From contig JBHIFL010000023.1 in NCBI GenBank assembly GCA_046761065.1, positions 1 through 49,930 of the forward strand: a DNA stretch of 49,930 nt. Direction: 5' to 3'. How positions within the stretch are numbered: the first letter of the stretch is position 1; each line of letters opens with the position of its first letter. The notes under the pieces are model-generated. The model did no database searches. It had not been told where the DNA came from and worked only from the letters and a program-made list of their open reading frames with translations. This document shows positions 1-49,930 of this stretch, piece after piece. Both the position numbers and the translations under genes were made by a program. The stretch is from Candidatus Heimdallarchaeota archaeon. Its GTDB lineage: Archaea; Asgardarchaeota; Wukongarchaeia; Wukongarchaeales; JBHIFL01.

Positions 1-207
1 ATTAATAATAGGTCTTACATTGATTTATTGAAAGTTCCAGGTATCGGTCCCAAAAGTGCTGCAAGGATCATTAAGCTACAGGAAACCGGAGTTAAGATAA
101 AATCCTATGAACAACTCAAGCGGATCGGCGTAGTCTTGCAGCGTGCTAGTCCATTCGTTATTGTTAACGGTAAATTACAAGAAACCTTGGATAAATGGTG
201 GAAATGA
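1..207 (+). CDS. C-terminal part (truncated by window edge) of putative DNA modification/repair radical SAM protein with helix-hairpin-helix domain (TIGR03916-like)
   Basis: Not in ORF track. Frame 1 reads INNRSYIDLLKVPGIGPKSAARIIKLQ...QETLDKWWK*. The LLKVPGIGPKSA HhH motif and the overlap with a DUF4130 gene match the known gene pair. Confidence 0.8.
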   Translation: MNNRSYIDLLKVPGIGPKSAARIIKLQETGVKIKSYEQLKRIGVVLQRASPFVIVNGKLQETLDKWWK

Positions 208-842
208 AGAAAATTGACATCCTTAATCGCTTAAGAAGGAATCAAAATTGTTCTATGGAATTTATAGAACAAGTGAGCAGAGAAGATCCGGAATTTTTTG
301 AAAACTTAGCCACAGACATTGCAAAAAAAGCAGAAAAGCTTGCGAAGGACGTTTCTCGAGAAGCTTATAAAGTCCGAGCATTCACGCGGTTAAATCTATC
401 ACGTCATGGAATACTATTCGCAGCTATTGAACCCAAATATCATGTTGAAGACCTTGTAGTGAAATGGTTCTGGAAGCGCTTTCCCCAGTTCGTGATTGCA
501 CTAGAGTCTAAACTAAAACGAGGAGTGTTCCTTTTCGGACCGGGATTCTCTGATGTAATATTTACTAAGGCACCCCTTAAAGAAGTGATCGAAGATTTAG
601 AATCGCGATTACCAATAAAACCCTTATTAGAAGAGGTTGCTGAATTTTCGGAAAGAATTTGGCAAAAATACTATGCATTCCAATATGTTCCTTCTCGAAA
701 AAATCTTAAACTCTTCTTAAAATTCTTACCTCGAAAATATCAAAAATGGAAGGGATTAGTAACTGAGGCAAGTTTTGGAAACCGGAGATTAGATGAATTT
801 TTTCAACCCGTCATTGATAATAAAAAGGATCAACATTTATGA
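195..842 (+). CDS. DUF4130 / TIGR03915-like putative DNA metabolism protein
   Basis: Motifs VSREAYKVRAFTRL, IEPKYHV..FWKRFP and WQKYY..PSRKNLKL..LPRKY fit DUF4130. Overlaps the upstream radical SAM gene; the start may be ATG 204. Confidence 0.8.
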   Translation: MVEMKKIDILNRLRRNQNCSMEFIEQVSREDPEFFENLATDIAKKAEKLAKDVSREAYKVRAFTRLNLSRHGILFAAIEPKYHVEDLVVKWFWKRFPQFVIALESKLKRGVFLFGPGFSDVIFTKAPLKEVIEDLESRLPIKPLLEEVAEFSERIWQKYYAFQYVPSRKNLKLFLKFLPRKYQKWKGLVTEASFGNRRLDEFFQPVIDNKKDQHL

Positions 843-954
843 ATAGTAAATTTTTGGGATTTGTTTTGTCAATAAATTAAATAGTATTTTTGAGAATCTT
901 TACCGAAAAGCTATTCATAGCTTTAGTCATTTAATCTTCAGTAGTGATCAGAAG

Positions 955-2136
955 GTGAGTGAATCGGTGAATTTTGAAGAAGAATACTTGAAGACTATTA
1001 TACTCGTAGGCAGACTTATTGAAGAGAAGACAGGGACTAATCTTGTTGATGCATTTTTTGGTCCAGAAAAATTAGCTCCTAACAACATTAACATTACAGG
1101 TCCATTAAATGAAAGTCTAGTGACCACATTGGAGACCTTAGACGATGCTGCAACTCAGATATCAAACCCATTACGTCAGAAATATATTCATTATTCTCTC
1201 ATCTCTCTTAAAACAGTAGTACAGTGGGTTTTAGGTAAACCATTCACATATTTAGATCTCGTTTATTACCTATTTCGCATTCAACCACGTCGGATACCCG
1301 AAAAAACAATTGATAAGGTGCAAAAAAAGCTAGAAGTAGCATGTAAGGATCTTAAGTTACGTGGAAAGAGTATTCATGAAAAGATTAACATTTGGGAGAA
1401 AAAAAACGCCCTTAAAGGACAGGAACTGAAGAGGGCTATCGAAACGGTGGTTGCAACAAGATCACGGGAAATCCAAGAGTTGTTTCAGAAAAAGATTTTT
1501 GCACTACTGCCAGAACCAGTACAAAATAATGGTATTATATGGGAGACCGCCACAGGGAAGCCATGGGGTGGCTATAACTACTATCAGGGGAATTATGTTA
1601 GTAAAAATATAGTTTGTGTCGATAATCCAAGAAATATTGACCAAATGCAAAGGCTGATCACCCATGAAACAGAACACCACATTGCACTTCTGTTTCGGGA
1701 AAAATATTTCCACGAACATCATGCACTCGATCTCGCTGCTGTTCCCCTACACACACCGTCATCTGTAATTGATGAAGGAACCGCAGATTGTGCTCAAGAA
1801 TTTTTGGAGTTAACTAATGGGAGTACATTGGAACAAATGATTAAGTGGCTTCAAGAACTCCGAAGGTTGGTGCGGGTTAACATAGCGTATGATATGAATA
1901 CAAAATGGTTAGATTTTGAAGATGCACTAGAAATCTTATGTGACCGCACGTACACGGATCTTAAGAAGGCCAAATCATTATTACAATTTACTAAACCAAA
2001 TATCACTGGTAAGATTAATTTTTGGGCACCTTATGTTTTCGCATACTTTTTTGGGAAAAAAGATTATGTGCTACCTCTTTTCGAAAAAGCTCGAAAAAAG
2101 GAAAACTTCGCGAATTCTTTGAAATCCTCTATTTAA
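955..2136 (+). CDS. Uncharacterised gluzincin-like (HExxH) metalloprotein, DUF885-like; C-terminus probably continues in the -1 frame to 2189
   Basis: THETEHH followed by DEGTAD; WGGYNYYQG motif; 393-aa ORF. Confidence 0.6.
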   Translation: MSESVNFEEEYLKTIILVGRLIEEKTGTNLVDAFFGPEKLAPNNINITGPLNESLVTTLETLDDAATQISNPLRQKYIHYSLISLKTVVQWVLGKPFTYLDLVYYLFRIQPRRIPEKTIDKVQKKLEVACKDLKLRGKSIHEKINIWEKKNALKGQELKRAIETVVATRSREIQELFQKKIFALLPEPVQNNGIIWETATGKPWGGYNYYQGNYVSKNIVCVDNPRNIDQMQRLITHETEHHIALLFREKYFHEHHALDLAAVPLHTPSSVIDEGTADCAQEFLELTNGSTLEQMIKWLQELRRLVRVNIAYDMNTKWLDFEDALEILCDRTYTDLKKAKSLLQFTKPNITGKINFWAPYVFAYFFGKKDYVLPLFEKARKKENFANSLKSSI

Positions 2137-2222
2137 ATCCTTACAGTCGCTCAATTATGACTTGGGAGGATGCATTCACTTCGATTTAACTATAATCCGA
2201 GTTATTTGAATCTTGTGACATT

Positions 2223-2666
2223 TCATTCTTGAGTAATTGTTCCTCCTAGTGCTCCTCCAACGCCCGCTTCAATTGCTGCGGTTATAAATCCTATTAACAT
2301 TGTTTCGCCGTAGGTGTTCAAGAGGTCTCCAACTCCAACCCCGTCTAAAAGGAGAAGCATAATAATGAATAGGATCAAAACAATTATTGTCGCTAGGATT
2401 CCTCCAATCGCACCTTTTTGGGGACTTTTTGACGCCAATCCTCCAATAATCCCAGCTAGAAGCCATGGTATCACTGACCATATTATGGAATTTAATGAGA
2501 AATTACGGGATTTAACAATTGCCTCAGGAGCCCGTAGAAGATCTAAAATTAAATTCTTTACGATAGTAGTGGCATCAGCTGCAAATGGTCTGTCTATGAG
2601 GATATAAGCCACAATTTGGAGAAAGAAGGCGCAAATTAATGTGATTAAGGTCTTTTTTCGAGTCAT
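2223..2666 (-). CDS. Small multi-pass membrane protein of unknown function
   Basis: About 4 hydrophobic Gly/Ala-rich helices (GIIGG, GAIGG, GVGGALGG); GGAG RBS upstream. Confidence 0.75.
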   Translation of the reverse strand: MTRKKTLITLICAFFLQIVAYILIDRPFAADATTIVKNLILDLLRAPEAIVKSRNFSLNSIIWSVIPWLLAGIIGGLASKSPQKGAIGGILATIIVLILFIIMLLLLDGVGVGDLLNTYGETMLIGFITAAIEAGVGGALGGTITQE

Positions 2667-2809
2667 TTCAATTACTCCTTCAGATCTGGTGTATTCAATT
2701 AGATGATTTTAAAAATTTAAGGGAAGGATATAATTATAACCTTGGTATAACTAAAATGAAGTTTCTCTAATCTTATCAGAAAGTTTTTACGTAATAAGGC
2801 ACGAAGTAC

Positions 2810-4132
2810 CTAAGGATACAATCGTCCGATAGTTCTTGGATAGGGAATGGCTTCCCTAATGTGATTTAAATCGCAGATCCATTGAACTACCCTTTCTATA
2901 CCCATTCCAAAGCCAGAATGGGGAACTGTGCCGAATCGCCTTAGGTCGAGGTACCATTGGTGTGCTTCCTTTGGGAGTCCAAATTCTTTAAGCCGCCGTT
3001 CAAGTAATTCATAGTTTGAGATTCTTTCACTTGCCCCGATGATTTCTCCATACCCTTCAGGAGCTAGGAGATCATTACAAAGTACTACTTCAGGATTTTC
3101 AGGATCAGGTTCCATATAGAAAGCTTTAGCCCTCACTGGATATCGATGGACAATTACTGGTAGTTCAAAAAGATGGGAAATATATCTTTCGTGAGGAGCA
3201 CCCAAATCATCGCCCCAGGTGATTTGAAGTTTTGGGTCTTTAACAGAAGCTTTTTGAAGCTTTCCTACCGCCTCAGTGTAACTAATCCGGGGATATGGAG
3301 GTTCTACCTTTTCCAAAGGAGTCAGATCACGTTTTAGCACATTGAACTCTCGTGAGCAACGTTCCAACACACGTTTGACAATGGTTGTAATGAGGCCTTC
3401 TTCTACCTTGATGCAGTCTTCATGATCCATATAGGCCATTTCTGGTTCAAGCATCCAAAATTCTGTCAAATGCCGTCGAGTTCTGGATTTTTCTGCACGA
3501 AAAGTCGGACCATAACAATACACCTTTCGAAAGATGAAAATATCGGCTTCATTGTAGAGTTGCCCGCTCTGAGACAAGTAAGCCTTCCGTCCAAAGTATT
3601 CTGTTTCGAATAGTGTTGTTGTATCTTCACAGATGCTTGGAGTCAATATTGGAGTATCGACACAAACGAAACCTTCCCCATCTAAATATTCCCTAGCAGC
3701 TCTTATCACCTCTGCTCTAACTCGTAATATCGAAAATTGTCGTGGACTTCTTATCCATAGATGTCTGCGATCCATGAGGACATCAGGCCGATCACTGGTA
3801 TGGATGGGCCATTCATCTGCCACTTGGAAGACTGTCAACCTCTGCATTTGTAGTTCATATCCACCTGGCGCTCGTTTGTCCTGTGTTATGTTCCCTTCAA
3901 CTATGACTGAACTCTCTTGGGTCAATTGTTCAGCCATCTGAAAAACTTCAGAACTGACATCTTCTCGGTGAACGGTCACTTGAAGAACTCCGGTTCCATC
4001 TCTGATCCACAGGAATAGAACACCCCCCACATCAAATTTCTGCTGGATCCAGCCTGCGATCTTTGCATATGGGTATTCGGTTTCATCCAATTTCCCATCA
4101 AGTATATCTGCCACTTGCTGAAAATCGTGCAT
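2810..4132 (-). CDS. asnS: Asparagine--tRNA ligase
   Basis: N-terminal OB-fold (WIRDGTG), YLSQSGQLY, GPTFRAEKSRTRRHLTEFWMLEPE, VPHSGFGMGIER. Start is probably ATG 4132 rather than 4177. Confidence 0.93.
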   Translation of the reverse strand: MHDFQQVADILDGKLDETEYPYAKIAGWIQQKFDVGGVLFLWIRDGTGVLQVTVHREDVSSEVFQMAEQLTQESSVIVEGNITQDKRAPGGYELQMQRLTVFQVADEWPIHTSDRPDVLMDRRHLWIRSPRQFSILRVRAEVIRAAREYLDGEGFVCVDTPILTPSICEDTTTLFETEYFGRKAYLSQSGQLYNEADIFIFRKVYCYGPTFRAEKSRTRRHLTEFWMLEPEMAYMDHEDCIKVEEGLITTIVKRVLERCSREFNVLKRDLTPLEKVEPPYPRISYTEAVGKLQKASVKDPKLQITWGDDLGAPHERYISHLFELPVIVHRYPVRAKAFYMEPDPENPEVVLCNDLLAPEGYGEIIGASERISNYELLERRLKEFGLPKEAHQWYLDLRRFGTVPHSGFGMGIERVVQWICDLNHIREAIPYPRTIGRLYP

Positions 4133-4478
4133 TCCCACGCACCTTTTTGTAATCCACGGAGTAGACCATAGCCTCATTCTTTAACACCTTTTCAAATATG
4201 CCTAAAATATTAAGATTGAGGCTCCTGCGAATTGACGTATTCGGGGATTTATAGATCGAACTTCCATTTTTAGGGATTATCTTAACTTAAAAAGCAAGAT
4301 ACCTGTTGATTCAAGTCTTTGTATGTTTATGGGCTGTTTAGACATGCGAGAAGTAGGAATAAGTGAAAATAATGATCAAACTGAAAACTTTTTTTTGGTT
4401 TATAGCAAGGCTCTAAAGCCAAACTCCCATCAATCTATAAAAATCTCGGCTTTATACCGCGATAATCCACTTAAATGA

Positions 4479-6275
4479 CTATTTTGCTGTGAATTTTTCA
4501 AGCAGTTTTGTGGCTAACCTCATATGCTCTAAAACATTACTGAATGCATTCAAGACTCTATTCCTCTCCCTCCGGAACTTCGTCTCCCAGAGATTGAACA
4601 CTTCACGATCTTCCCTCAACTCGCTCATTTTTATAATAGGTATGTATAACCTTGGAATCGGCTTCCCGACTAAGTAATACCCATAGGGATCCTGGTCGTA
4701 TTTATCAGCCTCCATCCAAAGGATGTTAGATAGTTCCCTACTCACCTTAATTGAGACTTCATTTATGAGATTTATAGCCTCCTCCTCTTCCCTGATTCGA
4801 TGTGATAACACCTCTTCTTTCCACTTATTTAGTATTTTAACAGATTTCTCAAGCTGCGCAGTCTTCTTGATTAGATCATCTAACTCAATTGATTCAATAT
4901 CTCCTGATAGCTTCTGTAGAGAGTCAAGGTGTGATTTCAACACGTCTGCAAGCTCCTGTAGATTGTAGGGCACAATTTTCGAGTTGCATAGCCACAATAT
5001 AAGGGTTGCAAAGAAATGCAGGTGTTTTTCAAAGAGTTCTCTATCGAGTTTATCTATCGTATCCGCTTCACTGTGGAGCCATGGGCTTAGAGATGCCCAG
5101 TTAAGCCTTTCAAGCTCTTCAGGTGTATAGCCAGTTGAAAAACCGATATACGGGACTCCTACTCCAAGGAAGGACTCATCCCCACCCTTATAAGCCAGAT
5201 CCCAATCGCCCATCTTCCCCCAGACTTCTTGGACAACATCTAATAGAAATTCCCTGACTTCAGGCACACTTCTGGATCTTGGAACGCTAGTCCCCCGTAT
5301 CCCGGGGTTATCGATATTTACATAGGCGATACAGTTTTCCGCCAATTCGCCCCAATTAATATCGACAAAATGGGTTGATCCAGCTGCTTCAGCGATCTCA
5401 TGTCCATCCCAGAAGGCGAATACAATGCTCCTCTTGAGCCATTTCCTATGCTTGGCAAAGACTCTTGCCAACTCTAGTGTAAGGGCATTGCCCGATGAGT
5501 TGCAGATGGCGGTCTTCCCCCAAGCCTCTAGGTGGCCTCCGACAAGAACGAACTCTTCCGGTTTCTCCTCACCAGGAAGAATCCCCACAGGTTGGTTCGC
5601 TGGAACCCATTCTCTTGTTGCTTCAGCACGTAACCAGACAACAACCCTTCCCTTCGAGCAGAGCTCCTTTAAATACTCCCCCGAGGCTCTGGTAATGCTG
5701 ATGACAGGGATCTGAGGGATTTTTTTGAAGTTCTCCGGTGTTGGATTACCCCAAACAGATTTTATGGCCCCCATTTGGATGACTGGATTATCTGGTGTCC
5801 CCCAGTTCATTATAATCATGGCTATCGCCTGCTTCTCAAGGGCGATTCTCGCCTTCTCGGGTCTGGGAGGAGCCCATGTCATATCCACAAGGATGATTCT
5901 ATCCCTTGCTTCGATGCCTTCGTAATCTTCATATCGCCCCGCACCAGCGTATACCAGCTCACCAGTTAACCTGTCATCACTAGTAGAGGATATGTGACAA
6001 CAGGGCCTAGCCTCTATAACGTAGGGTTCAGGGTATATGACCTTAAGAGCAGCAGAGCCTGGGTTACTATGATACATGTAAAACTTCTCGACCCTAGTAT
6101 CTATGCCGTAACTTTCAAGCTGTTTTTTAATATAATTTGCAGCTTTTTCAATGGCTTTCGTCCCAGCAAGCCGCTCTCCCACCTTATCAACGAGGAAAGT
6201 TATATGTTTAAAGGATTCATCAACTGATACGTCCGCTATTATTCCCTGTTTAGCTTTTTTCATCTTCTCGTCCAA
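4479..6275 (-). CDS. M28-family peptidase with PA domain and C-terminal helical (TfR-dimer-like) region
   Basis: RLAGT..EKAANYI, PA domain (GELVYAGAG..EDY), GGHLEAW, LELARVF..LKRSIVFAFWDGHE, YVNIDNPG, WLHSEADT. Confidence 0.85.
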   Translation of the reverse strand: MDEKMKKAKQGIIADVSVDESFKHITFLVDKVGERLAGTKAIEKAANYIKKQLESYGIDTRVEKFYMYHSNPGSAALKVIYPEPYVIEARPCCHISSTSDDRLTGELVYAGAGRYEDYEGIEARDRIILVDMTWAPPRPEKARIALEKQAIAMIIMNWGTPDNPVIQMGAIKSVWGNPTPENFKKIPQIPVISITRASGEYLKELCSKGRVVVWLRAEATREWVPANQPVGILPGEEKPEEFVLVGGHLEAWGKTAICNSSGNALTLELARVFAKHRKWLKRSIVFAFWDGHEIAEAAGSTHFVDINWGELAENCIAYVNIDNPGIRGTSVPRSRSVPEVREFLLDVVQEVWGKMGDWDLAYKGGDESFLGVGVPYIGFSTGYTPEELERLNWASLSPWLHSEADTIDKLDRELFEKHLHFFATLILWLCNSKIVPYNLQELADVLKSHLDSLQKLSGDIESIELDDLIKKTAQLEKSVKILNKWKEEVLSHRIREEEEAINLINEVSIKVSRELSNILWMEADKYDQDPYGYYLVGKPIPRLYIPIIKMSELREDREVFNLWETKFRRERNRVLNAFSNVLEHMRLATKLLEKFTAK

Positions 6276-6530
6276 CCTTCTTGAGGATATAACGTTTTAA
6301 AAAAATACTTAAGTGTTACGTGCGCATTTAATGTTGATTCTCAAAGCAAATCCTATTCTTCAACTAGAAATCAAAGATTTAGTGCTTCTTGAGAAGCTTC
6401 TATAAATGGACCAATGGCTTTATTAGATTTGAAAGGGTTTGATAGGAAAAATTCTATTTAACTCATCAAGAAATTATTAATCAAAAAAAGGAATGATTTT
6501 CCTGAGATTTGATTTAAGGAAGGGCTTCTA

Positions 6531-7772
6531 ATGTTACAACGAAGTGAATTACGTCCGAAACCGTTTGAGGCTACAAATTGGCTAAAAACGCTTATGACGG
6601 AATATTATAAAGAATTAGATCACGCTTCAAAAAACAAGAACGAAAAAGTCGCGTGGTGCACGAGTGTTGGACCTGCTGAACTTCTTTTAGCCTTTGGCTT
6701 CAAAATATATTATCCGGAGAATCATGGTGCCATTTTAGGCACTACCCGCACCGCAAACACTTACATCCCCCTTGCACATGCGCTTGGTTACTCACCGGAA
6801 ATCTGTTCATACCTGACAAGCGACATTGGAGCATTCTTGAAGAATGAAACACCATTAAGTAAGGCTTATGGGATCGAATCCGTTCCAAAGCCCGATATCT
6901 TAGTATATAACACAAATCAATGCCGGGATGTTCAAGAGTGGTTTTCCTTTTATGCTCGCAAGCTTGGGGTTCCCATCTTAGGAATAAATTCCCCGTGCGC
7001 CTTAGACGAGATAGAGCCGAGTCACATCAAAGATATTGCAGACCAGCTCCAGCAAATGAAAGACTCATTGGAAGAGATTTCAGGGGCTTCATTTGAGATG
7101 AATCGGCTAAAACACACAATATCCCTTTCTATGGAAGGTTCCAAACTTTGGAAAGCTGTTCTCAACACGGCCTCGCATGGTCCCTCTCCTTTGACTTTTT
7201 TTGATGGCTGTATCCAAATGGCTCCGGCCGTTTGCTTCCGTGGGGAACAACGTGCAATTGACTTCTACAAAGTTCTGCTGACTGAGCTAGAAGAACGAAT
7301 TCTAAATGGGGTAGCCGCAGTAGATGAGGAGAAATTCAGGCTCTATTGGGAAGGCATGCCTATTTGGGGCAAACTACGGCAAATGGCAACTTTATTTATG
7401 GAACTTCGGACCTGTATTGTTGCGTCAACGTATTGTAATAGCTGGATCTTCGAGATGCTTGATCCGACCAACCCCTTTGAGAGTATGGCGAAAGCCTACT
7501 TGAATATTTTCATTTGCCGATCTGAAGCTCAAAAAGAGAAATATATAATTGAGCACATTAAACGCTTCAAGATTGATGGGGTGATCTTCCATGATTCCAA
7601 AACATGCCCGAACAATTCTAATGCCCGTTATGGAATGCCTCGTCGGCTTCAAGAAGACAATCAAATCCCCACATTAGTTCTGGACGGAGACCTCAACGAC
7701 TTGAGTTGCTATTCAGAGGAACAGGCAACAACCAATATCGAAGCGTTTATTGAACAGTTAGAGGGGGCATGA
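6531..7772 (+). CDS. 2-hydroxyacyl-CoA dehydratase / class I benzoyl-CoA reductase family Fe-S subunit (HgdA/BcrB-like)
   Basis: YPENH, GYSPEICSY, NQCRDVQEWF, RLYWEGMPIW, DGVIFHDSKTC, LDGDLND. Confidence 0.88.
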   Translation: MLQRSELRPKPFEATNWLKTLMTEYYKELDHASKNKNEKVAWCTSVGPAELLLAFGFKIYYPENHGAILGTTRTANTYIPLAHALGYSPEICSYLTSDIGAFLKNETPLSKAYGIESVPKPDILVYNTNQCRDVQEWFSFYARKLGVPILGINSPCALDEIEPSHIKDIADQLQQMKDSLEEISGASFEMNRLKHTISLSMEGSKLWKAVLNTASHGPSPLTFFDGCIQMAPAVCFRGEQRAIDFYKVLLTELEERILNGVAAVDEEKFRLYWEGMPIWGKLRQMATLFMELRTCIVASTYCNSWIFEMLDPTNPFESMAKAYLNIFICRSEAQKEKYIIEHIKRFKIDGVIFHDSKTCPNNSNARYGMPRRLQEDNQIPTLVLDGDLNDLSCYSEEQATTNIEAFIEQLEGA

Positions 7773-8552
7773 GTGGGGGATTCCGTCTTTGCAGGCATAG
7801 ATGTCGGCTCTGCGACTACAAAAGCGGTTATCATAAACCAATCCAAAAAAATAATTGGCCATTTCATAAGAAAAAGTGGAACATCCCTAGAAGAGGCCGC
7901 GGAACAGAGTTTTCAAGAGGCTCTGCAGGCTGCAGCGCTCTCCAGAACCCAGGTCGGTTATATTGTAGCAACAGGCTATGGACGAAAGAATGTTCCTTTT
8001 GCAGATCAGACTGTCACGGAAATTAGTTGTACGGCACGTGGAAGTCGCCATTACTTTCCAGTAGCTAGCACTATCATAGATATTGGAGGTCAAGATACAA
8101 AAATCATCAAAATCGATGCAATGGGTAAACTTATCGACTTTCGAATGAATCGTAAGTGTGCTGCTGGCACCGGAACCTTCTTAGAAGAGATCGCATATAA
8201 ATTAGACGTGCCACTCAACCAACTTGATCATCTGGCACAGAAATCCACAAGGAATGCAACCCTCACCAGTTTTTGTACCGTCTTTGCATCAACCGAAATC
8301 CTTCAACGAATAAGAGCTGGTGAAAAAGTGGAAGATTTAATACGAGGGGCCTTCCAATCTGTAGCAAATCGAGTATTTGAAATGGACACCCTAACGGAAC
8401 ATGTGGTAATGGTTGGAGGTGTTATTGCCTACAATCCAACTATTATTGAACTATTGAATGCTAAGTTAAACACGAGGATTCTTATCCCTCCGAATCCACA
8501 GTTTGTTGCTGCGTTTGGTGCCAGTCTATTTGCACTGGAAGCGCCCAACTAG
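7773..8552 (+). CDS. ATP-dependent acyl-CoA dehydratase activator (HgdC / BadF-BadG-BcrA-BcrD ASKHA ATPase)
   Basis: GIDVGSATTK, ATGYGR, IDIGGQDTK, MNRKCAAGTG, SFCTVFA (both 4Fe-4S Cys present). Confidence 0.93.
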   Translation: MGDSVFAGIDVGSATTKAVIINQSKKIIGHFIRKSGTSLEEAAEQSFQEALQAAALSRTQVGYIVATGYGRKNVPFADQTVTEISCTARGSRHYFPVASTIIDIGGQDTKIIKIDAMGKLIDFRMNRKCAAGTGTFLEEIAYKLDVPLNQLDHLAQKSTRNATLTSFCTVFASTEILQRIRAGEKVEDLIRGAFQSVANRVFEMDTLTEHVVMVGGVIAYNPTIIELLNAKLNTRILIPPNPQFVAAFGASLFALEAPN

Positions 8553-8649
8553 CTGAGCTAAAGACTTGTCTTCGATTTTCTTAGTTATAACAGGCAGATT
8601 CCACTCGTTTTCACCTCTTATATCTAGGAAATTACTGCCTTATGCGTAA

Positions 8650-9180
8650 AGCGAAGACAATTACTTTACAAAAATCTCTCGCCCTATCGAGATGGGCTGT
8701 AACATGCTCAAGTTGGGCAATTTTGGTTTTGCTCTTAAAGCGTACATCTGATAGGCGGTGAGCCGATGTAAACTAACTTATAGATAATAAGAGTGGAGTC
8801 GACTGTGCTGCTTGTTGTGTAATTTCAAATTTTTTTACCAGTCTTCGCATCTAACGCATAGACATTCTGACCCCGTGAATTTACATAGATTATGCCTTGA
8901 AAACTGTATGAGATGACCATATCCACCCTTTTATATTAAATTTTCATATCAACTCCTCAGTACTGGCATTTAGAGCATAAGCCTTATAATCACTGGAGCC
9001 CACATAGAGAACACCATTATAAATAATAGGAGATGAGAGCATCGAGCCCTCGGTTTCGTATTTCCATTTTACGCAGGCTTTTGAGTTTTGACGAAATCTG
9101 TTGATACATAACAATCAAAACAACCGGATTTAGTATAACCAAAACCAAGATTGCAACTGCAGTACGACTTATAGATTATT
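8650..9180 (-). pseudogene. Decayed PQQ-like (BamB-type) beta-propeller protein
   Basis: Minus strand reads KWKYETEGSMLSSPIIYNGVLYVGSSDYKAYALNASTEELI*KF, then after a frameshift QGIIYVNSRGQNVYALDAKTGKKI*NY..LVYIGS. A hydrophobic leader lies upstream. Ends are approximate. Confidence 0.75.
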
Positions 9181-9307
9181 AACTACCTTTGATTAACATA
9201 TTATAACATATTATTTATTTTCAGGAAATAAAACCCTTGGGAAACAGATTTTTAATGAAAAACCCTTGGGAGGATTCTAGTTCAAAGAATTGCATAGGTG
9301 AGTTGGC

Positions 9308-10252
9308 TTGGGAAATATTCATTTCTTGTATAATGAAGTCGCCTTTTTCTTGAGAAAAGTCAAATTAGCAATTTTATACTTCATAAGTCTCTTCTCAGTT
9401 TTCCTACTCATGCTACTTTTCATTGGAAAATCATTAACATTTATTGATTTGGCATTGTTTTTGTCCCTAAATTACACTCCTAAAACATTACCTGAAGCTC
9501 TAGCTGTATTTATTATTCTATTGATGGAGTTGTCTCCTATAATGGCATTCGTGGAGGTGCGTACATTGTCTGTTGAAGAAAAAGGGGTTTTACGTGCTAA
9601 GACCTATCGTGATCATATTATTTTGGTTGGCTGTGGGCATTTAGGTAAGAGAGTTGCATCATTGCTTTTGGAGTTGAACATCCCTTTTTTGGTTATAACT
9701 CTTAGAAACGATTTAGAATCGAATGAGTTTGTCAATAAACTGATTCGACAGAAGGTTCCAGTAATTCTTGGGGATGCCTCGGTTCAAGATATTCTTTTAA
9801 AAGCAAAAGTTAACACTGCGAAGGCGCTTATAATTGCTGTTAACGATGACTCGTTAAATCATAAGATCGCCTATAAAGCCAAAACCTTGGCTCCACAAGT
9901 GAAAGTAATAGCACGTGTCTACGATGATGAAATGGCCAACATTTTAAAAACAAGCGGCTATGCGGATGAAGTCCTTAGTTCGACTGCCATTTCGGTACGG
10001 AATTACATTATGGGAAGTTTTATCGACGTTGTCACTGAGATCGATGCTCCAATTGTAATTAAAATCACACCAAATCTGCTAAAAGCAAAAAAGACACGTA
10101 ATGAAATGGAAAAAGAATTTGGTGTGAATATCCTAGCCATATACCGTGATGGCAAATGGCTTCATGGTGAAAATCTGGATATTCAAAATCAGGATATTCT
10201 TTGTATCCAAGGCACTTCTAAGCAATTACGTAGAATTATCCAACTTGGCTAA
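9308..10252 (+). CDS. TrkA-N/RCK domain membrane protein (K+ channel/transport family)
   Basis: Two N-terminal TM segments, DHIILVGCGHLG, ILGDAS, DDSLN, VKVIARV, C-terminal TrkA-C. Confidence 0.85.
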   Translation: MGNIHFLYNEVAFFLRKVKLAILYFISLFSVFLLMLLFIGKSLTFIDLALFLSLNYTPKTLPEALAVFIILLMELSPIMAFVEVRTLSVEEKGVLRAKTYRDHIILVGCGHLGKRVASLLLELNIPFLVITLRNDLESNEFVNKLIRQKVPVILGDASVQDILLKAKVNTAKALIIAVNDDSLNHKIAYKAKTLAPQVKVIARVYDDEMANILKTSGYADEVLSSTAISVRNYIMGSFIDVVTEIDAPIVIKITPNLLKAKKTRNEMEKEFGVNILAIYRDGKWLHGENLDIQNQDILCIQGTSKQLRRIIQLG

Positions 10253-10326
10253 TTCGCCCTAGGAGAAAACCTTAACTATTTGTCAGAAGCTCGAATCATT
10301 CCGAAAGAACCCTAAGGTGAGAGGAT

Positions 10327-11895
10327 TTGAAATACTTGAATATGGGAGAAATCTTAGCGGTGAATGCAAAAAAATACCCCGAAAAAATAGCACTTAAGGA
10401 CATCCGAACCAGTCGAACCTTTCCTGAACTTGATATACGAACAAATAAAATTGCTAATGCATTTCTTGACATGGGAGTGGAGGAAGGAGACAAAATAGCC
10501 GTTCTGCTCAATAATTCGGTAGAGTTTATGGAGATCTACATGGCTGCTGCGAAAATGGGAGCAATCATCGTTCCAGTGAACTTCCGGCTGATTGATAAAG
10601 AGATACGGTATATTGTCGCTAACTCAGATGCTACGGCTTTCATTACTCAATCGAGAGAGCCTTCTTACATCGATACAATTGAAGCAATCCGTTCAGACTT
10701 AGTGAAGATCCCTGATAACAGGTACATCGCCCTAGGACTTGAAACCCCTACTGGATATTCGAATTTTGAACATCTTGTTACTACGGCCTCAGAGTCCTCC
10801 CCGGATATCAAGGTTGAAAATGAAGACACTTGGATTCTTTTGTATACTTCGGGCACCACAGGGATACCGAAGGGTGTGGTTCGGTCACATCGTTCATACA
10901 TCGCGTTTTACCTGATAAATGAAGTAGAATTCGGCTTCAATCATACTGATTATGGTATGATTCTCATGCCATTAGCTCATGTGAACAGCACATTCTACTC
11001 TTTTGTGTTTACTTATATTGGTGCAGGATGCTACGTCCACCGAGAATATTCTTTTAATCCAGAAGAAGTGCTGGCTTTGATTGATAAAGAAAAAATCACT
11101 TTTACAAGTTTAATCCCTACGCATTATGCGTTTATTTTTGATTTACCTGAAGAGACAAAAAAGAAGTACGATATGAGTTCAATGCGAACGCTCTTATGTT
11201 CCTCAGCTCCAGCACGTAAAGCTCTTAAATTACAAATAATGGACTTTTTTCCCAATGCGCGTCTTTTCGAAGCCTATGGGAGTACAGAAGCTGGGCTGGT
11301 TACCATATTACACCCTGAGGAGCAATTGAATAAACTAGGATCAATCGGACGTGAGTGTATTGGCACTGATATTATCAAGCTTTTAGACGAAAACGGCAAT
11401 GAAGTACCAGTTGGAGAAGTTGGGGAACTGTATTCGAAGGGACCTATGATGTTTGACGAATACTATAAGCTGCCAGAAAAAACGAAGCAGTCGTTCAAAG
11501 GCGATTACTTTACTGCTCGAGATATGGTACGTATGGATAAGGATGGTTTCTATTATATCGTGGATCGCAAGGACAACATGATAATAAGCGGTGGGGAGCA
11601 TGTGTATCCCAGCGAGGTCGAGGAGATAATCTGCCAGCACCCTGCAGTGTTTGATGTAGCTATTATCGGCGTCCCTGACAAGAAATGGGGGGAAGCGGTG
11701 AAAGCTGTTGTTATTTTGAAGGATAATATGACTGCTACTGATAGTGAAATAATTGAGCATTGTCGAGCCAAAATGGCCAGTTTCAAGAAGCCAAAAACTG
11801 TTGATTTCATTTCAAAAGAAGAAATGCCACGAACCTCAACGGGGAAAATCCTCCACCGGATCCTGCGAGAACGCTATAAAGAAGAGATGGAATAA
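10327..11895 (+). CDS. Acyl-CoA synthetase / AMP-forming CoA ligase
   Basis: LLYTSGTTGIPKG, EAYGSTEAG, DRKDNMIISGGEHVYP, PRTSTGK. Confidence 0.95.
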   Translation: MKYLNMGEILAVNAKKYPEKIALKDIRTSRTFPELDIRTNKIANAFLDMGVEEGDKIAVLLNNSVEFMEIYMAAAKMGAIIVPVNFRLIDKEIRYIVANSDATAFITQSREPSYIDTIEAIRSDLVKIPDNRYIALGLETPTGYSNFEHLVTTASESSPDIKVENEDTWILLYTSGTTGIPKGVVRSHRSYIAFYLINEVEFGFNHTDYGMILMPLAHVNSTFYSFVFTYIGAGCYVHREYSFNPEEVLALIDKEKITFTSLIPTHYAFIFDLPEETKKKYDMSSMRTLLCSSAPARKALKLQIMDFFPNARLFEAYGSTEAGLVTILHPEEQLNKLGSIGRECIGTDIIKLLDENGNEVPVGEVGELYSKGPMMFDEYYKLPEKTKQSFKGDYFTARDMVRMDKDGFYYIVDRKDNMIISGGEHVYPSEVEEIICQHPAVFDVAIIGVPDKKWGEAVKAVVILKDNMTATDSEIIEHCRAKMASFKKPKTVDFISKEEMPRTSTGKILHRILRERYKEEME

Positions 11896-12304
11896 ACAAT
11901 ATATTTCAGAAAGAAATGTTAATGATAACTATATTATGATAAAGCTTAAATGATAACCTCGATTTCAGATTCCATATTTTACCATGAGGAGAGGTAGTAT
12001 ATCCAATTTAAAAGCCTAATAAGCCAGCGGCGGGCTTTCTCCGCTATCAGTCACAAACCTTTTTTATTGACTCCTTACTAATAGTGCCCGATTTATTTTT
12101 CAGATGGCTGTGTAGGAAACATGGCGGAGTCATTACGGCAGGAAAAAGCCGAAATTAAAGTTGAAATTAACCCTCTAACAAAGGTCATCAAAAAGAGTAA
12201 CTACCATCCCATAAAATTATTTAACTTTCCCCAAAATCTTTATATATTTTATATTTGTATATCCACTATATATATTCCCCCAATAAAAAAAGGAGAAATC
12301 AAAA

Positions 12305-13549
12305 ATGAAACAATGGAATAAGATGGCAGCTTTTACACTGGTTCTAGTGGCACTCATGTTTTTCCCGGGCTGTATTGGCCAAGAAAAGGGACCAGAGGAA
12401 ATAGTAATCGGTTTTTCCGCATCTCTTACAGGAAAATTTGACGTATATGGCAGAGAGGGCGTAGATGCTCTTGAGTGGTGGGCAGAAGAAGTCAATGCGA
12501 ATGGTGGACTCTATGTGGCTGATTTTGATAAAAAGATCCCAGTAAAAATTGTCTATTACGACGACGCAAGCGATAAAGATACAGCTATAAAAGTGGTAGA
12601 GAAACTTATCGTTGAGGATGGAGCACACTTTATAATGCCCTCGTACTCCAGCACTCTAACTCTTGCGGAGGCACCCATAACAGAAAAGCACCAGAAGAGC
12701 ATGTATGGCTGGGCCGCGGCATCAGATTCTATTTGGAAACAAGACTTCAAATATGTAGTTGGGACAATCACGCCATCATCCCTATATGACAAAGAGGCTT
12801 TGATATTCCTTAAGGAGCATAATCCAGAATATACAAAGATTGCCATATTATACAAAGACGACCCATTCACAACATCCATCGCGGAGGGCACTCGTAAGAT
12901 GGCTGAGGAGAAGGGCTATGAAATAGTATTTTATGACAAGTACCCAAAAGACGTTGTGGATGTCTCGCCTCTGCTTCTAAAACTCAAACCAACTGAGCCA
13001 GATATCATATTTGTTGAAGCCCACCTTAAAGATGGTATGGTTGTTGCTCAAGCGATGGCTGAGTACGATGTTCGAGCTCCCGTAATAATTTATGGCTCTG
13101 CCTCAGCGGCTGTACCATGGTATGACTTGGGACCGGAAATAGCTGAGTACTCTTCAGGAAGCTCCCAGTGGGAGAAATGGCTTGAACTAGACCCGACACA
13201 ATTCCCGAATTGGTATGGACCTACATGGACGTCGTTAGAGTGGTTTGATATGTGGGAGGATAAATACGGCTACGAAGTAGACTTCAGAGGAGCAAACATG
13301 TACCATTCCGCTTTAATTGTGCAAGCCGTGATAGAAAACGCTGGTACTATAGAAGATCCTGAAAAGATTAGGGAAGCAATAGTTGATCTTGACATACAGA
13401 CTTTTGTTGCTCCATTCGAAGTTGATCCTGATACGCTTATTCAACTTGCACGAGGAAACGTCATAATTCAGTGGCAGAACGGCGAAAAGCAGATAGTTGC
13501 TCCAGACTACGCGGCTACTGCTGATTGGGTCATACCTATGCCATCGTGA
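12305..13549 (+). CDS. Branched-chain amino acid (Liv-type) ABC transporter substrate-binding lipoprotein
   Basis: Signal peptide with GCIG lipobox-like motif, SASLTG, VNANGG, YYDDASD, QWQNG. Confidence 0.93.
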   Translation: MKQWNKMAAFTLVLVALMFFPGCIGQEKGPEEIVIGFSASLTGKFDVYGREGVDALEWWAEEVNANGGLYVADFDKKIPVKIVYYDDASDKDTAIKVVEKLIVEDGAHFIMPSYSSTLTLAEAPITEKHQKSMYGWAAASDSIWKQDFKYVVGTITPSSLYDKEALIFLKEHNPEYTKIAILYKDDPFTTSIAEGTRKMAEEKGYEIVFYDKYPKDVVDVSPLLLKLKPTEPDIIFVEAHLKDGMVVAQAMAEYDVRAPVIIYGSASAAVPWYDLGPEIAEYSSGSSQWEKWLELDPTQFPNWYGPTWTSLEWFDMWEDKYGYEVDFRGANMYHSALIVQAVIENAGTIEDPEKIREAIVDLDIQTFVAPFEVDPDTLIQLARGNVIIQWQNGEKQIVAPDYAATADWVIPMPS

Positions 13550-13708
13550 GAGAAACGCTTAATAAATACCCTCCCATACAATATGGCTACTACTAATTGC
13601 CTTATACCAAGTGGTTGAGCCATGTGAAGCTGAGAGTTGTAATTCCAGACTACGTGGCTACTGCTGATTGGGTCATACCTATGCCATCGTGAGAGAAACG
13701 CCTAATAA
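13501..13708 (+). repeat. Tandem triplication (period about 71-72 bp) of the SBP gene 3' end
   Basis: 13501-13565 and 13644-13708 match at 63/65 nt; a degenerate middle copy lies at about 13574-13609. Confidence 0.9.
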
Positions 13709-13723
13709 CTAAAATACTTTGGA

Positions 13724-14611
13724 GTGGAATACAAAGTGAATAGTGAATTTGCTATACAACTATTAGTTTCAGGTATTCTTATAGGGGGAATATATGGGCT
13801 TTCGGCGCTTGGTTTGAGCTTAATCTGGGGAGTAATGAACGTAATAAATGCAGCCCATGGTCATTTAATTATGTTGGCGGCTTTCATGTCTTATGAGCTA
13901 TTTATACGGTTCGGACTAAATCCATTACAGTCTCTCTTAATAGTTTCTCTTGTTGGTGTTGCATTAGGAGCTTTAACATACAGGGTATGTATTAGAAGAC
14001 TACTCATGCAACGTGAGTTTTCCCATGAGATGACTTTGATTATGATGTTTGGAGTCGGGATAGTCATTTACGGCTTGTCTGTATATGCCTGGGGTCGGGA
14101 TATCAGAGGAGTGCCTTTTCTGCTCCCTTCATTAACAGTGGGGTTCATCATAATACCGTTGGCTAGACTACTTACATTCACGATAGCCATTTTATTAACC
14201 CTGATCCTCTATTTTTGGCTTAAAAAGACGTATATGGGAAAGGCAATTCGAGCATTGGCTCAAAGCAGGGATGCAGCCATGGTTTCAGGGGTGAACCCTG
14301 ATCAGCTTTATTTCATTACCTTCATGATAGCTTTTTTCTACGCATTTGTAGCCGGCATTATGGTTAGCATAGTTTCACCCGGTTTAACACCATACTTAGG
14401 CCATTATTACATCGGTAGAGCATTTGCCATAGTAGTGTTAGGTGGCCTTGGGAATCCGATTGGCGCAATGGTCGGTGGCTTAATTTTGGGTGTGGCAGAA
14501 AGTCTTGCAACTCTTTCCATCACCTACGGATTCGTACCAGCTATAGCATTCCTTCTACTTATCCTCGTGTTGATATTTAAACCAACTGGACTTTTCGCGC
14601 CCATGAGGTAG
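13724..14611 (+). CDS. livH: Branched-chain amino acid ABC permease
   Basis: GGIYGLSALGLSLIWGVMNVINAAHG, GKAIRALAQ, VVLGGLG, KPTGLF. Confidence 0.92.
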   Translation: MEYKVNSEFAIQLLVSGILIGGIYGLSALGLSLIWGVMNVINAAHGHLIMLAAFMSYELFIRFGLNPLQSLLIVSLVGVALGALTYRVCIRRLLMQREFSHEMTLIMMFGVGIVIYGLSVYAWGRDIRGVPFLLPSLTVGFIIIPLARLLTFTIAILLTLILYFWLKKTYMGKAIRALAQSRDAAMVSGVNPDQLYFITFMIAFFYAFVAGIMVSIVSPGLTPYLGHYYIGRAFAIVVLGGLGNPIGAMVGGLILGVAESLATLSITYGFVPAIAFLLLILVLIFKPTGLFAPMR

Positions 14612-14617
14612 ATCCAG

Positions 14618-15565
14618 ATGCAATTATCCCGAACAGCCCATTTTATCCTCCCCATGTCAGTAACAGGTCTTGCCGCTTTTGCACTCCTCCCGTTCACCGG
14701 ATATCCACTTATATTCCCCTTCGTCATACTCAAATACATAGTTTTAGTATCAAGTTTGAATTTAATCACTGGATACACTGGTTATGTGGACTTTGGGCAT
14801 GTGGTATTCTACGGCTTAGGAGTATATGGAGCAGCCCTATCAGTCTATCATCTGAGAGGGATATTTTTTGCACTACCATTCATAGCTGTATTGCTCGGGG
14901 GTTTGGTGGCTAGTATTGTAGCCATAATCATTGGTTCGGTACTTTTAAGGCTTAGAGGTGCCTATTTTGCCTTAGCCATGTTAAGTTTTAATGAAGTAGT
15001 TAGACTTACATTTTTAAATTTGCCACAAAATTGGGCTGGTGGCACATTTGGTATTCCACTCCCAGCTATCTATGACCCTCTCTTAGCCTACTATGGAATG
15101 CTAATACTTGTTGTAGCCACTCTTAGTTTTATGTATCTGTTAGCTAATTCGAGCTTCGGTGTTTGTCTCAAGGCTATTAGAGAGGACGAAGACGCTGCGG
15201 AGGATCTAGGAATACCAACTTTTAACTACAAGCTCATCGCTTTTGCCTTATCTGGACTTATTGCAGGGCTTGCAGGAGGATTCGATCTATGGTATACTGC
15301 ATATGCTTCCCCGGATATCAATTTTGAGTTGGCTCACACGGTTGAGATGTTCGCGATGATGTTAGCGGGGGGATCAGGTACTGTTTTCGGCCCAGTACTA
15401 GGTGCTTTCATACTAATCCCATTCAGAGACTTCGTATGGGCCTTATCTCCATTCATCTATACTATAATCTTTGGAGCCTTAATTGTTGGGCTTATACTTT
15501 TAATGCCATATGGCATCTTGGGTTTGCTTGACAGGCTGCCAAAGTTCAAAGGAAAGATAAAGTAG
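14618..15565 (+). CDS. livM: Branched-chain amino acid ABC permease
   Basis: NLITGYTGYVDFGH, LRLRGAYFA, AIREDEDAA, GGSGTVFGP. Confidence 0.92.
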   Translation: MQLSRTAHFILPMSVTGLAAFALLPFTGYPLIFPFVILKYIVLVSSLNLITGYTGYVDFGHVVFYGLGVYGAALSVYHLRGIFFALPFIAVLLGGLVASIVAIIIGSVLLRLRGAYFALAMLSFNEVVRLTFLNLPQNWAGGTFGIPLPAIYDPLLAYYGMLILVVATLSFMYLLANSSFGVCLKAIREDEDAAEDLGIPTFNYKLIAFALSGLIAGLAGGFDLWYTAYASPDINFELAHTVEMFAMMLAGGSGTVFGPVLGAFILIPFRDFVWALSPFIYTIIFGALIVGLILLMPYGILGLLDRLPKFKGKIK

Positions 15566-15679
15566 CTAAAGTACTAGCAGTTTATACACCAAAAGCCGTT
15601 AAAATAGTAAAAGATTAAATGAAAAAAATGTTATTCAAATGTTTAATATATATTAATTAGTAAAAAAAGTGAAGCTACA

Positions 15680-16411
15680 ATGGCGAAAGAAGAAGTTATC
15701 CTCCAAATCGAAAACGTGAAGAAGCACTTCGGTGCCGTTAAGGCCGTCGATGGGTTTTCAATAGACATTAGAAAGGGGGATATCATAGGACTAATAGGAC
15801 CAAATGGCGCTGGTAAGACGACTTTGCTAAACTGTATATTGGGCTCGATGAAGGTTGATGAGGGATGGATATACTTTAACAATGAACCTATACATGGCGT
15901 TGCACCACATAAAATAGCCGAAAAAGGCGTTACTAGAACATACCAGGTACCCAGACCATTTCCAAAATTGACGGTACTGGAAAGCGTTTTGACGACTGTT
16001 GCTGCAAGAAGAAAGAGGGCTTTTGGCATAAGAGTAAAGGAGAAGGCAAAGTCATTATTGGAGTTCGTAGGTTTATCTCACATGACTGGAGACTATTCAG
16101 GAGAGCTATCTGGGGGTCAACAAAGATTATTGGAGTTTGCTAGAGCACTTATGAGCGATCCGCAGCTTATGTTAATGGATGAACCCTTTGCGGGCGTGTT
16201 TCCTGAAGTAAAAGAACGTCTTATCAAATCTATTAAAGAAGTTAATAAACATCAAGTAGTGACCTTTTTTATAGTTAGTCACGATGTAACAGTAATGTCT
16301 AAAATCTGTGAACATATAGTTGTTATGCATCTAGGAAAAAAATTTGCTGAAGGACCATCTAAAGAGGTGTTAGCAGATAAATCGGTGATTAAAGTATACC
16401 TTGGTAGTTGA
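15680..16411 (+). CDS. livG: Branched-chain amino acid ABC ATPase
   Basis: GPNGAGKT, RTYQ, LSGGQQ, MDEP. Confidence 0.92.
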   Translation: MAKEEVILQIENVKKHFGAVKAVDGFSIDIRKGDIIGLIGPNGAGKTTLLNCILGSMKVDEGWIYFNNEPIHGVAPHKIAEKGVTRTYQVPRPFPKLTVLESVLTTVAARRKRAFGIRVKEKAKSLLEFVGLSHMTGDYSGELSGGQQRLLEFARALMSDPQLMLMDEPFAGVFPEVKERLIKSIKEVNKHQVVTFFIVSHDVTVMSKICEHIVVMHLGKKFAEGPSKEVLADKSVIKVYLGS

Positions 16412-16415
16412 TTCT

Positions 16416-17132
16416 ATGTCTCTCATAGTGGAAGATCTAACAGCTGGATACTTTCCTGGAATAAACATAATTGAAGATGTTAGTTTGAAAATTGAGGAGG
16501 GAAAACTGGAAAGTATAATCGGCCCAAATGGCTCAGGCAAATCTACATTGCTCAGAGCAATCTATGGTCTCCTTCCACCGAGGAGCGGGAGAGTGTTATT
16601 CGACAATGAGGATATTACCCGTCTCAAACCATTCCAAAAACTGGCTAAAGGTATAGCATTCATACAACAGGAAAGAAGCATATTTCCGTATTTAACAGTA
16701 TGGGAACACTTGGAGTTAGGCGGATGGTTAATAAGAAAGGACAAGAGGAAACTTGAGAAAAGAATCGAGGCAGTCTTAGAAAGATACCCACTACTTCAGG
16801 AGAAGGCCAGTGAAAAAGCTATCAATTTAAGTGGTGGTATGCAGAGAATGCTTGAACTAGCAAGAACCCAGATTATTGATCCTAAAGTCATCTTTTTCGA
16901 CGAGCCCACAGCGGGTTTGGCCCCAATAATGGCAAAGGAGATATATGATGAGATTAGTAAGCTGAAGGGCGAAAGAACTATAATCATTGTAGACCAGAAC
17001 CTCCAAGCAGCAATAGAATTAGCAGAGTATACTTATGTGCTTGAGCTTGGCCGGATCAGGGGCGAAGGAAAAAAAGAGGATGTCATGAAAGCTCTAGAGC
17101 AGATAGCAGCATCATGGGTAGCCCTTGAATAG
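16416..17132 (+). CDS. livF: Branched-chain amino acid ABC ATPase
   Basis: GPNGSGKS, LSGGMQ, FDEPTAGLAP; ATG 16416 preferred over TTG 16401. Confidence 0.92.
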   Translation: MSLIVEDLTAGYFPGINIIEDVSLKIEEGKLESIIGPNGSGKSTLLRAIYGLLPPRSGRVLFDNEDITRLKPFQKLAKGIAFIQQERSIFPYLTVWEHLELGGWLIRKDKRKLEKRIEAVLERYPLLQEKASEKAINLSGGMQRMLELARTQIIDPKVIFFDEPTAGLAPIMAKEIYDEISKLKGERTIIIVDQNLQAAIELAEYTYVLELGRIRGEGKKEDVMKALEQIAASWVALE

Positions 17133-17158
17133 TTTTAATTTTACTGGAGCCATAGTGT

Positions 17159-17319
17159 TGCAATATCGCGAGCAATATTGCACATGTGGGTAGAACTTGC
17201 CGGGGCCGGCTACTTGTCAACCAGTCAATCGTAACGAGGGAAGGTAGATCGCGGAACTCACCCCTCAGTTACAAGTGCTGCCTGGCAGGGTGGAAGAGTT
17301 GATGTTCGGCTCTTGGCTG
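17159..17319. ncRNA. Candidate structured RNA or structured leader (family unknown)
   Basis: GC-rich intergenic stretch with several complementary stems and no convincing ORF. Confidence 0.3.
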
Positions 17320-17411
17320 AATTAAAAATTTTCACAGTTCTCTTTACCCAGGAGAAGGAAAGATTTTTGGTGAATAGAAACAACTAAGCTACAACAATTA
17401 AGGTGATCTAA

Positions 17412-18440
17412 TTGAAAGCTGCAGTGTTTTATGAGCCAAAAAAACCCTTGAAAATTGAAGATGTGCCTACTCCTAAAGCGGATCTGGGCAAAGTGGTTGT
17501 AAAAATCGCCGCGTGTGGTGTCTGTCACACCGATGCGGGTTATCTGTTTTACGGAGTCCCCACCTTCAAGAAACCACCCCTCATCTTGGGGCATGAGCCA
17601 AGTGGGGTAATTGAGTGGGTTGGAGATGGAATAGATCACTTAAAAGAGGGTGATCAAGTTCTAATTCCAGCAGTCTTGACCTGTGGACAATGCTATTACT
17701 GTCGTACAGGTCGGGAGAATATTTGTCAGAACATGACGATGCTTGGTAACCATATCGATGGCGCATTTGCGGAATACATCGGGATTCCCGCAAAGGATGT
17801 GATTCCATTACCAGCAAGTATTCCACTGCAAGAAGCGTGTATCATTAGTGATGCGATCAGTACTCCCTTTCATGCGGTAAAAAACCGGGCGCAGGTGAGA
17901 GCTGGAGACTACGTTGTCGTTATTGGATGTGGGGGCGTGGGAATGAATGTTGTCCAAGTGGCAGCCGCTTTTGGAGGACAAGTTATAGCCGTTGACATGG
18001 TTGATTGGAAGTTAGAGATGGCAAAGAAGTTAGGGGCTATTGAGGTCATCAACAGTAAGGACATAGAACCAAAAGATGTAGTAAGATCAATAAGAAAACT
18101 GACAAATGGGGGAGCAGACATTGCTATGGAGGTCATAGGGAATCCTAAAACCCAGCAAATCGCGTATAACTCCGTGAAATGGGGGGGACGTGTAGTTATA
18201 GTGGGGTTTGCTCCAAAACCAACGGAGTTGAATCTGGGACGTATGATGTTCAGAGAAATTGAGATGCTTGGATCCTTGGGATGCCGCCCTGTTGATTATC
18301 CATTCTTGATCCGTCTGGTTAAGGTAGGAAAAATTCAAGTAAAACCCATCATTACTCACCGATTCCCCCTTGATGAGATCAATGAAGCGTTTGACACTCT
18401 CCACAAAGGAGAAACCATTCGATCAATAGTGCTTCCATAG
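17412..18440 (+). CDS. Zn-dependent MDR dehydrogenase, similar to 6-hydroxycyclohex-1-ene-1-carbonyl-CoA dehydrogenase (Had/BamQ)
   Basis: CGVCHTD..Y...GVPT..PPLILGHE, PAVLTCGQCYYC..IC, DAISTPFHA, GCGGVG, GSLGC. Confidence 0.85.
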   Translation: MKAAVFYEPKKPLKIEDVPTPKADLGKVVVKIAACGVCHTDAGYLFYGVPTFKKPPLILGHEPSGVIEWVGDGIDHLKEGDQVLIPAVLTCGQCYYCRTGRENICQNMTMLGNHIDGAFAEYIGIPAKDVIPLPASIPLQEACIISDAISTPFHAVKNRAQVRAGDYVVVIGCGGVGMNVVQVAAAFGGQVIAVDMVDWKLEMAKKLGAIEVINSKDIEPKDVVRSIRKLTNGGADIAMEVIGNPKTQQIAYNSVKWGGRVVIVGFAPKPTELNLGRMMFREIEMLGSLGCRPVDYPFLIRLVKVGKIQVKPIITHRFPLDEINEAFDTLHKGETIRSIVLP

Positions 18441-18528
18441 GAAAATAGTTGAGAGTTGTTGAATCTTGTAGGACGAAATTTTAATAACTTCAATGCCTAA
18501 CATCTAAAAGATTCTCCCTAAGAAGAAA

Positions 18529-19515
18529 ATGGTCGGGTGGCTAATGAATAAGAGAAGTATTGAAAGAGGAGAGGAAAACTATAACAAGTTAAAAATAGCC
18601 ATCATTGGTGCGGGTCCCTCTGGGGGCATCCTAGCGACACATCTTGCAAAAAACGGCGAGAATGTAATTTTAGTCGATATCCTCCAAACTCGAATTGATG
18701 CAATACGAAGAAATGGCTTATCTATTTCTGGTTTCATCGAATTGCATTCGGAGATTCCACACCTTTGTTATTCAATCTCAGAACTTGCCCCCTACAAGCC
18801 GGATGTTATCTTTATTGCCGTTAAAACGTCTGTTTTAAAAAAAGTGATTACGGAGATTCAAGCCATCTGGGGTCCTGGCATGAAGGTGATCAGCTATCAG
18901 AACGGTCTTGACAACGAACTATTGCTTGCAAAGACATTTGGAAACGAAAATGTCTTACGAGTTGTAATCAACTATGCAGGGAATGTAGTAGGTGATGCGA
19001 ACATCGAAATGACTTTTTTTAATAAACCTAACTTTATTGGAATAGTCTCTGAGCGTGTCAAAAATTTTGCTACAAGAATTGCACACCTGATGACCGAAGC
19101 AGAGCTTGAGACAGAATTCACAGAGAATATCAAGTGGCATACTTGGAAGAAAACTATCCTCAACAGTTCAATGAGTCCTCTGTGTGCCATTACAAATATG
19201 ACCATGCATGAAGCCTTGGATTTTCCGGAAACCCGAATACTTATCGAAGAAGCCCTGAAAGAAGGGATTCTAGTGGCGAAAACGGATGGATACGACTATG
19301 GAGCTAATTTCTTCGATACTTGTATCGCATATCTTAGGAAGGGGGGACATCATAAGCCAAGCATGTGTGCTGACCTCGAAAATCGATGTCCAACAGAAAT
19401 TGATTTTCTGAACAAGAAAATCGTTGAATATGGTGAAAAATACAACATCCCAACCCCTTACAATCTTGTCCTTACCCACTTGATTAAAGCGCTAGAATTG
19501 AAAGTATGTAAGTGA
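18529..19515 (+). CDS. panE: 2-dehydropantoate 2-reductase (ketopantoate reductase family)
   Basis: IAIIGAGPSG, IAVK, YQNGL, WKKTILN, KPSMCAD, TEIDFLN, TPYN; true start may be downstream. Confidence 0.88.
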   Translation: MVGWLMNKRSIERGEENYNKLKIAIIGAGPSGGILATHLAKNGENVILVDILQTRIDAIRRNGLSISGFIELHSEIPHLCYSISELAPYKPDVIFIAVKTSVLKKVITEIQAIWGPGMKVISYQNGLDNELLLAKTFGNENVLRVVINYAGNVVGDANIEMTFFNKPNFIGIVSERVKNFATRIAHLMTEAELETEFTENIKWHTWKKTILNSSMSPLCAITNMTMHEALDFPETRILIEEALKEGILVAKTDGYDYGANFFDTCIAYLRKGGHHKPSMCADLENRCPTEIDFLNKKIVEYGEKYNIPTPYNLVLTHLIKALELKVCK

Positions 19516-19899
19516 TCAACCTCTAGAAGCTCAAATTGTGAAAATTAAGGTCAGAAAGGTGTTGTACATTCGCATATTAGTAGTATTTTGAAGATCAAAC
19601 AATAAACAAGAGTATACTCTTAAAATATCGTTTGTTTCACTTCATTTTGGAGAACAGAGACTCCTAAGTCAGAAGCAGGGTTCCTTTATAGCAATGCATA
19701 AAAAAGTTCTCCATGAGGAGAAGTACACGGTGTGAAAATGAGGGATAGTGTTTATTGGTTCCACAGTATTATTCTTCTTAGATAGCATACTATTCCTATA
19801 CTTAATGAGCACCCCAATTTTCTTAGAAAACTCCTGTTTGCATGAAAGGAGATTAGATAAGTGAGAAATAAAAAATAGGAAACAAGTGGGTACGGGATC

Positions 19900-21018
19900 A
19901 TGACATTCGAGAAAGAGATTCAAATCCTCGATAAGTTAGAAAAAAGAACAAGTGAAATCATAACAAGAGAGGAGTTGCTTACACTTCTTAACCAAATTCG
20001 TTCCGGGCGAAAAGTAAAAGGGTACATAGGTGTTGAACCATCGGGACTTTTTCATGTAGGGTGGATCATCTGGGCGCGCGTATTACAGCTTTTAAGCGAA
20101 GCAGGGATCAAAATGCATTTTCTCGAGGCTACTTGGCACGCCAAAATCAATGACAAGTTAGGGGGCGATATGGACAATATTCATGTGTGTGCCAAGTACT
20201 TAGAGCATTGTTTGGTCAGTCTTGGTGTTGATACGAAGCGCCTAGTGTTCGAGAAAGCGGAGGATCTCATGGATTCCCTGAACTACTGGGAAACAGTGAT
20301 GCACGTCTCCAAGAGCATGTCCCTCCATCGCGTAAGAAGGGCGTTGAGTATCATGGGTCGGAAAGAGGATGAAGTAGATTTAGATTTCTCGAAATTCCTC
20401 TATCCAAGCCTCCAAGTCACGGATATCCTTTCGCAACAGTATGAGGTTTGTTTAGGAGGTATGGATCAACGTCGGGCACATGTACTCGCACGCGAGATGG
20501 TCAAGAAACTCGACCTCGACTGGACTCCCGTGGCTATCCACACCCCACTTCTGCCAGGGCTTTCAGGAGCAGGCAGAATGGACATTCAAGCAATAACTGA
20601 AGAAGAATCATACAATCTAATGATTGAAGGAAAAATGTCCAAGTCAAGACCAGGAGATGCCGCTTTTATTCATGATCCGGAAGATAAGATTAAAACAAAG
20701 ATAATGCATGCTTTCTGCCCCCAGAAGGTCATTGTAGACAATCCTATCATTGCTATCAATCAACATATTCTCTTTGCTGAAGAAGGTTTTGAACTTTTAA
20801 TACCTCGACCCTCAAAATATGGTGGTGACCTCGTCCTCGCTAGTTACGAGGAATTAATCTCAAAATTCAGATCGGGGGAACTCCACCCTCAAGACTTAAA
20901 AAATGCTACCGCAGAGGCGCTGATCACATTATTGGAGCCCGTTCGAGCTTATTTTGCAAAAAATAAAGAGGCAACTCATTATAAAAACCAAGTTGCTGAT
21001 ATGGTTATTACTAGATAA
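19900..21018 (+). CDS. tyrS: Tyrosine--tRNA ligase (archaeal type)
   Basis: YIGVEPSGLFHVG, YPSLQVTD, GGMDQRRAH, KMSKS, AFCP, LHPQDLK. Confidence 0.95.
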   Translation: MTFEKEIQILDKLEKRTSEIITREELLTLLNQIRSGRKVKGYIGVEPSGLFHVGWIIWARVLQLLSEAGIKMHFLEATWHAKINDKLGGDMDNIHVCAKYLEHCLVSLGVDTKRLVFEKAEDLMDSLNYWETVMHVSKSMSLHRVRRALSIMGRKEDEVDLDFSKFLYPSLQVTDILSQQYEVCLGGMDQRRAHVLAREMVKKLDLDWTPVAIHTPLLPGLSGAGRMDIQAITEEESYNLMIEGKMSKSRPGDAAFIHDPEDKIKTKIMHAFCPQKVIVDNPIIAINQHILFAEEGFELLIPRPSKYGGDLVLASYEELISKFRSGELHPQDLKNATAEALITLLEPVRAYFAKNKEATHYKNQVADMVITR

Positions 21019-21156
21019 GAATAACTCTCTTCAGCTAATCAGATCTAAATTCTCATCAGCTCTAGTTCAAATGAGAAAAACTCATATGCAGATAAGTCAA
21101 GAAAAAGATAGGAGTTAGAGGAAGAGGAAATCTACTGTGGTGGAATTTTCTTCCCT

Positions 21157-21360
21157 CTAGCTCTCTGTTTCCGGATTTTTTGCCTTCAAGTTGGAGATCT
21201 TTTCATCAAGCCGCTCGATAGCCTTAGAGAGCCGCTTTCTCATAAACTCCAAGTAGGCTATTTGTTCCTCTTTGGTTGGGGGGTCGCACCAAAACATCCC
21301 AGGATGCGGGAAGCCATACGCCCATCCATACCCTCTTGGCTTACACATTTTTCGTTTCAT
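21157..21360 (-). CDS. Small DUF5320-like protein (Gly/aromatic N-terminus plus coiled coil)
   Basis: RGYGWAYG..PTKEEQIAYLE..IERLDEKISNLK; overlaps the PadR gene end. Confidence 0.7.
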   Translation of the reverse strand: MKRKMCKPRGYGWAYGFPHPGMFWCDPPTKEEQIAYLEFMRKRLSKAIERLDEKISNLKAKNPETES

Positions 21361-21979
21361 CTCGTAATTTCTTCAATTTCTTTCTTACTGTTTCAAGCTC
21401 TTCCTGAAGTTGTTGTTTGTAGGTTTCAAGTCGTTGTAACTCCGTATCTCGATTTTGGTGAGTTTCTGTGCCACACTGCCCAGTTAGAACACATCTTGCC
21501 CAAAGACGACCCCATAACCCATGTCGCTGGCTCATCGAAGTCCTGAACCGTTCTTGAAACGTTGGAGGAGCATGTCTTGACACATAGTGCCAAAAGGGTC
21601 CAATCACTATGAAGGGATCTGGAACTCGCTCGAGCACTTCATCGACATTGAATACTTCATTTAGTATTTCCTGACCCTTTTCGGTGATTGAATATCGAAA
21701 TGTCCGATCTTTTAGGGAAGGTGTCATCTCAGATCGTTGGATCTCATGTTTCTCAATTAAATCACTGTCCACCAGCCTATCTAAGGCGGGATATAGGGTT
21801 CCACTCTTTGGAACCCATCTACCTCGGAACCCGCCTCTCATTAATCGGAGGATGTCATATCCGTGTGTTCCCTGTTTTCGACGTGCTAATGTGAGGAGAA
21901 TGAGAAATTGAACGGGGGAAATCCTTCCCTTGCTTGTCTCTATGCCTTTTCGAAATGCAAACATCCTCAACAACTTCAT
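21341..21979 (-). CDS. PadR-family transcriptional regulator with C-terminal coiled coil
   Basis: HGYDIL, WVPKSGTLYPALDRL, YSITEKG. Confidence 0.9.
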   Translation of the reverse strand: MKLLRMFAFRKGIETSKGRISPVQFLILLTLARRKQGTHGYDILRLMRGGFRGRWVPKSGTLYPALDRLVDSDLIEKHEIQRSEMTPSLKDRTFRYSITEKGQEILNEVFNVDEVLERVPDPFIVIGPFWHYVSRHAPPTFQERFRTSMSQRHGLWGRLWARCVLTGQCGTETHQNRDTELQRLETYKQQLQEELETVRKKLKKLRDETKNV

Positions 21980-22029
21980 TCCAAACTTTTCCGAGAGACA
22001 AAATTGTCTATCAAATTATTAGTTGCCAA

Positions 22030-22053
22030 CTATATATAGATATCTATATGTAG
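22030..22053. promoter_or_regulatory. Palindromic operator/TATA region upstream of the PadR gene
   Basis: CTATATATAGATATCTATATGTAG is a 24-bp palindrome with one mismatch, about 50 bp upstream of the PadR start. Confidence 0.5.
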
Positions 22054-22129
22054 ATAACTACTTACTCCATCAAAAAGCTGCAAGTCACCACTTATAAGGC
22101 ATATGATTTCGATAAGTATGTCCTAAGAA

Positions 22130-22606
22130 TCAGATGTTTATGTCGGTGGTCTCTTTCACCGACTCAAATACCATACACGTTAGCGTCTTGTCGATGCCCT
22201 TCACTGCTCGGATCTTGTCAATCACAAACTGCCCTACCGCCTCGACATCCTTCGCTTTCACCTTGATTAACATGTCCCAGTCCCCCGTGATGATGTGGAC
22301 CTCTTGCACCTCTGGAAATTCGGCCACTTTGGCCGCAATCTCCCGTTGGGAGAGTGGCTTCTCCACCCCCGGCGGCCGATAGGCAAAGGCCGCTAAAATA
22401 AACGCGGTTGTCCCCCTCCCCAGTTGCTTCGCATCCAACACCGTCTTGTACGCTTTAATGAGCCCTTCCGCCTCCATCCGCTTTACCTTCGCATAGACCG
22501 TGCTCGGTGGACTCTCAATCGCACTGGCTATTTCCGCTACGGCGAGTTTACAGTTCTTTTGGAGCTTTCTGAGAATCTCCCGGCTATGCTCGTCGAGCTG
22601 GTTCAT
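22130..22606 (-). CDS. Lrp/AsnC-family transcriptional regulator
   Basis: LDEHSREILRKLQ HTH, PSTVYAKVKRMEAEGLI, EVHIITGDWD. Confidence 0.95.
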   Translation of the reverse strand: MNQLDEHSREILRKLQKNCKLAVAEIASAIESPPSTVYAKVKRMEAEGLIKAYKTVLDAKQLGRGTTAFILAAFAYRPPGVEKPLSQREIAAKVAEFPEVQEVHIITGDWDMLIKVKAKDVEAVGQFVIDKIRAVKGIDKTLTCMVFESVKETTDINI

Positions 22607-23040
22607 AGGTGTAATTTTTTCTTTTATATTTAAAAATTTTGGGAGATTTGCATTACTACACGCATTCTTAGAAAATTTTTATAATGCAGGGAGTTATCTT
22701 AAAATAATGATTTCTTCTATCTCCCCAAAAATATGACCACTTATTTTTCATCCTGGCTTACTCAGATCATCATGTGTAGAAATGGAATTAAATAACTCTC
22801 TGGCATTTGCCAAACCAGGAGTTCCTCAACAAAGTGTTTACCGCACATATGGACGAAATTGGATATCAATAACAACTCTAAATTCTTTGGTAGAGTTGAA
22901 GTTCTTAAAATTATTTCTCATCAATCAGATTCAAAATTGTTTTTTTTTCTCATATTTATAATGATATTTTGGGAAAAAATGGAAAATTTCTATGGAAATT
23001 TAGAAAAAATTTAAAAGGGGGAAAAACCACTAGGAGTTTT

Positions 23041-24030
23041 ATGCTCATGGAAGATTTAAGTTCATTGCATAGCTTGGCAAAAGGCTATATAACAATCCGA
23101 CAACCGAGAATGCAAAAAATCCTGAAAATACAGGCGGCAATTGGAGCGGCGACAAGGGAATACTTGGATACCCGCGGATTCATCGAATTATTGCCCCCAA
23201 TAATCGGACCAGTGACAGACCCTGGAATAAGGGGCGCCCAACAAGTGTCAGTTGATTATTACGGGCAAGAATTCAGGATAATGAGTAGCGCGATCCTCTA
23301 CAAGCAAATGGCCATGGCGTCCCTTGAACGAATTTACTTTTTCTCACCCAACATCCGTTTGGAGCCTTTGGAGACAGTGAAAACGAGAAGGCATCTATGT
23401 GAGTTTGTCCAAGTGGATATTGAAGAGGCAAATGCAAGTTATGACGATGCTATGGGAACTGCCGAAGGATTGCTTCATTATGTGTGTAAACGGGTAAAAG
23501 AACATCATGAGAAGGAGCTACAAGACTTAGGGCGAACCTTACGAATTCCCAAACGCCCATTCAAACGAATCACTCATCGTGAAGCGGTCGATTTGCTGAG
23601 ATCCAACGGACATGAGATCGATTATAAGTGCGAAATCCCTTGGGCACAAGAAGAAGTCATTTCAGCAATGTTTGATGAACCCTTCTTTATTTATGATTAT
23701 CCACGGGGCGCGAGAGGGTTCTATGATCGAGAAGATCCAAAGCGGCCAGGAACCTTGCGAGATTTTGATTTGATCTATCCGGAAGGTTATGGAGAGGCGA
23801 TTTCAGGAGCAGAACGCGAGTACAGGTATGAACAAGTCATACAACGAATTAAAGAAGGAAATGAGAGCCCCGAAGATTATGGGTGGTACCTAGATATGCT
23901 CCAATATGGGATCCCTCCCTCGGCAGGCTTTGGAATTGGGATTGAACGGCTCACACGATTTGTTTGTGGATTAACGTCAATTTGGGAAGCACGCCCATAT
24001 CCAAAAGTCTCAGGCATTATTTCTCCTTAG
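23041..24030 (+). CDS. Archaeal asparagine synthetase A (AS-AR, AsnRS paralog lacking the anticodon domain)
   Basis: Class II aaRS core without OB domain: GPVTDPG, MSSAILYKQ, SPNIRLE, RHLCEFVQVDIE, SGAEREY, PSAGFGIGIER. AGGAG RBS precedes ATG 23041. Confidence 0.9.
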   Translation: MLMEDLSSLHSLAKGYITIRQPRMQKILKIQAAIGAATREYLDTRGFIELLPPIIGPVTDPGIRGAQQVSVDYYGQEFRIMSSAILYKQMAMASLERIYFFSPNIRLEPLETVKTRRHLCEFVQVDIEEANASYDDAMGTAEGLLHYVCKRVKEHHEKELQDLGRTLRIPKRPFKRITHREAVDLLRSNGHEIDYKCEIPWAQEEVISAMFDEPFFIYDYPRGARGFYDREDPKRPGTLRDFDLIYPEGYGEAISGAEREYRYEQVIQRIKEGNESPEDYGWYLDMLQYGIPPSAGFGIGIERLTRFVCGLTSIWEARPYPKVSGIISP

Positions 24031-24216
24031 GGCAAGTGGGGTGAAGTTGCAATTACAACTTGGATATTTTAATGAAGGGAGTGACCTCAAAAAGTGGGGA
24101 TATATCACAATTCAGGGGCTTTTTCTCCCTTACCTTAGTTTTTATAGCCCAAAAGAAAATAGAAGTTAGGTTTTATTCTCCTTAGTGGCACATAACGACC
24201 GTTTAACTAATTGAGT

Positions 24217-24651
24217 CTATGTTTTGATTGATCCATTTCCTGAGATCGCTTGATTCAAAGTCTGTACGATACCAGACAGTTTCGGAATTCTTTTGAAATG
24301 GTCCGGATTTTGTGTGACAAGGCGGTCTGCATCCAAGACTAAGGCAGTCGCTGCTATTACTATGTCCTGAAACTCTATAATCTTTCCGGCAGTCATGAGG
24401 TATGTGGTTATTTGTGCAATTTTATCAGCGATCGACCCATCCACTTCAACCCACTGAAACTGTTCAAGCACTCTTTTCGCCTTCTTGACAGCCGTCTCTG
24501 ATCGTAGATAAGATCCTGTGAGGATTTCAGCAACTGTGACTATGCTAATATAGGCCTCCTGTTGGCGTGTTATTTGTTTGCACATTGTTACAGCTGCCTC
24601 GTTTCTTTGATCCACTTCAACGAGGATAGAAGTGTCTAGCACTATTTTCAA
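24217..24651 (-). CDS. vapC: VapC PIN-domain toxin
   Basis: IVLDTSIL, ISIVTVAEI, FQDIVIAATA, LVTQNPDHF. Confidence 0.92.
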   Translation of the reverse strand: MKIVLDTSILVEVDQRNEAAVTMCKQITRQQEAYISIVTVAEILTGSYLRSETAVKKAKRVLEQFQWVEVDGSIADKIAQITTYLMTAGKIIEFQDIVIAATALVLDADRLVTQNPDHFKRIPKLSGIVQTLNQAISGNGSIKT

Positions 24652-24662
24652 GAGAACCCCTT

Positions 24663-24920
24663 CTATTCCACAATGCCAAGACGTTTCAATCGTTTTAAAG
24701 TGTCTTGTCTCATTTTCTTTTGGATATCCTCAAAATTCTCAGGCAAAAAACCCCCAGGATCGGCCCAAATATCCGTTTCAAGCTTTTCAATAAGAATTCG
24801 ATGATCTTGTTCTCGCACAATCAGAATGTCGCCTTCTACAATACCTAATTTCTCCCGAATCGCCTTGGGAATTGTGATTTGCGCGTTTCGTGTGACTTTA
24901 ACCTTGATCATTATTACCAA
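24663..24920 (-). CDS. AbrB/MazE/SpoVT-type antitoxin (VapB)
   Basis: KVTRNAQITIPKAIREKLGIVEGD; directly upstream of the PIN gene; start is probably ATG 24911. Confidence 0.9.
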   Translation of the reverse strand: MVIMIKVKVTRNAQITIPKAIREKLGIVEGDILIVREQDHRILIEKLETDIWADPGGFLPENFEDIQKKMRQDTLKRLKRLGIVE

Positions 24921-24976
24921 TCTACTAATAATATCTAGTAATATGTTTGTTCCTATTTATCTCTCCTATTAATAAA

Positions 24977-25123
24977 AGATGGAATCAAGACATACTACAA
25001 TATAAGACCTTCCTTGCAGGGTTTGGAATTGGGATTGAATGGCTCAAACAGTTTATTTGCGGGTTAGCGACTATTTGGAAAGCATGTCTGTATCCAAAGG
25101 TCTCAGGCATGATTTCCCCATAA
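24977..25123 (+). pseudogene. Diverged copy of the last ~49 codons of the asparagine synthetase gene
   Basis: Reads RWNQDILQYKTFLAGFGIGIEWLKQFICGLATIWKACLYPKVSGMISP*, compared with GWYLDMLQYGIPPSAGFGIGIERLTRFVCGLTSIWEARPYPKVSGIISP* at 23881-24030. Confidence 0.9.
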
Positions 25124-25146
25124 GGAATCTGCGAAGAACTTTCAAG

Positions 25147-25544
25147 TGTGTGATGATCAATACCTTAACTCGCTAAGTTGGGCACTAACATGAGATGGTC
25201 AATACCTTAACTCGCTAAGCTGGGCAATATCAACACCCATCATCTACAAATTTGAGAAATCCGGAACCCTGATCGAAATAATTCTTGTAGAAGGAGGATG
25301 GTTGGCATGTAGAGGCCTAGTATGGAATGGAAGGTATTTTTGGGCCCTTAGGGGCGGAAGAGGAATCTGTAAGATTGATATTTCTGGCTGATTAGTTGGA
25401 AGAATCTAAGCGGCAAGCGAAGGGACATGTGACCTGACATGGGATGGGAGATGCTTATGGACCACCCAGAGGACCAATGAAAACTGGTTTAATGATAAAA
25501 TAACCCAATTGGAAATATTAGAAGTGTTACCGCCAAGTTCTTAA
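25147..25544 (+). pseudogene. Decayed beta-propeller protein fragment (LTWDGxYLW-type repeats)
   Basis: One frame reads ALT*DGQYL..IYKFEKSG..GLVWNGRYFW..ISG*LVGRI*..DLTWDGRCLW..; three internal stops. Confidence 0.6.
25152..25232 (+). repeat. Tandem duplication, 42-bp period, 2 copies
   Basis: GATGATCAATACCTTAACTCGCTAAGTTGGGCACTAACA vs GATGGTCAATACCTTAACTCGCTAAGCTGGGCAATATCA. Confidence 0.9.
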
Positions 25545-25605
25545 CCCACTCTATACCTTCCTATCAATACGGGAAATTTATACAAAAAATAGGTTTTGCG
25601 GATAA

Positions 25606-26385
25606 TTGCCTAGATCGTGTTTTCCTCGCTCTACAGCCAAAACCCAACAAAGAAACCTTGAAGTACGTCCCAATCAAGGTTTGCTTCGGATAATCGGTGA
25701 AGAAGTCACGAAGATTCGTGAACACGCCGAACAGATTATCCTCCTAGATATCGGCTGTGGATCGGGCTTAAACTCAATAGAACTCACGAAAAAGCTCCAA
25801 GCGTTCCTTGTGGGTGTTGACAATGTGAAAAATGCATTAATTCAGGCAAAGAAGGCCTATCCTGAGGGAGATTGGGTGCTCCTTGACGCAGATACACTGA
25901 GTATTAAACGAACTTCTGTTGATATCATTTTACTGATTTTTGTTATTCATCTGTTAAAGAACCCAACGAATCTTTTAAGGGAACTTTATCAAGGCCTTAA
26001 GAAGCCAAATGGATTGCTTTTCATTGCGACTGTGGATCACGATCAACTCACTTCCGGCATTTATGCAAAATACTTTCCAGAAGCCGTTGGTTTTGATCTT
26101 CAACGATTTCCAAAAGTTGCGGATTTAAGGGGGCTTCTTGCTAAACTGGGATTCAAAACTTGGGTTCGAACCCAACGGTATTTCCAACGAGTTACTGACA
26201 AAATCAGTGCACAGAACTGGATTCGAAAAGCCCACAATCGAATCTTTTCATCTTTTGATTTGTACACTCCAGTAGAATTGAAGAAGAAGCTCAACTATAT
26301 GGAAAAAGATCTGACACAACAAGTTCAACGCAAAAAAATCAATCTAAGACGAAAGACAACGATTATTTGTGCATGCCCTATCTAA
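25606..26385 (+). CDS. Class I SAM-dependent methyltransferase
   Basis: LLDIGCGSG, VGVD, LDAD, VIHLL..LKKPNG; start uncertain. Confidence 0.88.
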   Translation: MPRSCFPRSTAKTQQRNLEVRPNQGLLRIIGEEVTKIREHAEQIILLDIGCGSGLNSIELTKKLQAFLVGVDNVKNALIQAKKAYPEGDWVLLDADTLSIKRTSVDIILLIFVIHLLKNPTNLLRELYQGLKKPNGLLFIATVDHDQLTSGIYAKYFPEAVGFDLQRFPKVADLRGLLAKLGFKTWVRTQRYFQRVTDKISAQNWIRKAHNRIFSSFDLYTPVELKKKLNYMEKDLTQQVQRKKINLRRKTTIICACPI

Positions 26386-26525
26386 GATCTGAAAAGAAAA
26401 AAGATTGATTCGAATTAATTCTTAAAGATTTGATATAGTAGATGCCTTTAAATATGATAAATCATATTAGACTGATTAATTTGAAAATTATGAAATATTT
26501 GACAGAATATGACATGAAATGAACT

Positions 26526-26759
26526 GTGAAAGACATGACAGAATTTATCGAAGGGAAGTATATATACGGAACTGTAAAGGTTGGTGAAAGAGGACAAGTG
26601 GTGATTCCTTCGACAGCTAGAGACCATTTCAATATAAAACCTGGGGACCTCCTACTTGTCGTTGGAGATCGGAAAATAGGAGGTCTAGGACTAATTAAAG
26701 CGGATGCAATGAAAGAACTCGTAATGAAAGTACTGAAGGGTTTAGGGGAAGTTGAATAA
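26526..26759 (+). CDS. AbrB-family DNA-binding regulator
   Basis: YGTVKVGERGQVVIP..FNIKPGD. Confidence 0.88.
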   Translation: MKDMTEFIEGKYIYGTVKVGERGQVVIPSTARDHFNIKPGDLLLVVGDRKIGGLGLIKADAMKELVMKVLKGLGEVE

Positions 26760-26861
26760 GACCTCCTAGACAGGGAATAAAACTAAACTGAGCTATTTAG
26801 TCTCCTAAAATTGTTCTCGCATGTCATCATTCGAATTATTAAAAATATGAGGCATAAGCAC

Positions 26862-27572
26862 ATGGAGAGTGAGTTAGCAGTTGCTACAAAAGAGCTCAAG
26901 AAGACATATAGAATTGGGAGGATTGAGATCAAAGCTCTTAGGGGTGTTGACTTAGAAATTAAAAAAGGTGAATTTGTGTCAATTGTTGGGCCCTCGGGTA
27001 GTGGGAAATCGACGCTGTTACATCTGATGGGAGCTCTCGATCAGCCCACCGAAGGCAAGGTAATCATAGAAGGAACCGACTTATCTCAGTTGAATGGGAA
27101 GCAGTTAGCTACCCTGCGAAACAAGCAGATCGGGTTTGTGTTTCAAGCATACAATTTGATTAATCGAATGGATGTATTAACCAATGTGGAGTTGCCCATG
27201 ATTGTCCGTGGGCTTTCTCGGAATAAGCGACGAAAAAAGGCAAAACAACTACTGGAAGCTGTTGGACTAGGCGATAAACTCAACCGAAAGCCGATGGAAC
27301 TTTCAGGGGGAGAACAACAGCGGGTTGGGATAGCTCGCGCGCTGATTAATGATCCCGTTCTAATCCTTGGAGACGAGATAACTGGCAACTTGGATACAAA
27401 AACTTCTACCCAAATTATGGATATCTTACGACAAATCAATACCGAGTCTAAAACAACGTTTGTCATCATAACTCATAATTTAGAAGTTGCCGCCCTCACA
27501 GATAAGATTCTGTATCTGAGGGATGGGAGGATTGTTGGAGAAAAACTTGCACTCGGACCAGTCACCACTTAA
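26862..27572 (+). CDS. ABC transporter ATPase (LolD/MacB/SalX type)
   Basis: [36 protein letters not shown]; start chosen at ATG 26862. Confidence 0.93.
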
Positions 27573-27590
27573 CAAAAGGAGGAATATAGA

Positions 27591-29012
27591 TTGAATAAAC
27601 GTGAAGGAAAGGTCAAAAAATCAATAAAAATCCATAAAGCGTTGCACAAAAAATTGATGATACAAAAGTTGGTAGTAGCTGGAATATTAATTATAGGCTT
27701 TATGATAGCAACTTCCACCAATACAAATCACTCCATGGTTTTGGCAGACCCAAGAAGACCTTGGAATGTAGTCGATGCGTTTTGGGGAACGATGGTTATG
27801 CCAATGGAAGTAGGTCCAGGCGACGAAAATGTCCCGTTAAGTATCATAATCCAGTATTTACCATACATAGATATATTGGATAACAAAGTTTTTCCTGCTA
27901 CAGGAATTTCTATCGAATTGGATATTAGTCCACCCTTCACGGTGTCAAGTGGGATCGATCCCATAGCCATACCTACTTTGTTGAGTGTAGGCGTTGGGCA
28001 ATCCCAACAAGGACCCTTTCAGCCAGGGGATGTTGGGGTTGTACAATATGAGTTAAGCATTCATCCAAACGCATTGATCAACCAAACATATGAGATGGCA
28101 ATCCATATCATGTATTTCCTAGATAAAACAACCATAGGCAAAGGCCTCAAATACGAGGCAGATACAGTACCTGTCAAAGTAAGGATTTCAGGACGGTCTC
28201 GCTTTGAAGTGGAACTTTTACCAGACAAGATTACAGGGGGTAGAACCAACCTAATCTCGCTTCGAATACACAATCTTGGTACTAGTTATTCTCATGACAC
28301 ACACATCACAATTGAATTACCACCCCCCTTGATTTTAATCGGAATGGATAATGAGTTATACATTGATCAGCTCCTCGCTCAAAGCTTTACAGAGTTCAAC
28401 CTTACCATCTACGCACCGGAAGCGGCCATAGGGTTCACATATCCGATTGCTATCACGGTGATCTTCAAAGATCAGACGGGAATAGACCAGTTGGAACTTC
28501 GTCAGCTCGGTCTGATGGTGATCGGCGAAATTGATCTGTTGGTGTATGACCTTAGCCTGTTTCCCTCGGAAGTACCAGCAAACAGCAATGTCACCGTGTC
28601 AGGGAGCCTTTTGAACCGCGGTAATATCGAAGCTATGTACGTCAATGTGACCCTAGCGGAAGACGCCCACTTCAGAACAACCGCAATGAGCACGTATTAT
28701 GTGGGTCAGGTAGATCCCAATGCGCCAATCCCATTTGCGTTGACCGCGTTCTTACAAGAAGGGGTTGAAGAAGGTACATATCCCCTCACTCTCTTGATCG
28801 AGTACCGAGACGATTATGGAGGGCATTACACCCTAACAAAGACCACGTCTGTCGTAGTGATTCCAGCTGAACAAACCGGACCGGTCGAAACACCCAGCCC
28901 GGACGTTATCCAACGAATTTCTGACACGTTCTTTAGACCAATTCCCCTTCTAGTGACCGCGATCGTGATTGTGGTTCTCTGGAGAATTTTGAGGAGAAAA
29001 GAAGAAGCTTAA
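27591..29012 (+). CDS. COG1361 S-layer-domain (Ig-like repeat) membrane-anchored protein
   Basis: N-terminal signal, EVGPGD, repeated NLG/NRG Ig-like motifs, C-terminal TM followed by a basic tail; typical position between SalX and SalY genes. Confidence 0.8.
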   Translation: MNKREGKVKKSIKIHKALHKKLMIQKLVVAGILIIGFMIATSTNTNHSMVLADPRRPWNVVDAFWGTMVMPMEVGPGDENVPLSIIIQYLPYIDILDNKVFPATGISIELDISPPFTVSSGIDPIAIPTLLSVGVGQSQQGPFQPGDVGVVQYELSIHPNALINQTYEMAIHIMYFLDKTTIGKGLKYEADTVPVKVRISGRSRFEVELLPDKITGGRTNLISLRIHNLGTSYSHDTHITIELPPPLILIGMDNELYIDQLLAQSFTEFNLTIYAPEAAIGFTYPIAITVIFKDQTGIDQLELRQLGLMVIGEIDLLVYDLSLFPSEVPANSNVTVSGSLLNRGNIEAMYVNVTLAEDAHFRTTAMSTYYVGQVDPNAPIPFALTAFLQEGVEEGTYPLTLLIEYRDDYGGHYTLTKTTSVVVIPAEQTGPVETPSPDVIQRISDTFFRPIPLLVTAIVIVVLWRILRRKEEA

Positions 29013-29026
29013 GGAAGTCCCATAAA

Positions 29027-30292
29027 TTGAAAGCTTCAGATGTTGCCCGCCTTTCATACGGAGCCTTCAAGCAGCGGCGGCTTAGAAGTGCATTGACGGT
29101 TCTAGGTATCATGATTGGCGCAGCTGTGGTGGTGGGCTTAGTTTCTTCCACCCAAGGTGTCAGCGATGCCATCGTTGGAGAGCTAAGTAAATTGAGTGCA
29201 GATGTCATAATGGCATTTCCAGCTTCCGCCGCAGCGCACCTTACCACGATTGATGAACGCCTTATTGCGAGTGTGCCCCATGTGAAAACCGTAATTCCAG
29301 CATATGTCGGAATGGCTCAACTGACATCTGGACGCGAGTCAAAAGAACTCCAGCTGTTTGGCATCGATCAAACATACTTACCAACACTATTGAAAGGACT
29401 AAATGTCGAACAAGGGGCTTTTGTGTCCCAGTTCGATGCGGGGGGGATTCTTCTCGGAGCAAAGGCAGCAAATCCGCCTGGATCAACGACCCCTTTCGCT
29501 CGCCTCAATCAAGCGGTCTCGGTTGAAGTGGCACGTAGAGTTGAAGGGGAAATCGAGATATCCCGCCGGACATTCATCGTCCGAGGTATAACGGCCGAAT
29601 ATGGCACCGCGTTTGTTGTGAACATTGACAATGTGGCGTGTGTTTCCCTTAATGCGGCCCGGACATTATTAGGAAGCACGAGTTATACAGCAATATTTGT
29701 TGTGGCCCACTCACCCGATTATGTGGATCAAGTAGCGGATCGCCTAAAAGAGATGTACGGCGAAGATTTAGACATCATCACCTCGAAACAAATCCTTAAC
29801 ATTGTCCAGAGCATCACCGGGGTGCTCATCATCTTCTTGGGTGGAATTGCCGCGATTTCCCTGATTGTAGCCGGAATTGGGATTGCGAACATCATGTTCG
29901 TGTCGGTGATGGAGCGGACCCGTGAGATTGGTGTCTTAAAAGCTCTTGGTTTCAAACAGTTTGATATCCTATGGCTCTTTCTCTCAGAAGCTCTCTTAAC
30001 CGGGATCATAGGAGGAATTGTTGGGTGTGGCTTGGGGATTCTCTTTGGTTATGGGATAACCAATTTTTTTGTCGGGGGATTCGGCGGGATGGGGGAGGAT
30101 GGAGGAGATATTGGGGGTAATGGAGGCTTTGGGGAAGGTGGTGGATTTAACATTATAATCACCCCCTCATTCACTCCCGAGTTAATAATGATTGCTGTAG
30201 GGTTTGCAGTGTTAATTGCGGCTATCGCAGGGCTCTACCCCTCTTGGAAAGCCTCTAAATTAAACCCTGTTGACGCACTAAGAGCTGAATGA
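29027..30292 (+). CDS. ABC transporter permease (MacB/FtsX)
   Basis: RSALTVLGIMIG, GIANIMFVSVMERTREIGVLKALG, YPSWKASKLNPVDALRAE. Confidence 0.93.
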   Translation: MKASDVARLSYGAFKQRRLRSALTVLGIMIGAAVVVGLVSSTQGVSDAIVGELSKLSADVIMAFPASAAAHLTTIDERLIASVPHVKTVIPAYVGMAQLTSGRESKELQLFGIDQTYLPTLLKGLNVEQGAFVSQFDAGGILLGAKAANPPGSTTPFARLNQAVSVEVARRVEGEIEISRRTFIVRGITAEYGTAFVVNIDNVACVSLNAARTLLGSTSYTAIFVVAHSPDYVDQVADRLKEMYGEDLDIITSKQILNIVQSITGVLIIFLGGIAAISLIVAGIGIANIMFVSVMERTREIGVLKALGFKQFDILWLFLSEALLTGIIGGIVGCGLGILFGYGITNFFVGGFGGMGEDGGDIGGNGGFGEGGGFNIIITPSFTPELIMIAVGFAVLIAAIAGLYPSWKASKLNPVDALRAE

Positions 30293-30447
30293 CCCCGCCC
30301 CTATTCAGGGCATTCACTCATTTTGATGATGGAATATTCTTGGGATTAAGTTCCTATATTGAGAAATTCTTATTCATGTTTTTTTTATTGTTTTATAGGT
30401 AGATTTTACAGGTGAGAATGTTCACCCCAACGCGATGGTGAAAGCCT

Positions 30448-30879
30448 TTGCTAACGCAAGCAATTCTGCTCACAGGAAAAGATATCCCCGAAATTTTCTC
30501 CTTTTTTCCCGAATTGGAAGATAATCTTCTAACAGAGACAAAAAATAACATATTAAGCATATTTGACCCAAAATCAAAGATAATGCGTTTTATTGAATGT
30601 GATCCTAATGAAACGGTTATGAAACTGGTTATAGAGACTCAAGGAGGTCTTGCAGCTTCAACAACAAGTCGTTTATTGAGATTGATCTCTAAACATATCT
30701 CTACATTACTATTTTCCACAGGGTTTTGTGAAGAGGAAGGAACATGTTATTGGGAAGGATTCTTCCTATATTCTGCCCTCGCTGATGGCTCATTAGAGCC
30801 ACTTCAAGCAGCGTTGTCGAAATTTAAAGAGATCTCACAACATGAGGTTCGTCATATAACAGAAAAAAAAGTTCAGTGA
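30448..30879 (+). CDS. Hypothetical protein, possibly with a C-terminal ACT-like fold
   Basis: 143-aa ORF with GGTGA RBS before TTG; LFSTGFC...CYWEGFF motif; the fold is only a guess. Confidence 0.55.
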   Translation: MLTQAILLTGKDIPEIFSFFPELEDNLLTETKNNILSIFDPKSKIMRFIECDPNETVMKLVIETQGGLAASTTSRLLRLISKHISTLLFSTGFCEEEGTCYWEGFFLYSALADGSLEPLQAALSKFKEISQHEVRHITEKKVQ

Positions 30880-31114
30880 CCGTTCCAGTGCGACAACTCG
30901 AGCTTGAGAACAAGAAAAAAAGGGAGTATTTTGTTTGTGTGCATTAGCTATGATCTAAAGACTAATATCTTCGATAATGTCGCTTAAAGCCAAAAAGACA
31001 TAGGATAGCGACTTATCATCCAATTATGAGATAGTTTTTTTCTATTTACCCGGTTTCTCCAATGTTGGAAGAGAGGGTTAGCTGCACAAATTTCAATGGT
31101 CGTCTTTAAACATC

Positions 31115-31330
31115 TTATTGCCAGCGAGCAAACGCCAACTTGATGTCATCTTCGACGACGGTTGTCCTCTTGCTGTGTCTTGCCAGTTCTACAGCTGATT
31201 TCCCAATGGACACTGCGAGATCCTCTAGGATGTCTCGTAGAGCCGTAGTAGCCTCCGAACTGACACGAGCAGCTCCCGCTCTCCGGACGAGGCGGTCAAT
31301 CGGAGCAAGGGGCAATTCTCGCTTTGCCAT
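31115..31330 (-). CDS. Archaeal histone (HMf/HTk family)
   Basis: MAKRELPLAPIDRLVRRAGAARVS...LARHSKRTTVVEDDIKLA; RBS-like GGTGTGA upstream of ATG 31330. Confidence 0.95.
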   Translation of the reverse strand: MAKRELPLAPIDRLVRRAGAARVSSEATTALRDILEDLAVSIGKSAVELARHSKRTTVVEDDIKLAFARWQ

Positions 31331-32201
31331 TTCATTCACACCTTTACGGGCAACCCCACCTAAGGCACCCCAAACTGGTTTCACCTATTGGGCGGCACAT
31401 AGGAAGGTTCGCTTAATGCGTGTAGACGACCCTCTTCCTTTTAAGGTTTTCTGTTTTCGATCGATTGTATGAGGCTTATGATGGGTATCCTTAGGTGGGA
31501 GTGACCTTTTCTTTAAAGTGATCCCTCAAGGTTTTGTAAGGGTAACCATCCCAGTAATCACTTTAGCGAATAGGATTATCCTTAGTGTTATTGGACTTAG
31601 GAACCTGGATATATTATAAAAACATGTAAAAAACCCAAATAATACCCTGATTTTATGTGAACTTGCATTCCTTATAGGTTAATCTCGGACAAGTGGGTAG
31701 ACGGGTCTGATGCAAAGAAGAGATAGATTATGATCAAATCTCAGCAAAATTGGAATGGTGGAACTAAATGTATACTACCCAATCAACAATGGTTGGGCCT
31801 TTATGAGCGCGTGCAACTTTCAGCCAATTATATCTCAATTTATTACATGATCCCAAAGTAACTGAGCTTATGGAAAAGTTAAGTCGATGCATCACGAAAC
31901 AGAAGCAGAATTCTCTGTGCTTCCACAATTTATAGATGAGTTTTTAGGACTTAATTTTGAGAATTTTGATCACAAGAATCTTTAGATTAATATCAGAGAG
32001 GAAATTTAGCCTTTTTTCTGATCGGTAGAACTTTAAAAGGTATTTGATTTAAACGTTGATAAGATTCATTTCCTATAATGCTTCAAAACCATATATTTTG
32101 AAGCAAGATGAGGAGACAAGTTCCATTTTTACAATGATTTTTACTTTCTCGGAAGGTGCAAAATTGCACTTTACAAACCCATATCATCCTTCTAGGAGTC
32201 T

Positions 32202-33262
32202 TCACCAGTATGGAAAGGGTGATAGCCAGTTCCCAACCTTCACCTGCGATTCCTTGAGGATCTCCCTATCGTAGGCACCGAACTCCTCCTCGGCCAAATC
32301 GATTGGCACACGATTGAGCTCAGGAACTTGCAATATCCATTGATCTGTGAGGTTAAGGAGGATTGCGTCAAGGGATACGAGGTCTCTACCAAAGGCTACG
32401 ACCCCCAAACCCTCTACAATGTTATACTTCATACGCGGGAGGAGTAACGGGAACGTACCTTCAGGATGGGGGTAGGCCATGGTATTCAATGCTTCGCAGA
32501 TCCCGTAAACATTGAAGAGAGAGTGGTAGACCTTATTGATATCGACGATGCTCATGGCGATTCGCGAGCCCTTTGGGCCATGCCACCAAGGCCTTGCTGG
32601 ATCGGGTATCATTCCGAACAAGTTCTTTAATGTGAAGCTAGCGTACATTTTCAGCTTGGCTAAGCTGATGAATGTCGATCCGCGCAGATTAAAAAGCTTC
32701 TTCGGCACCATACAGTAGAGCTTGTCTGACTGGACCGGTCTGAAACGGGTCTCCACTGACTTTTTACTTTGGTGGGATCTGTTATCCTTCCATTCCATAC
32801 CTCATCGGTCACATTGATGTAACTGACGTTGAACTCCTTGAAGAGATCCGTGAAACCTTGTTCGTCGAGGAAGGCTTTATCCTCCTTCTTGATCCGATCC
32901 CAGTGCCCGCCTTTTCTGAACCAGTCCCAATTTGGGTTCGCGATAAGCCAGTTCCAGCTTTCACCCATCAGGAGCCATTTCCAGTTGACCGTTTTGTCCC
33001 CGACGATGAAGTTCATCCCCTCGCGCGCACGTCGGAGTAAGATATGGGACTCCGTGACCACAATATGAGAGTCGATCACCTCAAACATCATCCTCAGGGT
33101 TTCTGAGTCGGTGAAATTCGCTGGCTCGTTTGTTACCCAGTTCGGTTTGATAATGATGGCCTCGGATTTGAGCCAAGGGTCAACTAACATCCGCCTTAAT
33201 TCACCAGAATCGCTCACTTTCGCTATGGTAGTTTGGTTGAACTTGTAATGAGGAATAGACAT
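32202..33262 (-). pseudogene. DUF362-domain protein split by a single frameshift at about 32761-32765 (real or sequencing error)
   Basis: N-half has IIIKPNWV and VVTES; C-half has LAKLK..FTLKNLFG and DLVSLDA. One extra A in the A5 run joins both ORFs as TKVKKSVETRF. Confidence 0.75.
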
Positions 33263-33388
33263 GTAAACACTTTGTTTTAAAATGAATCTGATCACAATTA
33301 TACTTTACGAAGAAATGTAAAGTATTGCACGAAATAAGTAATTTAAAATATCACGCATTGTCCGGCAATTAAATTCGTCTAAATTTTG

Positions 33389-34318
33389 TTAAGATTCCTG
33401 TATCTTCTCTACAAGCCTCAAAGCCAGTTCTTCAATATAACTTCGGTTCTCCAGTTTCAAAATCCATTCTGAAGGGATGCTTTCTACCCCTAAGAAGGCT
33501 CCAGAGATCCCACTGGCCATTGCGCCGATAGTATCACGATCCCCCCGAACCAGTATCGCATGAAAAAGACATCCTACAAACGAATGAGGATTCCTTAAGA
33601 AGGAATAGATAGCAAATGGCACAGATCCATGAATCGTTACATTTGTTCCCAGCTCACGAGCCGTGCAACGTTGATCAGCATTTTTATCGATTAATTGTTT
33701 CACCAATAAGAGCCTTTTTTTAAATATAAGGGTTCGAGGGATTTTTTCTAGCTCAGATAAATAATAGTTGAGAGGAAATTCCTTTTCTGGGTTAAGGGGA
33801 ACCACCATTGCAATAGCATGTGCTAATATCGCAGCTCCATCCTTGGCCAGAGGGTGGGCATGTGTAACCACAGCGGACTGGGCAGCCCGCTCATAAATAT
33901 CCTTCGAATTATAAAAGAAGAGTCCCAAGGGGGTAATTCGCATAGCCGCCCCATTCCCATAGGATCCTTCTCCTCCGAAAAGACGTTGAGCGGCCTCTTG
34001 ATAAGAGTACCCTTGCCGAACCAAAGTGAAGACTTCAGGAGGTCCGGGTCCATACCCCCGCCATGGTTCTCGTTCAAAGTTCTTCCGGAACGTCTCGCCA
34101 AGGTGGTGAAAATCTAATGTTCCTCGCTCCTCTAATGATTCAGCAATCCCTAAGGCCATGGCTGTATCATCAGTGTATTGAAGTAAATCAGTCTTTTCAA
34201 TTAAAGCTTGAAGGGCTTTTTTCGAGGGGATATTGAAAGCAAGTTCTCCAATGGCATCCCCCAAGGCACTGCCCAACATGCCCCCAAGAAACTTGGAACG
34301 AATATAGGGAGTATTCAT
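33389..34318 (-). CDS. ADP-ribosylglycohydrolase family protein (DraG/ARH-like)
   Basis: ALGDAIG, YTDDT, RGYG, SYGNGAAMR, VTHAHP, GDRDTIGAM. Confidence 0.95.
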   Translation of the reverse strand: MNTPYIRSKFLGGMLGSALGDAIGELAFNIPSKKALQALIEKTDLLQYTDDTAMALGIAESLEERGTLDFHHLGETFRKNFEREPWRGYGPGPPEVFTLVRQGYSYQEAAQRLFGGEGSYGNGAAMRITPLGLFFYNSKDIYERAAQSAVVTHAHPLAKDGAAILAHAIAMVVPLNPEKEFPLNYYLSELEKIPRTLIFKKRLLLVKQLIDKNADQRCTARELGTNVTIHGSVPFAIYSFLRNPHSFVGCLFHAILVRGDRDTIGAMASGISGAFLGVESIPSEWILKLENRSYIEELALRLVEKIQES

Positions 34319-34574
34319 TTAATCACTTCAATGAAATGTAAGTCCTAAACAGAACTGAAATAGTAAGGTGGGAATATAAAGCAACCCGTTTAATAACTTA
34401 TATTTGTAAAGGGATATCTAATTGTGCGTATATTGAGTCCAATATCTCTTTTGATTGATCACAAGCTCTCTTTCCCTCTATTATAACATCATGCCAACAT
34501 TATAAGATCCTAATGCCTCTGGGAACTGGTTCATTAGCACGTATAAGTGATATCTCATATGTTTCATGCTAAGA

Positions 34575-34990
34575 ACTTAGAGCGCGACGGCTTCGATGGT
34601 TATCAAACTTATAATGAGCCAAATCGCTAGGAATGTTATGTCTTCATCCTCATCGATGCAAAGCACTTGCATTGGATAGGATTCTGCTATATTACACTTT
34701 CCTGAGGGACATCCCAAACAAGGATCGCCTTCATAGCAGATTGGAGTCTCTTCATCCTCGATTTTTTAACATTCACCAGATTCGCAGGTGGTATTTACAT
34801 CACAGTATTGTTCCTGGTTCGGCTGTTTTTGCTTAACCCTGTTTACATTTACCTTATAGTAGACCATATCCTTTTTACTGTCGATTTCTATCATTAAACT
34901 CGGCATTCTGTCACTGTCACGGAAAAAACTAAAATCACCATTAAAGCAATAGAATTGGTCCATTATCGAAGTATCATTTATACCACCCAA
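34575..34990 (-). pseudogene. Decayed Cys-rich, probably membrane-anchored protein
   Basis: The frame continues through the TAA at 34768-34766: YCDVNTTCESGEC*KIEDEETPICYEGDPCLGCPSGKC...FLAIWLIISLITIEAVAL*. Confidence 0.45.
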
Positions 34991-35323
34991 TTGTATTAAT
35001 AAGTTTGCTCACGCAATTTTTTATATTTATTGGGCAGGTACAAACTTGTAGGAAATGAACAGACGTCTTAGAGTCCCAGCTAGGATATTAACACATTTTC
35101 ATCAATGAATCTGCTGCAAACTCATTATAGAGACCCGTAATTAGACAATTGAGACTAGAATTGATCATCAATGTCACGACAATATCTTAGATCCTCATTC
35201 ATCAACAATTACAATAGCTGCTTCTACAAATCGTGTTCAATTACTATGTTGTAATATCCAATGAAATATTTTTATGAGTAGCAATTGCGTGAGTAAAACG
35301 ATAGAAGATCCAGGGTGCTTATC

Positions 35324-36931
35324 ATGGATGTAATCGAATCAAAAATTGACATTGAGGACCCTGAGTTCAAGAAAAACAAAGAGCATTATTTAACCTTGCT
35401 TGCTGACCTGAAAAAGAGTCTTGAGCAAGTGAGGCAGGGTGGTCCTCTAGAGACTCATGAACGACATGAAGCACGGGGGAAAATGTTTGCCCGCGAGCGG
35501 ATTGAACAGTTACTGGATCCAGAAACGCCCTTCTTGGAACTATCCCCGATGGCGGCTTTTAATTTGCATGATAATCAAGCACCATCGGCAGGAGTGATCA
35601 CGGGGATTGGGTTGGTTCACGGGCGGGAAGTGATGATCGTAGCGAATGATGCAACGGTGAAGGGAGGTACATATTTTCCGGAGACAATTAAAAAGCACCT
35701 TCGCGCGCAGGAAATCGCGGAAGAGAATCATTTGCCGTGTATCTACTTAGTGGATTCAGGGGGCATCTTCCTGCCGTTGCAAGACCAAGTGTTCGCGGAT
35801 GTGATCGGGTTTGGACGGATCTTTTACAATCAAGCGCGGATGTCCGCAAAAAAGATTCCACAGATCGCGGTGGTGATGGGGTTCTGTACAGCGGGGGGTG
35901 CGTATGTCCCGGCAATGAGTGACGAGACGATCATTGTAAAGGGAGTAGGGACAATTTACATTGGAGGCCCCCCACTGGTGAAAGCAGCAACCGGGGAAGA
36001 AGTGACAGCGGAGGAACTGGGCGGAGCGGATGTACACTGCCGGCAGAGTGGTGTCTCCGATCATTATGCGTTAGATGATGCCCATGCGTTACATCTTACT
36101 CGAAATGTTGTAGAAAATTTGAACCGCCCCCCGAAGACACAGTTGGACATTAAACCCCCGGAAGAGCCACTCTATGACCCAGAAGAGATCTATGGGATCA
36201 TTCCACGGGATCCGCGACAGCCGTTCGAAGTGCGGGAAATAATCGCACGATTGGTGGATGGGAGTCGGTTCCACGAGTTCAAAGCCCTCTATGGGACAAC
36301 TTTGGTCTGTGGATTCGCCCGGATTATGGGCTACCCAGTAGGCATTCTTGCGAACAATGGGGTATTTTTCAGTGAATCATCGCTAAAAGGTGCGCATTTC
36401 ATAGAGATGTGTTGCCAGCGACGGATTCCGTTGGTGTTTTTGCAAAATATCACTGGATTTATCATTGGGAAGAAATACGAGGCGGGAGGGATAGCCAAAG
36501 ATGGGGCAAAAATGGTCCATGCAGTGGCCAACGCGACAGTACCGAAATTTACGGTGATTATAGGAGGAAGCCATGGCGCGGGGAATTATGGGATGTGTGG
36601 GCGGGCATATGCCCCGAGGTTCTTATGGATCTGGCCGAACTCCCGTACAAGCGTCATGGGCGGGGAACAGGCGGCAACGGTTCTGGTGACGATCAAGAAG
36701 GATCAACTACGGAAAAAGGGGAAAGACATGACAGAGGATGAGATGGAAGCAATCAGAAAACCAATTCTGGAGAAATACGACCGTGAGGGGCACCCGTATT
36801 ATTCGACAGCTCGGTTATGGGATGACGGTATCATCGACCCAGTGGATACACGGATGGTTTTAGCTTTGGGGATTTGCACTGCCTTGAACGCCCCGATCCC
36901 AGAACCGAAGTATGGAGTCTTTCGGATGTAA
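35324..36931 (+). CDS. mccB: 3-methylcrotonyl-CoA carboxylase carboxyltransferase (beta) subunit
   Basis: [68 protein letters not shown]. Confidence 0.9.
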
Positions 36932-36999
36932 CCAATCCAAGGGAACTGTGTAACACACCACACATCATCTCAAAAACACATATCGGGTAAATCATTTGT

Positions 37000-37170
37000 A
37001 CTGGTACCGTTGCCCTGAACTAGTTTAAAATATGCGGTGTTATCGAGTTTTGTCCCAGTCCAGAAGTGATTAAGTGCCGGAAGGAACTTGAAAGGACGCG
37101 AGAACACGAGTAGTGATGTTCACCGGGATTGGAAGGTCATTTTATACCGAAGTGGATAGTCTTTAACTTA
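37000..37170 (+). pseudogene. Remnant of an enoyl-CoA hydratase N-terminus (LiuC-like)
   Basis: GTVALN*FKI..EVIKCRKELE / DARTRVVMFTGIGRSFYTEVD resembles the crotonase pattern T.TLNRP...D..VRVVVLTG.G..F.AG.D; sits directly after mccB. Confidence 0.5.
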
Positions 37171-37846
37171 AGGATAGACGCCATATAGCGAGTAATATTC
37201 AAAATAGAAGATTTTTTATCCTATATAGGAAATTTACAAATAGAAATGTGGTTAGTATAGAAAAATATAGGATATTCTAGAATTATAACATCGTTAAGTT
37301 TAAATATAACATTGTTAATCTATTGGATGTATGACCAAATGAATGAAGTTACCGTGTAGGGTTATTGTGACTATTTTGCCGAGTATCTGGGCAGTGTTAG
37401 TGAAACCAACTCCGTGTGATTGAGTATGAAATGAAGCAAAAGATGTCTCGAAACTGTTTGGGATAGGATAACACATACTTCCGTGGGGTAATATATGACA
37501 TCAGTGTGTAGGGCGGATAATCAAATTCTGGGCATGTTCCAAGGGTTGGAACGATCTGGTTGAGACATGGTCGCGGCACTTATGCTACAAGATGTACAAG
37601 GTATCCAAATTCCGGATTTGTGCCTATTATGTAAAGATCTCCGCTAACGGGAGGCATATTATGACTATTATAGACATGGCACTGTTAGATGATTGCATTA
37701 TCTGCCAGGGGTTTGAAGATGATCCTAAAAGAGGTAAGAGAGGACATGGGGGAGAGACCTAGCTTGAGGAAGATAGGATTGAAGGAGATTTACTAATTGC
37801 AAGAGGTAGGTGCACATCATCGTGCAGTAACTAGGAAGTACGCCAG

Positions 37847-39247
37847 ATGGTCCTAGAGTACTTAAAACCCAATGTCTTTCCTAATATTCTGGGAACAATC
37901 GGACAAACCCCTCTTATTGAGCTAACACGGGTCGCAAAAGGAATTCGTGCGAAAGTTTTTGCAAAGGCAGAACTCTTCAATCCAGGGGGAAGTGTGAAAG
38001 ACCGCATTGGAGTGGCGATGATTGAGGATGCAGAGCGGCGAGGGCTTCTTAAGCCCGGGGGTACAATTGTTGAAGCGACTTCAGGGAATACCGGAGTAGG
38101 TTTAGCGATTGCGGCTGCGGTGAAGGGGTACAAGATTGTTTTTACAATCCCAGATAAGATGAGCCAAGAGAAAATTGACCTCATGAAGGCTTTTGGGGCG
38201 CGCGTGATTGTCTGCCCTACTGCTGTGCCTCCAAACCATCCCGAGAGTTATTATTCGGTGGCAAAGCGTCTTGCTCAAGAAAACCCGAATACGTTTTTAG
38301 CAGATCAATATAACAACCCACAGAACCCAGAAGTGCATTATTGTACGACTGGTCCAGAGATCTGGGATCAAACGAACGGCGAGGTGGACTATTTTGTGGC
38401 AGGGATGGGGACAGGAGGAACCATTAGCGGAGTAGGTAGATTTCTCAAAGAGAGGAAGCCTGGGGTCAAGATAATTGGTGTGGACCCAATAGGCTCGATT
38501 TTGAAGGAGTATTTTGATACAGGGGTCTATATGCCCGAGAAAGCCCATACCTACAAAGTCGAAGGAATCGGCGAGGATATTATTCCCAAAGCATTGCACT
38601 GGCAGTTCATAGACGAGATCATCAAAGTTGGGGACAAAGATGCATTCCTCATGGCGCGCCAGTTAGCCCGAGAAGAAGGAATTCTTTGCGGGGGCTCTGC
38701 GGGAGCGGCGCTCTATGCGGCTCTGAAGGTTGCGAAAGAGCTGGATGACTCGAAGCTGGTTGTGGTACTCCTGCCAGACACGGGAGAGAGATATCTCAGC
38801 AAGCTCTATTCGGATGAGTGGATGCGAGAAAACCAGTTTATGGAGTATTCCAATGCGGAAAGCTTTCTCGAAATGAAACCAAGGGAACTTCCCAACTTAG
38901 TGGCGGTAAGTCCTGAACAGTCGGTTAGAGATACAATAAGTCTCATGGCAAAGTATGGGATTGATCAAATCCCTGTGATACAAAACGGAGTACCGCTCGG
39001 GACAGCCAAGGAGGCCCTCCTATTAAAAGCACTTATAAAAAATCCCGCGATTGCAAATCACCGGATAAGCGAGCACATGGACGAAACACTGCCTATTATT
39101 GACAGAGCTGCGGACATTGACCAGGTGCTGGACCATCTGATAGATAATTCAGCGGTTCTGGTGTCGAAAGATGAACAACTCATTGGGATCCTAACAAGGA
39201 TTGATCTGATCGATTTTCTGTCTAATCGTGGTATTTTGTTTATCTAA
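37847..39247 (+). CDS. cbs: Cystathionine beta-synthase (PLP core plus C-terminal CBS pair, no heme domain)
   Basis: NPGGSVKDRI, EATSGNTG, PDKMSQEK, GMGTGGT, YKVEGIG, RYLSKLYSDEWM, CBS domains. Confidence 0.9.
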   Translation: MVLEYLKPNVFPNILGTIGQTPLIELTRVAKGIRAKVFAKAELFNPGGSVKDRIGVAMIEDAERRGLLKPGGTIVEATSGNTGVGLAIAAAVKGYKIVFTIPDKMSQEKIDLMKAFGARVIVCPTAVPPNHPESYYSVAKRLAQENPNTFLADQYNNPQNPEVHYCTTGPEIWDQTNGEVDYFVAGMGTGGTISGVGRFLKERKPGVKIIGVDPIGSILKEYFDTGVYMPEKAHTYKVEGIGEDIIPKALHWQFIDEIIKVGDKDAFLMARQLAREEGILCGGSAGAALYAALKVAKELDDSKLVVVLLPDTGERYLSKLYSDEWMRENQFMEYSNAESFLEMKPRELPNLVAVSPEQSVRDTISLMAKYGIDQIPVIQNGVPLGTAKEALLLKALIKNPAIANHRISEHMDETLPIIDRAADIDQVLDHLIDNSAVLVSKDEQLIGILTRIDLIDFLSNRGILFI

Positions 39248-39375
39248 ATCTCATCATCCTACGCAAAACGATGTGTTGGAGTCAAGACTCTCAGAAGATA
39301 CTTTGAAATGGTTCAAAAGAAAGAATTAAACCATATTGAGCGTATTTTAAAGGAATTAAGCAGATAGGCTGTGAA

Positions 39376-40746
39376 GTGATGAAGATATTGCTAAAACATG
39401 AAGGTGTCAATAGGGTGGAGGCGTATAAGTTTGAAACCAAGGCAGTTCACGCGGGGCAACATCCCGATGAGGCTACTGGAGCGATTATTCCACCGATTTA
39501 CCAGACTGCGACGTACGTCTTAGAGGAAATCGGCAAAACAAAGGGATATGATTATTCACGTACGTCCAATCCGACGCGTACTATCCTAGAGCAACTTGTG
39601 GCGGCACTGGAGGGGTCGCAGTATGGGGTGGCATTTGCCTCGGGTATGGCAGCGATTGATGGGATTATCCGGGCACGTCTCCGGGCTAGAGATCATGTAG
39701 TAGTCTGCGATGATGCTTATGGAGGGGTATATCGGCTTTTTGAGCAGAATTTTCGAAAGTATGGACTGCAGTTCACTTATGTGGATACAACAGATCCTGA
39801 GAACGTGATGGACGCTATTCGCGACGAAACGCGGGTGGTGTGGCTAGAGACACCTACGAATCCGCTCCTGAAGGTGTCGGATCTGGAAGCGATTTCAGAC
39901 ATAGTACAACAAGTTAACCAACAACGGATCCCCTCGCCGCCGCGTGGGGCAGCCACGGATAAGCGGCTCGCCGGGGAAATCCCTGAGACACGGATTCTCA
40001 CCGTGGTTGACAACACGTTCATGACGCCATATTTCCTCCAGCCATTCAAATGGGGTGCAGATCTCAGTATCCATAGTACGACAAAGTACCTTAGCGGGCA
40101 CAATCAGCTCATTGGGGGCCTTGTCGTAGTTCGAGATGATCCTACACGGTGGTATTACAAACCACGGCCCGTAGAGAATGCCCCCCTCCGAGAGGGAGTC
40201 ACGGAATCCCCCAAGGGGACGGGGCAGACTGAGCTGGTTAATACGGTTTATCAAGATCTTAAATTTATTCAAAATGCGGTAGGTGCGACGCCTAGCCCCT
40301 TTGATTGCTGGTTGACCATCCTTGGTATCAAAACGCTTGCGCTTCGGATGCGGTGCCATGATAACAATGCACGCAAGATTGTTAGTTTTCTTACGCAACA
40401 CCCTAAAGTGGCACGAGTCTACTATCCAGGACTGGAAGGACACAAAAATCATGCCATTGCCAAACGGCAAATGACCGGATTTGGGGGTATAATCTCCTTC
40501 GAACTGAAAGGAGGGCTAGCAGATGGCTGTAAATTGATGAATCAAGTGAAGCTGTGGAGTCTTGCGGAGTCGCTAGGAGCTGTGGAGTCCATGATCACAC
40601 ACCCCGCGAGCATGACCCATGTTTCGGTTCCCCGAGATGTCCGGCTTGCCCGTGGGATCACGGATGGGCTTGTCCGCCTGTCAGTGGGAATTGAAAATGT
40701 AGATGATCTCATTGCTGACCTGCAACAGGCATTGGAGCAAATTTGA
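39376..40746 (+). CDS. Cystathionine gamma-lyase/synthase family enzyme with two in-frame insertions
   Basis: YDYSRTSNPT, FASGMAA, WLETPTNP, VDNTF, HSTTKYLSGH, LAESLG, HPASMTH, RLSVGIE; true start probably near 39415. Confidence 0.92.
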   Translation: MMKILLKHEGVNRVEAYKFETKAVHAGQHPDEATGAIIPPIYQTATYVLEEIGKTKGYDYSRTSNPTRTILEQLVAALEGSQYGVAFASGMAAIDGIIRARLRARDHVVVCDDAYGGVYRLFEQNFRKYGLQFTYVDTTDPENVMDAIRDETRVVWLETPTNPLLKVSDLEAISDIVQQVNQQRIPSPPRGAATDKRLAGEIPETRILTVVDNTFMTPYFLQPFKWGADLSIHSTTKYLSGHNQLIGGLVVVRDDPTRWYYKPRPVENAPLREGVTESPKGTGQTELVNTVYQDLKFIQNAVGATPSPFDCWLTILGIKTLALRMRCHDNNARKIVSFLTQHPKVARVYYPGLEGHKNHAIAKRQMTGFGGIISFELKGGLADGCKLMNQVKLWSLAESLGAVESMITHPASMTHVSVPRDVRLARGITDGLVRLSVGIENVDDLIADLQQALEQI

Positions 40747-41007
40747 CTTCCTAGCTCCTACAGCCTCTCTTTGACCAACGTTCCATCTTATCTCAGATGC
40801 CCTGACCTATAAGGGATCAACAAACGTATTACGATAAACCGAATGTATTAAGGAGCACATCTTGGTTCTGAGACATCAAATCCCCGTGTCGATTGTCCTT
40901 AAACTAATCGCGAAAAGTTAAACTCTAGAAACGAAACACGGGTTATCCATAACTGGCAGTAGATGGCATTCAAACGAGAAGACATCATTAACTAACACTT
41001 CACAAGT

Positions 41008-42099
41008 CTACGAGATTTCACAGGGATCTCTACGTAGGCATGTATAGATTAAGGCACCAATTGCAGTATCAATGATTGGAAGGCCCATGATAGTGCATGT
41101 ACTGAGAGGGCTAGCCTCCGCCTCATTTCTCAAAAGAGTACCAATAGAGAGGACATTTGAACTTTCCAGTCGCTCTTTAAGAGTGTTCCCGACCGAACTC
41201 TCAAGGCGTCGAGCAAGTTTCAGACTATCAAAGACGTGAGTGTGGAATTGGTCGACGAGGGAAGCTGCAAGAGCTTGTTTATTAGCATCGGCATAAATAA
41301 AGTGTTTTCTGTTTTTGATACTAAGGATGGATTCATTCACAATCTCTTGGTAATATGGAAGTGACATCGCATCAACGACGATGTCAGTATCTCTTCCTAG
41401 AGCTTCCTTAAGGTTTTCACAGGGGAGCAGGTCAACTTTATGATCGAGTTTTGCCTCGAACGTCCTCTTGAGGTAGTGTGTGACTCGTTCTCGAATGGAA
41501 GAGTACTCGCATTTCCTCGCAGCGACCATCCGGATGGTTTTCGGGGGCTTCCGTAACGCTGCCAAGGCAAAAACTACGGCAGTACCAATGGCTCCTATGC
41601 CCAATACAGACACAGAATACTCAGAGTCAGGCAATCCAATCGCTTCAATGCCAATTGCAACGCTGGATGCGGTTCGAAAGTCAGAGATGGCATCGCCACA
41701 CATGATGCTAACCAATTCCCCTGTGACATTGTCATATAGGCAAAAGAGGTTGTTCGATCGTCTTCGCCCTCGCTGTGGGTTTTTCTCATTAGCGCCGAAA
41801 GTTCGGACCCCTGAAAACCGCTCGCTTTCCCCTACCATTGTCCGAATCTTTGTTGGGTATTTTTCATCCTTTGAATTGACGTAAACAGCGACTTTATCGT
41901 AGACAAAGCGTCCTGGATGTTTCAATGCCTCCCTTGAGAGTTTATTAATTGTTTTAAAGGAGTAAATGCTTAATGGAAATCCCTTCTGGATTTCTTCGTG
42001 GGGGATGATGGTTACAGGCATTTCTTGACCTAATAAATCGAGTGTGTAGGGGTTTTTGAAACCTTTTAGATTATCTATTTTTTGCATTATGAAATCCAC
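41008..42099 (-). CDS. Divergent ornithine cyclodeaminase / mu-crystallin family protein
   Basis: N..NP..G, LYDNVTG, ISDFRTASS, VLGIGAIG Rossmann motif, C-terminal GLPIID. Confidence 0.75.
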   Translation of the reverse strand: MDFIMQKIDNLKGFKNPYTLDLLGQEMPVTIIPHEEIQKGFPLSIYSFKTINKLSREALKHPGRFVYDKVAVYVNSKDEKYPTKIRTMVGESERFSGVRTFGANEKNPQRGRRRSNNLFCLYDNVTGELVSIMCGDAISDFRTASSVAIGIEAIGLPDSEYSVSVLGIGAIGTAVVFALAALRKPPKTIRMVAARKCEYSSIRERVTHYLKRTFEAKLDHKVDLLPCENLKEALGRDTDIVVDAMSLPYYQEIVNESILSIKNRKHFIYADANKQALAASLVDQFHTHVFDSLKLARRLESSVGNTLKERLESSNVLSIGTLLRNEAEASPLSTCTIMGLPIIDTAIGALIYTCLRRDPCEIS

Positions 42100-43136
42100 T
42101 CCCCTTTCCTAATTGTTTCAATTTTTTCGAGCAACTTTCGTAGTGTATCAAACAAATCGCCAACGATCCCATAATCTGCAGCCTCAAAGATTGGTGCACT
42201 GGGATCTTTGTTAATAGCAACTATGTTTTGAGAATTTTTCACGCCTACTAAATGTTGGATTGCTCCCGAAATGCCACATGCTATGTAAATATCAGGTTTT
42301 ACAGCTTGCCCGGTTAATCCAATTTGATGGGTGGAAGAGATCCAACCAGCATCGACCGCGGCCCTTGTCGCACCAACCTCGGCTCCGAGAAGGTCGGCTA
42401 ATTTTTTTATCATTTTAAAGCCTTCAGGCCCGCCAACCCCTCGACCGCCGCCAACAATTATCTTAGCGTCTTCTAGACTTGTTTCATTCTTTTTTCTGAT
42501 TGTTTTGAGAATGTCTATAACAAGGTCGCTTTCTTCTAGGTCACCATTACAATGTATTATTTTACCTGTTCGTTTGGGATCCATATGTAATGGCTCAAAA
42601 ATTCCGTGTCGTACCGTAGCCATTTGGGGGTGACACTCAGGAGTGAAGATCGTCGCCATTATATCTCCACCAAAAGCGGGCCTAATCTGGTAGAGGACCC
42701 TGTCATAGCGTTTCCCGCTTTTTTTATCATGATAGTCTCCAATGTCAAGATCGGTACAATCAGCGGTAAGTCCTGTTTCTAATCTTGTGGCGATTCGAGG
42801 TGCCAAGTCTCTTCCGGTGGTATCGGCAACAAAAAGAACGATTTTGGGCTTTTCCATGCGTATGAGGCTGGTTACGGCTTTAGCGTAAGGGATTGTTGAA
42901 TAAAGTTTGAGTTTTTCATCATTTACCAAGTAGATTTTGTCAACACCATAGGTTATCAGTTCATGGGCCAATGGTTCGATATTGTAGCCGAGAAGCACCG
43001 CGGATAAGTCGACTTTACTTTTATCTGCCAATTGCCTTCCCTTAGCTATGAGTTCAAGAGTGGACTTGGTGAGTTTTTTGTTATGGTGGTTTGCGTATAC
43101 CCATATTCCATTATATTCGCGTTCCAACAATATCAC
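42087..43136 (-). CDS. etfA: Electron transfer flavoprotein subunit alpha
   Basis: GRDLAPR, GLTADCT, QIRPAFGG, PQMATVR, GGGRG, QIGLTG, GISGAIQH. Confidence 0.96.
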   Translation of the reverse strand: MILLEREYNGIWVYANHHNKKLTKSTLELIAKGRQLADKSKVDLSAVLLGYNIEPLAHELITYGVDKIYLVNDEKLKLYSTIPYAKAVTSLIRMEKPKIVLFVADTTGRDLAPRIATRLETGLTADCTDLDIGDYHDKKSGKRYDRVLYQIRPAFGGDIMATIFTPECHPQMATVRHGIFEPLHMDPKRTGKIIHCNGDLEESDLVIDILKTIRKKNETSLEDAKIIVGGGRGVGGPEGFKMIKKLADLLGAEVGATRAAVDAGWISSTHQIGLTGQAVKPDIYIACGISGAIQHLVGVKNSQNIVAINKDPSAPIFEAADYGIVGDLFDTLRKLLEKIETIRKGEWIS

Positions 43137-43940
43137 CTAAATCCCGAGATTTATACCTTCTTCGCCCAATTTTCTCAGTAAAATATCGAGAACTTCGTCT
43201 GTGGTTTCCCCTTCAATGATATACTTACTTCTCGGCGACATGGCCTTCGTAATTTTCATTAGCTTTGTTGGTGACCCTCCCAAGCCGATTTTAGTTTCAT
43301 CCGCTTTGATATCACTTGCTGACCATGTAGTTAGGCTGTGCTTTGTTGCTTTTAGGACGCCCGCAAAAGTGGTGTCGCGAGGTTCATTAGCCGTATTTGT
43401 AATTGTCAATAAAGCTGGAATTGGTACTCGGACTAGTTCATAACCACCCTCAAGCATGCGTTTCGCGTTTATGTAGTTTTTATGAAGTTCAAACTCTTCA
43501 ATGTACGTCAATTGCGGTATTCCAAGACGTTCAGCAACCCCGGGCCCAACTTGGCCTGTATTGCCGTCAGTGGCTTCCATCCCGCATAATATTAGATTGT
43601 AATAGCTGAGATTTTTGATCGCACAGCTTAAAGCGTAGGATGTAGCTAAAGTATCAGACCCAGCAAATTTTCTGTCGGAAAGCAAGATTGCTTTGTCTGC
43701 TCCCAGAGCTAGGGCCTCTCGGAGGGCATCTTCAGCTTTTGGGGGTCCCATCGAAAGAACAGTTATTGTGGCATCATATTGTTCTTTGAGGTTAAGTGCG
43801 GCCTCTAAGGCGTTTTTATCATAGGGATTGATTATTGACCTCCCTTTTTCCCGATCGAGGGTTCCATCTGGTTTTATTCCTGCGAAGCCATTAGGGTCAG
43901 GAACCTGCTTAATCAGAACGATAATGTGGAGTGGCATCAA
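43137..43940 (-). CDS. etfB: Electron transfer flavoprotein subunit beta
   Basis: KQVPD, INPYD, SMGPP, FAGSDTLATS, CGMEATDGNTGQVGP, GLGGSPT. Confidence 0.96.
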   Translation of the reverse strand: MMPLHIIVLIKQVPDPNGFAGIKPDGTLDREKGRSIINPYDKNALEAALNLKEQYDATITVLSMGPPKAEDALREALALGADKAILLSDRKFAGSDTLATSYALSCAIKNLSYYNLILCGMEATDGNTGQVGPGVAERLGIPQLTYIEEFELHKNYINAKRMLEGGYELVRVPIPALLTITNTANEPRDTTFAGVLKATKHSLTTWSASDIKADETKIGLGGSPTKLMKITKAMSPRSKYIIEGETTDEVLDILLRKLGEEGINLGI

Positions 43941-46507
43941 ATCCCTCTTTCATATTTTGTAAGTGCGACAATCTCAATCGGTACGACTTTCCTGTAGACC
44001 TCTTGTGGGCTTCGGAGGACTCCATCAACTGTAAGAAGGTCTTGAACACGTATTCCAAATAGACTTTCATTTTCTTGGAGTAAGGGCATCATTCGATCCC
44101 AATCATCAGCAGACAAGGGAACGAGTTTTCCGCCATTCAGCTGATCTTCTCTAACCGATCGTCGCGGATCCCGTAAATAGACTGCACTCGCCGCGGCGAG
44201 GGGCCATAAGTTCCCCCCATGATAGGGAGTTTCCTGCTCAACAAGTTCTCCTGCGTCATTGAAGCGAATACCATTCAAAATAGTGAAGCCGTGAGCTGCC
44301 ATGCATGATTCGCCCATATAATCCTTACAAGAGCCATTGATCACAGCAGTCGCACTTCCCACCGCATTGATCAAGGGCCTGTCGATTAAATCGCCCAGAA
44401 TAAAGGTTACTCCTCCTTTGGCGCCATACTCAAACGCTTTGCCCGCATCGCCATAAATAACTAGTTTTCCGGATTTGAAACAATAGGCAACTGAATCTTG
44501 AGCGCTTTCATGCACATAGAATTCTGGTCCATCAGCAAACGCAGCGAGACAATCGCCCACCCTACCGTATATATCAATTTTTACTTTTTTTCGCGTTACA
44601 AGCCCCGCCCCAAAGTTTCTGTGTCCCCTAAAATTATAGGCGATGAAATTTCGCCATCCGAGGTCGTGAGCTTTGTTAAGGAACTGACAGGTCCCATTAT
44701 CTCCTTGAGGTTCGAAATCAACAACATCAATAACTAGAATTTGATTAGTAATTGAAGGCCTTCTTAGTTTGTTTCGGGTTTCCCAGTTGATTAAACAATA
44801 TTGACTGTTTAAAGCCGTTTCTATGGGAGGAACAGATCTAAAAATGTTGTATAGGCCGTTTTCAATCAAATTAACGACATCATTTCTCTTTTTCGTTCCC
44901 GTGTTATATCGCCTATTAAGGAGAAGAGTTAACACCTCAATTGCAAGTGATTTCTCTGTATCACCCTTCACCGCTAATTGCCGGAGTTTTTTAACAAAAT
45001 AAGATAATTCACTGAAAGTCCAATTTTGAATACTCTGAGAAATATGACGATAGAGTTCCATGGGGCTTGTTACTTTTGTAAATTTTCTATCAATGTCTGG
45101 AAAAGCTCTTCCAGGATTAGAAATGGACTTGACTTTAGAGTGCTGCTGAAGGGTTGGGGTTGTGATGCGTTTTCCAAACTTATCGGTGCATGTGAGATTT
45201 TTCGACTCATCGAGTGAATATATGAACGCCCCTCCATCGGTGTAGCTTCCCCCTCTGGCATACCAATAGCGATCAGCTCTTGGATAGAATCGTTCATCAT
45301 CTCCTGCTAACTTTTCGAGCATCGCATCGATTGCTTGTTTCTCCGATGCGATGAGCCCAATTTGGACAGTACCTTCTTGAAGGGCAAACACTTGGGGTCT
45401 TAGCATGGACGTATCAGTTATCCCGATAAGCTGAACTTGCTTGGTATTAGGAATGTTTCGTGCTATAATGAAAAACCAGGGGCCGTCGGGGGTGCCATGA
45501 ATGTGTGTAGCTTGAATGGCACGATAAATGGGCTTTTTTTCGTCTGGTAGGATTGTAAAGTCTCGTTCCGTTGTTGGGGCAATGGCTTCGATGGCATATT
45601 CTAAGGGATAGCAATAAATACGGGTTAAAAGATCCCAGTAGAGAATAGCAACTTCTGTATCAGTTAAAAAGAGCGGAGATAAGTTTCTTTGGTTAAGGTA
45701 TTCTGTGATTGAATAGTAGTTTGCAAAATCACCGTTATGAACCAATGCATCATGTAATCCGATGAAGGGGTGGGCCCCCCCGGGATGCCAAATCGTACCT
45801 TTCGTAGGATATCTCTGATGGCCAATCCACACATACGCTTCTAAGTCTTCAATCTGATAATACTGGAGAACCTGCTCTGCATACCCGACAATCTTTAAAA
45901 CAAACATGTTTTTTCCATGCGAAACAACAAACGCTTTTTTATCCCCCAGTGAAGCATAGAACTTTTTGTTTAACGCAAAGCTGTTTCGATAAATGAACTC
46001 GTCCTCTGCTTGACTTGGAGCTAATTCTTCCAGGTGGTTTTTTTCTACAAACCGTTCTAATAAGTCCTCATCCACCCTGACAAAATATCTCCACACGTCT
46101 GGGGGTCTAACCTCCAGTCCAAGACGTCTATAATCTTGCAGGGTTGAAATTTTTTCAGTATAATCAAGATGTAGATATGGCTCAATGAATTCCATCTCAA
46201 CCTTCTTTCTGGAATTAGAATCAAGGTAAGCCACTTGCAACAGATAACTCTCTTCCAAAACCTTCGTGGGAACCCCCAATTGGTGATGAGAGAGTCCCAC
46301 TGCCGCGATGCCCCCACCTTTCCCATTGCCACGGTTGTGCATCTGCACCATTGGCTGGAACAGATACCTTCCTTTTAGCGGAACAGAACAAGCAACGCCA
46401 AGAACCCCGCAGCCACCCTCCGCCACCTCCTTATGAATCATGATGTCAGAAAGCGCGGGGGGGGACCTTTGCGGTGAGTAAAACGTTTGGGGAGGGAGTT
46501 TAAGCAT
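43937..46507 (-). CDS. Glutamate synthase-like subunit: Ntn glutamine amidotransferase domain fused to a C-terminal GXGXG beta-helix domain (GltB1+GltB3)
   Basis: EGGCGVLG, HNRGNG, GHQRYPT, AHPF, VHNGD, TDTEV, DGPW; C-terminal GRVGDCLA..AQD..GDAG..YGAKGG. Confidence 0.88.
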   Translation of the reverse strand: MLKLPPQTFYSPQRSPPALSDIMIHKEVAEGGCGVLGVACSVPLKGRYLFQPMVQMHNRGNGKGGGIAAVGLSHHQLGVPTKVLEESYLLQVAYLDSNSRKKVEMEFIEPYLHLDYTEKISTLQDYRRLGLEVRPPDVWRYFVRVDEDLLERFVEKNHLEELAPSQAEDEFIYRNSFALNKKFYASLGDKKAFVVSHGKNMFVLKIVGYAEQVLQYYQIEDLEAYVWIGHQRYPTKGTIWHPGGAHPFIGLHDALVHNGDFANYYSITEYLNQRNLSPLFLTDTEVAILYWDLLTRIYCYPLEYAIEAIAPTTERDFTILPDEKKPIYRAIQATHIHGTPDGPWFFIIARNIPNTKQVQLIGITDTSMLRPQVFALQEGTVQIGLIASEKQAIDAMLEKLAGDDERFYPRADRYWYARGGSYTDGGAFIYSLDESKNLTCTDKFGKRITTPTLQQHSKVKSISNPGRAFPDIDRKFTKVTSPMELYRHISQSIQNWTFSELSYFVKKLRQLAVKGDTEKSLAIEVLTLLLNRRYNTGTKKRNDVVNLIENGLYNIFRSVPPIETALNSQYCLINWETRNKLRRPSITNQILVIDVVDFEPQGDNGTCQFLNKAHDLGWRNFIAYNFRGHRNFGAGLVTRKKVKIDIYGRVGDCLAAFADGPEFYVHESAQDSVAYCFKSGKLVIYGDAGKAFEYGAKGGVTFILGDLIDRPLINAVGSATAVINGSCKDYMGESCMAAHGFTILNGIRFNDAGELVEQETPYHGGNLWPLAAASAVYLRDPRRSVREDQLNGGKLVPLSADDWDRMMPLLQENESLFGIRVQDLLTVDGVLRSPQEVYRKVVPIEIVALTKYERGI

Positions 46508-46511
46508 GATA

Positions 46512-48062
46512 TCACCTTAAATAGTCAAGATGAACAAGATGGTTGAATCGACCGTGCTTGAACTTGATCTCTCCCGTCGGACGGAGTTCTCGGATACTTA
46601 CTAAGTCGAGTCTTGTCAGAATGTAATGCCACTGGCGTTTCCACGAATGATATAGGTTGATAATCCGCTGAGCTCCCCAATCGGGGTCAATTAAATGCAT
46701 AAGAGCCAGATCAGTCGTAGCAATACCCGAGGGACAGCCTTTCCCTCGCTCACAATTCTCACATCGTTTGCATCCAAGTGCAACGAGTTCAGCCGTTCCA
46801 ATGATCACCCCATCCGCGCCCAAGGCAATGATTTTAGCCACATCAAAGGCGGTTCGTATTCCCCCGCTAGCCAGAATTACCATTTCATCCCTGACACCTT
46901 CGTTCACCAAATAATTATGAACGATTGGAATCGCATATTCGATTGGCAGGCCGATGTTCTTTTTGGCGATGTCAGGGGCAGCCCCGGTTCCTCCACAGCC
47001 GCCATCGATTTGTAAGATGTTGGCGTAGGCATAGTAGCTGCCAATTGCAACCATGTCCACATCAGTAGGGGTAGAAACCTTAACAGAAACCAGAGCTCTG
47101 GGATTGATGTCTTTCATTAATTGAACATGCCGATAATGATCTTCTACCGAATACACGTTGTGAAATGGAAATGGGGAAAACAAGCTGATATGGGGAACGA
47201 CCTCCCGGATTTGTGCAACCTCGGGGGTCACTTTATCGGCCAGTAAATGGCCGCCTAACCCCGGTTTAGCCCCTTGAGCATATTTCAAGACTATGATTCG
47301 TGCTCGTTGGATTGTTTCAGCGTTCACCCCAAAATGACCGGTCGCTACTTGGGTGATCACATGATCTTTGTAGGGGACTAACTCATCCGGATAGCCCCCT
47401 TCCCCCGTGCTTGTGAACGTACCCCAAGCTTTGGCCGCTTTAGCTCTCGCAAGCATTACGTTCAAGCTCACAGAACCGAAAGACATGTCTGCGCCATAAA
47501 CTGGGATGGGGATTTCTAGTTTTGCCCGTCCATCATTCCTTTTGTTCAGAACTATTGACGTATCGACGTATGTTTCATTAAACAGCTCAGTAACATCGAG
47601 TTTTTCTTCGTTCAATTCAAACTCAAAGCGGATTTTATCAAATCCTCCTCCTGAAGCTCCAATTCTATATTGGTAGTGTGGAGTTAGTCTGCCAGTTGTC
47701 GCTTGTTCCCAAGTGGATAAGATTAAATCAGCAGTCCATCGTAGATCGCCAAGAGCCAGATATTGGGAATTGAAGTCAAGCGTTAACGCGTTAGTAGGAC
47801 ATTCTTTCACGCAGCGTTTACAACTAGGTCCCAGGCATGAAGCCCTTGGATTACTTAAACGCAGATAGCTCACAGGCGTTTTAAACGCTTCATAATCAAT
47901 TGGCGCCGCTCCTATGTATTCGGGGCATAGTTCGGCACAAATCCCACATGCTATACATTTAGCCCTATCTAGGAGGACCTCATACTTTTCTATAGGAATT
48001 GGATATTTAGATGGGGCAACCTTTATTTTGGGTGTTTGCAAATGGAGTTGAGATTGTATCAT
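46512..48062 (-). CDS. Glutamate synthase FMN-binding subunit (GltB2) with N-terminal ferredoxin
   Basis: CIACGICAELCP, MSFGS, TGEGG, QVATGHFG, KYAQGAKPGLGG, IDGGCGGTGAAP, SGGIR, CKRCENCERGKGCP. Confidence 0.92.
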   Translation of the reverse strand: MIQSQLHLQTPKIKVAPSKYPIPIEKYEVLLDRAKCIACGICAELCPEYIGAAPIDYEAFKTPVSYLRLSNPRASCLGPSCKRCVKECPTNALTLDFNSQYLALGDLRWTADLILSTWEQATTGRLTPHYQYRIGASGGGFDKIRFEFELNEEKLDVTELFNETYVDTSIVLNKRNDGRAKLEIPIPVYGADMSFGSVSLNVMLARAKAAKAWGTFTSTGEGGYPDELVPYKDHVITQVATGHFGVNAETIQRARIIVLKYAQGAKPGLGGHLLADKVTPEVAQIREVVPHISLFSPFPFHNVYSVEDHYRHVQLMKDINPRALVSVKVSTPTDVDMVAIGSYYAYANILQIDGGCGGTGAAPDIAKKNIGLPIEYAIPIVHNYLVNEGVRDEMVILASGGIRTAFDVAKIIALGADGVIIGTAELVALGCKRCENCERGKGCPSGIATTDLALMHLIDPDWGAQRIINLYHSWKRQWHYILTRLDLVSIRELRPTGEIKFKHGRFNHLVHLDYLR

Positions 48063-49426
48063 CCTTGGCCACCGAAAATTTTCGCTTCGAGATCATCATA
48101 GAACATGGCTCGTCCAAGTTCGCCCCGCTGTCTTCTCACTTCCCGTAACCCCATTCCTCCCAGAACTTCTAATAATTGGTCTCGCCAAGCGGCTATCAAA
48201 TTAACTATTCTTTGAGCGGCCCACTCTACATCTTGCGGCTCTATTAGCAGCATACAGCTGTCGGAATGCTTATCCTCATAACAAACTCCACAGCCAAGGG
48301 CAATTTGATAAGCCAACCCAACAGAAACCGCATCAGCTCCAAGAATAATCGATTTAGGTACATGTGCGGCTTCCGCGATTCCCCCGCTAGAAATGAAAGT
48401 GATTTCATCTCTCATGTGTTTCGCAACTAGATGGGAATGAATCGAATGAATGGTGTTTGTAATATTCTCAGGAGTTTGCTCATGTACCTCATCATCATTA
48501 TACAAATGAATAATATCCGCACCCATTTTTGTCAAAGCTTCGGCGCATTCCCCAGATTTTTCATTATAAGGAACCCGAAAAGAAACTAAGACAGAACGAT
48601 TGGTTTCCTTGATTTGTTGAAGAGAATCTTTTAGTTCATTACCTTGGAGCTCGAGTTCAATGATCCTGGAAATTCGAATCAGGTCTTCAAATTCCTCTAT
48701 CTCATTAGGATGCATTCTCGGGATGAGATTCGCCTGATAAGGCATCAGATCGTCGGTATATCCCTTTGCATTTACAACCGCAAAAGTATTGAGTCTCGTC
48801 GCCGCTTTTGCTATAGTTAATTGAAGGGTTCTGTCGGACCTCGAAGGGAGCGGGGCATCTAAAATCATTGGGATTGGGATTTCGAACACTCTTGGAATAT
48901 CAGAAAGCAAGTTTCCGGCTTTATCGAACTCTAGGGATGCTAACTTTCTTCCCAAATCGACTGACGTTGAAATATATTCTCGCCCATGGATTCCATCTCT
49001 TGTTGGCCGAACGATCTCTGAGAAATCGAACCAAATGCTATCAAACCCATTCCCTGCAAACGACCCCCCATAGCCAGTTCCAGAAACCGGAACTCGCCCC
49101 GTTTCGGCTTCAAAATAGAGGGTCTTTATTCGTTCCGAGGTGAAATATGAGGTGCCCAATTTTTCAAATTCAGGATTGATCCCAATTGAAATAGCGCCTT
49201 TGGGGCATGCTAGAGCGCACAGGTGACATCCCCGGCATAGCTCATCAATTGGATCGGCCATTTGGCCATCTTTGCGGGTTCTATGCACTTCAAAGATACA
49301 GGCTTGAATGCACTCTTGAACGTTAACACAGTTATTATAGCGCTTGACTACGTATTTTGGCGGCAGCTTGATTTTTGCAGGGGTGTTTCTTACTTCAATA
49401 TGATACCTTTCAAAAAGTGCACCCAT
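48059..49426 (-). CDS. Ferredoxin plus degenerate glutamate-synthase FMN-barrel paralog
   Basis: CVNVQECIQAC, CRGCHLCALACP, SEIVRPTRDGIHGREYIST, SSGGI, LGADAV; lacks the MSxG, GEGG and GAKPG motifs. Confidence 0.85.
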   Translation of the reverse strand: MGALFERYHIEVRNTPAKIKLPPKYVVKRYNNCVNVQECIQACIFEVHRTRKDGQMADPIDELCRGCHLCALACPKGAISIGINPEFEKLGTSYFTSERIKTLYFEAETGRVPVSGTGYGGSFAGNGFDSIWFDFSEIVRPTRDGIHGREYISTSVDLGRKLASLEFDKAGNLLSDIPRVFEIPIPMILDAPLPSRSDRTLQLTIAKAATRLNTFAVVNAKGYTDDLMPYQANLIPRMHPNEIEEFEDLIRISRIIELELQGNELKDSLQQIKETNRSVLVSFRVPYNEKSGECAEALTKMGADIIHLYNDDEVHEQTPENITNTIHSIHSHLVAKHMRDEITFISSGGIAEAAHVPKSIILGADAVSVGLAYQIALGCGVCYEDKHSDSCMLLIEPQDVEWAAQRIVNLIAAWRDQLLEVLGGMGLREVRRQRGELGRAMFYDDLEAKIFGGQG

Positions 49427-49600
49427 TGTAAATCCCCAAGCACCTTCAGGTGTTTTTGCCCTATGTTTCGAAAATCCTACGTTGGTTTGAAGGCAGAAGA
49501 GAACCTATTTTCGCCATAACGCGTGTAAATTTCACTGGTCTCTTCCTTTTTCTATATGTCATATAACGTTTGGCTGCTCCCTCTTCATTGAACTTATCAA

Positions 49601-49651
49601 AAGAAACTACACTTGTCATAAGAAACTACACTAAATTGGAAACTTATAAAT
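49601..49651 (-). promoter_or_regulatory. Candidate promoter (TTTATAAG) followed by two direct repeats upstream of the glutamate synthase-like operon
   Basis: AAGAAACTACACT at 49601-49613 and 49620-49632; minus-strand TATA at about 49651-49644. Confidence 0.4.
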
Positions 49652-49812
49652 GTATCTATTTTCGGATCAGACAAAAGTAGGGAGTTTCATAGATGATACA
49701 AAACATTCGTGTAATGTTAATGGAAGTCGGGACAACCTCCTCATTTGAGGTTCTTTTCGAGTTATTTTAGCTGTGTATTCAATTTTGTGAGCAGGACGTG
49801 ATACCGAGTTGT

Positions 49813-49930
49813 TTACTGCTCAAGTTCACGGAGTTGTTGGAGCGCCGTTCTTCGTTGGTGGAGCACCTTTCTTTGTTGGAGATAATCCGCGATTTGCGAC
49901 TTTTTTTCTGAGTGATCAAGGAGACTATCA
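49813..49930 (-). CDS. Possible C-terminal end of a coiled-coil protein entering from the right edge
   Basis: Open frame DSLLDHSEKKSQIADYLQQRKVLHQRRTALQQLRELEQ*. Confidence 0.3.
   Translation of the reverse strand, partial: DSLLDHSEKKSQIADYLQQRKVLHQRRTALQQLRELEQ

Follow-up and report, generated by a model that had tools for sequence, protein, structure and literature searches.

Two overlapping genes of an Asgard archaeon encode a radical SAM/DUF4130 pair with C-terminal motifs predicted to dock on PCNA

Results

A split radical SAM gene and its overlapping DUF4130 partner

The window analysed here is the whole stretch of 49,930 nucleotides from contig JBHIFL010000023.1 of a Candidatus Heimdallarchaeota archaeon. 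At its 5' edge (1-207, plus strand) lies the 3' end of a TIGR03916 radical SAM/HhH gene (rSAM hereafter), namely its last 68 codons and the stop, as identified by profile matches and by the alignment of its pieces. This piece matches TIGR03916 over profile positions 324-382 with an E-value of 6e-12. Its translation (1-204) is matched by both Pfam HHH (E 4.5e-7) and HHH_3 (E 1e-6), and the helix-hairpin-helix DNA-binding motif (..LLKVPGIGPKSAARI..) is encoded at 1-72 on the plus strand, i.e., at the C-terminus of the protein. Further downstream, bases 178-207 read Q-E-T-L-D-K-W-W-K-stop. That is, a canonical PIP box, QETLDKWW (178-201, plus strand), is followed only by a lysine and the stop codon (205-207), as is seen from the translation and from the archaeal orthologs.

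By searching the host's own assembly, we have located the 5' portion of the rSAM gene beyond the window, at the end of the abutting contig C82 (G000:C82:2-1090, minus strand). This piece comprises 363 codons and includes C-S-F-D-C-K-Y-C, the CxxxCxxC signature, which bears out the radical SAM assignment that a preliminary description of the locus had made with the upstream part out of view. The end of C82 and the start of the window overlap by ~16 nt with one mismatch (T/G, M -> R). Since the two pieces tile P0004, a 426-aa rSAM homolog of 88% identity from a 'Candidatus Heimdallarchaeota' MAG, aligning to its residues 1-361 (C82) and 359-426 (window), the gene is whole and merely split by the assembly. 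The break looks like one of strain variation, with no disruption of the gene. Against the TIGR03916 profile, the C82 piece reaches 302 bits (positions 3-326) and the window piece 45.6 bits (324-394), each alone below the cut-off of 343.5, and the full-length P0004 scores 363.2 bits.

The CxxxCxxC motif is invariant in the rSAM alignment A1 (21 rows), and so are three cysteines upstream of it, C61, C85 and C94 in P0004 numbering. These three are kept in 57-58 of ~60 bacterial rSAM orthologs and in most archaeal ones, and the loops that bear them have pLDDT values below 50 in the model described below. They may hold a putative auxiliary Fe-S cluster, as in BioB and HydE, which are structurally nearest.

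The second gene (204-842, plus strand) encodes the DUF4130 partner and is matched by PF13566 with 78.9 bits (E 5.3e-22; gathering cut-off 27). Overall, these matches agree with the preliminary assignment of the pair to the TIGR03916 HhH and DUF4130 families. There are two candidate starts, ATG 204, where ATGA at 204-207 overlaps the TGA of the rSAM gene, and ATG 195; the former is the likely one, and gives a product of 212 aa. The DUF4130 domain proper, of a weakly DHH/RecJ-like fold, extends over 246-746 (plus strand) and is devoid of the N-terminal ~80 positions of TIGR03915. Actually, TIGR03915 aligns with 69 bits over profile positions 83-237 of 243 only, below its cut-off of 112.25, so that the archaeal DUF4130 is a short form. 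A Q-less PIP-like motif, NRRLDEFF (780-803, plus strand; from the translation and the archaeal alignment), is located in the low-confidence C-terminal tail and is followed by 12 residues and the stop at 840-842.

The starts of the two genes are tightly coupled. In 36 of 37 archaeal loci, counting those with a placeable start, DUF4130 begins between -16 and +37 nt from the rSAM stop. In a Syntrophobacteraceae MAG (L064:230-2215, plus strand), rSAM and DUF4130 are joined in a single 662-aa ORF, which is either a natural fusion or an assembly/frameshift artefact, and which carries no beta-clamp motif anywhere in its frame. In addition, a confident AF3 heterodimer has been predicted for a Lachnospiraceae rSAM/DUF4130 pair (preprint 10.64898/2026.08.19.745780). 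From the coupled starts, the single ORF and this predicted complex, we infer that rSAM and DUF4130 act as one heterodimeric enzyme.

The flanking genes, in turn, are unrelated to the pair (an ABC transporter, DUF2178, a creatininase-like protein, CbiQ and a class II aaRS). The nearest downstream frame, 113 nt after DUF4130, is a 393-aa ORF with H-E-T-E-H (HExxH) at 955-2136 (plus strand); it has no match in Pfam or NCBIfam, and no other locus examined has it next to the pair. A link to uracil-DNA glycosylase (UDG), which had been noted for this family, does not hold for the archaeal pair. The only PF03167 gene of the host is on contig C22, unlinked to the pair and with no obvious PIP, and a phmmer search with this UDG has found none beside the pair in any of 46 archaeal loci. 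In bacteria, the same search places UDG at the pair in 4 of 64 loci, solely as a DUF4130-UDG fusion.

The tail motifs against the genomic background

The host assembly is 91% complete and contains a single PCNA gene (C17, 253 aa); a match to DnaN is absent from this 91% complete assembly. As the host is an Asgard archaeon, PCNA is the clamp that matters here. Both tail motifs are exactly where they had first been described, QETLDKWWK with its stop at 178-207 and NRRLDEFF at 780-803. The claim that both fit the PIP consensus stands for rSAM, whose QETLDKWW is a strict match, but has to be relaxed for DUF4130, which misses the strict consensus because N replaces Q, and whose motif is not at the extreme C-terminus.

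How much such motifs can tell depends on how common they are in the genome. A strict PIP within the last 12 residues is found in 13 of 3,618 crude host ORFs, and ~4 are expected from shuffled tails. According to Pfam, seven of the 13 belong to known PCNA-client families (two FEN1/XPG, Hel308, two NreA, a Y-family polymerase and PolB), and their endings, such as ..Q-V-S-L-D-S-W-F-A and ..Q-A-S-L-D-K-F-F-G-R, are akin to QETLDKWWK. Within the last 20 residues, 25 of 3,618 ORFs have the Q-less pattern [LI][DE]xF[FL]. This set includes an HhH-GPD glycosylase with Q-L-S-I-D-Q-F-F and a second PolB ending in ..S-L-D-S-F-F, and, given this second polymerase, at least one family of genuine clamp clients in the host makes use of a Q-less motif. 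By itself, the Q-less motif is less diagnostic than the strict PIP, being 2-fold commoner in the genome.

These numbers bear on two other explanations. The first is that the likeness of the two motifs to PIP boxes is a matter of chance and has no function, for which it may be said that the motifs are short and degenerate and that a handful of strict C-terminal PIPs per genome, the ~4 given above, are expected by chance. The second is that just rSAM docks on PCNA, while the ..LDEFF.. tail of DUF4130 binds the rSAM partner, DNA or another replisome protein. The missing canonical Q, the distance of 12 residues from the end and the higher background of the loose pattern would all fit the latter; on the other hand, the DUF4130 motif has the spacing and the aromatic residues of a PIP, and a genuine PCNA client of the host, the second PolB, also ends without the Q, directly in ..SLDSFF. 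Both explanations are weighed further with the orthologs below.

The same survey has provided several side observations. The two family-B polymerases (G000:C33:25209-27935 and G000:C75:5860-8244) differ in their ends, one being the canonical K-Q-A-S-L-D-K-F-F-G-R and the other the Q-less ..S-L-D-S-F-F. There are two NreA (Nre_N/Nre_C) paralogs (G000:C9:68611-69897 and G000:C100:5521-6879), both with C-terminal PIP boxes. Two proteins with no Pfam match also have PIP-like ends, ..K-Q-G-D-L-A-K-Y-F-R-I-S (454 aa, G000:C96:2254-3618) and ..S-L-E-K-F-L (300 aa, G000:C72:7247-8149), and can be regarded as candidate PCNA clients.

The tail motifs differ between archaea and bacteria

A word-based protein search with DUF4130 returned 7 close relatives only, and the wider orthologs were drawn from loci. 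We have extracted the rSAM and DUF4130 ORFs from 30 Asgard loci and from 80 named loci (16 archaeal and 64 bacterial). For rSAM, the pattern Q..[LIMV]..[FYW] is present within the last 30 residues in 34 of 45 archaeal proteins, while this PIP type is seen in the last 30 residues of only 6 of 64 bacterial ones. The bacterial proteins carry beta-clamp motifs instead, of the QLSLF, QLDLF and QLPLF types: a strict QLx[LF]F in 40 and a loose form in 57 of the 64. Neither the strict nor the loose form occurs in any of the 45 archaeal proteins. The statement, in the preliminary description, that bacterial members often end in a QLxLF-like motif is therefore confirmed by these counts. The tails differ in length as well, with ~15 residues past the HhH in archaeal rSAM versus ~49 in bacterial rSAM. 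PIP-type endings also recur among the best 120 database homologs of rSAM. The remaining 11 of 45 archaeal tails are without the Q-type pattern; most of them show a degenerate form at the same site (D-T-T-L-E-M-W, E-S-L-L-D-R-W), and some end in V or M with no aromatic residue.

For DUF4130, the tail motif ([LIM]-x-x-[FY]-x in the last 25 residues) is present in 33 of 37 archaeal proteins versus 3 of 53 bacterial ones, and its archaeal form is x-x-[LI]-[DE]-x-[FY]-[FL]. In the four archaeal exceptions the motif is shifted or cut off at the end. The Q-type PIP in the last 30 residues is found in none of the 37 archaeal and in 3 of the 53 bacterial proteins, and strict and loose beta motifs are found in none of either group (0/37 and 0/53). 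Across all 41 archaeal rows of the DUF4130 alignment A2, the motif positions L, D/E and F fall in register, after a linker that is variable in both length and sequence. The bacterial DUF4130, by comparison, stops just past the conserved ..MPKRYWKYL.E.. helix or runs on into a UDG domain. Thus the comparison of C-termini that had been proposed at the outset comes out in favour of motifs that are retained in archaea.

The motifs are kept down to 21% (DUF4130) and ~40-50% (rSAM) identity with the host pair, inside tails that are otherwise variable, and they divide cleanly between archaea and bacteria. The C-terminal motifs of rSAM and DUF4130 exceed chance, and these conservation data effectively refute the chance explanation introduced above, which we consider hardly credible any more. 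They also bear on the proposal that the DUF4130 tail has a partner other than PCNA. In most archaeal orthologs the motif sits at or close to the C-terminus, and it is lacking in nearly all bacterial DUF4130 proteins (all but the 3 of 53 above), whose hosts are without PCNA.

We have further built a FastTree phylogeny of the rSAM core with the tails removed. Archaea and bacteria form nearly two clades with 2 domain changes, so that the motif swap represents few independent events, and the placement of long branches by FastTree is unsure. Three bacterial rows fall in the archaeal clade (Margulisiibacteriota, Chloroflexi and Anaerolineae MAGs), and two of them have QLELF and QLPLW with no PIP. 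Because two of the three bacterial rows in the archaeal clade carry the bacterial type of ending, the tree favours a motif switching driven by the host. That is, the motif seems to follow the host at least in part.

Structure models and co-folding with PCNA

The AlphaFold2 model of rSAM, built for P0004 with alignment A1, has a mean pLDDT of 78 and shows a radical SAM barrel plus the HhH. No PDB relative of rSAM has been found by sequence search, and the nearest solved folds among the 50 Foldseek matches listed are HydE, BioB, PFL-AE, ThiH and MqnE. Spore photoproduct lyase (SPL) is not among these 50 matches, which, together with the negative PDB sequence search, gives no ground for the 'SplB-like' label in the literature (PMC3765255). 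The profiles do not support a likeness to SPL either, as no SPL model is among the NCBIfam matches up to E = 1.

For DUF4130, the mean pLDDT of the model is 83.6; the core (residues 1-140) exceeds 93 and the C-terminal part is poorly defined. The fold matches are weak (DHH, RecJ and PAP-phosphatase; best E 4.6e-3), and the DHH-like reading agrees with the preprint mentioned above (10.64898/2026.08.19.745780). In the tail, pLDDT is ~41-59; the motif region is at ~50-60, and the final eight residues are below 50. In rSAM, pLDDT is 83-92 up to residue 420, with 83 at 411-420, and drops to 45 at 421-426, where a short terminal helix is modelled. The low-confidence tail ends around both motifs therefore fit what is expected for docking peptides.

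A third explanation has to be considered here, i.e., that the C-terminal residues are structural, packing on the HhH or forming the rSAM-DUF4130 interface, and that the likeness to clamp motifs is incidental. The rSAM model is indeed confident up to around residue 420, the ..NG..x.TL.. segment next to the HhH is conserved, and ..NG-x-x-x-T-L.. is kept also where archaeal lineages lack the Q, so that according to the model its conservation could partly reflect intramolecular packing. Against this explanation, the aromatic ends of both tails are of low pLDDT, the bacterial tail is a longer, unconserved extension whose sole constant element is the beta-clamp pentapeptide QLSLF, and known PCNA clients are strongly over-represented among the strict C-terminal PIPs of the host. 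Hence we regard a purely structural role of the tails as quite improbable, and clamp docking remains the preferred reading.

We have also co-folded PCNA (alignment A3) with the full-length DUF4130 (alignment A2), along the lines of the modelling proposed earlier. The score is 0.52, and the best of three controls is 0.00; contact agreement between runs is at least 66%, and the pLDDT of the partner is at least 69. The output reported no interface for PCNA and DUF4130. In calibration, 58 of 80 solved complexes passed the mark, as did 2 of 110 mismatched pairs; with a score no higher than 0.60, just 7 of the 80 solved complexes passed, along with both of these mismatches. In addition, many structures of PIP-PCNA complexes have been solved, and this likeness may therefore add to the score. 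Altogether the co-fold lends weak support to binding. This weakness can be read in favour of a different partner for the DUF4130 tail, and the zero scores of the controls speak against it; taking this together with the motif and ortholog data, we find it unlikely that only rSAM docks on PCNA.

Discussion

Based on the above analyses, the two overlapping genes encode the subunits of a presumed DNA-acting enzyme, each of which probably docks on PCNA. The two tails differ in how firmly this can be said. That of rSAM is very probably a real PIP, while PCNA binding by the tail of DUF4130 is only somewhat favoured. With a PCNA-bearing archaeal host, the radical SAM motif upstream and motifs conserved among the orthologs, none of the refuting outcomes within reach of sequence analysis has come up, and the clamp-docked system adapted to archaeal PCNA that the preliminary description had put forward is supported as a prediction. 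Since the bacterial relatives swap the PIP for the peptide of the bacterial clamp, the family as such is probably tethered to the replication clamp.

In the enzyme that we propose, the catalytic subunit would be the 426-aa radical SAM protein, with a CxxxCxxC [4Fe-4S]/SAM site, three extra cysteines and the C-terminal HhH, and the accessory subunit would be the 212-aa DUF4130 protein with its degenerate DHH-like fold. QETLDKWW and NRRLDEFF, both in flexible tails, would most likely insert into the hydrophobic pocket of PCNA. The enzyme could in this way be tethered by the clamp at primer-template junctions or behind the fork, with the HhH gripping the DNA, and the radical SAM site would generate a 5'-deoxyadenosyl radical through which a DNA base is repaired or modified. 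The bacterial orthologs might do the same via QLSLF on the beta clamp, from an operon that takes part in the DNA-damage response.

Several previous studies are relevant to the last point. The COG1573-COG4277 operon has been predicted in bacterial LexA regulons (PMC8565304), the radical SAM and TIGR03915 genes of Acinetobacter are in the DdaA damage regulon (PMC12392091), and Aravind's group has placed DUF4130 in contexts of SOS and mutagenesis (PMC3765255). Because the bacterial operon is in damage regulons, we infer that the pair is most likely recruited by the clamp to repair DNA or to modify its bases by a radical mechanism. In its full extent the proposal must be tentative: rSAM-DUF4130 could be a replication- or repair-coupled machine for radical-based lesion reversal or base modification, tethered bivalently to PCNA in archaea, with a PIP on each subunit, and in bacteria to the beta clamp, and thus an ancient clamp client of two domains of life whose chemistry would be new to DNA repair.

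In the literature we have found no report of clamp motifs on the rSAM/DUF4130 family, nor of radical SAM enzymes acting as clamp clients, and this one would be the first of its class to be proposed as a client of a sliding clamp. The switch between PCNA-type and beta-clamp-type motifs places the enzyme at the fork, in replication or repair, and the motifs offer peptides, point mutants and a clamp partner as handles for experiments. The enzyme also adds an entry to the PCNA interactome of Asgard archaea, which are the closest prokaryotic relatives of eukaryotes.

Compared with known systems, the pair is closest to the bacterial TIGR03916/TIGR03915 (COG4277 plus DUF4130) system, a widespread operon that in bacteria responds to SOS or DNA damage. 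The two share the radical SAM core, CxxxCxxC, the HhH and a coupled adjacent DUF4130 gene; they differ in that the archaeal DUF4130 is short, that the tails are of the PIP type rather than the QLSLF type, and that DUF4130 gains a tail motif. Some bacterial DUF4130 proteins are fused to a family-4/UdgX-like UDG (TIGR03914/COG1573), while the archaeal pair has neither a UDG fusion nor a UDG neighbour.

Spore photoproduct lyase (SplB, COG1533), a known DNA-repair radical SAM enzyme, is also a radical SAM protein presumed to act on DNA and is linked to SOS in bacteria, but it is a separate family; we know of no HhH, DUF4130 partner or clamp motif in it. With the bacterial beta-clamp clients that carry QL[SD]LF (such as Pol III alpha, Pol IV and MutS), the bacterial rSAM orthologs share what appear to be the same docking peptides (QLSLF/QLDLF/QLPLF), whereas the archaeal rSAM of our host has the PIP form. 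The archaeal PCNA clients (FEN1, PolB, Hel308, NreA, Dpo4-like Y-family polymerases and the HhH-GPD glycosylase) have a similar C-terminal PIP in a flexible tail; here, by contrast, a motif is present on both subunits of a presumed heterodimer, and binding is predicted. Overall, PIP-box clients of sliding clamps are the known part of this comparison, and the new part is the unusual catalytic class together with the swap of motifs across domains.

What the first reader, a model, noticed from the sequence alone, without database searches (positions are those of the whole stretch)
41008..49426. Six-gene operon coupling a split glutamate-synthase-like complex to EtfBA and an OCD-fold protein, without GltD
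Seen: Fd-pseudoFMN subunit, Fd-FMN subunit, GATase-GXGXG subunit, etfB, etfA and an OCD-like gene are joined by overlaps or gaps of 0-4 nt (ATGA overlaps at 48059-62 and 43937-40). There is no NAD(P)H beta subunit (GltD) and no acyl-CoA dehydrogenase or FixCX, the usual ETF partners. EtfB has G.EA.DG.TGQVGP and EtfA has LTADCT..RPAFGG, resembling NADH-dependent bifurcating ETFs. Known: glutamate synthases take electrons from GltD or free ferredoxin. Inference: the ETF acts as the electron input, possibly bifurcating from NADH into the built-in ferredoxin domains and an imine-reducing branch. This would be an undescribed ETF-linked amidotransferase/imine reductase system, possibly running catabolically or making a product other than glutamate.
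Basis: partly seen in the sequence, partly recalled or inferred. Interest (0 to 1): 0.78.

Follow-up and report, generated by a model that had tools for sequence, protein, structure and literature searches.

The report
Glutamate synthase with its own ETF
An Asgard (Hodarchaeota-like) archaeon encodes its only glutamate synthase, split into three iron-sulfur-rich pieces, in one tight operon with a dedicated two-FAD electron-transfer flavoprotein; the pairing recurs in several archaeal lineages, I found no paper on it, and it probably lets NADH drive nitrogen assimilation, while the sixth (OCD-like) gene is a local add-on.

Summary
Six co-directional minus-strand genes are joined by overlaps or gaps of at most 4 nt: Fd+degenerate barrel (A), Fd+FMN barrel (B), GATase+GXGXG (C), EtfB, EtfA and an OCD-fold gene (F).

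A-B-C is a widespread split glutamate synthase. It had more than 7000 homologues, and the gene order was the same in every complete locus examined. It is the only one in this genome. GATase and synthase motifs are conserved, and relatives place it beside glutamine synthetase.

EtfBA directly follows A-B-C in at least nine loci: Hodarchaeota, other Asgard archaea, Thermofilum, Thermoplasmatota and two unnamed metagenome contigs. Two separate EtfA lineages are involved.

The ETF is of the two-FAD type. Its five best solved relatives are all bifurcating ETFs, and the FAD motifs and both flavin-site arginines are kept. The genome's two other ETF pairs sit beside acyl-CoA dehydrogenases, and no classic gltD was found.

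Best reading: ETF is the NADH input module. Bifurcation to ferredoxin is plausible but unproven.

The OCD-like gene is linked only here and in one close relative. Its homologues stand alone elsewhere, and it was not found in three other genomes with the ETF operon. The "imine-reducing branch" and "product other than glutamate" ideas are therefore not supported.

This scan had already noted the ETF-glutamate synthase pairing on other DNA. I found no paper on it.

The parts
48059..49426 (-). Subunit A (455 aa): an N-terminal ferredoxin domain plus a degenerate paralogue of the GltS FMN barrel. It probably fills the place of the central domain.
   Evidence: Pfam gives Glu_synthase 5.9e-13, Glu_syn_central 3.3e-5 and Fer4. 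A profile of A matches the GltB FMN-domain region and, weakly, the central region. Fully or almost fully conserved cysteines are C33x5C39x3C43 plus C64xxC67xxC70xxxC74, a 7Fe-ferredoxin-like pattern. C379/C382/C391 align to the GltB 3Fe-4S site. The catalytic motifs MSFGS, GEGG and QGAKPG are absent.
46512..48062 (-). Subunit B (516 aa): an N-terminal 2x[4Fe-4S] ferredoxin domain plus the catalytic FMN/synthase barrel.
   Evidence: Pfam Glu_synthase 3.1e-92. The best PDB hits are GltB and Fd-GltS, E 1e-41 to 1e-46. Invariant motifs are MSFGS, GEGGYP, KYAQGAKPGLGGHL, SPFPFH..YSVEDH and GGTGAAP. Eight ferredoxin cysteines (C36/39/42/46, C76/81/84/88) and a four-cysteine site C431/434/437/443 next to the FMN are also invariant.
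43937..46507 (-). Subunit C (856 aa): a class II (Ntn) glutamine amidotransferase with a leader peptide before Cys33, an insert, and a C-terminal GXGXG beta-helix domain.
   Evidence: Pfam GXGXG scores 35 bits against a cut-off of 32.5, and GATase_6 also matches. Alignment to GlmS keeps the R, T, H, N-G and D positions. EGGCGV and VHNGDF are invariant, and HxRYPT and TDTE nearly so, in 39 homologues. A leader of at least 11 aa precedes the Cys in all of them. A possible alternative start is Met23, near 46441.
43137..43940 (-). EtfB (267 aa; the ATG at 43937 gives 266 aa), the small ETF subunit, which carries the second (bifurcating-site) FAD motif.
   Evidence: Pfam ETF 9e-46. The best PDB hits are 5OL2, 6FAH, 7KOE, 4KPU and 7QH2, E 1e-46 to 1e-57, against 1e-14 to 1e-24 for one-FAD ETFs. 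ATDGNTGQVGP aligns with AIDGDTAQVGP.
42087..43136 (-). EtfA (349 aa), the large ETF subunit, without an N-terminal ferredoxin domain.
   Evidence: Pfam ETF plus ETF_alpha. The best PDB hits are 7KOE, 6FAH, 5OL2, 7QH2 and 4KPU, E 1e-71 to 1e-94. LTADCT, R152 in IRPAFGG and R258 in ATRAAVDAGW are kept. It falls in a 39-row EtfA clade (SH-aLRT 98) that holds every ferredoxin-less GltS-linked copy checked.
41008..42099 (-). F (359-363 aa): an OCD/mu-crystallin-fold NAD(P)-binding protein, a lineage-specific add-on translationally coupled to etfA.
   Evidence: Pfam OCD_Mu_crystall 2.5e-10. All NCBIfam equivalogs score far below their cut-offs. The GIGAIG Rossmann motif is present. The model has pLDDT 88.7 and its best PDB matches are SbnB and CmnK, TM 0.73-0.79 at 16% identity. 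It starts in a TAATG overlap with etfA.

Best explanation
A, B and C together form the organism's genuine glutamate synthase in a split, iron-sulfur-rich form.
- C hydrolyses glutamine at Cys33, after removal of a leader peptide.
- Ammonia passes to the FMN barrel of B, where 2-oxoglutarate is converted to 2-iminoglutarate and reduced to glutamate.
- A is a non-catalytic paralogue of the barrel. It keeps Fe-S sites and, with the ferredoxin domains of A and B, forms an electron wire of up to six clusters.

EtfBA is the dedicated electron-input module and takes the role that GltD plays in bacteria. NADH reduces the FAD at the EtfA/EtfB interface, the mobile FAD of EtfA passes single electrons into the Fe-S wire, and they reach the FMN.

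Shown here: gene content, conserved motifs, recurrent linkage, a dedicated ETF clade, and that this is the only GltS set found in the genome.

Inferred: physical complex formation, NADH as donor, and the electron path.

A further and less certain step (about 0.4) is that the ETF bifurcates. The exergonic reduction of 2-iminoglutarate would then pull a second electron from NADH onto free ferredoxin: 2 NADH + Fd(ox) + Gln + 2-OG gives 2 NAD+ + Fd(red) + 2 Glu.

F is an NAD(P)-dependent amino- or imino-acid oxidoreductase of unknown substrate. It is co-expressed in this lineage only and is not part of the core machine.
For: A-B-C is a real and widespread unit.
- C has 7698 homologues with E <= 0.001.
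- A, B and C occur in the same order wherever the contig reaches far enough, in the 31 loci and the 11.

It is a glutamate synthase.
- B keeps the synthase motifs and is closest to solved GltB and Fd-GltS.
- C keeps the glutaminase residues, and its Cys is invariant in 39 homologues.
- It is the only Glu_synthase set found in this 91%-complete genome, which also has two glnA genes and one gdh.
- glnA lies directly upstream in L054 and on a Zixibacteria contig. AsnC-type regulators lie upstream in L001, L002 and L063.

The ETF linkage recurs. EtfBA directly follows C here and in:
- L062 (Hodarchaeota),
- L002 and L066 (unnamed metagenome contigs),
- L003 (Promethearchaeota),
- L063 (Thermofilum),
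- L018 (Thermoplasmatota),
- L054 and L057 (another Asgard family).
Thirteen EtfA homologues lie on contigs whose length equals that of a contig carrying a C homologue.

The ETF is dedicated.
- The ferredoxin-less linked EtfA copies form one clade (SH-aLRT 98). Its sister clade is Bcd-type (L064).
- L018, L054 and L057 use a separate ferredoxin-fused EtfA clade (SH-aLRT 96), and there the fused A-B lacks ferredoxin domains.
- Five Asgard genomes with A-B-C but no adjacent ETF have only EtfA of <= 47% identity.
- This genome's other two etfBA pairs each sit beside an acyl-CoA dehydrogenase.

The ETF is of the two-FAD type.
- The five best solved relatives of both subunits are all bifurcating ETFs.
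- Both flavin-site arginines are kept (their roles are described in PMC8958531).

No classic gltD was found. The only Fer4_20 hit in the genome lies in an 846-aa protein fused to NuoG-like domains on another contig.

Complex prediction of B with EtfB and EtfA residues 193-346 gave weak support.
- The score was 0.54 and the best of three controls 0.00.
- The runs agreed in at least 72% of contacts, and the partner's pLDDT was at least 75.
- In the tool's calibration, 58 of 80 solved complexes and 2 of 110 mismatched pairs reached the mark. At 0.60 or under, only 7 of those 80 solved complexes did, and both passing mismatches fell there too.

Thermodynamics, from my own knowledge: the 2-OG+NH4+/Glu couple lies near -0.12 to -0.14 V and glutamine hydrolysis adds driving force. 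The acceptor is therefore as positive as those of known bifurcating ETF systems.
Against: - No biochemical data exist and no paper was found.
- Most A-B-C operons, including close relatives (L004, L013 and the Bathyarchaeia loci), lack an ETF. The core enzyme therefore works with another donor, presumably ferredoxin, and an ETF is not obligatory.
- A two-FAD ETF is not proof of bifurcation. The acrylyl-CoA reductase-EtfAB of C. propionicum has two FADs but appears not to bifurcate (PMC5861303).
- The whole archaeal EtfA clade carries an insert of about 10 residues just before RPAFGG, close to the bifurcating FAD. Its effect on ferredoxin access is unknown.
- One GltS-linked subclade (P0147, P0149, P0151, P0153, P0154, P0163) has Val in place of the bifurcating-site Arg.
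- The complex prediction is only weak support, and it used B without A and C.
- The fused GltD-like protein on contig C13 cannot be excluded as a donor.
- The genome is a MAG with 8.2% estimated contamination.
Confidence: 0.68

Rival explanations
1. The ETF feeds the glutamate synthase from NADH without bifurcation. Both electrons of NADH go through the two FADs and the Fe-S wire to the FMN. The ETF would be a plain replacement for GltD, as in the non-bifurcating acrylyl-CoA reductase-EtfAB.
For: - The linkage evidence is the same as for the main reading.
- PMC5861303 documents a two-FAD ETF complex that appears not to bifurcate.
- The archaeal clade has an insert next to the bifurcating-FAD segment.
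- A GltS-linked subclade has lost the bifurcating-site Arg.
- The window's EtfA has no ferredoxin domain to relay electrons to external ferredoxin.
Against: - The window copy keeps every two-FAD motif and both arginines.
- The second type of GltS-linked ETF (L018, L054, L057) carries the N-terminal ferredoxin domain. In CarE and LctC that domain relays electrons between external ferredoxin and the bifurcating FAD (PMC9232219).
- The free-energy gap between NADH and the acceptor is large enough to be worth conserving.
Confidence: 0.3
2. The adjacency is co-regulation only. A-B-C is a ferredoxin-dependent glutamate synthase that uses free reduced ferredoxin, like its many ETF-less relatives. The EtfBA next to it serves another enzyme, for example an acyl-CoA dehydrogenase or F.
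For: - Most A-B-C operons have no ETF.
- A and B carry their own ferredoxin domains, which could accept electrons from soluble ferredoxin.
- The sister EtfA clade is Bcd-linked.
Against: - EtfBA follows C directly, with overlapping or abutting codons, in at least nine loci (several archaeal lineages plus two unnamed metagenome contigs) and with two different EtfA clades.
- None of those loci showed an acyl-CoA dehydrogenase, Ldh or FixCX gene.
- The dedicated clade was not found in five genomes whose A-B-C lacks an adjacent ETF.
- This genome's acyl-CoA dehydrogenases each have their own etfBA pair.
- F was not found in other genomes that carry the ETF operon.
Confidence: 0.12
3. This is the first reader's version: a six-subunit system in which the OCD-fold protein is an integral imine-reducing or opine-type branch, making or degrading something other than glutamate.
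For: - F is translationally coupled to etfA (TAATG) here and in L062.
- The fold is closest to SbnB and CmnK, which release 2-oxoglutarate from an N-substituted glutamate.
Against: - F is linked only in two closely related genomes.
- An 81%-identical homologue stands alone (L060).
- Homologues at 31-36% identity lie beside unrelated amino-acid genes.
- F was not found in G052, G108 or G112, which carry the ETF operon.
- The GltS catalytic motifs are fully canonical.
- All members of the fold family match F about equally well (TM 0.66-0.73), so SbnB-like chemistry is not singled out.
Confidence: 0.05

Closest known systems
NADPH-glutamate synthase GltB/GltD (Azospirillum brasilense 1EA0, 2VDC, 6S6S; Bacillus 7MFM) and ferredoxin-glutamate synthase (Synechocystis 1LLW/1OFD)
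   Same: It has the same four building blocks: an Ntn glutaminase, a second barrel in the place of the central domain, an FMN synthase barrel with an adjacent Fe-S cluster, and a GXGXG beta-helix. B matches the FMN domain of these entries at E 1e-41 to 1e-46 and keeps the synthase motifs.
   Different: - It is split into three genes. GATase and GXGXG are on one chain, separated by a long insert.
- The glutaminase resembles PurF and GlmS rather than GltB and has a leader peptide before the Cys.
- A and B each carry an N-terminal ferredoxin domain.
- The FMN-proximal site in B has four cysteines rather than three, while A keeps a three-cysteine site.
- There is no GltD. An EtfBA pair follows instead.
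Bifurcating ETF complexes: Bcd-EtfAB (5OL2, 4KPU), CarCDE (6FAH), Ldh-EtfAB/LctBCD (7QH2), EtfABCX/FixABCX (7KOE)
   Same: EtfA and EtfB are closest to exactly these five entries. They keep the second-FAD motifs and both flavin-site arginines. As in those systems, the ETF genes sit in one operon with the oxidoreductase that reduces a relatively high-potential acceptor. As in EtfABCX, the electron acceptor next to the ETF would be an Fe-S ferredoxin-type module.
   Different: The partner is a glutamate synthase, not an acyl-CoA dehydrogenase, lactate dehydrogenase or quinone reductase. I found no paper describing such a partner. The clade has an insert of about 10 residues before RPAFGG.
Archaeal split glutamate synthase genes (separate domain ORFs noted in reviews, e.g. 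PMC8097209)
   Same: Individual GltS domains are encoded as separate ORFs in Archaea, with a ferredoxin domain fused to the FMN subunit.
   Different: Here GATase and GXGXG are fused, a second ferredoxin-barrel paralogue is present, and an ETF is attached. According to that review the archaeal forms are known only as ORFs.
OCD/mu-crystallin family: SbnB (4MP6, 4M54), CmnK (7CXS), archaeal alanine dehydrogenase (1OMO), Pyr2C reductase (6T3E), iminosuccinate reductase BhcD (6RQA)
   Same: F has the same two-domain fold with a Rossmann NAD(P) site (TM 0.66-0.79). The family R-T-A motif is present as RTASS (R138 invariant, T139 nearly so), together with GxGxxG.
   Different: Identity is only 13-17%. 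Every NCBIfam equivalog scores far below its cut-off. F belongs to a very small branch: four clusters at 31-36% identity among 1.84 billion representatives. The substrate is unknown.

Membership tests
Glutamate synthase (GltS alpha-type machinery) | FMN-binding synthase barrel (PF01645) with the 2-oxoglutarate/FMN motifs | tested here: met
   B scores 310 bits on PF01645 against a cut-off of 20.4. It aligns to GltB residues 868-1165. The motifs are invariant in 16 homologues.
Glutamate synthase (GltS alpha-type machinery) | Class II (Ntn) glutaminase with a catalytic N-terminal Cys and Gln-binding R, N-G and D residues | tested here: met
   EGGCGV and VHNGDF are invariant in 39 homologues, and HxRYPT and TDTE are conserved with rare substitutions. 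The Cys lies at residue 33, so a leader peptide must be removed; that was not tested. The Pfam GATase_6 match is below its cut-off (21.6 against 27).
Glutamate synthase (GltS alpha-type machinery) | Fe-S cluster next to the FMN (three Cys, [3Fe-4S] in GltB) | tested here: met
   B has invariant C431/C434/C437/C443 at that position: four Cys, so possibly a [4Fe-4S] cluster. A has three Cys (C379/C382/C391) aligned to the GltB site. The cluster type cannot be determined from sequence.
Glutamate synthase (GltS alpha-type machinery) | C-terminal GXGXG beta-helix domain | tested here: met
   PF01493 scores 35.0 bits against a cut-off of 32.5 on C residues 631-733.
Glutamate synthase (GltS alpha-type machinery) | Central domain | tested here: inconclusive
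   A matches Glu_syn_central at 23.9 bits against a cut-off of 22.8, but it matches the FMN domain better. The fused A-B of L054 matches Glu_syn_central at 1.8e-11.
Glutamate synthase (GltS alpha-type machinery) | Electron donor is GltD (NAD(P)H) or free ferredoxin | tested here: not met
   There is no GltD in the window. The only Fer4_20 domain in the genome is in an 846-aa protein fused to NuoG-like domains on contig C13. Use of free ferredoxin is not testable here.
Glutamate synthase (GltS alpha-type machinery) | Catalyses Gln + 2-OG + 2e- to 2 Glu | not testable with these tools
   This needs an enzyme assay.
Two-FAD (bifurcating-type, group 2) ETF | EtfB binds a second FAD instead of AMP (DGxTxQVGP-type motif) | tested here: met
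   ATDGNTGQVGP aligns with AIDGDTAQVGP of 5OL2 and 6FAH. Actual cofactor content was not measured.
Two-FAD (bifurcating-type, group 2) ETF | EtfA segment that contacts the bifurcating FAD, with its conserved Arg (R165 in R. palustris ETF), and the Arg of the electron-transfer site (R273) | tested here: met
   R152 in IRPAFGG and R258 in ATRAAVDAGW are kept. Their roles are described in PMC8958531. Equating R152 with R165 rests on the spacing (106 against 108 residues) and on my own knowledge.
Two-FAD (bifurcating-type, group 2) ETF | Closest relatives are experimentally bifurcating ETFs rather than one-FAD ETFs | tested here: met
   The top five PDB hits for both subunits are 5OL2, 6FAH, 7KOE, 4KPU and 7QH2. 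One-FAD ETFs score 20 to 50 orders of magnitude worse.
Two-FAD (bifurcating-type, group 2) ETF | NADH-dependent ferredoxin reduction coupled to reduction of a high-potential acceptor | not testable with these tools
   This needs an assay. Sequence alone is not sufficient (the C. propionicum case, PMC5861303).
OCD/mu-crystallin family | PF02423 domain, Rossmann GxGxxG and the two-domain fold | tested here: met
   PF02423 scores 40.3 bits against a cut-off of 24. GIGAIG is present. The model has pLDDT 88.7 and matches 46 OCD-family chains at E below 1e-11.
SbnB / archaeal AlaDH / Pyr2C reductase / BhcD (specific OCD-family enzymes) | Score above the NCBIfam equivalog cut-off | tested here: not met
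   Scores against cut-offs: SbnB family 53 against 327, ala_DH_arch 25 against 409, the Pyr2C/Pip2C reductase model 29 against 322, BhcD 21 against 500.

The most novel reading that the evidence does not exclude
The five-gene core encodes an electron-bifurcating glutamate synthase. This would be a new class of flavin-based bifurcating enzyme in which nitrogen assimilation (Gln + 2-oxoglutarate to 2 Glu) is the exergonic branch that lets NADH reduce ferredoxin. In the window-type form, the ferredoxin domains built into A and B would play the part that FixX/EtfX plays in EtfABCX. In Hodarchaeota-like archaea an SbnB-like dehydrogenase has been recruited to the same transcript and may link a further amino-acid or 2-oxoglutarate reaction to it.
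Probability: 0.33. Interest if true: 0.85.

Novelty: new variant of a known kind. Interest (0 to 1): 0.66.

Why it matters
Glutamate synthase is the main entry point of nitrogen into biomass, and only two kinds of electron input are established for it: GltD with NAD(P)H, and free ferredoxin. A dedicated ETF would be a third kind. It would also give bifurcating-type ETFs a partner outside acyl-CoA, lactate and quinone chemistry.

If the complex bifurcates, energy-limited anaerobic archaea, including relatives of the eukaryotic ancestor, would regain low-potential ferredoxin every time they assimilate nitrogen. That would change redox and energy budgets in metabolic models of Asgard, Thermoproteota and Thermoplasmatota.

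The three-piece core, with up to six Fe-S sites, is itself biochemically uncharacterised although it has thousands of homologues. The idea can be tested directly by heterologous expression and anaerobic assays.

Tried and rejected
- Literature. Nine full-text searches were run; five sought an ETF-glutamate synthase link and found no paper on one. The Hodarchaeales culture preprint mentions ETF only with a quinone oxidoreductase.
- Rfam. The whole window gave no hit at gathering threshold.
There are therefore no expression or co-transcription data, and read laying was not used.
- F as a core subunit: rejected.
- An ETF-specific insert in EtfA: rejected. The insert of about 10 residues before RPAFGG is shared by Bcd-linked and stand-alone members of the same archaeal clade.
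- A classic gltD elsewhere in the genome: not found. There is a single Fer4_20 hit, in a fused 846-aa protein.
- A gene conserved after C in ETF-less A-B-C loci: none was seen. The genes there were DsrE/ThiI, phosphoesterase or MoCF-type, and in one Chloroflexi locus a ferredoxin-reductase-like gene.
- The 'complementary placement' idea, that the ferredoxin domain on EtfA in L018, L054 and L057 replaces those of A and B as a wire to the FMN. I toned this down. In LctC and CarE that domain serves the low-potential branch to external ferredoxin (PMC9232219). It therefore argues for bifurcation in those operons rather than for a wire.
- No complex prediction was run with A in place of B; only one job was allowed.

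Full report
**Observation.** The minus strand of 41008-49426 carries six ORFs.
- A, 48059-49426, 455 aa: a ferredoxin domain plus a weak Glu_synthase/Glu_syn_central barrel.
- B, 46512-48062, 516 aa: a ferredoxin domain plus Glu_synthase at 3e-92.
- C, 43937-46507, 856 aa: class II GATase plus GXGXG.
- D, 43137-43940: EtfB.
- E, 42087-43136: EtfA.
- F, 41008-42099: OCD/mu-crystallin.

A and B overlap by ATGA. B and C are 4 nt apart. D and E abut. Two details need correcting. The C/D junction reads TTGATG, not ATGA. F most likely starts at the ATG at 42087, in a TAATG overlap with the etfA stop. The rest of the window holds no GltD, acyl-CoA dehydrogenase or FixCX gene. The convergent neighbours are CBS- and CGL-type genes and a carboxyl transferase.

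**Organism.** The closest homologues of C and EtfA come from Asgard MAGs. EtfA is 87% identical to a 'Candidatus Hodarchaeota' protein, and C is 87% identical to a partial 'Heimdallarchaeota' protein. The genome is a MAG of 4.4 Mb in 234 contigs, 91% complete with 8.2% estimated contamination.

**A-B-C is a widespread split glutamate synthase.**
- C has 7698 homologues with E <= 0.001. They come from Asgard archaea, Bathyarchaeia, Thermoproteota and Thermoplasmatota, and at 47-56% identity from Desulfobacterota, Chloroflexota, Actinomycetota and others.
- In 31 loci from public genomes and 11 from Asgard species genomes, A, B and C occur in the same order wherever the contig is long enough to show them.
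- B is closest to the FMN domain of solved GltB and Fd-GltS (E 1e-41 to 1e-46). MSFGS, GEGGYP, KYAQGAKPGLGGHL, SPFPFH..YSVEDH and GGTGAAP are invariant in it. So are eight ferredoxin-domain cysteines and a four-cysteine site next to the FMN, where GltB has three.
- In C, EGGCGV and VHNGDF are invariant in 39 homologues, and HxRYPT, (A/S)HPF and TDTE are conserved with rare substitutions. These are the glutaminase positions of GlmS. The catalytic Cys always follows a leader of at least 11 residues, 32 here. Processing as in B. subtilis PurF (my own knowledge) is therefore implied.
- A is a non-catalytic paralogue of the FMN barrel. It keeps three cysteines at the GltB 3Fe-4S position and has a 7Fe-type ferredoxin pattern, C33x5C39x3C43 plus C64xxC67xxC70xxxC74. 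It looks like an electron-transfer and scaffold subunit rather than a dead domain.

**It is this organism's glutamate synthase.** The operon is the only significant Glu_synthase hit in the genome, which also has two glutamine synthetase genes and one glutamate dehydrogenase gene. In relatives, glnA lies directly upstream (L054; a Zixibacteria contig). AsnC/Lrp-type regulators are frequent upstream neighbours. A glutamine-dependent NAD synthase follows in L066. Nothing points to a product other than glutamate.

**The ETF linkage is recurrent and specific.** EtfB-EtfA directly follows C in:
- the window;
- L062 (Hodarchaeota);
- L002 (a JGI contig) and L066 (a JGI contig);
- L003, the same contig as L049 (Promethearchaeota);
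- L063 (Thermofilum);
- L018 (Thermoplasmatota);
- L054 and L057 (another Asgard family).

In a sample of 151 Asgard species genomes, 12 have A-B-C and 4 of those have the adjacent ETF. Thirteen close EtfA homologues lie on contigs whose length equals that of a contig carrying a C homologue; three of these were verified.

An EtfA tree puts all ferredoxin-less linked copies in one 39-row clade (SH-aLRT 98). Its sister group is a classical ACAD-EtfBA set with beta-oxidation genes (L064). A further subclade stands alone (L065).

L018, L054 and L057 form a separate clade (SH-aLRT 96). Their EtfA carries an N-terminal ferredoxin domain with two CxxCxxCxxxC motifs. In those loci A and B are fused into one chain of at least 840 aa (627 aa seen in L057, where the contig is cut); no ferredoxin-type cysteine motif was seen at its start, and Pfam found no Fer4 domain in the L054 copy. 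Two ETF lineages are thus attached to two forms of the enzyme.

Five Asgard genomes whose A-B-C lacks an adjacent ETF have only EtfA of <= 47% identity. The dedicated clade is therefore present only where it is linked. This genome's two other etfBA pairs each sit beside an acyl-CoA dehydrogenase, and one of them also beside an HdrD-like membrane Fe-S protein.

**Type of ETF.** For both subunits the five best solved relatives are the bifurcating ETFs 5OL2, 6FAH, 7KOE, 4KPU and 7QH2. One-FAD ETFs score far lower. ATDGNTGQVGP in EtfB, and LTADCT and IRPAFGG in EtfA, are kept. So are the two arginines, R152 and R258, that are the only charged residues near the bifurcating and electron-transfer flavins (PMC8958531).

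There are caveats.
- A two-FAD ETF need not bifurcate (C. propionicum, PMC5861303).
- The whole archaeal clade, including its Bcd-linked members, has an insert of about 10 residues just before RPAFGG.
- One GltS-linked subclade, which includes L066, has Val at the bifurcating-site Arg.
- In LctC and CarE the EtfA ferredoxin domain relays electrons between external ferredoxin and the bifurcating FAD (PMC9232219). Its presence in the L018/L054/L057 type therefore argues for bifurcation there.

**Donor alternatives.** The only GltD-like (Fer4_20) domain in the genome lies in an 846-aa protein with 2Fe-2S, NuoG-like and Pyr_redox_2 domains on contig C13. This is not a classic gltD, but it cannot be excluded as a donor. 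A Chloroflexi locus (L016) has a ferredoxin-reductase-like flavoprotein after a fused A-B and C. The electron input of this enzyme family therefore looks modular.

**Complex prediction.** B was folded with EtfB and the mobile domain of EtfA (residues 193-346). The result was weak support.
- The score was 0.54 in three runs, and the best of three controls was 0.00.
- The runs agreed in at least 72% of contacts, and the partner's pLDDT was at least 75.
- In the tool's calibration, 58 of 80 solved complexes and 2 of 110 mismatched pairs reached the mark. At 0.60 or below, only 7 of those 80 did, and both mismatches that passed fell there too.
- I treat this as compatible with binding, not as proof. 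A and C were absent from the job.

**The OCD-like gene F.**
- F has the OCD/mu-crystallin fold (model pLDDT 88.7). Its best matches are SbnB and CmnK at TM 0.73-0.79, but 46 chains of the family match almost as well, at 12-18% identity. It has a GIGAIG Rossmann motif.
- Every specific NCBIfam model scores far below its cut-off.
- The family is tiny. There are three other clusters at 68-80% identity among 5.8 billion clusters. Four more lie at 31-36% among 1.84 billion representatives.
- F follows etfA with the same 1-nt overlap only in L062, a close relative.
- The 80%-identical homologue in L060 stands alone near acyl-CoA carboxylase genes. The window and L062 also have a carboxyl transferase nearby.
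- The distant homologues lie beside a Peptidase_C26/GATase gene or near an aminotransferase and a DAO-type oxidase.
- F was not found with this query in G052, G108 or G112, which carry the ETF operon and are 91-100% complete.
- F is therefore a lineage-specific add-on. It is probably an NAD(P)-dependent amino- or imino-acid oxidoreductase that is co-expressed with nitrogen assimilation, and not a sixth subunit.

**Mechanism proposed.** NADH reduces the FAD at the EtfA/EtfB interface. The FAD of the mobile EtfA domain passes single electrons into the Fe-S chain of A and B, and from there to the FMN of B. The FMN reduces 2-iminoglutarate, which forms from 2-oxoglutarate and the ammonia released by C. 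The 2-OG+NH4+/Glu couple lies near -0.12 to -0.14 V, and glutamine hydrolysis adds driving force (my own knowledge). The acceptor is therefore as positive as those of known bifurcating ETF systems, and coupled ferredoxin reduction is thermodynamically feasible. I put ETF as the dedicated input at about 0.68, and true bifurcation at about 0.33-0.4.

**Novelty.** I found no paper that links ETF and glutamate synthase. A 2021 review describes the archaeal split forms only as ORFs (PMC8097209). This scan has noted the same pairing several times on other genomes, so it is not unique to this window. What this window adds:
- the three-piece form with built-in ferredoxin domains;
- the Fe-S inventory of A and B;
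- the finding that the dedicated ETF clade was not seen in five genomes whose A-B-C lacks an adjacent ETF;
- the assessment of the OCD-like gene.

I class it as a new variant of known kinds: glutamate synthase with a new input module, and a two-FAD ETF with a new partner.

Noticed in passing
L018:1128-8313; L054:587-9104; L057:3-6517: This is a second architecture of the ETF-linked enzyme. A and B are fused into one chain of at least 840 aa (L057 is cut by the contig end), with no ferredoxin-type cysteine motif seen at its start. EtfA carries an N-terminal ferredoxin domain with two CxxCxxCxxxC motifs. In L054 glnA lies directly upstream.
   Followed up: partly
L016:764-7366: A Chloroflexi locus has a fused A-B and C followed by a ferredoxin-reductase-like flavoprotein (Pyr_redox_2 plus Reductase_C). 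It may be yet another NAD(P)H input module for this enzyme family.
   Followed up: no
L066:8941-10026 and proteins P0147, P0149, P0151, P0153, P0154, P0163: A subclade of GltS-linked EtfA has Val in place of the conserved Arg next to the bifurcating FAD (VVPAFGG, IVPAFSG). The second FAD or bifurcation may have been lost there.
   Followed up: partly
window:42087-43136 (EtfA residues about 133-150): An insert of about 10 residues (GDYxDKxSGxxY) lies between LTADCT and RPAFGG. The whole archaeal EtfA clade shares it, including Bcd-linked members. It is absent from the bacterial ETFs and the ferredoxin-fused archaeal EtfAs in the alignment. Its function is unknown.
   Followed up: partly
L019:6781-20110: A Deltaproteobacteria MAG contig carries two complete A-B-C sets in tandem, about 4 kb apart.
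   Followed up: no
G000:C13:60190-62730 (L041:8191-10731): This 846-aa protein fuses 2Fe-2S, NuoG-like 4Fe-4S, Fer4, a GltD-like Fer4_20 domain, Pyr_redox_2 and DUF7508. It is the only GltD-like domain in the genome. It could be an Nfn/Bfu-type or hydrogenase-associated NAD(P)H module.
   Followed up: partly
G000:C27:8350-13738 (L040): The genome's third etfBA pair lies between an acyl-CoA dehydrogenase and a 671-aa membrane protein with NarI-like, Fer4 and CCG (HdrD-like) domains. This layout is typical of ETF:quinone or membrane oxidoreductases of syntrophs.
   Followed up: no
window:37847-40746: A cystathionine beta-synthase-like gene (PALP plus CBS) and a cystathionine gamma-lyase-like gene lie convergent to the operon. 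First-reader notes flag two in-frame insertions in the CGL gene. I did not examine them.
   Followed up: no
window:35315-36931; L062:7052-8659; L060:5112-7215: Acyl-CoA carboxylase genes (carboxyl transferase, or biotin carboxylase with BCCP) lie within a few kb of the OCD-like gene in all three loci that carry it. The original neighbourhood of F may have been there rather than with the ETF operon.
   Followed up: partly
window:46441-46507: The first 22 codons of C are poorly conserved, and a Met at residue 23 could be the true start. In every homologue the catalytic Cys follows a leader of at least 11 residues, which implies propeptide removal.
   Followed up: partly
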